A DNA stretch of 32,000 nt from Vulcanisaeta distributa DSM 14429 (GCF_000148385.1 NC_014537.1:540001-572000), one strand, 5' to 3'; positions 1-32,000 are shown, counted from the stretch's first letter. Notes: generated by a model from the sequence alone, not told the origin. Made by a program: numbers and translations.

Positions 1-154
1 GTGAAGCGGTTAATGCCACGAGCCTAATTAGGGTTTCAGGCCTATTCATCAATGCCCTAATTAGGGCTTCAGGGTTTGTCGTAAGCAACTCATTCAAAGC
101 CTCAATAAGTATCTCAGGGTTTCTCTTAAGTCTCTCAACATCCTCACTAACCAT
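1..154 (-). CDS. hypothetical protein, N-terminal 51 codons only (gene continues past the left edge)
   Basis: A reverse-strand ATG at 154-152 opens a frame that stays open to position 1: MVSEDVERLKRNPEILIEALNELLTTNPEALIRALMNRPETLIRLVALTAS. A repeated (N/R)PE-x-LI-x-x-L peptide motif explains the repeated cctaattaggg words at 23-33 and 56-66. I recognised no family. Confidence 0.4.
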   Translation of the reverse strand, partial: MVSEDVERLKRNPEILIEALNELLTTNPEALIRALMNRPETLIRLVALTAS

Positions 155-196
155 ACGCAGCATTATTAATGTATGCATTAATAAACGCTGTGGTTA

Positions 197-1420
197 CTAA
201 CCACCCAACTGCTGATAATTATTGTGACCAACAACCAACTCAGCCGTTGAGGGTCCAATCGGCAGTACGTAAACATTGACCGCATATTCACCGGTGGATA
301 TACCAAAGGAGTAGGTTATTGGGTATGGAGCCCATGATGTGCCATTCCAATAAAGCAGCGATAGGTATGCATCTAGGCTCCTAAACTCAACACCGCCACC
401 ATTACCTGGACCGCCAATCACGAATTCCGTATCCATGGGCCAGCCGTATGGGCCCTCCGTAGGGCTAGTCACTATGTATGCCGTGGCGTTGGGTATCGGT
501 ATTAACTCATGGGCAAACCAATAAACCCTCGGACTGAAGGTCTCATTACCCAACTGAAGCAGTGAGTAGCCGAAGTTAATGACAACGCCGTAACCCGTCG
601 AGTTTACGGATATTATTAATAAGCCGGCCATCGGCGTTTCGAAGCAACCAAGCACGCACCTACCCTGCTCATAAACAACGTTCCTAGACGAACCAACGTA
701 ATTAACAACATCCATCTCACCCTGGAACCAGTACTGGCCATCCACGACCACGAGCGCATCCTGAACCCAATGAACCATGTAATTACCACCATACTTAATT
801 ACGACATAGGCATTCAACTGAAGGGAAAAGCCAGGCCCAGCTGCACCCGTGGAATTCTCGACGTAGGCATTGGTTATGTTGAAGAGACCAAGCACGGCAT
901 CACTCGTTATATTGCTGTAGCCCGGCCCGTAATAGGCCGCGATGCCCATGGCAGTATAGTTAAGGATCCTATACGCAATCCCAGTATTACCACAAACAAG
1001 CAAACCATAACTACCAGGGCCGGGGCTAACCACGTAAATGCCAGGCACAGAACTAAACCAAGTATAATTACTGGGCGCCTCAGGCCCGCCACCCCATGAA
1101 TGTAACTGCGAATTAGTGAGTAGGTAAACGTATGAGCCATTAACAACCTCAATAAATAGGGATTCACTATTCGTCAAATTAACATTAACGAGACCCCAGG
1201 AAGTGCATGGACCACTAGCAGGCTTTGTTACCGGCATGGTCACGGTACTGTTAATTACGCTATTAATAACGTAATTAATACCTGAAAGCACTAGGCTATC
1301 AAGAGATGGATTTACTAAAAATACTAACGCCATCAAGGCAATGACAATTATTAATACCGTATCCCCCAGCCTCATTGCATAATTAACGTAGGGAATCATT
1401 AATAAACTAAACTTACCCAT
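197..1420 (-). CDS. thermopsin-family (peptidase A5) secreted acid protease homolog with an N-terminal membrane anchor
   Basis: 407-aa ORF. Blocks MGIAAYYGPGY, FSLQLNAYVVIKYGGNYMVHWVQDA, TEFVIGGPGNGGGVEF and YSFGISTGEYAVNVYV line up with blocks I recall from Sulfolobus thermopsin (AGIASFGLYNY, ATLQFNIVLSVNTSNGVYAYWLQDV, AELVWGGGGNGAPTSF, YTFGADTAEAAYNVYT). There is a hydrophobic N-terminal segment (LIIVIALMALVFLV) and many N-x-S/T sequons. The true start may be the internal Met at 1375 (MRLGDTVLII...). Confidence 0.75.
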   Translation of the reverse strand: MGKFSLLMIPYVNYAMRLGDTVLIIVIALMALVFLVNPSLDSLVLSGINYVINSVINSTVTMPVTKPASGPCTSWGLVNVNLTNSESLFIEVVNGSYVYLLTNSQLHSWGGGPEAPSNYTWFSSVPGIYVVSPGPGSYGLLVCGNTGIAYRILNYTAMGIAAYYGPGYSNITSDAVLGLFNITNAYVENSTGAAGPGFSLQLNAYVVIKYGGNYMVHWVQDALVVVDGQYWFQGEMDVVNYVGSSRNVVYEQGRCVLGCFETPMAGLLIISVNSTGYGVVINFGYSLLQLGNETFSPRVYWFAHELIPIPNATAYIVTSPTEGPYGWPMDTEFVIGGPGNGGGVEFRSLDAYLSLLYWNGTSWAPYPITYSFGISTGEYAVNVYVLPIGPSTAELVVGHNNYQQLGG

Positions 1421-1451
1421 GACAATCCCATCCTTTAAGCCATGAAACCAA

Positions 1452-1462
1452 CCTTTAAATAC
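1452..1462 (+). promoter_or_regulatory. TATA-like box (cctttaaatac) for the AIM24-like gene, possibly bidirectional
   Basis: The box is centred about 26 nt upstream of ATG 1483, the same spacing seen at purS, purC and purE in this window (leaderless architecture). It lies in the 53-bp divergent spacer shared with the thermopsin-like gene. Confidence 0.45.
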
Positions 1463-1482
1463 ATGGAGTATAGGTGATTACC

Positions 1483-2159
1483 ATGGCAAACTTCAAAATA
1501 ATGGGTAACGACATACAGCACCTCTACGTCGAGTTGGGTCCTGGCGAGAAGATCTACGCCGAGGGTGGGCACCTGATTTGGAAGTCCTCAAGCGTAAACA
1601 TAAAGGCAACAACAGGTGGAGGCCTACTGGCTGGGTTGAAGAGGGCATTAACCGGGGCGAGCTTCTTCGTGCTAGAACTCGAGGGCCAGGCATCGTAGAT
1701 ATCGCCGGCTTCGCGCCAGGTAAGATCGTGAGGATCGACTTAAATGGTAATGGCATTATGGTTGAGCATAGGGCCTTCCTAGCCATGGAGCCCACGGTTA
1801 ACTACGATATCAAGCTCGTGGGATTGGGCTTCGGCTGGCTTGGTGGCGAGGGCTTGCTAATGGCTAGGCTTCATGGCCATGGAGGCGTATTCCTCCACGC
1901 CATCGGCGACGCGCTAATGCTGGAGCTCGGGCCTGGCGATAGTATCGACGTTGAGGCTGGCCACGTGCTTGCCTTTGACGAGGGCATGAGGGTTGGCATT
2001 AGGCGCGTTGGTGGCTTAAGGACAATGCTCTTCGGCGAGGAGGGACTGTGGTTTGCCCATGTTGAGGGGCCCGGCAGGGTTTGGTTGAGGACCCTGAGTA
2101 GGCAGCAGATGATCATGGGCTTAATGCCAGAACTAGCCAATGTTGTAAGATCGTCTTAA
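1483..2159 (+). pseudogene. AIM24/TIGR00266 (DUF124) family gene split by a 1-nt frameshift
   Basis: ORF 1474/1483..1698 (MANFKIMGNDIQHLYVELGPGEKIYAEGGHLIW...GASFFVLELEGQAS*) and ORF 1578..2159 in the -1 frame (...GPGIVDIAGFAPGKIVRIDLNGNGIMVEHRAFLA...GEEGLWFAHVEGPGRVWLRTL) are the N- and C-terminal parts of one family-typical protein. Adding one C to the CC run at 1686-1687 gives a continuous ...LELEGPGIVDIAGF... reading. Confidence 0.7.
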
Positions 2160-2514
2160 GAACACTAAGCTTTCCCTTAAACACACTGCTCGATTCAGTA
2201 CTTATCGACTTCCCCTCATCATTATCCTAAGGACTCAGTAATAGGCGAGGTAGTTTAAACATAAGTATATGCCATAACCCTTAACAATCAACACCAATCA
2301 ATGGATTAACCACAAGCATTACCGCACCAATGGCTTAATAACAATCTTCAGGTTACTCCACCAAGTCAATAATCGCCACATCCACTATAGAAATACGTAC
2401 TCAGAAATACCGTTGCTCACTAATACATAGTAATAACCCTGAGACCACTGGGGAAATAGTACGTAGAAACAACGACCCATAAAACTATTAAGCAAGGGAA
2501 GAAACTAAGGCGCC

Positions 2515-3567
2515 ATGGGACTAAGCAACTGGTGGTATTACACAGGCTCAGCAACCAAGGCAATAACAATAACGGGGATCATAGCCATAGCACTACTAGC
2601 TACAGTAATAGCAAGCCCGCACGTCAAGCCTCTCCAGCCCATTGCCAAGTCGCTTGGGCTAATCCAGACGCAGGTCCAGACGGTCTACGTGCCGGTGAAC
2701 CACACGGTGGTTAAGTACGTGAATCAGACGGTTGTTAAGTATGTGAACCAGACTGTGCCCGTCTACGTGAATAGGACTGTGTACGTCTACGTCGGCAACG
2801 CCTCGCTGGCGCCCATCGTGGCTATGGCCGGTAAGTGCGCCGGCGACCTAGTCATACTGCCGAACAACACCGCCTGGTTCGTGTTCGCGTGGCTAATACC
2901 CAAGGAATACCTAGTGGGCAATCCAGTGCTGTATCGTGCGTTGGTTGCGAATGGCATACCGCCGATATACTACAACTCCACAAACCACTACGCACAGCTC
3001 TATGGATTGCTAGATACGGCCTTCTTCGGCCTATCGCCGAAACCGATGAGCCTGTACACTTACAATGCCTGCTACCTGGATAACGTTACCTTTAACGGCT
3101 ACTACATAGCCATATGCGGGGACACCACCGGCGGTGGCCCATTCGCCGTATCCGCCGGCGAATTCCCGCCGGCCGGCATAATCAATGTGAGCGGCATATA
3201 CTACCAGAGGATCACACTGCTTCAGTTTAGTGATCAGCCAGCGTTTGTCGGCTCGCAGTTAATCCTGAGTAACCGCACGTACAGCAACGCCACGCTTGTT
3301 ATACCCAGCGTGAATACCACCTACACAGGCGTCATGTTCATATACGGCGGCGTGACTGTTGGGAGGAATCTTGGATACCCGCTATCAACGCTGGGGCCAG
3401 CCTGCAACATAACCGTCATATACGCGCCGAATCCGCAGGCGGCGTTGTACATAACGCTACCGCAGGAATACATAAACTACTGGAGAGAGTCTGTTAATAC
3501 AATTTGGGGCTATTATAACCCAAATGACGTATACATGGGCTATTGGGTGTGGAATTATCCGAGCTAA
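2515..3567 (+). CDS. hypothetical membrane-anchored or secreted glycoprotein
   Basis: 350-aa ORF with an N-terminal hydrophobic helix (ITITGIIAIALLATVIA), then an octapeptide sequon repeat and many further N-x-S/T sites. An AT-rich TATA-like stretch lies about 30 nt upstream. No family recognised. Confidence 0.6.
   Translation: MGLSNWWYYTGSATKAITITGIIAIALLATVIASPHVKPLQPIAKSLGLIQTQVQTVYVPVNHTVVKYVNQTVVKYVNQTVPVYVNRTVYVYVGNASLAPIVAMAGKCAGDLVILPNNTAWFVFAWLIPKEYLVGNPVLYRALVANGIPPIYYNSTNHYAQLYGLLDTAFFGLSPKPMSLYTYNACYLDNVTFNGYYIAICGDTTGGGPFAVSAGEFPPAGIINVSGIYYQRITLLQFSDQPAFVGSQLILSNRTYSNATLVIPSVNTTYTGVMFIYGGVTVGRNLGYPLSTLGPACNITVIYAPNPQAALYITLPQEYINYWRESVNTIWGYYNPNDVYMGYWVWNYPS
2695..2790 (+). repeat. 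4 x 24-nt in-frame tandem repeat encoding VN-x-T-V-x-x-Y
   Basis: Read directly: gtgaaccacacggtggttaagtac / gtgaatcagacggttgttaagtat / gtgaaccagactgtgcccgtctac / gtgaataggactgtgtacgtctac. This encodes VNHTVVKY VNQTVVKY VNQTVPVY VNRTVYVY, so each unit carries one N-glycosylation sequon. Confidence 0.85.
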
Positions 3568-3606
3568 AGTCATAATAAAAATTAAAATTTTAAATTAAAA
3601 GTAAAT

Positions 3607-5571
3607 TCATTGTTTTCCTTTACCTCCTGATGATTGGCATACTACTATTATATTGAATGATGCTGATCCTGTGAAGCCCGAGGCGCTTCCGCCTGATGGG
3701 TTTGTGTTAACGCTTTGGACTCCGTACTGGCATACGTTGTCTATTGTAAATGATGCACTTCCGCTGCCGAAGTTTGCGTAGACCTTTGCCGTCACCTGTA
3801 TGCCAGTTCCTTGATATATTTTTCCTGTTGCTGACCATGAGTTTGCTGGGTCGTCTGGGCAGAAGCTCCACTCAAAGGTGGCGCTGGATGAGGTGTAGTA
3901 CGTGAACTTCACCGTGTAGGATGTGCACTTTAGGAAGGTGTAGCTTGCGGTGCCGCTTATGCTGACGCTTGCCGGCGATGGGCAGTAGAGTGGTGCGCCG
4001 AATTCCGACAAGTCAGTCGTGCCAGACCACGCGTAGCCGCTTGGGCTCACGCTGACGCTCCAGCTCTGGAACTGGAACTCATCACCGCTTGTATCCGTTA
4101 TTGTAAGTGGTGCGGTGCAGCCGTACATGCCGACCTGCCCGCTGCCCACAGGCTCGCTACTCGGCCCAGAGCAGCTAACGCTTTGCTGTATGCTGCCATG
4201 CACACCACTTGCGCTTATCGACGACGAGTAGGAGTAAGTACACTGCTGGTTGTTGCTGGGTGGTGGAGGAGGTGGAGGCGGCGGTTTGTTGGTGCAGGTT
4301 ATTGTTATTTGTTCCGTGAATGAGCCTTTGGGTGTGAATGTTTGGCCTATGCCGTATGGGCTTCCACTGGCTGTGCAGCCGCTGGGTAGGTTCTTGACTG
4401 TGAATAGGTACGTGAGACCTCCACTAACTGTGGCGGTGTATGGGCCGCCGTTACCGGCGCCACTCCACCAATCAATGTCAATTGTGGAGCCGGCGATGTA
4501 TTGATCCAGGTAGACGGTCCACGACACGCCGCTGGGCGCGTAGACATACACGGTAACCGTGTATGAGCTACCTCCGCCTCCCGGTGGTGGGCTTGGCGAT
4601 TGATTACCCGTGCAGGACACCGTGAATGCTACAGATTGGCCTGGGCCTGCGGATGTGGAGGTCGGGCTTATGCTGCAACTGCTGTATCCACTGGGCACGC
4701 TCGTTATCGAGGCTTGGAAGTTTACGGTGCTCAAGGCGGATACCGTCCACGACGCAGAGCTAGAGCCGCTCTTGCTGCCACTGGCGCCGCCGCTCCAGGA
4801 CACGCTCCACCCAGCACCGTATGGATCGTCGACGCTCACCGTTATTGGCATGACTGAGCACGTCACGTTGAACGCCTGGATGCTACCTGCGGTGTACGTT
4901 TTAGCTACTTGGCTCGGCACTATCTGACATGTGTAGCCGTGCGGAGTGTTAGTTATATATGCAAGGAACTGTATCTGTATTGGGACGTAGGGCGGATTAA
5001 TGAACCACGAGTAGGATTGACTCTCGCTCACTGAGTACGACTGCCCAGCATAACTCCAAACCACCCTCCACCCAGCGCCGAATGGGTCATTAACCACCAC
5101 ATTTATGAGGCCGGAGCCTGGCTGTAACTGTGCCTGTGGTATTAGCGGTATTGAGGTTACTGTCGACACATTGGCACTGAATTCCTTGATAATCCCCGGG
5201 TAACCCACTGGCGATGCCAACACCGTTATTGATGCAGGCTCATAACTCAAGCTCAGCGTATACACGTAGTACTGGTTCACACCAAGCACCAGGTTTGGTG
5301 CATACACATGCATCGAGCCATCAACGCCCCTGACGTATACGTACTTAACAATCGCCCTGTAATAACCAATGTTGTACATGGGCACGTACAACGTCCCATT
5401 TACGTAGATGGGCTGCGGCAGGTATATGTAAAGGCCAGCGTAGGCAAGCCTCGCGTTGTTTACCGTCGACACGGTGATCGTCAAGTAAGCTAAGCCACCA
5501 ATTAGCACCAGGCCAAGTGCAATAGCCAGTATCAGCGTAAGCCCCTCAAGGACTAAGTCAGCCAACGCCAT
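3607..5571 (-). CDS. large Ser/Thr-rich cell-surface protein with repeated Cys-bracketed beta-rich domains and a poly-Pro linker
   Basis: The track ORF is 3607..5685 (692 aa). I prefer the internal ATG at 5571 (MALADLVLEGLTLILAIALGLVLIGGL...) because a GAGGTG Shine-Dalgarno-like word sits 7 nt upstream of it. The ORF has one N-terminal TM helix, three related roughly 80-aa modules (DPFGAGWRVVWSY..., DDPYGAGWSVSWSG..., APSGVSWTVYLDQ...), a P9 run and a PSPPPGGGG linker. Confidence 0.65.
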   Translation of the reverse strand: MALADLVLEGLTLILAIALGLVLIGGLAYLTITVSTVNNARLAYAGLYIYLPQPIYVNGTLYVPMYNIGYYRAIVKYVYVRGVDGSMHVYAPNLVLGVNQYYVYTLSLSYEPASITVLASPVGYPGIIKEFSANVSTVTSIPLIPQAQLQPGSGLINVVVNDPFGAGWRVVWSYAGQSYSVSESQSYSWFINPPYVPIQIQFLAYITNTPHGYTCQIVPSQVAKTYTAGSIQAFNVTCSVMPITVSVDDPYGAGWSVSWSGGASGSKSGSSSASWTVSALSTVNFQASITSVPSGYSSCSISPTSTSAGPGQSVAFTVSCTGNQSPSPPPGGGGSSYTVTVYVYAPSGVSWTVYLDQYIAGSTIDIDWWSGAGNGGPYTATVSGGLTYLFTVKNLPSGCTASGSPYGIGQTFTPKGSFTEQITITCTNKPPPPPPPPPSNNQQCTYSYSSSISASGVHGSIQQSVSCSGPSSEPVGSGQVGMYGCTAPLTITDTSGDEFQFQSWSVSVSPSGYAWSGTTDLSEFGAPLYCPSPASVSISGTASYTFLKCTSYTVKFTYYTSSSATFEWSFCPDDPANSWSATGKIYQGTGIQVTAKVYANFGSGSASFTIDNVCQYGVQSVNTNPSGGSASGFTGSASFNIIVVCQSSGGKGKQ

Positions 5572-5810
5572 AACCAAACACCTCATAACCACTGGCATTA
5601 CCCACGGACCTAACAACAACCACACAACCATCCAGGAATAATAACACCTCACCAACCGCATAGTTACTCCAGGGGATTTACCCATCCTTTGATGCGTCGC
5701 TAATTACTTTATTAACTCCTTAAGGAAGTTTGTTTAAGGTTTCGTTACCTGCCTTTTCATTGCCTGGGCTTTGGGGTAATGTTTTAATTTGTTTTTTGGT
5801 TTGTTGTTTT

Positions 5811-6506
5811 GTGCCTGGTAAGGTTTTGGTTGTTGGTGTTGTGGTTGCCGTTGTTGTTATAGCCATTGCCTTGATCCTACTGATGCATCCATTCGCCTCG
5901 AAGCCGTCGGTGGCTTACCTAACCGTTAACGCCCCATACGCATTCTTGAGACCTTTGGGGAGTGGGCAGTACGAACTATTCTACTACGATCAACAAGGCA
6001 ATTTACACGACTTAGGAACATACAACGTATCCAGCACAGTGCTGAGTGAAGCAGTTAATGAAATCAACTCATTCAACCAACAAAATGCTGGAACAATGAT
6101 TAATGGACAAAACTTCATACCATTAAGCTACGAGGTAGTCATAGGAAACTCAACAGGAGTAGTAAAGATACCGATACAGGGAGACACAATACTGCTGGAT
6201 AAAGTCAACCCAGGATACTGGACAGTACTGGTAACAGACCAAAACGATTTAACAAAACTAGCATACGCATTGGATGTAGGATACAAAGAAGCAGCAATAG
6301 TAGCCAGTACCTCAGATTTATGGTACCAACCTGGAGTGGGAACGGTGTTAACAGAAACATTAAATTTACAAAGTATGAGCGGTTTTGTAGGTGGATATGT
6401 TATAGTAATGAATAATGGAACATTAGTACCATGGGGATTTGGAGGAGGAAATACAGGTTATTATCTGCAATTTATAACACAAGCAAGTGGTACAGGATAT
6501 AGTTAA
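5811..6506 (+). CDS. hypothetical membrane-anchored protein (N/G/Y/T-rich ectodomain)
   Basis: The track ORF 5730..6506 starts at TTG. An in-frame GTG at 5811 gives a conventional short N-terminus plus TM (MPGKVLVVGVVVAVVVIAIALILL). The coding region is AT-rich (32% G+C by hand count for 6061-6120). No family recognised. Confidence 0.5.
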   Translation: MPGKVLVVGVVVAVVVIAIALILLMHPFASKPSVAYLTVNAPYAFLRPLGSGQYELFYYDQQGNLHDLGTYNVSSTVLSEAVNEINSFNQQNAGTMINGQNFIPLSYEVVIGNSTGVVKIPIQGDTILLDKVNPGYWTVLVTDQNDLTKLAYALDVGYKEAAIVASTSDLWYQPGVGTVLTETLNLQSMSGFVGGYVIVMNNGTLVPWGFGGGNTGYYLQFITQASGTGYS

Positions 6507-6508
6507 CT

Positions 6509-7123
6509 TTAAGGTATAACTAGCTCATAAGGGACTCCAAAAGTAGCAATTATCCAATTTAGATACATATAACCGTCTCCTCCCCCAGAACCTGTAGATA
6601 TGAACAAATAGGGGGTATCTATATAATTGGCTATTTCTTCAACTAATGGTGGTTCATTTATCGTATTTTCTTGGCCTATTACAAAACTATAATATCTTTC
6701 ATTATAACCAAAGGTTCCATTGATGAATTCTGATTTTAAAGAATTGTAATCTATTGTATTATATAGATTTAGTGTTACATTTCCTTCGGCTTCGAATGCT
6801 GTTTGGTATGCGTTTTGGTAGCTTGTTGCTAGGTATGTTGATGGTGATAATGGTGATAACGCATATGCACCTATAGATGGAACAAACTGCATTGGTAAGT
6901 TATTATTGTAAATATTCCCATTAACCATAAAGTAAACATCTAATGCATATTTATTACTTTCATCCAAAGAAAACCAATAGTACGTATAAAACACTCCATG
7001 GTACATGTAGTTTTGATTCTTTTGCTGATCCCGTGGTGTAAGTGGTATGTATGGGGTTGTTCCTGCATAATTATTGCCACCCCAAACAATTACCTCACTA
7101 ATAATGGGATTTAGGAACAACAC
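6509..7123 (-). CDS. hypothetical N/Y-rich protein with no signal peptide (possibly 5'-truncated)
   Basis: 204-aa ORF with a GTG start at 7123 and an in-frame stop 4 codons upstream. It is very AT-rich (20% G+C by hand count for 6901-6960). It converges on the previous gene with a 2-nt spacer. No family recognised. Confidence 0.4.
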   Translation of the reverse strand: MLFLNPIISEVIVWGGNNYAGTTPYIPLTPRDQQKNQNYMYHGVFYTYYWFSLDESNKYALDVYFMVNGNIYNNNLPMQFVPSIGAYALSPLSPSTYLATSYQNAYQTAFEAEGNVTLNLYNTIDYNSLKSEFINGTFGYNERYYSFVIGQENTINEPPLVEEIANYIDTPYLFISTGSGGGDGYMYLNWIIATFGVPYELVIP

Positions 7124-7173
7124 CGTGGGAATTTTCTAAATAATTCCAGGAAAGGGCTTGAAAAACGTATGGT

Positions 7174-7207
7174 CCACGACGTAAACAATCGCAGGCGCTT
7201 ACGTCGT
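7174..7207. other. 10-bp perfect inverted repeat (cacgacgtaa ... ttacgtcgtg) with a 14-nt spacer
   Basis: Read directly: 7174-7183 is the reverse complement of 7198-7207. It overlaps the stop codon (7200-7198) of a short reverse-strand remnant ORF (MYHAVAVNDFVEAHGVTT*). Confidence 0.5.
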
Positions 7208-7297
7208 GACTCCGTGGGCCTCCACGAAGTCGTTAACCGCAACAGCGTGGTACATTGTTCTGTGGTTCAGTGGGTCAATGAAGCCCGTCCAGCCAGC

Positions 7298-7305
7298 CTT
7301 TTAAG
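7298..7305 (+). promoter_or_regulatory. candidate TATA box (CTTTTAAG) for the GC-rich RNA region
   Basis: This is the only TATA-like word immediately upstream of the GC-rich block. Applying the 26-28 nt TATA-to-start spacing seen at four other promoters in this window predicts a start near G7327/7328, just before the first helix (7338-7386). Confidence 0.35.
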
Positions 7306-7472
7306 CCCTGACCCTTAATTATTAATGGAGGTTATGAGCCCCTGAGGTATAGCGTCGGGGTTTAGCCCCGGCGAATCCTCGGGGGTGATCCAGCGGGCCC
7401 GTGGGCTGGGTAGAGGGGCTTAGAGTAGGTACTCGATGCCTAATTGCCCAGTCGCCTAACTACCCAGTTGCC

Positions 7473-7699
7473 CCGTGCCCCCTCAACCCACCCCCTCCTC
7501 CCCCATTCTCCCTTGCGGGCCGGTGGCTCCCCTCGTGGGGGGGCTCCCGGCGTGTGTGGGGGGCTGTGGGGGCTTGGGATCTCCATGAGCCCCGGGAGTC
7601 CGAAGGCTGGGGGTGCCGCCCGTGGGATGGCGATGGGGGCTTGGGATCACCAAGAGCCAAACCCACAGGGCCGGCGGGAGGGGTGTTGAGGGGGCACGG
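7473..7699 (+). other. RNA domain A, closed by a 15-bp perfect long-range helix plus a bulged extension
   Basis: ccgtgccccctcaac (7473-7487) is the exact reverse complement of gttgagggggcacgg (7685-7699). The pairing continues as 7490-7494/7680-7684 and 7496-7499/7676-7679, with small bulges. Inside is a 25-nt direct repeat, 23 of 25 identical (7567-7591 and 7634-7658), and each copy can form a small hairpin. Confidence 0.6.
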
Positions 7700-7792
7700 A
7701 GGCAGTGACCAGGAAAGTAAGCTAGCAAGTTGTACAGCAGTCCCTAGGCAGAAATAACCAATGTGCCGCGGTGTGCGGGGAAGAAAAGAATA

Positions 7793-7816
7793 TTGTTCTA
7801 TATTTTGCTAGAACAA
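7793..7816 (+). other. AT-rich 8-bp hairpin (ttgttcta / tagaacaa) whose loop reads tattttgc; possible boundary or internal promoter between the two GC-rich domains
   Basis: Read directly. It lies in the roughly 180-nt AT-rich gap (about 7775-7960) between the two GC-rich blocks. A second perfect palindrome, taatcccc-a-ggggatta, lies at 7859-7875. Confidence 0.35.
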
Positions 7817-7978
7817 GTTATTAATGAGAAAACCGAGAAACGTGGGAAATTGGTAAGTTAATCCCCAGGGGATTACTGGACAAGTGGCTATTAAGCACAA
7901 GGCTTATTGGGAGCGATAAGTACTTAAGGCTGTAGGTGGAAGAGAGGCTGTCCCCGCCAGACCCCCAAACCGGTGGGG

Positions 7979-8241
7979 TTCCCGACCATGCCTGATCCCC
8001 GAGGTGTCCCTGCCCCGGTGGGGGTTTCTCCACCCCACCGGGGCGCCTACCCACGCTGGCTTGTTTTCCTTGTTTTCGTTCTTTATCCTTCCTTTTCCCT
8101 GGCTAAGTGGGTGGTGAGGCCCCGGTGGGGTGGAGTAGCTGGCATCCCTGGGTGTCGCCGTGAGGCGGCTACCGGGGCTCTGCCGGTGAAACGACCCCGC
8201 TGGGGTAGGGATAAATCTCGGGGATCAGGCATGGACGGGAA
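7979..8241 (+). repeat. 25-nt inverted repeat (24 of 25, with a 17-bp perfect core) enclosing 213 nt; either RNA domain B or a MITE-like unit
   Basis: ttcccgaccatgcctgatccccgag (7979-8003) compared with the reverse complement of ctcggggatcaggcatggacgggaa (8217-8241) shows a single mismatch, at 7985/8235. The enclosed sequence holds a 13-bp hairpin (8011-8045), a 41-nt tract with only 4 purines (8060-8100), and nested helices with a GUGA tetraloop. Confidence 0.7.
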
Positions 8242-8509
8242 AAACGGGATTAAAGGGCAAACCCCCGATGACGCCGTAGGGAAACCTACGGCAGATGAAT
8301 TAAAACCCCACCGTTTGGGGGTTTACGGTGGGGACACTGAGAGCGGGGAGGGGAGGGGCGATAAGCCGACTAGGCTGCCTATGCTGCGTGAGGGCCACGC
8401 CGCGGATTGGGGCCCAGCCATAAGGATATGCTGGGGCGTCAAAGTAAAAGGCAAGAGAAGGCCAAGGTGTGGCGAGGAGGTCAGCGACGTGAGAGTAATC
8501 GAGGAGGTA

Positions 8510-9916
8510 ATGAAGTTGATTAACGAGTTCCTTGACCGAGTCGAGAGGCACAGGGATGTATTGTTGGGTGAATCAACAACGCCATTTGATAAGGCAATCA
8601 ACGATCTGAATGGCTGGTTAATGGCGATGGAAGAAAAGGCCAAGGAGAGCAATGACCCAACCACCACCGAACTGAGGAAGGCAATGATCGACATCGGCAG
8701 GAAGATGCTACAATTAGCCAGACAAGCCAGGAAAAAGTGGCTGACAGCATACCGAAAAGAGCTCGAGGAATTAATCGAAAAGTTAAGGAGGGGCGAGATA
8801 ATGATAATCGTGCGAGGTGAAGCACTCAATAAAAACAAGAGCTTTGGCATTTACTTTTACGCTAGAAACATAACAATTATAATAAGCAAGGTTGCCAACT
8901 CAAATAGTGTAATAATACACACAGTACTGGTAGGCCTTAGGGGTACTGACATCGTAATTCCCAGGTTGTTTGGTGATGATGTGCTCAAGCCCATGCGTTA
9001 TGGTTTGATGATGACCGATGGATCGATTGATAAAAGGGGCTACTTAGTGATGAACACCAACCAGCTTTGGCAGTCTGTGATGTGGATACTGACGTGGCCT
9101 GGGAGAAATGCTATGTGCATAGCCAGTATGAACCTCAATGAGACCAACGTCAACATCAAGTGGCGTTTAACGGCCGTTGATCATAGAAATGAAGTCGAGA
9201 GCAAAACCAAGGTTGCCGAGGAGGTTTCTAAGCTTAGTGATGAGGAGTTTCTAACGTTCCTATTGTTTACTATTTTTGGAGATGGTGATATCAATGTTGG
9301 GGTGAAGAGGATTGGGCTCACGATTGGTGATTTGAAGCACGAGTTGTGGAGGGGCATCATCGAGAGGATAAAGAACCTCGGCTTTAAAGATCACAATAAT
9401 AGGAATACTAAGGAGTATATGATTCACAGCTCAAAGGCTGTCGAGCTCGCCAGGAAGTGGCTCAGTAATGCGTTAATTAGGGTAATGATTGAGGACTTGA
9501 GCTCATTGCCCGACGCCGAGAAACTCAGGCGTTTAGTGGCGTTGGCTAGTGCGAAGGTTAAGCCGAGGGGTAGGTCGTCAGTTGAGGTCGCCGGCGTTAG
9601 GATGAATGTGCGCGTAGGAAATAATCGTGTAGAGCTTGTCATTATGCGTAGTAGGCTTGAGGACGCAGAGACAATCCTAAAGAAACTCAGAAACGCAGGC
9701 TATAACGCCAAGCTATCCAAACGAAACAAGAATTTCGCGGTCTACATAAACAACGATGAAATCAAGAAGTACCCAGAGCTTGTTGCCAAGGTCTGTGAGG
9801 TGCTTAGGAGGATGCATGAGGAGGCAGTGAACGAAGGCAAGACCGAGAGGGCTTGGAGGGTAGCTAAGGCGATGGCAAACCTAAACTGCCCCGCCCAGGG
9901 CCCACGGGCTCAATAG
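8510..9916 (+). CDS. 468-aa protein with two LAGLIDADG-like motifs (homing-endonuclease or maturase fold), an N-terminal coiled-coil-like region and an extra C-terminal domain
   Basis: GAGGAGG (8501-8507) lies 2 nt before ATG 8510. Motif 1 is MRYGLMMTDGSIDKRGY (nt 8993 onward). Motif 2 is FLTFLLFTIFGDGDINVGVKRIGLTIGD...IIERIKNLGF (nt 9248 onward). They are about 85 aa apart, as in single-chain double-motif LAGLIDADG enzymes such as I-DmoI. The track extends this ORF to 7973 (647 aa), but that upstream part is GC-rich, low-complexity (PRG-rich) and coincides with the helices, so I treat it as non-coding. It may belong to the poorly characterised PaREP2-type families of Thermoproteales; that is from memory and unverified. 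Confidence 0.6.
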   Translation: MKLINEFLDRVERHRDVLLGESTTPFDKAINDLNGWLMAMEEKAKESNDPTTTELRKAMIDIGRKMLQLARQARKKWLTAYRKELEELIEKLRRGEIMIIVRGEALNKNKSFGIYFYARNITIIISKVANSNSVIIHTVLVGLRGTDIVIPRLFGDDVLKPMRYGLMMTDGSIDKRGYLVMNTNQLWQSVMWILTWPGRNAMCIASMNLNETNVNIKWRLTAVDHRNEVESKTKVAEEVSKLSDEEFLTFLLFTIFGDGDINVGVKRIGLTIGDLKHELWRGIIERIKNLGFKDHNNRNTKEYMIHSSKAVELARKWLSNALIRVMIEDLSSLPDAEKLRRLVALASAKVKPRGRSSVEVAGVRMNVRVGNNRVELVIMRSRLEDAETILKKLRNAGYNAKLSKRNKNFAVYINNDEIKKYPELVAKVCEVLRRMHEEAVNEGKTERAWRVAKAMANLNCPAQGPRAQ

Positions 9917-10306
9917 AGATAAACCCTAATTCCGTAGATACTCAAATAACGATTTTCCTCAGCATTAACGAGGTAATAAAACCTAGTAATAGAGAGATAG
10001 GACATGATGCTCACAGTCTTCAGCCGAGGATTTGCTAAGCGTCACCCTGAATTACTTACTATATTCGGTGCCATTTATTGTCCATGCCCTTTACATGCTT
10101 GTATTGTTCAAGGGCAATCCGTATTAGGAGTGTTCATGCTGTTTTTAGGTGGCGTTTGCTAGTTTTTGTCTTTTCACACAGCATGTGCCTATATACGGTG
10201 TATGACATAGCGTCGCTATGGGCGACGCTGACGGCCCTTGGCATGGGCGAGAGACCCAGTGGGCGCGGTATCGTTGGTGTTTCACTGGTGATAACTACAA
10301 TTACAT

Positions 10307-10679
10307 TTACATTATTGGTGTATGGATGCCGCAAGGCCCAGGGAGCTCATTGATAAGTACCGACAACAGGTTAGGCAGTATTACCCAACAATTGATGATT
10401 ACCTGGATGCGCTTAAAGTGCTCGGTGGGTAGTTTCGAGAGCACCTCGTTATTTAATTCCACGGCCCTCCTAACCCTCTCCTTAGCCCTGCCCTTATCTG
10501 GGTTGTACTCGCCATAAACATCGAATTGAAGAATATCCGGTGCATCGAATTGAACAACGTCAGCACCAGCATCAAGCGCTGCCCTCACCTCATTAATTAT
10601 TATCTTCAATTATTATCTTCTTAAGTGCTCTAACAGCCATGTCTAGGTCTTCATCGGTTATGCAGTAAGGTTGTCCCAT
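10307..10679 (-). pseudogene. internal fragment of a cobalamin-independent methionine synthase (MetE/UROD-fold)-like gene, frameshifted by a 13-bp tandem duplication
   Basis: Reverse-strand reading from ATG 10679 gives MGQPYCITDEDLDMAVRALKKIIIEDNN*. The track ORF 10307..10609 reads (M)KIIINEVRAALDAGADVVQFDAPDILQ.... Removing one 13-bp copy joins them into ...LKKIIINEVRAALDAGADVVQFDAPD.... This resembles the MetE catalytic-domain block (E-x-x-x-L-x-x-AG-x-x-x-IQIDEPA), but at least 150 aa of N-terminal sequence and the C-terminal zinc-site region are absent. Homology probably ends near 10432. Confidence 0.4.
10595..10620. repeat. perfect 13-bp tandem duplication (aattattatcttc x2)
   Basis: Read directly: 10595-10607 is identical to 10608-10620. 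Confidence 0.95.
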
Positions 10680-10731
10680 TATTAAGCTTTTATTGAACGC
10701 ACTAAACAAACCCTTATTAGGGGTTCAATAA

Positions 10732-11202
10732 TTGATAACCCATGTGGAGGAATTGCTCAGGTTGATCAATGAGGAGAGCAGGAAGAGGGGCGTCACGACG
10801 GAATTATTCCTGGCCGATTTGCTGGCTCAGAGGCTTGACCCTAAGGATAGGGTTTACATATACCTGAAGATTCACGAGGAGCTACTTAAGCATAGTGATG
10901 AGGAGTACGTTAAGGGAGATCTGGTTCAGGCCAGTGAAAAGCTTTGGGGCGCGGTGGCTGCTTTACTGAACGCTATCGCTGAGGCTAGGGGTTGGGAGCA
11001 CTACAGCCACAGGGATTACGACGTAATAATCAATAGACTATTTAGGGAGACTGGTGATAAAGACCTACCACTTTACTTTGGAGCTGCCGAACGCTTGCAT
11101 GCTAACTTCTACCATAACTTCATGACGAAAGATGAGTATGAGTTGCATAGGGAGTACGTCCTTAGGTTAATAAATAAGTTGAGGGATTTATTAAAACGTT
11201 GA
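10732..11202 (+). CDS. PaREP1-family (HEPN-like four-helix) protein
   Basis: The 156-aa ORF carries the block GDLVQASEKLWGAVAALLNAIAEARGWEHYSHRDY...LHANFYHN, which matches my recollection of the archaeal PaREP1/PaREP8 family. RGWEHYSH fits the HEPN R-x(4-6)-H pattern. The more likely start is GTG 10744, about 28 nt after the ccttattagg TATA-like word. Confidence 0.6.
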   Translation: MITHVEELLRLINEESRKRGVTTELFLADLLAQRLDPKDRVYIYLKIHEELLKHSDEEYVKGDLVQASEKLWGAVAALLNAIAEARGWEHYSHRDYDVIINRLFRETGDKDLPLYFGAAERLHANFYHNFMTKDEYELHREYVLRLINKLRDLLKR

Positions 11203-11225
11203 TTGTGATTGCCGCTTACCGGTTA

Positions 11226-11237
11226 TTAAACGTTTAA
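11226..11237. promoter_or_regulatory. perfect 12-nt palindrome TTAAACGTTTAA just upstream of the pdxS TATA box
   Basis: Read directly. The TATA-like gctataataa lies at 11241-11250 and the pdxS start at 11269/11272. A near-copy of the left half (ttattaaaacgtt, 11188-11200) matches ttattaaacgttt (11223-11235). Confidence 0.3.
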
Positions 11238-11268
11238 CAAGCTATAATAATTCCTAAGCAAGCCTAAG

Positions 11269-12297
11269 TTGATGTCCGTAGCGCCCTCCTTCGAATACCT
11301 GGAGAAACTAAGGGACTTCTTCTACGGAATGCTGGAGCTCAGGGATAGGCTTAGGGAGAGGGGCTTTAGTTGGCCTAGGCCTTATGAACTAGACGGGATA
11401 ATCACCGGCACGGTGAAGGTTAAGGTCGGCTTCCCATCAATGCTTAGGAATGGGGTCATAATGGATGTGACGAATGTGGAGCAGGCGCAAATAGCCGAGG
11501 AGGCAGGCGCCGTGGGGGTCATGGTCCTGGATAAGTTGCCCTACGATGTGCGTAAGGCCGGTGGTGTGGCTAGGATGGCGGATGTTAAGGTCATTGAGGA
11601 CGTAATGAGGCACATAACAATACCCGTCTCTGCGAAGGTTAGGATTGGTCATTACTACGAGGCCTTCATACTCGAGCAAATAGGCATTGATTTGATAGAT
11701 GAGTCCGAGGTATTGACGCCGGTTGATGAGCAGCACCACATAAATAAGTGGTTGTTCTCGGTACCCTTCGTTAATGGATGCCGAGAGTTATGCGAGGCGC
11801 TTAGGAGGATTAGTGAGGGTGCATCAATGATAAGGTCTAAGGGTGAGGCGGGCACGGGCAACGTCAGTGAGGCTGTCAAGCACTTCAAGGTTCTTTATAA
11901 GGCGATTAATGAGTTGTACGCGGCATATGGGGATGGCGACGAGGAGAAATTGAGGGACTTCGCCAGGCAGTGCCAGGTGCCAATTGAGTTGGTGACCTTG
12001 ACGGCTAGGCTGGGCAGATTGCCGGTGATAACCTTCGCCGCCGGCGGTATAGCCACGCCAGCCGACGCGGCCTTAATGATGTGGCTCGGGGCTGATGGAA
12101 TCTTCGTCGGCTCAGGGATCTTCAAGAGCCAGGACCCGAGGGAGAGGGCTGAGGCTATCGTGATCGCCACAGCCCATTGGGATGACCCTGAGGTCGTCGT
12201 TGAGGCCCAGAGGATGGTTAGCGAGAAGGCATCCATGATGGGCATAGACATTAGGTCATTGAAGCCGGAGGAGTTACTCCAGGTCAGGGGTGTCTAG
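11269..12297 (+). CDS. pdxS: pyridoxal 5'-phosphate synthase, lyase subunit PdxS
   Basis: 342 aa with hallmark blocks: [97 protein letters not shown]. It has an N-terminal extension of about 40 aa. Confidence 0.95.
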
Positions 12298-12913
12298 TGT
12301 GAGGGTCGGCGTACTTGCGCTTCAGGGTGATGTTGAGGAGCATGAATACGCCATTAAGAGGGCATCTGAGGAGTTGGGGATTAACGTGGATATCATAAGG
12401 GTTAAGAAGACCGAGCAGCTAAGCGACCTAAGCGCCTTGGTGATACCGGGTGGTGAGTCCACGACCATAGGCTCGTTGGCCAGACGCGTCGGCCTACTCG
12501 ATAGGCTCAGGGACTCGATAATCAATGGATTACCGACGCTAGGCACGTGCGCCGGCGCAATATTCATGGCCAGGGAGGTCAGGGATTCCGTGGTCGGCGA
12601 GACCGGGCAACCAATACTAGGCGTCATGGATATAGCAGTGGTTAGAAACGCCTTCGGTAGGCAAAGGGACTCCTTCGAGACCGACCTAAGCATTGACGGT
12701 ATTGGCACGGTTAGGGCAGTCTTCATTAGGGCCCCAGCCATAGTCAGGGCTTGGGGCAATGCGAGAGCGCTGGCTTACGTAAAGCACCCCAGGTTGGGTA
12801 ACGTCATCGCCGCGGCCCAGGAAGGCGACATGATGGCCACCGCATTCCATCCAGAACTGACTACAACGAAGGTACATAAGTATCTACTGGAACTGGCATT
12901 GGGTAAGCACTGA
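12290..12913 (+). CDS. pdxT: pyridoxal 5'-phosphate synthase, glutaminase subunit PdxT
   Basis: 207 aa with [33 protein letters not shown] (nucleophile Cys) and ATAFHPELT. The GTG start overlaps the pdxS stop by 8 nt, suggesting a coupled operon. Confidence 0.9.
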
Positions 12914-13014
12914 GTTTCGACGCCACTTGATTTAGTTAAAAATAATTAATAGCTCGGGCTCACCGCATTGAATTTCCATTATTATTAATGGGTGAGGGCT
13001 TGGCGGGTCGGGTT

Positions 13015-13023
13015 ATTGTTTAA
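13015..13023 (-). promoter_or_regulatory. copy of the TTAAACAAT motif (reads ATTGTTTAA on the + strand) upstream of the purS promoter
   Basis: Exact 9-mer, about 45 nt upstream of the purS TATA box. Confidence 0.35.
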
Positions 13024-13062
13024 TTATTTATTTAAATAATAATTGGCATTTTCTAAGGAAAA

Positions 13063-13073
13063 CCTTTAAATAA
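13063..13073 (+). promoter_or_regulatory. TATA box (cctttaaataa) of the purS-purQ-purT operon
   Basis: Centred 27 nt upstream of ATG 13095, the leaderless spacing typical of crenarchaea. Confidence 0.55.
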
Positions 13074-13094
13074 TTTTAATCATTTGATTAATTA

Positions 13095-13397
13095 ATGAAC
13101 GAGGCAGTGGGTAGGTACCTGGTCCACGTGGCTATCGTACTTAAGGGTTCCCGTGATCCCGAGGGTGAGACCATATTAAGAGACCTGGTTTTAGCCAGTG
13201 GGTTTAGTGATGTTAATAGGGTTGTCAGTGGTAAGTACCTAGGCTTTATTGTGAGGGCTAGGGATGATGCGGAGGCTGTCAGGTACGTTAGGGATGTCTG
13301 CGAGAAGACCAGGGTCTTCAACCCAACGGTTCACAGACTGATAATACTGGGTGTTGAGAATGCCGAGGGTAGCGGTGATCAGGTTTCCAGGTACTAA
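13095..13397 (+). CDS. purS: phosphoribosylformylglycinamidine synthase subunit PurS
   Basis: 100-aa ORF with the PurS pattern: [24 protein letters not shown]...[18 protein letters not shown]. It lies directly upstream of purQ, and its 3' end overlaps the purQ start. Confidence 0.85.
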
Positions 13398-14031
13398 TGG
13401 GGACCTTGACGTGATCCACGTGCTCAGGAATGTGGTTAGGGTTGACGCCGAGTTGGTTTGGCATGAGGACTTTAGGCACGGCATTTACGACGCCGTGGTG
13501 GTCCCTGGAGGCTTTAGTTATGGGGATTGGCTGAGGGCAGGTGCGATAGCCGCCAGGTCCAGGGCGATGAAGGAGGTCGTTATGGATGCCGAGGGTGGGG
13601 TGCCCGTGCTTGGTATCTGCAACGGCTTCCAGATACTCGTTGAGGCGGGGCTACTGCCTGGGGCGTTGCTGCCCAATGACCCACCCAGGTTCATAGCCAA
13701 GTGGGTGTGGGTTAGGGTTAATGATGCTAAGACACCCTTCACCAGGCTATACGAGCCTGGTGAGGTGATCTCGATGCCCATCGCCCACGGTGAGGGCAGG
13801 TACTTCATAGATAATATTGATGAGGTCAAGGTGGCCTTCACGTACTTTGGGGAGAACCCTAACGGCTCCGTAGCCTCGATAGCCGGGGTGGTGAATTACG
13901 AGGGTAATGTACTTGGGCTAATGCCGCACCCTGAGAGGTCAGCAGAGGCCGTGCTGGCCCCAAGGGGCTTCATGCCAGGTGGACTTAAGCTTTGGCTCAG
14001 CCTCAGGGAGAGTCTCAGGGGTGGTTGGTGA
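13351..14031 (+). CDS. purQ: phosphoribosylformylglycinamidine synthase glutaminase subunit PurQ
   Basis: 226 aa with [32 protein letters not shown] (nucleophile Cys) and LMPHPER. The track start is GTG 13351; ATG 13360 (MPRVAVIRF) is an equally good start. Confidence 0.9.
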
Positions 14032-15230
14032 TGGAGTTCGGCCCACCACTTCTTGAGGATTCCAGGAAGATAATGCTGCTGGGCAGTGGTGAATTGGGGA
14101 AGGAGATGGCCATTGAGGCCCAGCGCATGGGCGTTGAGGTCATCGCCGTGGATAGGTATGATATGGCCCCGGCGATGCACGTGGCCCATAGGAGGTACGT
14201 AATCAACATGCTTGATGGCAACGCCATAAAGGCCCTGGTGCGTAGGGAGGGTCCCGACGCCATAATCGCGGAGATAGAGGCCATAAACACGGAGGCGCTT
14301 ATCGAGCTTGAGGAGGAGGGCTTTAGGGTCATACCCAACGCCAGGGCTGTTAAAATCTGCATGAATAGGATTGAGCTTAGGAGGTTAGCCGCCGAGAAGC
14401 TCCGACTACCGACCACTAAGTACTTCTTCGCTGAGGATGCGGAGGACGTGAGGAGGGCATGTAAGGACCTGGGCTTTCCCTGCCTAATAAAGCCTGAGAT
14501 GAGCTCGAGCGGTCACGGCCACGTGCTGATCAGTAGCTATGAGGATGCTGAACGCGGGTTTAGGGAGGCCCTGGTCCACGCGAGGGGTGGCGGTAGGAGG
14601 GTCGTGGTTGAGGAGTACGTTAAAATCGATAGGGAGTTGACGGTATTAACGTATAGGTACCCACTGGGTGGTAATGCCGTAATAGCCACAATACCCCCAA
14701 TAGAGCACCAGAGGCCTGAGGGGATCTATCACTACGTGGAGTCCTGGCACCCAGCCACCGTGGGTGGTGACGTCGTTGAGAGGGCTAGGGAGTACGCCAT
14801 TAAGGTGGTTAATGAGTTGGGCGGCTTCGGTATATATGGAGTTGAAATACTCATCACCAAGGACGGCAGGATATTATTCAGCGAAGTGGCGCCTAGGCCC
14901 CACGACACGGGCCTAGTCACGTTGGTCAGCACGGACATAAACGAGTTCCAGATCCACGTGAGGAGCGCGCTGGGTCTGCCAACACCCGAGGTTAAGCTAG
15001 TGACGCCTGCAGCCGCCCACGTAATTCTCGCGGACACCGAGACCTGGACACCGAGAATTACTGGGCTAGAGGAGGCACTTAGGATACCGGGGGTCCAGGT
15101 TAGGCTATTCGGGAAGCCCTTCACCTATAGGCATAGGAGGATGGGCATTGTGCTAGCCACGGGGAATACCGTACAGGAGGCCAGGGAGAAGGCTAGATTG
15201 GCGGCATCACTGATTAAGGTTAGTAGATAA
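14031..15230 (+). CDS. purT: formate-dependent phosphoribosylglycinamide formyltransferase PurT
   Basis: It is close to the E. coli PurT sequence as I recall it: [51 protein letters not shown]...[10 protein letters not shown] chose ATG 14031, which overlaps the purQ TGA by 1 nt (tgATG). The track ORF starts at 13992. Confidence 0.9.
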
Positions 15231-15279
15231 AAATTGGATATTTAGATATTTTTGAAGTTGAAACCAGGTACTCATTATT

Positions 15280-16701
15280 TTAAGAATCCCCTGAGAGCCT
15301 TAACGATATGTCCTCAAGCCCTAGCCCCTTCGTTTCGGGTATCAGAGTGAAGGTCAGCACGGCGCCTATCACTGAGACTAGGCCGAGGAATATGTAGGCC
15401 GTGTATGAACTGGCAACAAAGAGTGTTGGGAATACGAAGGTAGTTATTAGGACACCGGTTCTACCGCTAATGACATTGATTGCTTGCCCAATACCCCTAA
15501 TCTTTGTTGGGGAAAACTCGACACCGTGCGCTCCAACAGCAACTACTGAACCTGGCCCCATCTGCATCCAAGTCTTAGCGAGTCCAAAGGATATTATTGT
15601 GGGTAGAAACAGTAGTGCGGCGGCATTAGGGCTTCTGGAGTATGTGTAGACGAAGTATGAGAATATTAGGAATGTTAGGCCAGTGAGTAAGAAGCCGTAT
15701 CCCTGGGCATTGCGTCTACCCCATCTATCGAGTAGTAACCACGCTAGCACTATGCCGGGTAGTGTGAAGGCTGTGCCGAGTAATTGCAGGTAAACAGGGG
15801 TCATCTTGATGCTTTGTGCTATGTATGATACGAAGAAGTTCAGTCCATAGGCAGGTATGTCGAAGATTAACCATAGCAATGCACCAAGCGCTATGTACTT
15901 AAGGTATTTCCTAAATAGCATTATTTCCTCTGCCTCCTCGTGATTCAGGGTACCATGCTGGGGTTGGATATTGTAGTGAGCGCCAAATATAGCCATCATA
16001 AACCTCCTAAATTCCTCAAAGTTCTTGGCAATTATTACAGAGTACCTAGGAGTCTCTGGGAATCTTCTCCTTAGGTAAATAACGCCTGCCGGCCACACGG
16101 CACCAATGCCTAATGCAACCCTCCATATTAGGCCTGGGTTGAATCCTGCAATTAACATTATGAGCACGGCAATGGCCGCCACAGCTGATCCAAAAATCCA
16201 AAAACCGCCAAAACCAAGCGCCAATAACTTACCCCTATCCCTCGCATTCGATACCTCGGCGATTATGGTGGGAGATAGGACATAATCTGCACCCAGCCCA
16301 ATGCCCATAATGAACCTAGCCACGCCCAATAATATTAGATTGGGCATGAAGGGTTGAAATGCCGCACCTACGGCCATTAATAGTGCATCCCACCCGTAGA
16401 ATGTCTTTCTACCTAGATTACTCAGGTAACCAAACAGTGGTGCGCCCACGAAGAAGCCGAGCACGGGTAATGCGTTCAGCCATATTGACCAGAAAACCCC
16501 AGCTGGTGATTTCAGGCTTGATATTCCATAACTCATTAACACGTAGGGCAGCACAACACCTAATACTGTTAGGTCGTAACCATCAGTGAAGGTGCCCATG
16601 GCAGCCACTAACATGTACTTAAGGTGGAAGGATCTCATGCTTATGTCATCCAGTGGCTTAAAGGGGTTGTTGACCGTGTTCATCGGTTTTGATGATTGCA
16701 C
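15280..16701 (-). CDS. major facilitator superfamily transporter (sugar-porter or metabolite:H+ symporter-like), substrate unknown
   Basis: 473 aa with about 12 hydrophobic segments. It has the MFS N-terminal pattern FTDGYDLTVLGVVLPYV and the loop motifs GRKTFYGWD and DRWGRRNAQ. Confidence 0.8.
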   Translation of the reverse strand: MQSSKPMNTVNNPFKPLDDISMRSFHLKYMLVAAMGTFTDGYDLTVLGVVLPYVLMSYGISSLKSPAGVFWSIWLNALPVLGFFVGAPLFGYLSNLGRKTFYGWDALLMAVGAAFQPFMPNLILLGVARFIMGIGLGADYVLSPTIIAEVSNARDRGKLLALGFGGFWIFGSAVAAIAVLIMLIAGFNPGLIWRVALGIGAVWPAGVIYLRRRFPETPRYSVIIAKNFEEFRRFMMAIFGAHYNIQPQHGTLNHEEAEEIMLFRKYLKYIALGALLWLIFDIPAYGLNFFVSYIAQSIKMTPVYLQLLGTAFTLPGIVLAWLLLDRWGRRNAQGYGFLLTGLTFLIFSYFVYTYSRSPNAAALLFLPTIISFGLAKTWMQMGPGSVVAVGAHGVEFSPTKIRGIGQAINVISGRTGVLITTFVFPTLFVASSYTAYIFLGLVSVIGAVLTFTLIPETKGLGLEDISLRLSGDS

Positions 16702-17162
16702 GGAATTAATTTGACTTATGCCTGTAAAGTTAGTAACTAATGTATAACTTTATGTTACTATAGTTATCTACGTCTGACTATGTATTATTATGTTTTCGCT
16801 ATTTAATGGTGTTTCATGAAACAACAAATGGGTAGATAGTGCGTGGTTGATCATCAATGACCATTAACTGGGTTATACGGATTAAGTATTTGGTGAGGCT
16901 CACCGTTTAGAGGGAATGGAAATTGGCTGGAGAGGCAGGACTTTATTAAGGCATTAAAAGCGTGGAGCTGGGGGCTGGCTTAACGGTGAAGCCTAGCCAT
17001 TACCCCTGGAATACTTAAGGGGCAGGGCGTGTAATGAGGCAGGAGGCCCCACCATCCATGGTGTGGGTGGCTTACGGTTTGATTATGTTATTTAGTTTTA
17101 ATATAATTGGTGAAGGGACTTAATATATTATTACTGCGGTATGCACACTCGGTGGCGTACCC

Positions 17163-18638
17163 TTATGTGTAATCATATATCGTCACTTCACCGCCGGGTA
17201 CCCAGTCGATCCTCACCCTGCCCAGCCCATGGCTCCTCCTCCACCTATAGACAGTCCTGACCCGCTCAGCCTCCCGCATCCTCCTCTCGAGCAATTCCCT
17301 GCTCCCTATGTCTCGCCTATGTATTAATTGCCAGTCTGGTGACTTAATATTGGCAATGCAATTCTCAACCCTCTCATGCGTCTCCTCATACGTATTGCCT
17401 ACGGCGAGGACCTCGACGGCTCTAGAACCCAGGGTTCTGTAGGTCCCGCCCTCCTCAGTAACCGAACCAAAGTATACCTCGCAGCCCAATCTCCCTATTT
17501 CACCCATGTCTATGGTTATTGACCTCCCGCGTGCCAAGTCCCTATTATGTGGGTATCCCAGGGGCGCCACTGCCTTAGATATCGCCACGACGCCCTCCTT
17601 AAATGAGTACTTAACGCTTGATAACTTGCCCTCCACAGCCGCCTCAATGATTTCGAGTAAATCGCCATCCAGCATCGCCAGTGCATTGAGGACTTCGGGA
17701 TCGCCGAACCTGCTATAGTACTCAATTAGTGTCGGTCCGTATGTCGTGAGCATGAATTGACCGCTCAATACACCGACGTACCTAAGCCCCACCTCGTGTT
17801 GTAGTGCGTCCAGCGTCTTCCTGACTATCTCGATGCTCTCCTCGTACTCCTCCTGGGTTATGAATGGTAATGATGGCCCTGGACCCACTATGGCGCCCAT
17901 CCCACCGCACTCGGGGCCTATGTCGTGGTCGAACACGTGTGGGTGGTCCTGAATTGGTGGTAGGGCTATGATGGATCTACCGTCACTGATCACCTGCACC
18001 GTGTATTCAACCCCGGTTACCGCCTCCTCGACCACTATTAGGTCGTCAATATCGCCGTAGGCCTTAACGTCGCTTGATGCCGCGATTACCTGGGACATCT
18101 TGGCCTTATTAACGCCGTCCTTTAGGTAGGCCTGCCTATCCCAGAAGACCCTGACGCCCTTACCACCGCTTTGCCTGGCGGGTTTTATCGCGACGGAGCC
18201 CGCGTTGGACACGTAGCGCAGCGCCTCGTCGATGTCCCTAAACGCCCTAAAGGCGATCCTACCCGGTATTCTGTGTCTCCACATCAAGGCCCTGGCAAAG
18301 GCCTTGCTCTGCTCTATGATGGCCAATGACCTGGGCACACCGAAGGTGGGTATGCCGAGTTCGATGGCCTTATCAGCGACACCCGCGAATTGCGGTTCCT
18401 CCGGGCCGATCACCACTATGTCAGGATTAACCCTATCAATGGCCTTCACCAAGCCACTGGGGTCCAGCCTCGACCTCACCAATTCGCCCCCAGTCCTCTC
18501 CACAACCCTTTTAATCCCTGGATTCTCATGGGCCACCAACGCGCTTACCCTAGGCTCATGAACACTCAGGCTGAGCCTTACAGCCAGTGCGTGCTCCCTA
18601 GCCCCATCACCCACTATTAGGACCTTACTCCTTATCAT
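17163..18638 (-). CDS. purD: phosphoribosylamine-glycine ligase PurD, with a C-terminal extension
   Basis: 491 aa with KVLIVGDGAREHALAVRL, an ATP-grasp core and the terminal HRRDIG block. About 45 further residues, rich in Arg and Trp, follow that block. Confidence 0.9.
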   Translation of the reverse strand: MIRSKVLIVGDGAREHALAVRLSLSVHEPRVSALVAHENPGIKRVVERTGGELVRSRLDPSGLVKAIDRVNPDIVVIGPEEPQFAGVADKAIELGIPTFGVPRSLAIIEQSKAFARALMWRHRIPGRIAFRAFRDIDEALRYVSNAGSVAIKPARQSGGKGVRVFWDRQAYLKDGVNKAKMSQVIAASSDVKAYGDIDDLIVVEEAVTGVEYTVQVISDGRSIIALPPIQDHPHVFDHDIGPECGGMGAIVGPGPSLPFITQEEYEESIEIVRKTLDALQHEVGLRYVGVLSGQFMLTTYGPTLIEYYSRFGDPEVLNALAMLDGDLLEIIEAAVEGKLSSVKYSFKEGVVAISKAVAPLGYPHNRDLARGRSITIDMGEIGRLGCEVYFGSVTEEGGTYRTLGSRAVEVLAVGNTYEETHERVENCIANIKSPDWQLIHRRDIGSRELLERRMREAERVRTVYRWRRSHGLGRVRIDWVPGGEVTIYDYT

Positions 18639-18653
18639 AATTAATTAAACAAT
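18637..18653. promoter_or_regulatory. 17-nt repeat copy 1 (ataattaattaaacaat), containing TTAAACAAT
   Basis: Identical to 18719-18735. It abuts and overlaps the purD start codon (18638-18636) and lies between the purD start and its putative TATA box (around 18664-18671). Confidence 0.4.
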
Positions 18654-18718
18654 TACGTCACCCCTTAATAATTGTTTTCCTTAAATTATTCAATTAAATA
18701 ATTAAACATATTGTTCAA

Positions 18719-18735
18719 ATAATTAATTAAACAAT
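18719..18735. promoter_or_regulatory. 17-nt repeat copy 2 (ataattaattaaacaat), containing TTAAACAAT
   Basis: Perfect direct repeat of 18637-18653, 82 bp away, in the purD/purC divergent spacer. Confidence 0.4.
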
Positions 18736-18772
18736 GTAGGGAGAGAACCACGGTATTATACAGGGTATATAT

Positions 18773-18781
18773 TTAAACAAT
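18773..18781 (+). promoter_or_regulatory. third TTAAACAAT copy in the purD/purC spacer, immediately upstream of the purC TATA box
   Basis: Exact 9-mer. The purC TATA-like ccttaaataa lies at 18790-18799, 28 nt before ATG 18823. Confidence 0.4.
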
Positions 18782-18822
18782 TAAGTAAACCTTAAATAAC
18801 CAGAACCAAACCTAGACTAGGT

Positions 18823-19542
18823 ATGGTTGATAACTGGGTTGGTGAGTTAATTTATGAGGGTAAAGCTAAGAGGGTTTACAAGGTTAACGATGAGCTCCTC
18901 ATCATGGAGTTTAAGGATGAGGTCACGGCATTCGACGGCGCCAGGAAGGAGCATGCCCCAGGTAAAGGTAGGCTGGCCGCGGCTCAAACGGTCTTCTTCA
19001 TGCAATTACTGGGTAAGTATGGCATTAGGAATCACCTGGTTGATTGGGATGGTGATAGGAAAATACTGGTTAAGAGCCTTAGGATGATACCGATAGAGGT
19101 TATCGTTAGGAACTACGCCTATGGTTCATTCCTAAAGAGGATGCCCCTGGTGAAACCACTGACGAAGTTTAGGAAGCCCCTTGTCGAGTTTCACTTGAAG
19201 AGTGATGAGCTTCATGACCCATTGATAACCACGGACGACATAATAGAGGCGGGCCTCGTAAATTATGGGCAATTGAATGAAATAATAAACACCGCGTTGA
19301 GGGTTAACTCAATACTCAGCGAGTTCATGGCGAGTAGGGGGCTCACGCTCGTGGACTTCAAGCTGGAGTTCGGCTTCGATAAGTCAGGCAACATCGTCCT
19401 AGCAGATGAAATCAGTGGCGATACCATGAGGATTCTAATCAACGGCAGGCACCTGGACAAGGAGTTGTTTAGGAAGGGTGCCTCAGCCCTGGACCTGGTT
19501 AGGGCCTATGAGGAGATGAATAGATTGCTTAATATACCCTAA
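18823..19542 (+). CDS. purC: phosphoribosylaminoimidazole-succinocarboxamide synthase PurC
   Basis: 239 aa with LIYEGKAKRVYKV, the SAICAR synthetase pattern IPIEVIVRNYAYGS, and LADEISGDTMR. Confidence 0.9.
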   Translation: MVDNWVGELIYEGKAKRVYKVNDELLIMEFKDEVTAFDGARKEHAPGKGRLAAAQTVFFMQLLGKYGIRNHLVDWDGDRKILVKSLRMIPIEVIVRNYAYGSFLKRMPLVKPLTKFRKPLVEFHLKSDELHDPLITTDDIIEAGLVNYGQLNEIINTALRVNSILSEFMASRGLTLVDFKLEFGFDKSGNIVLADEISGDTMRILINGRHLDKELFRKGASALDLVRAYEEMNRLLNIP

Positions 19543-20540
19543 AGGCGTAGCTTAACGCCATTCGGCATCAAAATGCTGATACCGCCACTACTAGTGACCT
19601 TACCAAGGACCCAGTAATTAAATCCTGCCTCCCTAATCACACTGGTCACCTCCCCGACCTGCCCCTCGCTCGTTAAGACCATGAGCCCAACACCCATGTT
19701 AAACACCCTGTACATCTCATCCCACCCAACGTTGCCCACCTCCTTAATCACCCTGAATATGCACGGCGGTTCAGGGACCTCAAGCTCAACCCCCAATTCA
19801 CCAATGGCTCTCCTTAATTTAGTGAATCCTCCCCCAGTCACGTGCACTGCGGCCTTAATCAACCCACGGCCATAGAGCTTAGTTAAAAGGTCGCCATAAT
19901 AGGCCGTAGGCCTCAGTAACCAATTACCCAACTCATCACCGCAAATCTCATCATTCACGCCATACCTACCCAGGAGGACCTTACGGGCAAGGGTATACCC
20001 ATTCATGTGTAGGCCGTTTGATTCAATGCCAATGACCACATCGCCAGGCGCGGCGTTACCCACGGCTCTGACCCTCCTTATCCCAAGTACTGTGCAGGAC
20101 ACATCAATGCCATTAACTAGGTCGGGCATTATGGCCGTCTCGCCACCCAGCAGCACAGCCCCAACCCTAAGGGCCGCATCCCTAATGCCCCTGAGCACCT
20201 TGCCCACGGCGTCAGCGTCATTGCTGGATATGGCTATGTAGTCCGTGAGCGCCATTGGTGAGAAGCCGTCGCAGGCGATGTCGTTGACGTTGCCGACGAC
20301 GCAGTCCCAGCCAATGACCTCGAGCCTGCCCGTGGACCAGGCAACCATTGATTTAGTGCCGACGCCATCCGTGTGGAGGGTTACTTCGTAATTGCCCAGG
20401 TTAATTGACCTGGTAAAGCCGCCCTCCACCAACCCAATGCCCAGCTCGTTGGAGAGTTCGTGAATCACCTCGCGGGCTATCGAGTGCATTTCCCAATGCT
20501 TGGCCAGGCTTATCCCAGCCTTCTCATAGGTCCAGCCCAT
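19539..20540 (-). CDS. purM: phosphoribosylformylglycinamidine cyclo-ligase (AIR synthase) PurM
   Basis: Contains HTDGVGTKS and GGETAIMP blocks and GVNDEICG. I prefer ATG 20540 (MGWTYEKAGISL...) over the track start at 20582. It overlaps the upstream purF-like gene by 17 nt. Confidence 0.9.
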   Translation of the reverse strand: MGWTYEKAGISLAKHWEMHSIAREVIHELSNELGIGLVEGGFTRSINLGNYEVTLHTDGVGTKSMVAWSTGRLEVIGWDCVVGNVNDIACDGFSPMALTDYIAISSNDADAVGKVLRGIRDAALRVGAVLLGGETAIMPDLVNGIDVSCTVLGIRRVRAVGNAAPGDVVIGIESNGLHMNGYTLARKVLLGRYGVNDEICGDELGNWLLRPTAYYGDLLTKLYGRGLIKAAVHVTGGGFTKLRRAIGELGVELEVPEPPCIFRVIKEVGNVGWDEMYRVFNMGVGLMVLTSEGQVGEVTSVIREAGFNYWVLGKVTSSGGISILMPNGVKLRL

Positions 20541-21750
20541 GCGCACCACCGAAGCAGTATGTGCATAGGCTATCCCTACCAATGCCCACCTCGTCAGCCG
20601 CCTCGTACAGGTCCTCGAGGCTTAACCACGTCAGTGAATCAACCTCAAGCACCCTCTGGGCGTTCTCGTCATTGAAGGCATTGGCTAGTAATTGATTGTT
20701 GGGCGGCATGTCGACACCGTAGGGGCAGGACCTGACGACCTTCGGGCTGGCTATCGCCACGTGAACCTCGCTCACGCCAGCCCTGTGCCTAAGGACCTGG
20801 GACGCCTCCTTAATGGATAGTCCAGTGAGTAATGAGTCGTCAATAAGTAGGACCCTCCTACCACTGACGGCGCTTGTGACTGGGCTGAGCTTTAGGTGGA
20901 TGGAGGATAACTTATCGAGTAATTCCCTCCTTAAAGCCGATCTACGCCTCTCGATATTAATGAGGGCGTACTCAAAGGGCTTCCTTAATGACTCGGCGAC
21001 CTTAATGCCGTAGATCACCCCAGTCTCGGGCATGCCTATGACGATGTCCACATCGTCAACCCTGCCCATTAATCTACCCGCCAACTTGACCGCCAACGCC
21101 CTCCTAAACTCATAAATTGGGTGCCCATCAAACACCGAGTCAGGCCTTGATAGGTATATGAATTCCATGGCGCATAGCATACCCCTGGAACCGCCTGGGC
21201 CCTCCTGTATTGTTAGGTTCAACCTGCTGATCCTAACCGTGGATCCAGGCCTGATGAACGTCCTTACGTCACCGCCAAGCGCGTCAATGGCCGAGCTCTC
21301 GTTCGATACCATGGCCAGGTCGAAGCCGTACGCGCCAATGGCCAAGCCCCTCAACCCAGTGATGGGCCTATGCGCAATTAATTCACCGTCACTCGTCAGG
21401 GCCACCAGCGATGTGTATGGGAAGGCCTTAACCTCACCATTAATCAGCCTGCACACGTCCTGCGGCCTCACGATTAAGCCCTCGAGGCAGTACGCAACGT
21501 CTGCGTGGCCGCACCTCACGATGCCCCTGGCATCACCATCAGTGCCGAGGCATAGTAGGCCGGCTTCACCACTCGGTATTTGATCCTCATCCCTAACCTG
21601 GCGCCCGGTTAATACGCCACCTTTACCGAGCGTTACTGCCCACGCATCATCACCCCTATGTCTAAGTACGGGCAGGGCGTACCTCAGTATCTCACCCACG
21701 TCCCAGCCGTCGTGGAATGACACAACGCCGATGACCCCCGCGACTACCAC
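20524..21750 (-). CDS. amidophosphoribosyltransferase paralog with a degenerate glutaminase (Ntn) domain
   Basis: 408 aa with a GTG start: MVVAGVIGVV.... Ala occupies the position of the obligatory N-terminal Cys of PurF (MCGI-x-G). The HRGQEG, ARYSTSG and FNGxITN blocks are degenerate (RHRGDDAW etc.). The PRTase half is retained (VLLIDDSLLTGLS), as are the Fe-S Cys pattern positions (LCAMEF, SCPYG, CTYC). Confidence 0.75.
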   Translation of the reverse strand: MVVAGVIGVVSFHDGWDVGEILRYALPVLRHRGDDAWAVTLGKGGVLTGRQVRDEDQIPSGEAGLLCLGTDGDARGIVRCGHADVAYCLEGLIVRPQDVCRLINGEVKAFPYTSLVALTSDGELIAHRPITGLRGLAIGAYGFDLAMVSNESSAIDALGGDVRTFIRPGSTVRISRLNLTIQEGPGGSRGMLCAMEFIYLSRPDSVFDGHPIYEFRRALAVKLAGRLMGRVDDVDIVIGMPETGVIYGIKVAESLRKPFEYALINIERRRSALRRELLDKLSSIHLKLSPVTSAVSGRRVLLIDDSLLTGLSIKEASQVLRHRAGVSEVHVAIASPKVVRSCPYGVDMPPNNQLLANAFNDENAQRVLEVDSLTWLSLEDLYEAADEVGIGRDSLCTYCFGGAHGLDL

Positions 21751-23060
21751 GATCTACCACCCGTGAACGCCTTTTCGGCATCGTCAATGTTCACAGTAAA
21801 TGGGTAATTACCCGTGAAGCAGGCGGTGCAGAGCTCGGTGGTTCCTATGGCGTCCATGAGCTCATCAACCGTTAGGTATACTAGGGAGTTCGCGCCGAGG
21901 TACTCCCTAACCTCGTCTATCGACCTCCCATGGGCCACTAACTCGCGCCTTGTTGGGAAGTCCATGCCCATGAAGCACGGGTACCTAATGGGTGGTGAGG
22001 AGACCCTAACGTGTATAGCCCTCGCACCTGAAGCCCTTAGTTTTGGAAGGATCTTCCTGAGGGTATCGCCCCTAATAATTGAATCATCGACTAGGGCTAC
22101 GGACGCACCCCTAACGGCGCTCTTAACCACCCCGTACATGTCCAGGGACCTCTCCCCAGGAGGCTTAATGAATCCGCGGCCTGCGTACCTATTCTTAACC
22201 ACCAATTCATGTATTGGCTTACCAATGCCACTCGCGTAGGCCTCCGCCGCTATCCTGGCGGTCTCGGGTATTGGAGATACGAAGTCGATGTCGTGAACCG
22301 CCTCCTTACGGGCCAGTGCCATGCCGAGCCTACGCCTGGCCTCGTAAACGCTGATCCCATTGAACTGGGAATCTGGCCTGAGGAAGTATATGTACTCAAG
22401 CGCGCAGTAGGCCCTCCTAACCCTGGGCCCGTCGACCCAGTACTCCCTACCTGATCCACGAAGCACGAGGGCCTTACCCGGCTCAACCTCACGCCAAGCC
22501 ATGCCAAGGGCCTCCAGTGCCGCTGATTCCGAGGCTATGGCTATGCCATTACCATCACCGCCAATGACAAGGGGCCTAAAGCCCCAGGGGTCCCTAACCA
22601 CTATTAATGAGTCCCTCCAAATGGCTATTATTGAGTAACCACCACGTACTGTGCGGAATAGCTCGCGGATTCCATCATCAACGCCCAACCTAACTAATAG
22701 CTCCCTCATGTAGTGGGCTAGAACTAATGCGTCGTAGTTAACACCAACGTCAACCCCGAGACCCCTCAATACCCTGATTAAGTCGACGTAGTTAGTTATT
22801 GTGCCGTTGAACACCAGGGCAAAGTCATTACCAAGCACTATTGGCTGGAGCTCTACGCCGTACGGGCCACTTGTGCTGTACCTGGCGTGCCCGAGGCATA
22901 GCGTTGAGGCTACCGTGGAGGCGTCGCCCACCTTCATGAACGAGCCATTCACACGGCACACGAACGAGACACCTTCCTGACCTCTGTGGATTAGCCATGG
23001 GGTTAGCTTAACCACGTAATTACCTGCATTGTGGCCTAGGAATGCCCATATGCCGCACAT
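21744..23060 (-). CDS. purF: amidophosphoribosyltransferase PurF (canonical)
   Basis: Starts MCGIWAFLG at ATG 23060 (the track ORF starts 5 codons earlier). Contains HRGQEGVSF, LGHARYSTSG, VFNGTITN, VALVDDSIIRGDT and Cys ligands (YCALEY, YPCFMG, CTACF). Its ATG overlaps the purL TGA (TGATG). Confidence 0.9.
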   Translation of the reverse strand: MCGIWAFLGHNAGNYVVKLTPWLIHRGQEGVSFVCRVNGSFMKVGDASTVASTLCLGHARYSTSGPYGVELQPIVLGNDFALVFNGTITNYVDLIRVLRGLGVDVGVNYDALVLAHYMRELLVRLGVDDGIRELFRTVRGGYSIIAIWRDSLIVVRDPWGFRPLVIGGDGNGIAIASESAALEALGMAWREVEPGKALVLRGSGREYWVDGPRVRRAYCALEYIYFLRPDSQFNGISVYEARRRLGMALARKEAVHDIDFVSPIPETARIAAEAYASGIGKPIHELVVKNRYAGRGFIKPPGERSLDMYGVVKSAVRGASVALVDDSIIRGDTLRKILPKLRASGARAIHVRVSSPPIRYPCFMGMDFPTRRELVAHGRSIDEVREYLGANSLVYLTVDELMDAIGTTELCTACFTGNYPFTVNIDDAEKAFTGGRSW

Positions 23061-25252
23061 CACATTACACCCCATAGTGAGTTGTACGCAGTCTTTAGGT
23101 CATTTAATTTCAGGGACATCAACTCATGATGGCCCCAGCGGACCACCAAGTGATCACCGCCTGAACCGCCTATTACCGAGAATGGCACGCCCAGGCTGCT
23201 GAGGATGCCCATAGCCCTATCAACATCCTTATTTCTAACCTCGATGACATACCTAGCGTTCGTCTCGGAAAATGCCAATGCCGTTGGGTCGATGCCGCAC
23301 TCATCAGTTGGCACCCTGGACAAATCAATGTTGAAACCAACCCCGTTTATCAGAGCCATTTTACTTAGCGTGGTTAATAAACCACCAACGCCGACATCCA
23401 TTGAGGCGGTCACTAGGCCCTCATGAATCAGCCTAAGGATTGCCCTGGAGTTCCTAACCTCATCCCTCGGCCTGGGCCTTGGTGGTATGCCCCTGACAAT
23501 GCCGTGAACCGCGTATAGGTACTCGGAACCCCCCATCTCGTTGGATGTATTGCCTATGATTATTAACGCCCCATCCCCAATGAGCCCGCCGTCGACGGCC
23601 TCATCAACGTCGTCCACCCGGCCCAGTACCGCCACGGCAACCACGGGCTTAATTACATTGCCCCTGGAATCCTCATTGTAAAAACTAACTTTTCCACCGA
23701 CTACCGGTATGCCCAGTTCACGGGCAAACCAGGCAAGGCCCAGCACTGAGTTTACGAAATACCAATACCTATCGGGCTTCTCGGGATTACCCACGTTTAT
23801 TGAGTCCACGGCCGCCAGGGGCTCCGCGCCAACGGCGACTACGTTCCTGTAGGCCTTGGCTAGGGAATTGGCGGCCCCAATGAATGGGTCGAGGAATGAG
23901 TACCTTGGGTTGGCATCGGCCTTCACGGCGATCCCCAACTTACCATCGCCCCCATCTACGTCAAGTAACCTAAGCACCGCTGCGCCAGCCCTACCTGGTT
24001 TAATCACGGTCCTAACGCCGACCTCATAGTCGTACAGGCTGAATATTGGTTCCTTAGACGCCATATTAGGATCACTCAGTATCTTTGTCAATGCCTCTTC
24101 GAGGGGCACGTCAGGGAGCTCCGGTATCGCCCTCAACTCACCCAGGTAATGCGGCTCCCTTATGTCGTAATTAGTCTCCGGCGCGTGGGTTATGAGCTTC
24201 ACGGGTAGGTTAACGATGGCTTCACCGCCGTAGTAAGCCACGAACATGCCGTTGTTAGTCAGTACTCCTACTACGTCATAGCCAACCCCATACCTCCTCA
24301 AAATGCCCTCAACCTCGTCAAGCCCCTCCTTACTTACCACGATCACCATCCTCTCCTGGGATTCGGAGACCAGGATCTCCTCGGGCGCCATGCCCTCCCT
24401 AGTCCTAATCCTATCCAGATGAACCTCAATTCCGAGGCCGAATTGATCGGCCAATTCACTGAGTGCCGTGGCCAGGCCCCCGCCGCCCACGTCCTTAATC
24501 GCCTTAACCAACCCCCTACCTCTCAACTCGATCAATGCATCAATTAGTAACTTCTCAAGTAATGGATTGCCGACCTGCACAGCGCCTATGTTATCCTCGT
24601 TCCTTTCCAGGATCTTGGATGCGAAGGAACTACCGAGCATCCCATCCCTACCCACGTCATTACCGATGACTAGGACTATATCCCCAGGGCTTGCCTCACC
24701 GACCACGACGTCCTCAGGTCGACCAACGCCGATACACGTCACCAGGACTATTGGGTTGGTGGTAAAGGACTCGTCAAACCACACCTCACCCGCGACCACG
24801 GGCACGCCAATCCTATTCCCATAGTCCGAGATACCCCTAACAACGTTCCTCATCAACCACTGGGAGTGGGGATTATTAGGTGGCCCGAAGTGGAGGTTGT
24901 CCATTAATGCAATGGGCCTTAAACCCGTGGTTAATATGTCCCTAACGATGCCCCCAACGCCCGTTGCGGCGCCGTCGTAGGGGTCCACGGCAGATGGGTG
25001 GTTATGGCTCTCTATCTTGAAACTAACCACGAGGTTCCCCACGCGGATTAATGGCGCATCAAGCCCGGGCCCTCTAATCACGTGTGGGGCCCCGCTGGGT
25101 AGTAACTTAAGGAACCTCCTGCTGCTCTTATATGAGCAGTGCTCACTCCACTCAGCCTCAAACACCAACCACTCGGCCTGAGTCGGTTCTCTACCTAGGG
25201 ACTTCCTAATTACCGACTTCTCATTATCACTGAGGGGCATGGTGTCGGTCAC
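23060..25252 (-). CDS. purL: phosphoribosylformylglycinamidine synthase II, PurL (small type)
   Basis: 730 aa with EAEWSEHCSYKSS, IESHNHPSAVDPYDGAATGVGG and a duplicated AIR-synthase-like fold. It accompanies separate purS and purQ genes. The start may be the Met at 25240 (MPLSDNEK). Confidence 0.9.
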   Translation of the reverse strand: MTDTMPLSDNEKSVIRKSLGREPTQAEWLVFEAEWSEHCSYKSSRRFLKLLPSGAPHVIRGPGLDAPLIRVGNLVVSFKIESHNHPSAVDPYDGAATGVGGIVRDILTTGLRPIALMDNLHFGPPNNPHSQWLMRNVVRGISDYGNRIGVPVVAGEVWFDESFTTNPIVLVTCIGVGRPEDVVVGEASPGDIVLVIGNDVGRDGMLGSSFASKILERNEDNIGAVQVGNPLLEKLLIDALIELRGRGLVKAIKDVGGGGLATALSELADQFGLGIEVHLDRIRTREGMAPEEILVSESQERMVIVVSKEGLDEVEGILRRYGVGYDVVGVLTNNGMFVAYYGGEAIVNLPVKLITHAPETNYDIREPHYLGELRAIPELPDVPLEEALTKILSDPNMASKEPIFSLYDYEVGVRTVIKPGRAGAAVLRLLDVDGGDGKLGIAVKADANPRYSFLDPFIGAANSLAKAYRNVVAVGAEPLAAVDSINVGNPEKPDRYWYFVNSVLGLAWFARELGIPVVGGKVSFYNEDSRGNVIKPVVAVAVLGRVDDVDEAVDGGLIGDGALIIIGNTSNEMGGSEYLYAVHGIVRGIPPRPRPRDEVRNSRAILRLIHEGLVTASMDVGVGGLLTTLSKMALINGVGFNIDLSRVPTDECGIDPTALAFSETNARYVIEVRNKDVDRAMGILSSLGVPFSVIGGSGGDHLVVRWGHHELMSLKLNDLKTAYNSLWGVM

Positions 25253-25267
25253 CGTTTAATTTATTAT

Positions 25268-25276
25268 TTAAACAAT
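25268..25276 (+). promoter_or_regulatory. TTAAACAAT copy on the purL side of the purL/purE divergent spacer
   Basis: Exact 9-mer, overlapping the only TATA-like stretch (atttaaac) upstream of purL. Confidence 0.35.
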
Positions 25277-25310
25277 ACACGGTCATATTACGACTAATAA
25301 TGAAAAAATA

Positions 25311-25320
25311 CTTTTAAAAG
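25311..25320 (+). promoter_or_regulatory. TATA box (cttttaaaag) of purE-purK
   Basis: Centred 27-28 nt upstream of ATG 25343. Confidence 0.5.
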
Positions 25321-25326
25321 TTTTCT

Positions 25327-25335
25327 TTAAACAAT
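25327..25335 (+). promoter_or_regulatory. TTAAACAAT copy between the purE TATA box and its start codon (operator-like position)
   Basis: Exact 9-mer, 8 nt upstream of ATG 25343 and 7 nt downstream of the TATA box. Confidence 0.4.
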
Positions 25336-25342
25336 AAACGCG

Positions 25343-25828
25343 ATGAATACGAAACCACTGGTTGGCGTGATAATGGGCAGTAAAAATGACTGGGACGTGA
25401 TGAGGGAGGCCGTGGAGCTGCTCAACCAATTGGGCATACCCAATGAGGCCAGGGTGGTCTCGGCACACAGGACGCCGGAGTTCATGTTTGAGTACGCAAA
25501 GACGGCGCTTGATAGGGGCTTGGAGGTAATAATAGCCGGCGCCGGAGGCGCAGCTCACCTGCCCGGCATGACGGCCTCGCTGACGCCCCTACCCGTAATT
25601 GGCGTACCAATACCAAGCAAGCACTTGAATGGGCTTGACTCATTACTATCAATAGTGCAGATGCCCTATGGGACCCCCGTCGCCACCGTCGCCATAGGCA
25701 ACGCTAGGAATGCGGCGTTACTGGCCGCGAGGATACTCGGCATTAAGTACCCAAGCATTAGGGCTAAGGTAATCGAACTCATGGAGTCCATGAAGAGTGA
25801 GGTGCTGAACACGGCGCTCAGCCTATGA
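25343..25828 (+). CDS. purE: N5-carboxyaminoimidazole ribonucleotide mutase PurE (class I)
   Basis: 161 aa with [21 protein letters not shown] and [10 protein letters not shown]. purK follows, with an ATGA overlap at 25825-25828. Confidence 0.9.
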
Positions 25829-26949
25829 GCAGGGTATTGGGCATCCTAGGCGGTGGGCAGCTGGGCTTAATGATGATTCTAGAGAGTAGGAAGTTGGGTA
25901 TTAAGTTCCTCGTGCATGACGAGGACCCGGAGGCGCCGGCGTTGGGCGTGGCGGATGGCAAGTACGTCGGTAACTCATGGAGGGAATTGGTGCATAAGTC
26001 CGATGTGGTCACCTTCGAATTTGAGCACGTAAACCCCAACGCAGTGAGCACTGCTGAGTCACTTGGTAAGTTAAGGCCCAACTCACTAACAATATGGCTG
26101 AAGCAGGACAAAATCCGTGAGAAGGTATTCCTTAGGGACAATGGCTTCCCCGTGCCCAACTTCATGATCATCAACGGCCCTGAGGACGTGGATAGAGCCT
26201 TTGAGCAATTTGGGAGGGTGGTCTTCAAGGAGCCACAGGGTGCATATGATGGTAGGGGGCAGTACTACGTGATGAAGAGGGAGGACCTAAGTAAGGTGCC
26301 TAGGAAGTTCCCATTGCTCGCCGAGGAGTTCGTGGACATACGTAAGGAGGTCTCGGTGGTTTTAGTCAGGTCCAGCAGTGGTGAGGTGCTCACCTACCCA
26401 GTTACGGAGAACTACCATTATAACGGGATCCTCCTCTATAGCATAGCCCCTGCGGAGGTTGATGAGGAAGTAGCCAATAAGGCCAGGGAGATAGCCGTGA
26501 GGCTCGCCAATGCCCTAAACTACGTTGGGGTCCTCACGGTTGAGTTCTTCATAACCAGGGAGGGGGATGTCCTCATCAACGAGTTCGCACCCCGCGTCCA
26601 CAACTCAGGCCACTGGACATTAATGGGCGCCGCAGTGAGCCAATTCGAGAATCACGTGAGGGCAGTCCTAGACATGCCGCTGGGGCCCACTACGCTACTG
26701 AGGCCTTCGGGCATAGTAAACATGCTGGGCGTGCCTTATGATGAGGAAGTGATTAAGAGGGTATTGGCGATACCAGGGACCAGCGTCTGGTGGTATGGTA
26801 AAGCCAGGGTTAGGCCGAGGCGTAAGATGGGCCACATAAACATAGTTGCTGATACCACCAATGAATTGAGGAAAAGGATTAATGAGGTATTAGGTATTGT
26901 GTACGGTAATGAAATAGATAAGTACGTACCACCGTGGAGCTCAGTATAA
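25825..26949 (+). CDS. purK: N5-carboxyaminoimidazole ribonucleotide synthase PurK
   Basis: 374 aa with an ATP-grasp fold: [36 protein letters not shown]. Confidence 0.9.
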
Positions 26950-27123
26950 AAATATGATATGTTTACGTTTCAGTTTTCAAACTAGAACCCCCCATTGATT
27001 TACTACGCCTTAAGAGCATTAAACCGCTATTACACCATGCCCAACCAGCCTCCGCTTTATTGAGGAAATCGGCGCGATGAGTCGTTAATCGATGAGGTGA
27101 TGAGGCAATGCATGGTTATGGAA

Positions 27124-27573
27124 TTACCGCTTTCCTTCCGAGGGCCTTAACTTACCTGGTGGATCGCTCCTAAATCTCCATAATCCCTTACCGAAGGATT
27201 CGACAATTATTTCCAGCTCATCGGCGAGTAAATCGCTTATCAACGGTTCATCGGCCAATGGCGAGACCAGAACGTCAACCAGCACCTCCCTGGACTCGGC
27301 ATCGCCCGTGACCACCTTAACGGTTGCGGCCCTTGGGTAAAACCACACATTTAATGGGCCACCGGCCGTGTCAACCCTAACCTCCCTGGCATCCTCAGTG
27401 GGTGGCCAGAGGCCGAGGGCCCTCGCAGTGCTTATCGGGATTAGTAGTTGTGGCGTAGGTGCCTCAAAACCACTATTAAGTAGTGCCACCTCCTCCACCG
27501 CCTTGTTCCCCACCCTTATCCTACCAACATAGGCGAAGCTTCCGTACTTAATCCTACCAACCCTAACACTCAT
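27124..27573 (-). CDS. retropepsin-like (clan AA, DTGF-type) aspartic-protease-fold protein with Asn in place of the catalytic Asp
   Basis: The track ORF is 27124..27606 (TTG start); ATG 27573 gives MSVRVGRIKYGSFAYVGRIRVGN.... The pattern 'beta-strand then ALLNSGFEAPTPQLLIPISTARALGL' matches the hhhD(T/S)GF...LGL signature of small archaeal and bacterial retropepsin-like proteins, except that NSGF replaces DTGF/DSGF. The C-terminal PLISDLLADELEIIVESFGKGLWRF resembles the family's closing strands. Confidence 0.4.
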   Translation of the reverse strand: MSVRVGRIKYGSFAYVGRIRVGNKAVEEVALLNSGFEAPTPQLLIPISTARALGLWPPTEDAREVRVDTAGGPLNVWFYPRAATVKVVTGDAESREVLVDVLVSPLADEPLISDLLADELEIIVESFGKGLWRFRSDPPGKLRPSEGKR

Positions 27574-27612
27574 CAGCCTAATCTCTAACTTTGGGTTTAA
27601 AACCAAGCAACG

Positions 27613-29103
27613 CTACTTGCTTGGCCTTTTAGGGATTTTGTATGGCCTCGCATCCCTCCAGAACTCCTCCTCAACCTCGACTGGTAGATCGTACTCCACG
27701 GGGTCCCTAACACCATTAATCCTGAACGCCCACCTCCTCATGTAGCACGGCCCACACCTACCGCAATGCCTCTCTCCATTATCATAACAACTCCAGGTCA
27801 GGTGTAGCGGTGCGCCGACCTCGAGACCTAGCTTAACGATTTCATGCTTAACCAAGTGTCCCACGGGCATTAGTAACTCCACATGCTTATTGGGGCCAAC
27901 GGCGTAGGGCATCACCTTGTTTAGGAGCCTTATGAACTCCATTTCATTGTCAGGATAAGCCCCTGCCTCCTCCAGGTTAATTCCCGTGGCTATGTAGTCA
28001 TAGCCGTAAGCCTCGGCAATGGCTGTCGCTAGGGCTATGAACACGAAGTTCCTGGCGGGAACCCACTCATGCGCAAATTCCGCGCCTTCCCTGCCCTCAT
28101 CAACCCTATTAATCTCCCCATCACCGAGGAGTGGTGAGTGCCTAACCACCTTGAAGAAGTCCATGCTTACCTCAAGCAATGGGACGCCGAGGAACTCAGC
28201 AATCCTCCTAATAGCCCTATCCTCCTGGGTCTCAGCCCTATGCCCATAGTTAAAGTGCAGTAATGCCACATCATACCCCTGCTTGAGTAGGTACGTGGCC
28301 GCCGTGGTTGAGTCAAGCCCACCACTGGCTATTACGAGGACCCTCCTTCTCCTACCCTGCTCCTCCCTCCTTAGTGATACCGTGGACCAGGTACCATCAA
28401 TCCCAATCTCCATGGCCGTGTACGGCTCCACACGCCTTATGGTCGGCATATCCCAAATGGGCCTGCCTTGATCATTGACTAGGTAATCATCCAGGCTCGC
28501 GAAGAATAGGGCCTTCAGGTCACTGTACCAAGCCATATATAGAGGCTTGAAGTTTGTGGCGAGCCAGACCTTGCCGGGTCTGCGGGTATCCATTATAGCC
28601 AGTGCATAACTGCCAATGACGTGGTTAATCAACACATCCCTAAGCCCATTCAGCGACCCATCCCAAAGCCTCTCGAGTAGGGGTGGGAGTATTGCAGTAT
28701 CTATCCTGGACCTACGGGTCAGGTTGAACTTGGTCTCCAGGTCCTTATCGTTCGCTATCGTGCCGTTGTGAGCCACCACCACGTGCTCGCCAATCATCGG
28801 CTGTATGTCATCCTCCGTCTTAGCCCTCACGTACTCCGTCGTTGGCTCAGCCCTATTGTTGAATATTGCAGCCACCGTATTCTCATTGATGATGCTGGGC
28901 ATCCTACTCACCGCAATGCTTGGTCTATCCCTGCTCTTGAACACGTTCAACTCGCCGTTTTTGTCCAGGGCAACGATGCCGAAGCTGTCACGGCCCCTCT
29001 CCTCGCCCTTGACAACGATCATCCTTAGAACCTCCTCAATCCTCTTGGCCCTATCCCTATCTAACCTATCGCCAAAAATCAGCACCCCACCGATTGTGCA
29101 CAT
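27613..29103 (-). CDS. queC: GAT-QueC fusion: class-II (Ntn) glutamine amidotransferase domain fused to a 7-cyano-7-deazaguanine synthase (QueC) domain
   Basis: The N-terminus MCTIGG, plus an NGTIAN-type block, marks an Ntn amidotransferase. The C-terminal half has VLVIASGGLDSTTAATYLL (PP-loop), NYGHRA and the zinc Cys cluster WSCYDNGERHCGRCGPCYMR. Such a fusion is described in the literature on crenarchaeal archaeosine synthesis, as I recall it. Confidence 0.8.
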   Translation of the reverse strand: MCTIGGVLIFGDRLDRDRAKRIEEVLRMIVVKGEERGRDSFGIVALDKNGELNVFKSRDRPSIAVSRMPSIINENTVAAIFNNRAEPTTEYVRAKTEDDIQPMIGEHVVVAHNGTIANDKDLETKFNLTRRSRIDTAILPPLLERLWDGSLNGLRDVLINHVIGSYALAIMDTRRPGKVWLATNFKPLYMAWYSDLKALFFASLDDYLVNDQGRPIWDMPTIRRVEPYTAMEIGIDGTWSTVSLRREEQGRRRRVLVIASGGLDSTTAATYLLKQGYDVALLHFNYGHRAETQEDRAIRRIAEFLGVPLLEVSMDFFKVVRHSPLLGDGEINRVDEGREGAEFAHEWVPARNFVFIALATAIAEAYGYDYIATGINLEEAGAYPDNEMEFIRLLNKVMPYAVGPNKHVELLMPVGHLVKHEIVKLGLEVGAPLHLTWSCYDNGERHCGRCGPCYMRRWAFRINGVRDPVEYDLPVEVEEEFWRDARPYKIPKRPSK

Positions 29104-29136
29104 CCTGACCTGGGCCGTGCATGAGTATTTAAGCTT

Positions 29137-29799
29137 TCACTTAAATCCCATTAAAATATGGAGTCTCGGTGTGTAATTAACACCGAGCTTCATGGCCATG
29201 GGCTTGGTAACGCCCTCATCCTTTGCAATGCACTCCTCACGTGTCGTGCACTGACTCATTAAGTAGACCCTATCACGTGGTATACCGAATTTATTAATGA
29301 ACCAAAGAACCTCATCGACATCCCCAGGCTTATCAACAACAAACTTAAAGATGGCCTTGCCACTCATCACGAAATCCCTAATGGCCAACTCATTAACCCT
29401 AACCCTTACTGAAACGCCCGAGTTGGATAGCTTAGGCGACACGTTGAACTCATCGACGTAGTTGACGAGCTCGCCGGGCCTAAGCGTGCCATTCGTCTCA
29501 ACCTCCACGAAGAATCCCTGAGCCCTTATGAAACGCAGTAATTGAAGTAACTCACGGGACCAGAGCAGCGGCTCACCACCAGTCACCACCAAGTGCCTTA
29601 CGCCACCGGCGGTCTTCATCAAGACCTCATACACGTCATGAACGTTCATTTCAGTTCCGCCAAACCACGAATACTTAGTGTCACACCACGAACACCTTAG
29701 GTTGCAGAGGGCTAGCCTTAGAAAGACCGCCTCCCTACCCGCGTTGGGTCCCTCGCCTTGCCAGGACTTGAATATCTCAATGACCCTCACGGATTTCAT
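29137..29799 (-). CDS. queE: 7-carboxy-7-deazaguanine synthase QueE (radical SAM)
   Basis: 220 aa with FKSWQGEGPNAGREAVFLRLALCNLRCSWCDTKY (CX3CX2C) and LVVTGGEPLL. Confidence 0.85.
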   Translation of the reverse strand: MKSVRVIEIFKSWQGEGPNAGREAVFLRLALCNLRCSWCDTKYSWFGGTEMNVHDVYEVLMKTAGGVRHLVVTGGEPLLWSRELLQLLRFIRAQGFFVEVETNGTLRPGELVNYVDEFNVSPKLSNSGVSVRVRVNELAIRDFVMSGKAIFKFVVDKPGDVDEVLWFINKFGIPRDRVYLMSQCTTREECIAKDEGVTKPMAMKLGVNYTPRLHILMGFK

Positions 29800-29835
29800 G
29801 CGTAAATGCTTATTTTAAGGGTTAATCAGGGATTA

Positions 29836-30675
29836 ATGATGTTTGGGATAATTGGACTTGGCGGTGTGGGTATTCTCCTCGCCCACTTCCTCAATAATGC
29901 CGGTTACGTGCCGTATGTCGTGACGAGGACTCACTATGGCCGTTACGTTATTAAATTCGGTGAAGAGCGTGAGGTTAGGGTGAGGCTCGTTGATAAATTA
30001 CCCAGTGATGTTAAGTATACCTTAATTGCCGTTAAGGCTTACGACACTGAGTCCATAATTGATAAGGTAGTTAATATCCCCGTGATATTTCAGAACGGCA
30101 TTGGCGGCGTTGAATTAATCCGGAAGAGGCTCGGCGTTGGTTATGGTGCTGTCATTACGTATGGCGTTACGAGGAGTGGCAGTGTGGCTGAGGTTAGGGG
30201 TGTTGGTGAGGTGATACTGCCTAGCTCCGTGGGTGAGGTTGCCGATGTCCTAAGGGCCGGGGGCGCCAATGTCAGGGTAGTTGATGACATTGAGCCCTAC
30301 AGGTGGTTGAAGGTGATTGTTAACGCGGCCATTAACCCAATAACCGCGATCCTGAGAGCTAGGAATGGTGTGATTCTCGAGGACCCCAACGCCAGGGCGT
30401 TAGTGGAGGCAGTGGTCAGGGAGGGTGTTGATGTGGTTAATAGGCTGGGCATTAGGCTACCCAGCGATCCATTGGTCGAGACCCTAAGGGTTGCCGAGGC
30501 CACTAGGGATAATCAATCATCAATGTTGCAGGACGTACTGAATCGCCGGAGGACTGAGGTGGATTACATAAATGGAGCCATAGTGACCAGGGGTAGGGAG
30601 GTTGGCGTGAGTACTCCCGTTAATTATGTGCTTTGGTTGCTGGTTAAGTCGCTGGAGGTAAATGCTTATAAGTAG
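29836..30675 (+). CDS. panE: 2-dehydropantoate 2-reductase (ketopantoate reductase, ApbA/PanE family)
   Basis: MMFGIIGLGGVGILLAHFL (Rossmann fold), NGIGG, and SSMLQDVLNRRRTEVDYINGAIV. I prefer ATG 29836 over the track start at 29806. Confidence 0.8.
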   Translation: MMFGIIGLGGVGILLAHFLNNAGYVPYVVTRTHYGRYVIKFGEEREVRVRLVDKLPSDVKYTLIAVKAYDTESIIDKVVNIPVIFQNGIGGVELIRKRLGVGYGAVITYGVTRSGSVAEVRGVGEVILPSSVGEVADVLRAGGANVRVVDDIEPYRWLKVIVNAAINPITAILRARNGVILEDPNARALVEAVVREGVDVVNRLGIRLPSDPLVETLRVAEATRDNQSSMLQDVLNRRRTEVDYINGAIVTRGREVGVSTPVNYVLWLLVKSLEVNAYK

Positions 30676-30695
30676 GATTTCTATCCTATTTCGTC

Positions 30696-31784
30696 ATGGA
30701 GGCAGTAACGGTCCACCTGGGCGACTTCTCAAGCCATATGCGGGAGCTAAGCAGAGGCTTCCTCTTTACTCTAGTCATAGGAACCACAGACACGAGCTTA
30801 GTGCCTGGAATAACCATCGCCGGGGCCAAGCCAGAGCTAACCCACTACACGCCGGCGGCTGATGCTGAGTATTTAGTGCTTGGTAGATGCCAGGTGATAC
30901 CTACCGTGCCCATGACGCCAGATGGTAAGCCTACGCCAGCGTTAATCACTAGGGCCGTCATCAAGCTCACGGGTGCGGGGGTCCTCGTTGTTAATGCGGG
31001 GGCTAGGGTCAGGCCTAACATACCCATCATTGACCTACAGGGAGAGCCTGGCAGGGACATTAGGACTGGCCTTGCAATTGATCGAAGCATCGTTGATAGG
31101 GTCTTCAGCAATGGCGTCATCCTCGGCGAGAACCTGGCGAGGGTAAGCGGGGCGATTGTCATTGGCGAGTCAATACCTGCGGGGACCACCACGGCAATGG
31201 CGTTCCTGGTGGCCATGGGCTACGACGCGTGGAATAAGATGTCAAGTGCATCTCCCGTTAACCCGAGGGACTTGAAGATAGCGGTCGTCAAGGAGGCCCT
31301 GAGGAACGCGGGCATCGACAAGCCGTTGGAGGACCCGTTGGAGGCCGTGTCGAGGGTTGGCGATCCGGTGATACCGGCCATGGCGTCGATAGCCATTGGC
31401 GCAGCTAGGCGGGGCGCCAAGGTCCTCCTGGCCGGTGGGACCCAGATGGCTGCGGTCCTCGCATTTATAAAGCACGTGGATAGGGGCGTGCTCAATAACG
31501 TAGCCATTGGGACGACCAAGTGGTTGATTAATGATAGGACTGCAGACTTAATAGGCCTCGTTAGGGAGGTCGCGCATGTTCCCGTGGCCTCCGCGAACCT
31601 TGATTTCAGTAATATGCCCTACGAAGGTCTGAGGGCTTATGAGGGTGGATTCGTGAAGGAGGGGGTTGGTGCTGGCGGTGTGTCCATCGCGGCGATTTCC
31701 AAGGGTTACTCAATCAATCAGTTGCAGGAGGTTATACTTAGTAATTATGAGGAGTTGCTAAAGGGTATGGGTAATACTGCGTGA
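30696..31784 (+). CDS. cobT: archaeal-type nicotinate-nucleotide:dimethylbenzimidazole phosphoribosyltransferase-like protein (UPF0284/TIGR00303, CobT-like)
   Basis: 362 aa. FLFTLVIGTTDTSLVPGITIAGAKPELTHYTPAADAEYLVLG matches the conserved N-terminal block of the archaeal CobT/UPF0284 family as I recall it. Confidence 0.7.
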   Translation: MEAVTVHLGDFSSHMRELSRGFLFTLVIGTTDTSLVPGITIAGAKPELTHYTPAADAEYLVLGRCQVIPTVPMTPDGKPTPALITRAVIKLTGAGVLVVNAGARVRPNIPIIDLQGEPGRDIRTGLAIDRSIVDRVFSNGVILGENLARVSGAIVIGESIPAGTTTAMAFLVAMGYDAWNKMSSASPVNPRDLKIAVVKEALRNAGIDKPLEDPLEAVSRVGDPVIPAMASIAIGAARRGAKVLLAGGTQMAAVLAFIKHVDRGVLNNVAIGTTKWLINDRTADLIGLVREVAHVPVASANLDFSNMPYEGLRAYEGGFVKEGVGAGGVSIAAISKGYSINQLQEVILSNYEELLKGMGNTA

Positions 31785-31844
31785 GTAGCCGCGGTGTGAT
31801 TGACCAATTTTAATGCTGAGGGCATTGTATGAGTACGTATGTCA

Positions 31845-32000
31845 TCAAGACTTAATGTCCTTATAGTACTCAGCACTTGGGAATTCCCCATTCCTAACCT
31901 CACTCACGTACTTAGCCACCGCATCCCTTATGATGGATGCCAAGTCCACGTACTTCTTGGCGAAGCTCGGCGGCCTCTCCGTGAGGCCGAGGACGTCGTG
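31845..32000 (-). CDS. panB: 3-methyl-2-oxobutanoate hydroxymethyltransferase PanB, C-terminal 51 codons only (gene continues past the right edge)
   Basis: Reverse-strand reading gives HDVLGLTERPPSFAKKYVDLASIIRDAVAKYVSEVRNGEFPSAEYYKDIKS*, with the stop at 31847-31845. This is the typical PanB C-terminus (HD-x-LGL...P-x-F-x-K-x-Y...Y-x-x-EV-x-x-G-x-FP). Confidence 0.75.
   Translation of the reverse strand, partial: HDVLGLTERPPSFAKKYVDLASIIRDAVAKYVSEVRNGEFPSAEYYKDIKS

Follow-up and report, generated by a model that had tools for sequence, protein, structure and literature searches.

A structured 5′ leader predicted to occlude the start site of a LAGLIDADG gene in Vulcanisaeta distributa

Introduction

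What does a GC-rich, helix-dense kilobase do when it lies directly in front of a LAGLIDADG-like gene? The question is raised by the hot-spring archaeon Vulcanisaeta distributa DSM 14429, from which we analyzed one stretch of 32,000 nt (NC_014537.1:540001-572000; here, the window). An initial annotation of this DNA had proposed a co-transcribed RNA-protein unit and offered three options for it: a maturase-like RNP, a novel mobile element, or an extreme regulatory leader. The last fits best because the Shine-Dalgarno (SD) word and AUG of the gene are buried in a covarying helix, whereas the maturase-like RNP found no direct support and the mobile element is hinted at only by inverted repeats that bracket the unit. 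We consider it an even call that the block is a cis-acting structured 5′ leader of about 900 nt that occludes the SD and AUG of a subclass of LAGLIDADG genes, and such a leader would most likely keep a selfish or toxic gene off.

Results

The block is GC rich and, upstream of position 8231, noncoding. As the initial annotation had noticed, G+C content jumps, reaching 68-73% in 200-nt windows at 7400-7700 and about 60% at 7900-8500, compared with 29-35% over 6500-7100 and 40-52% within the body of the ORF. The AT-rich genome context that had been assumed was not borne out, however, as the mean of the window is about 50%, and the island contrasts mainly with the low-GC gene pair to its left. The overlapping ORFs reported on both strands at 7401-7757 are present but spurious. 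Relative to the homologous locus L005, 12 of 17 indels in 7336-8230 were not multiples of 3 while both indels in 8231-8450 were, and we conclude from that pattern that 7336-8230 is noncoding. A protein-coding block, read either as 647 aa from GTG 7973 or as a 118-aa ORF at 7401-7757, is hardly credible. Both frames are open and the portion of the 647-aa reading from 8231 onward is truly coding, but upstream of 8231 the indel pattern refutes it. Moreover, a search of 5.8 billion proteins returned no homologue of the 118-aa ORF, nor even the ORF itself, and translations of the block are low-complexity strings of G, P, R, and W with zero Pfam matches.

Structured RNA on the strand of the ORF (+), as had been proposed, accounts better for the block, with an extent of about 7336-8230 and no Rfam match. 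The whole window gave zero Rfam matches at the gathering threshold, and a permissive cmscan of 7000-10200 (E ≤ 10) returned only chance matches to miRNA, lncRNA, and snoRNA models. Housekeeping RNA models (RNase P with its type T form, SRP RNA, and rRNA fragments) were unmatched in the window and in 7000-10200, and so were the ribozyme-core covariance models of group I and group II introns in the latter search. Nor did the 32 kb contain an rRNA or tRNA exon or an intein host, in agreement with the initial annotation. The helices it had listed were recovered, including two long-range ones (7473-7495/7677-7699 and the rod at 7950-8335), and folding z-scores against dinucleotide shuffles were -7.8 for 7336-7960 and -11.4 for 7960-8400. 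G.U pairs had been described as legal on the + strand, and the bias is real: the rod has 14 with zero A.C mismatches when read on the + strand and 3 with 6 A.C mismatches on the - strand, and 7336-7950 has 25 and 6, respectively. Comparative support comes from two complete leaders and three complete rods, several from draft assemblies with homopolymer errors, and with so few sequences the compensatory pairs chosen by RNAalifold did not exceed the column-shuffle null (13 versus about 12 in the 5′ domain and 15 versus about 9 in the rod).

Where the gene begins was misplaced in the initial annotation. The ORF encodes 561 aa at 8231-9916 on the + strand, matches NCBI protein P0001 at 100%, and most likely starts at ATG 8231 rather than at ATG 8510. 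The AUG is conserved, with an SD-like GGUG(A) 4 to 9 nt upstream, in five loci (the window, L005, L032, L031, and L048); the N-terminal tail is conserved at the amino acid level; and downstream of 8231 the indels relative to L005 and L031 are multiples of 3. The GAGGAGG word and ATG 8510 that had been taken for the end of the block and the start of the gene instead encode conserved ...RVIEEVMKLINEF... within the protein. ATG 8381 is a possible alternative start. An SD-led start at 8231 would imply a leadered, co-transcribed mRNA.

The protein has a double LAGLIDADG fold, which supports the earlier reading of the ORF as LAGLIDADG-like. A low-complexity N-terminal tail (8231-8380) is followed by N-terminal strands, a long helical region, a beta-sheet domain, the double LAGLIDADG core, and a C-terminal alpha/beta and helical region. 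The AlphaFold model (pLDDT 88.3) has two alpha-beta-beta-alpha-beta-beta-alpha core domains in one chain, and Foldseek matched it in the PDB to E-DreI, I-Tsp061I, I-DmoI, I-AniI, and the bI3 maturase with a probability of 1.0 (E-values of 1e-4 to 1e-2 and target TM-scores of 0.4 to 0.58). Motif 1, YGLMMTDGS, lies at 8999-9025 on the + strand with its Asp codon at 9017-9019, and motif 2, LLFTIFGDGD, at 9260-9289 on the same strand with its Asp codon at 9281-9283. In an alignment of 15 paralogous sequences, T212 and D213 of motif 1 and G300, D301, and G302 of motif 2 are invariant, so that both catalytic Asp residues are kept in 15 of 15. Sequence profiles were less responsive: Pfam gave no match to the window protein at E ≤ 0.01, whether to LAGLIDADG_1, _2, or _3 or to WhiA; the best Pfam match in the family was to PF14528 (E = 1.2e-4; 3 of 15 members); a profile search of PDB sequences recovered no LAGLIDADG chain; and NCBIfam and PHROGs gave no match. 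The ORF product is a candidate nuclease.

The start site lies inside a long rod. The rod is a three-way-junction domain of about 385 nt (7950-8335, + strand) with outer stems 7950-7979/8305-8335 and 7980-8023/8195-8240 and two hairpins, A and B. Independent folds of L005 (z = -11.75, with a 40-bp stem) and L048 gave the same architecture. The consensus energy was -110.9, compared with -35.0 ± 4.1 for shuffles, and the predicted energy of the rod at 88°C was -81.5 kcal/mol, whereas length-matched coding controls gave -4 to -22. An SD-like GGGGAUC and AUG 8231 (8220-8233, + strand) occupy the 3′ arm of a perfect 20-bp helix, 7986-8005/8215-8234. In all three full rods (window, L005, and L048), positions -10 to +3 around the AUG are predicted to be paired at both 37 and 88°C, and 7 of the 10 upstream pairs have compensatory double changes (-8, -7, -6, -5, -4, -2, and -1). 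Thus, in three independent lineages the SD and start codon are paired in a stable, conserved helix, the arrangement that defines a leader that sequesters a ribosome-binding site.

The hairpins of the rod differ in what they conserve. Hairpin A (8029-8134, + strand; 16 + 8 + 5 bp) carries a 39-nt, nearly pure pyrimidine apical loop (8062-8100) with three T4 runs, and the loops of L005 and L048 are likewise pyrimidine rich and of similar length. That the loop is an attenuator, a terminator, or a protein site is speculative. We note that a TATA-like word, CTTTATC (around 8083), lies inside the loop, a resemblance of sequence only. In hairpin B (8138-8187, + strand), the internal motif CCYGGGUGUC...GGCUACCGGG is conserved; its base is kept in the window, L005, L032, and L048, and its tip ranges in length from 4 to more than 40 nt. 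Both GNRA tetraloops reported earlier are present, GUGA at 8160-8163 being the tip of hairpin B and GAAA lying at 8281-8284.

Upstream of the rod, conservation is strongest at the extreme 5′ end. A TATA-like box, CTTTTAAG (7298-7305, + strand), lies about 30 nt upstream of the onset of conservation and may serve as a promoter, P1; the initial annotation had pointed to this word before the first helix, and L005 has CTTATAAA at the aligned position. The window and L005 are 44% identical upstream of 7336 and 91.5% identical over the first 85 nt that follow (7336-7420), above the ORF, with the remaining leader at 58-69%. The MFE fold places a two-tier hairpin at 7338-7386 on the + strand, 7338-7347/7377-7386 around 7353-7361/7365-7373, in which pair 7355:7371 shows one U.G to C-G change that is legal on the + strand only. 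The word GGGGGUGAUCCAGC (7381-7394, + strand) is complementary over 14 nt, with one G.U, to the 3′ end of archaeal 16S rRNA, which we take to be GCUGGAUCACCUCC for archaea in general; L005 retains GGGGGUGAUCCA.

Further structure fills the rest of the upstream part. The GC-rich domain (7473-7699, + strand; 68-73% G+C) is closed by a 23-bp C-rich/G-rich helix, 7473-7495/7677-7699, with an L005 equivalent at 3150-3175/3330-3355 and C-G to U-A changes. An AU-richer domain contains a perfect 8-bp hairpin, TTGTTCTA/TAGAACAA (7794-7816, + strand), whose stem is invariant and whose loop varies between the window and L005. About 20 to 25 nt upstream of the rod, the conserved block ATTGGGAGCGATAAGTACTTAAGG (7905-7931, + strand) includes a second TATA-like word (around 7926), a putative promoter, P2, as judged from sequence; its counterpart in L005 is TATTTAAGG, and the L048 contig starts with ATTTAAGG at the aligned position. 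Folded as a consensus, the 5′ domain in full (7330-7960) had an energy of -164.6, compared with -99.4 ± 7.1 for column shuffles, but the pairs of its whole-sequence MFE fold are poorly preserved in L005, with 28 kept and 53 broken.

Inverted repeats bracket the unit. The distal left repeat, IR-L (7395-7419, + strand), is complementary to the terminal 24 nt of the ORF, IR-R, GCCCCGCCCAGGGCCCACGGGCTC (9888-9911, + strand), which encodes ...CPAQGPRA at the 3′ end. By motif search and duplex folding, they form 12 bp, a 2-nt bulge, and 5 bp, plus a GGGGC/GCCCC pairing. L005 has the same arrangement, three loci of class II (L007, L025, and L027) have an IR-L copy immediately before the ORF, and in L027 the two repeats covary (G-C to U-A). 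IR-R is near-identical in most paralogues, third codon positions included, even at about 50% protein identity, and paralogue homology stops within about 30 nt past it. A custom scan of 7250-10000 for bulge-helix-bulge (BHB) motifs, in which a 4-bp helix separates two 3-nt bulges, gave 13 matches, about the estimated chance level, with none at the boundaries and none shared with L005, which gave 1 unrelated match.

The leader is confined to few members of the gene family. The protein belongs to a large, multicopy, fast-evolving family found only in Vulcanisaeta, with more than 10 diverged members in a genome. The RNA leader is restricted to a small subclass ("class III": the window, L005, L011, L048, L031, and L032), and in about 20 other family loci whose upstream DNA is readable, the 5′ region is short and ordinary. 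Among 18 paralogue loci examined, upstream DNA was GC rich only in L005 and in the 200 nt visible of L011, with ordinary upstream MFE values in the rest; two further DSM 14429 paralogues have merely 330- to 430-nt intergenic regions upstream. Immediately upstream, most paralogues carry a TATA box with a leaderless-type start, and therefore the long leader is an add-on and not a requirement of the protein.

RNA and ORF nonetheless share a history at some loci. The window (about 7325-9943) and L005 (about 3007-5562), with ORFs about 64% identical, share one homology unit with unrelated flanks, and to that extent the co-transcribed unit proposed earlier stood. It did not stand as a general RNA-protein module, since the 20 or so other family loci and the V. 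souniana orthologue (L025) are without the RNA. The latter marks a recombination breakpoint at 8466: to the right, blastn aligned 8466-12000 with L025 at 93.9%, gene order being shared through PaREP1, PdxS, and PdxT, and to the left there is no similarity, such that an orthologue 94% identical from 8466 on lacks the RNA region. The RNA is not obligatorily linked to the nuclease ORF across the family, as it would be in a HEARO-type system, and an obligate RNA-protein module is unlikely.

Discussion

How an occluding leader might work can be proposed from its parts. Transcription would probably initiate around 7330 from the TATA-like box at 7298-7305, and the TATA-like word near 7926 may be an additional promoter. 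The RNA would comprise a 5′ hairpin that hardly varies, the IR-L segment (7395-7419) with its potential to pair with the final 24 nt of the ORF, the GC-rich domain, the AU-richer domain, and the rod of about 385 nt directly before the ORF. With the SD-like word and AUG 8231 held in the 3′ arm of its outer helix, the rod could keep ribosomes off the start site, and it is predicted to persist at the growth temperature of 85 to 90°C. The T runs of the pyrimidine loop may contribute premature termination. A protein that could cut the genome would thereby be repressed tightly and constitutively, and expressed only once the rod is opened, or bypassed, via a trigger, an alternative transcript, or a protein. 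The leader model accounts for the rod, but not for the conservation of a further 600 nt upstream (7336-7950).

That upstream conservation could mean that the functional RNA is the leader itself or just its 5′ 600 nt, either as a stable noncoding RNA in a maturase-like or HEARO/omega-RNA-like RNP, partnered by the product of the adjacent ORF, or as a trans-acting RNA. LAGLIDADG maturases are RNA binders, and the fold matches include bI3 and I-AniI. The 91.5% identity of 7336-7420 in copies with only about 64% ORF identity, the very low consensus energy and own TATA-like box of the 5′ domain, and the inheritance of RNA and ORF as a single unit would suit such a function, and the second TATA-like word before the rod could give two transcription units. 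Moreover, HEARO RNAs also abut an endonuclease ORF and turned out to be its RNA partner (PMC9755519). Even so, a functional RNA of this kind appears unlikely. The protein does not depend on the RNA, because nearly all family members, the 94%-identical orthologue included, are without it. LAGLIDADG enzymes recognize DNA through protein contacts. Signatures of catalytic RNA or introns were absent (no Rfam group I or II match and no conserved BHB motif), and within a small search space the RNA did not turn up apart from the ORF.

The kilobase might instead be selfish or neutral DNA that came to lie between the left repeat and a class II ORF start, by internal duplication or by insertion of at least one palindromic, MITE-like element, the hairpins being a by-product of inverted-repeat DNA. 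The class II loci with IR-L directly before the ORF resemble the state before such an event, the window has the good distal IR-L (7395-7419) and degenerate proximal copy (around 8412-8424) expected after it, the insert consists of nested inverted repeats, and 5′ modules and ORF bodies reassort at breakpoint 8466. We regard an insertion as quite unlikely, however. No further copy of any part turned up in the window, the other Vulcanisaeta loci compared, or, by blastn, phage or plasmid collections, and when viral and metagenome contigs were scanned for exact words, only chance matches appeared. The arms are 35-40% diverged between lineages and still perfectly paired, the conserved SD and AUG sit exactly in the helix in three lineages, and mismatches are G.U only on the + strand, which favors selection on RNA over a young DNA palindrome. 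Alternatively, the repeats at 7395-7419 and 9888-9911, and possibly a cruciform of the rod, could be recombination or cleavage sites of a 2.6-kb cassette moved by its own nuclease. In its favor, the unit lies between 17-bp inverted repeats that covary in L027, conservation of IR-R at the nucleotide level across paralogues exceeds the needs of the protein, copies cease to be homologous within about 30 nt of IR-R, and the family is multicopy, one genome having more than 10 members. Most paralogues lack IR-L, however, and homology on the left runs 60 to 100 nt beyond it, and therefore the repeats are not the outer ends of the unit. At about 50% identity, the paralogues are old duplicates and not products of recent transposition, no target-site duplications were seen, and the G.U bias of the + strand again favors RNA. 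We judge a DNA-level role to be very unlikely.

Among known systems, an occluding leader shares single features with several. Like domesticated LAGLIDADG proteins of the WhiA type, the window protein is free-standing, chromosomal, and furnished with added domains, and the WhiA N-terminal domain is among its fold matches, with weak Pfam matches in 5 of 15 members. Unlike WhiA, the family has both catalytic Asp residues invariant and no C-terminal HTH match, and it is multicopy, fast evolving, and confined to one genus. The LAGLIDADG enzymes of archaeal BHB introns (I-DmoI, I-Tsp061I, and I-Vdi141I, among others) share the host order Thermoproteales and the fold, with I-Tsp061I and I-DmoI among the best structural matches, and their ORFs, too, are embedded in structured RNA with pairable ends (here, IR-L and IR-R). 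The window differs in having no rRNA or tRNA exon and no conserved BHB motif at its boundaries, in flanks that differ between copies, in a protein two to three times longer with extra N- and C-terminal domains, in promoter-like boxes of its own, and in more than 10 diverged copies in a genome. HEARO/IscB omega-RNA (RF02033) is likewise a large structured RNA 5′ of, and overlapping the start of, an endonuclease ORF, in the setting of a repeated genetic element (PMC9755519). The window has no Rfam match, however, its protein has a LAGLIDADG fold and not HNH/RuvC, no guide-like variable 5′ segment is evident, and most family members are without the RNA, whereas HEARO RNA occurs with the HNH endonuclease (IscB) ORF.

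The closest parallel to an occluding leader may be found in T-even phages, whose homing endonuclease genes I-TevI, I-TevII, I-TevIII, segB, and mobE have ribosome-binding sites sequestered in RNA structures (PMC2988022). The host of the window is an archaeal hyperthermophile and there is no sequence relationship. In the window, the AUG is buried as well as the SD, by a helix of 40 to 75 bp within a 385-nt rod and not by a short hairpin; an additional 600-nt conserved structured domain lies upstream; and release through a second promoter is putative. Nevertheless, in both cases a stable helix formed with the upstream transcript buries the SD of a homing-endonuclease-type gene, with repression putative here, and in both, as predicted for the window, burial would limit translation of a potentially harmful selfish protein.

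Results

The start codon sets the limit of the non-coding block. The initial annotation ended the structured region in a GAGGAGG Shine-Dalgarno word and ATG 8510, but both lie inside conserved protein sequence in an alignment of 15 relatives, among which RICWGVKVKG..CGEEV.DPR.IEEVMKLINEF is conserved upstream to approximately 8440. An ATG aligning with ATG 8231 is found in L005 (Vulcanisaeta sp. JCM 16159) and in the paralogue loci L032, L031, and L048, and a GGUG(A)-type Shine-Dalgarno word precedes each. Moreover, the low-complexity tail encoded after ATG 8231 is recognizably conserved in amino acids (in protein P0016 it is similar to that of L005, in P0124 and P0196 to that of the window), and indels relative to L005 are multiples of three 3' of 8231, whereas 12 of the 17 upstream are not. 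We conclude from the aligned ATG and Shine-Dalgarno words, the tail, and the indels that translation most likely starts at ATG 8231 and thus that the non-coding block is 7336-8230. The same start agrees with a hypothetical protein of Vulcanisaeta distributa at NCBI (P0001, 561 aa), to which the ORF product is 100% identical. ATG 8381, our first guess, was dropped in favor of ATG 8231 on the conserved AUG, Shine-Dalgarno word, and tail. Protein coding upstream of 8231 was excluded by the indel pattern and by the lack of a homologue for a 118-aa ORF. Spurious ORFs on both strands are indeed present at 7401-7757, and the 118-aa ORF there, used as bait for further copies, gave zero matches. Leaderless mRNAs are considered dominant in Crenarchaeota, and a Shine-Dalgarno-led start in such a lineage implies a long leader.

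Evidence that the leader is a selected RNA structure comes from folding and from comparison. Relative to dinucleotide shuffles, fold z-scores were -7.8 (+ strand) and -5.5 (- strand) for 7336-7960 and -11.4 (+ strand) and -8.0 (- strand) for 7960-8400. G.U pairs had been proposed to favor the + strand, and the three-way-junction domain at 7950-8335 (here, the rod) carries 14 G.U pairs and 0 A.C mismatches on that strand, against 3 G.U pairs and 6 A.C mismatches on the - strand. L005 and L048, folded independently as single sequences, produced the same three-way rod in the same place, with an uninterrupted 40-bp stem in L005. When the three rods were anchored on the AUG, positions -10 to +3 were paired in every one at both 37 C and 88 C. 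Consensus energy was -110.9 for the rod, versus -35.0 +/- 4.1 for column-shuffled alignments, and -164.6 for the approximately 600-nt 5' domain upstream of it (7330-7960), versus -99.4 +/- 7.1. At 88 C the rod is predicted to fold at -81.5 kcal/mol, while coding segments of equal length fall between -4 and -22.

Covariation, which the initial annotation had offered as a check, gave a divided answer. In the AUG helix, seven pairs (-8, -7, -6, -5, -4, -2, and -1) changed on both sides between lineages. The count of "compensatory" pairs by RNAalifold, made with two or three sequences, looks favorable against slid-partner and partner-shuffle controls but was not above the column-shuffle null, and we therefore rely on the consensus energies, the independent folds, and the hand-anchored AUG helix. 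Moreover, pairs of the whole-sequence minimum free energy fold of the 5' domain were kept in L005 in 28 cases and broken in 53, no better than chance. Given both caveats, the 5' domain is supported as structured, and any particular fold of it is tentative.

The leader follows a TATA-like box at 7298-7305 that is conserved in L005 and precedes the first helix, as originally noted, and the features that follow are likewise on the + strand. An almost invariant two-tier hairpin (7338-7386) overlaps the word GGGGGUGAUCCAGC (7381-7394; L005, approximately 3064-3075), a 14-nt complement, with one G.U, of what we take to be the canonical archaeal 16S rRNA 3' end. That complementarity far exceeds normal Shine-Dalgarno length, lies 840 nt before ATG 8231, and falls partly within the invariant hairpin. 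No conserved upstream ORF follows GGGGGUGAUCCAGC, as GTG 7401 of the window and an ATG of L005 are in different frames. Next come a GC-rich domain with closing helix 7473-7495/7677-7699 and an AU-richer domain in which a hairpin (7794-7816) is conserved, as is a block (7905-7931) that ends in TACTTAAGG and by its sequence could be a second promoter. The rod has outer stems 7950-7979/8305-8335 and 7980-8023/8195-8240, and the tetraloops and two long-range helices first described by eye are present. In hairpin B of the rod, an internal motif is conserved and the tip is variable. Hairpin A ends in an apical loop of approximately 39 nt, nearly pure pyrimidine with several T4-T5 runs, in all three rods (window, 8062-8100; L005, approximately 3681-3718; L048, approximately 120-165). 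Upstream of it are two conserved words rich in purines, GGGGAAGAAAAGAA (7777-7790) and GGAAGAGAGG (7938-7947), and a pseudoknot, triplex, or terminator role for words and loop is possible.

The block is compositionally distinct and has no counterpart in Rfam. G+C content reaches 68-73% at 7400-7700 and approximately 60% at 7900-8500, in keeping with the jump initially reported. The genome had been assumed to be AT rich, but the window averages approximately 50% G+C; the genome is therefore not AT rich, and the island contrasts chiefly with two unclassifiable genes of low G+C (29-35%) at 5730-7123. These are neighboring convergent ORFs of 258 aa (+) and 204 aa (-) whose N/Y/G/T-rich products had no match in Pfam, PHROGs, or NCBIfam, and the pair may be a horizontally acquired islet just left of the RNA. 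Genes for PaREP1, pdxS, and pdxT lie 3' of the ORF. Rfam gave no match at gathering threshold over the whole 32-kb window, and a search of 7000-10200 at E <= 10 returned chance matches only. ARAGORN found no tRNA in the window, and with the Rfam result the reported absence of an rRNA or tRNA exon stands. We conclude that the block is a real, unannotated, and new RNA family without an Rfam counterpart.

The ORF encodes a double LAGLIDADG fold, as had been suspected from its sequence. With the family alignment as input, AlphaFold gave a confident model (pLDDT 88.3, pTM 0.73), which was compared with the PDB by Foldseek, and the top matches were all LAGLIDADG proteins: E-DreI, the archaeal intron enzyme I-Tsp061I, I-DmoI, I-AniI, the bI3 maturase, and the N-terminal domain of WhiA (probabilities of 1.0, target TM-scores up to 0.58). 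The Asp residues of both motifs, YGLMMTDGS and LLFTIFGDGD, are kept in all 15 aligned paralogues. None of the curated sequence models recognizes the family, and PHROGs and NCBIfam were uninformative on the ORF and its left neighbors. Searched with a profile, 1.84 billion cluster representatives yielded 200 clusters; every named member is from Vulcanisaeta and annotated "hypothetical protein," and a genome carries more than 10 diverged copies. Thus, the LAGLIDADG-fold family is undescribed, large, and restricted to one genus. A distant branch (P0108, P0117, and P0069; N-terminus ...PPQTL.EEELRKLLRKNRFCRG...) has N-terminal extensions of 100-130 aa rich in G/P/R/N/Q, which may be genuine disordered tails or may reflect read-through from a further GC-rich element upstream. 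PaREP1-family genes (PF05942) adjoin several family members in different genomes (window, 10732-11202; L025, 1869-2315 and 7605-7856; L026, 6702-6983 and 11421+), and the PaREP1-pdxS block of L011 is inverted relative to the window.

Whether the RNA travels with the ORF depends on the copy. Positions approximately 7325-9943 of the window and 3007-5562 of L005 form one continuous unit of homology between unrelated flanks, the left flank of L005 included, with identities of 91.5% (7336-7420), 66-69% (7421-7950), 58% (rod), and approximately 64% (ORF). The expectation that leader and ORF move together thus held in L005 and failed in most paralogues: among 18 paralogue loci with upstream sequence, L005 alone has a GC-rich upstream kilobase. 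L011 is GC rich at its start, where approximately 200 nt is visible before the contig ends. At the other loci, 400-nt upstream windows fold like ordinary DNA, and two further DSM 14429 paralogues, on two Logan contigs, have intergenic regions of just 330-430 nt. Partial copies of the leader occur in L011, L048, L031, and L032, which with the window and L005 make up class III; contig breaks interrupt it in L011 and L031, and the short contigs L032 and L048 end within it. Most paralogues (class I) instead have a TATA-like TTTATTAG and the start ATGGATGTCTCATGGCTC directly upstream, and L025, L027, and L007 (class II) have a short leader. A conserved block of class I type (...CAGTGATTTATTAGTYT.GTTGGG..TTA..TCCATGGATGTCTCATGGCTCTTGA...) lies approximately 30-100 nt before the ORF in L003, L004, L009, L010, L012, L016, L018, L019, L026, L028, L029, and L002; it reads as a putative TATA-like box with an ATG approximately 25 nt later, as expected for leaderless transcripts. 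In draft assemblies of JCM strains, contigs repeatedly break off at these ORFs or shortly 5' of them (L011, L031, L048, L001, and L006), in three instances inside the rod, and assembly gaps may conceal further copies with the leader. Contigs of JCM 11216 and JCM 16159 break at the rod. L011 and the 507-bp contig L048 have many G7-G8 homopolymer runs resembling sequencing errors; the ORFs of L005 and L011 contain frameshifts that may be artifacts. In a metagenome scan, the invariant 20-mer CGGGGTTTAGCCCCGGCGAA had two matches, in an unrelated hairpin on contigs otherwise dissimilar to the window. Scans of viral contigs with three motifs gave nothing or 15 chance matches without a related ORF or RNA, and blastn against phage and plasmid collections gave nothing.

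Leader and gene body have separate histories. The syntenic locus of V. souniana (L025) is 94% identical over 8466-12000, rightward through pdxT, and unrelated further left, with a sharp breakpoint inside the ORF (window 8466, L025 5104); we therefore conclude that the 5' module and the gene body recombined. Moreover, the closest relatives of the window's 5' module are L005 and L011, and those of the ORF body are L025, L026, and L027. Thus, paralogues exchange 5' modules.

The 3' end of the ORF is also conserved. Its last 24 nt (9888-9911) are complementary to 7395-7419 in the leader, and across the window and the aligned ORF ends of L001-L027, the nucleotide word is conserved in nearly all paralogues. 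The terminal CCCGCCCAGGGCCCACGGGC (approximately 20 nt, PAQGPRA) is near-identical even at third codon positions among paralogues approximately 50% identical as proteins, and homology among them ends just past it, which points to a candidate signal that acts as nucleic acid and that all family members share at their 3' ends. A partner for the word was found in classes II and III alone, directly before the ORF in the former and 1 kb upstream in the latter, and in L027 the pairing shows G-C to U-A covariation. Pairing of 5' and 3' ends general to all paralogues was rejected, as it was significant just in L007, L025, and L027 and, for the window and L005, at their distal sites.

Discussion

What the leader is can be approached through its rivals. 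A nested palindromic insertion is a serious one for the origin of the block; however, we take the + strand bias of G.U pairs and pairing maintained across 35-40% divergence as arguments that selection now acts on the RNA fold. A BHB intron was excluded, as there are no exons and no conserved BHB motif. The RNA might instead be the partner of the nuclease, as in HEARO/IscB systems (PMC9755519), and an obligate ribonucleoprotein of that type is unlikely, since the RNA is absent from almost the whole family. More broadly, we consider it quite improbable that the RNA is the partner of its LAGLIDADG nuclease in a ribonucleoprotein, and thereby forms a new class of large and thermostable non-coding RNAs, or that the unit is a self-mobilizing cassette. 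Were it so, the role of the RNA would be to scaffold, target, or license the nuclease, or that of the protein to serve the RNA as maturase or chaperone; the inverted repeats around the 2.6-kb unit would mark a self-mobilizing cassette; and a hyperthermophilic archaeon would hold a LAGLIDADG counterpart of HEARO/IscB omega-RNA systems.

Most likely, the block is an unusually large, thermostable translational leader, and occlusion in cis is the best-supported mechanism. The Shine-Dalgarno-like word and AUG 8231 belong to the 3' arm of a helix predicted to stay closed at growth temperature, such that translation of the LAGLIDADG protein would be held down. T-runs of the pyrimidine loop could, speculatively, add premature termination. 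Occlusion leaves unexplained the conserved upstream 600 nt and the near-invariant first 85 nt, and an additional function is therefore possible, perhaps that of an RNA acting in trans, a platform for protein binding, or a means of 5'-3' mRNA pairing.

Very little, to our knowledge, is known of translational control at 85-90 C. Here, a leader of approximately 900 nt, with helices of 40-75 bp predicted to be folded at growth temperature, would bury both Shine-Dalgarno word and AUG and, if so, would rank, at the level of sequence, among the clearest examples of gene control by RNA structure in a hyperthermophile. Current annotation misses both the RNA family and the one-genus protein family, and reassortment of 5' modules by recombination is of value in understanding the ways in which selfish genes become tamed or diversify. 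Occlusion is documented for the homing endonuclease genes I-TevI, I-TevII, I-TevIII, segB, and mobE of T-even phages (PMC2988022), and the leader proposed here follows the same logic. If the proposal is correct, selfish nuclease genes of archaea would be restrained just as the homing endonucleases of phage T4 are.
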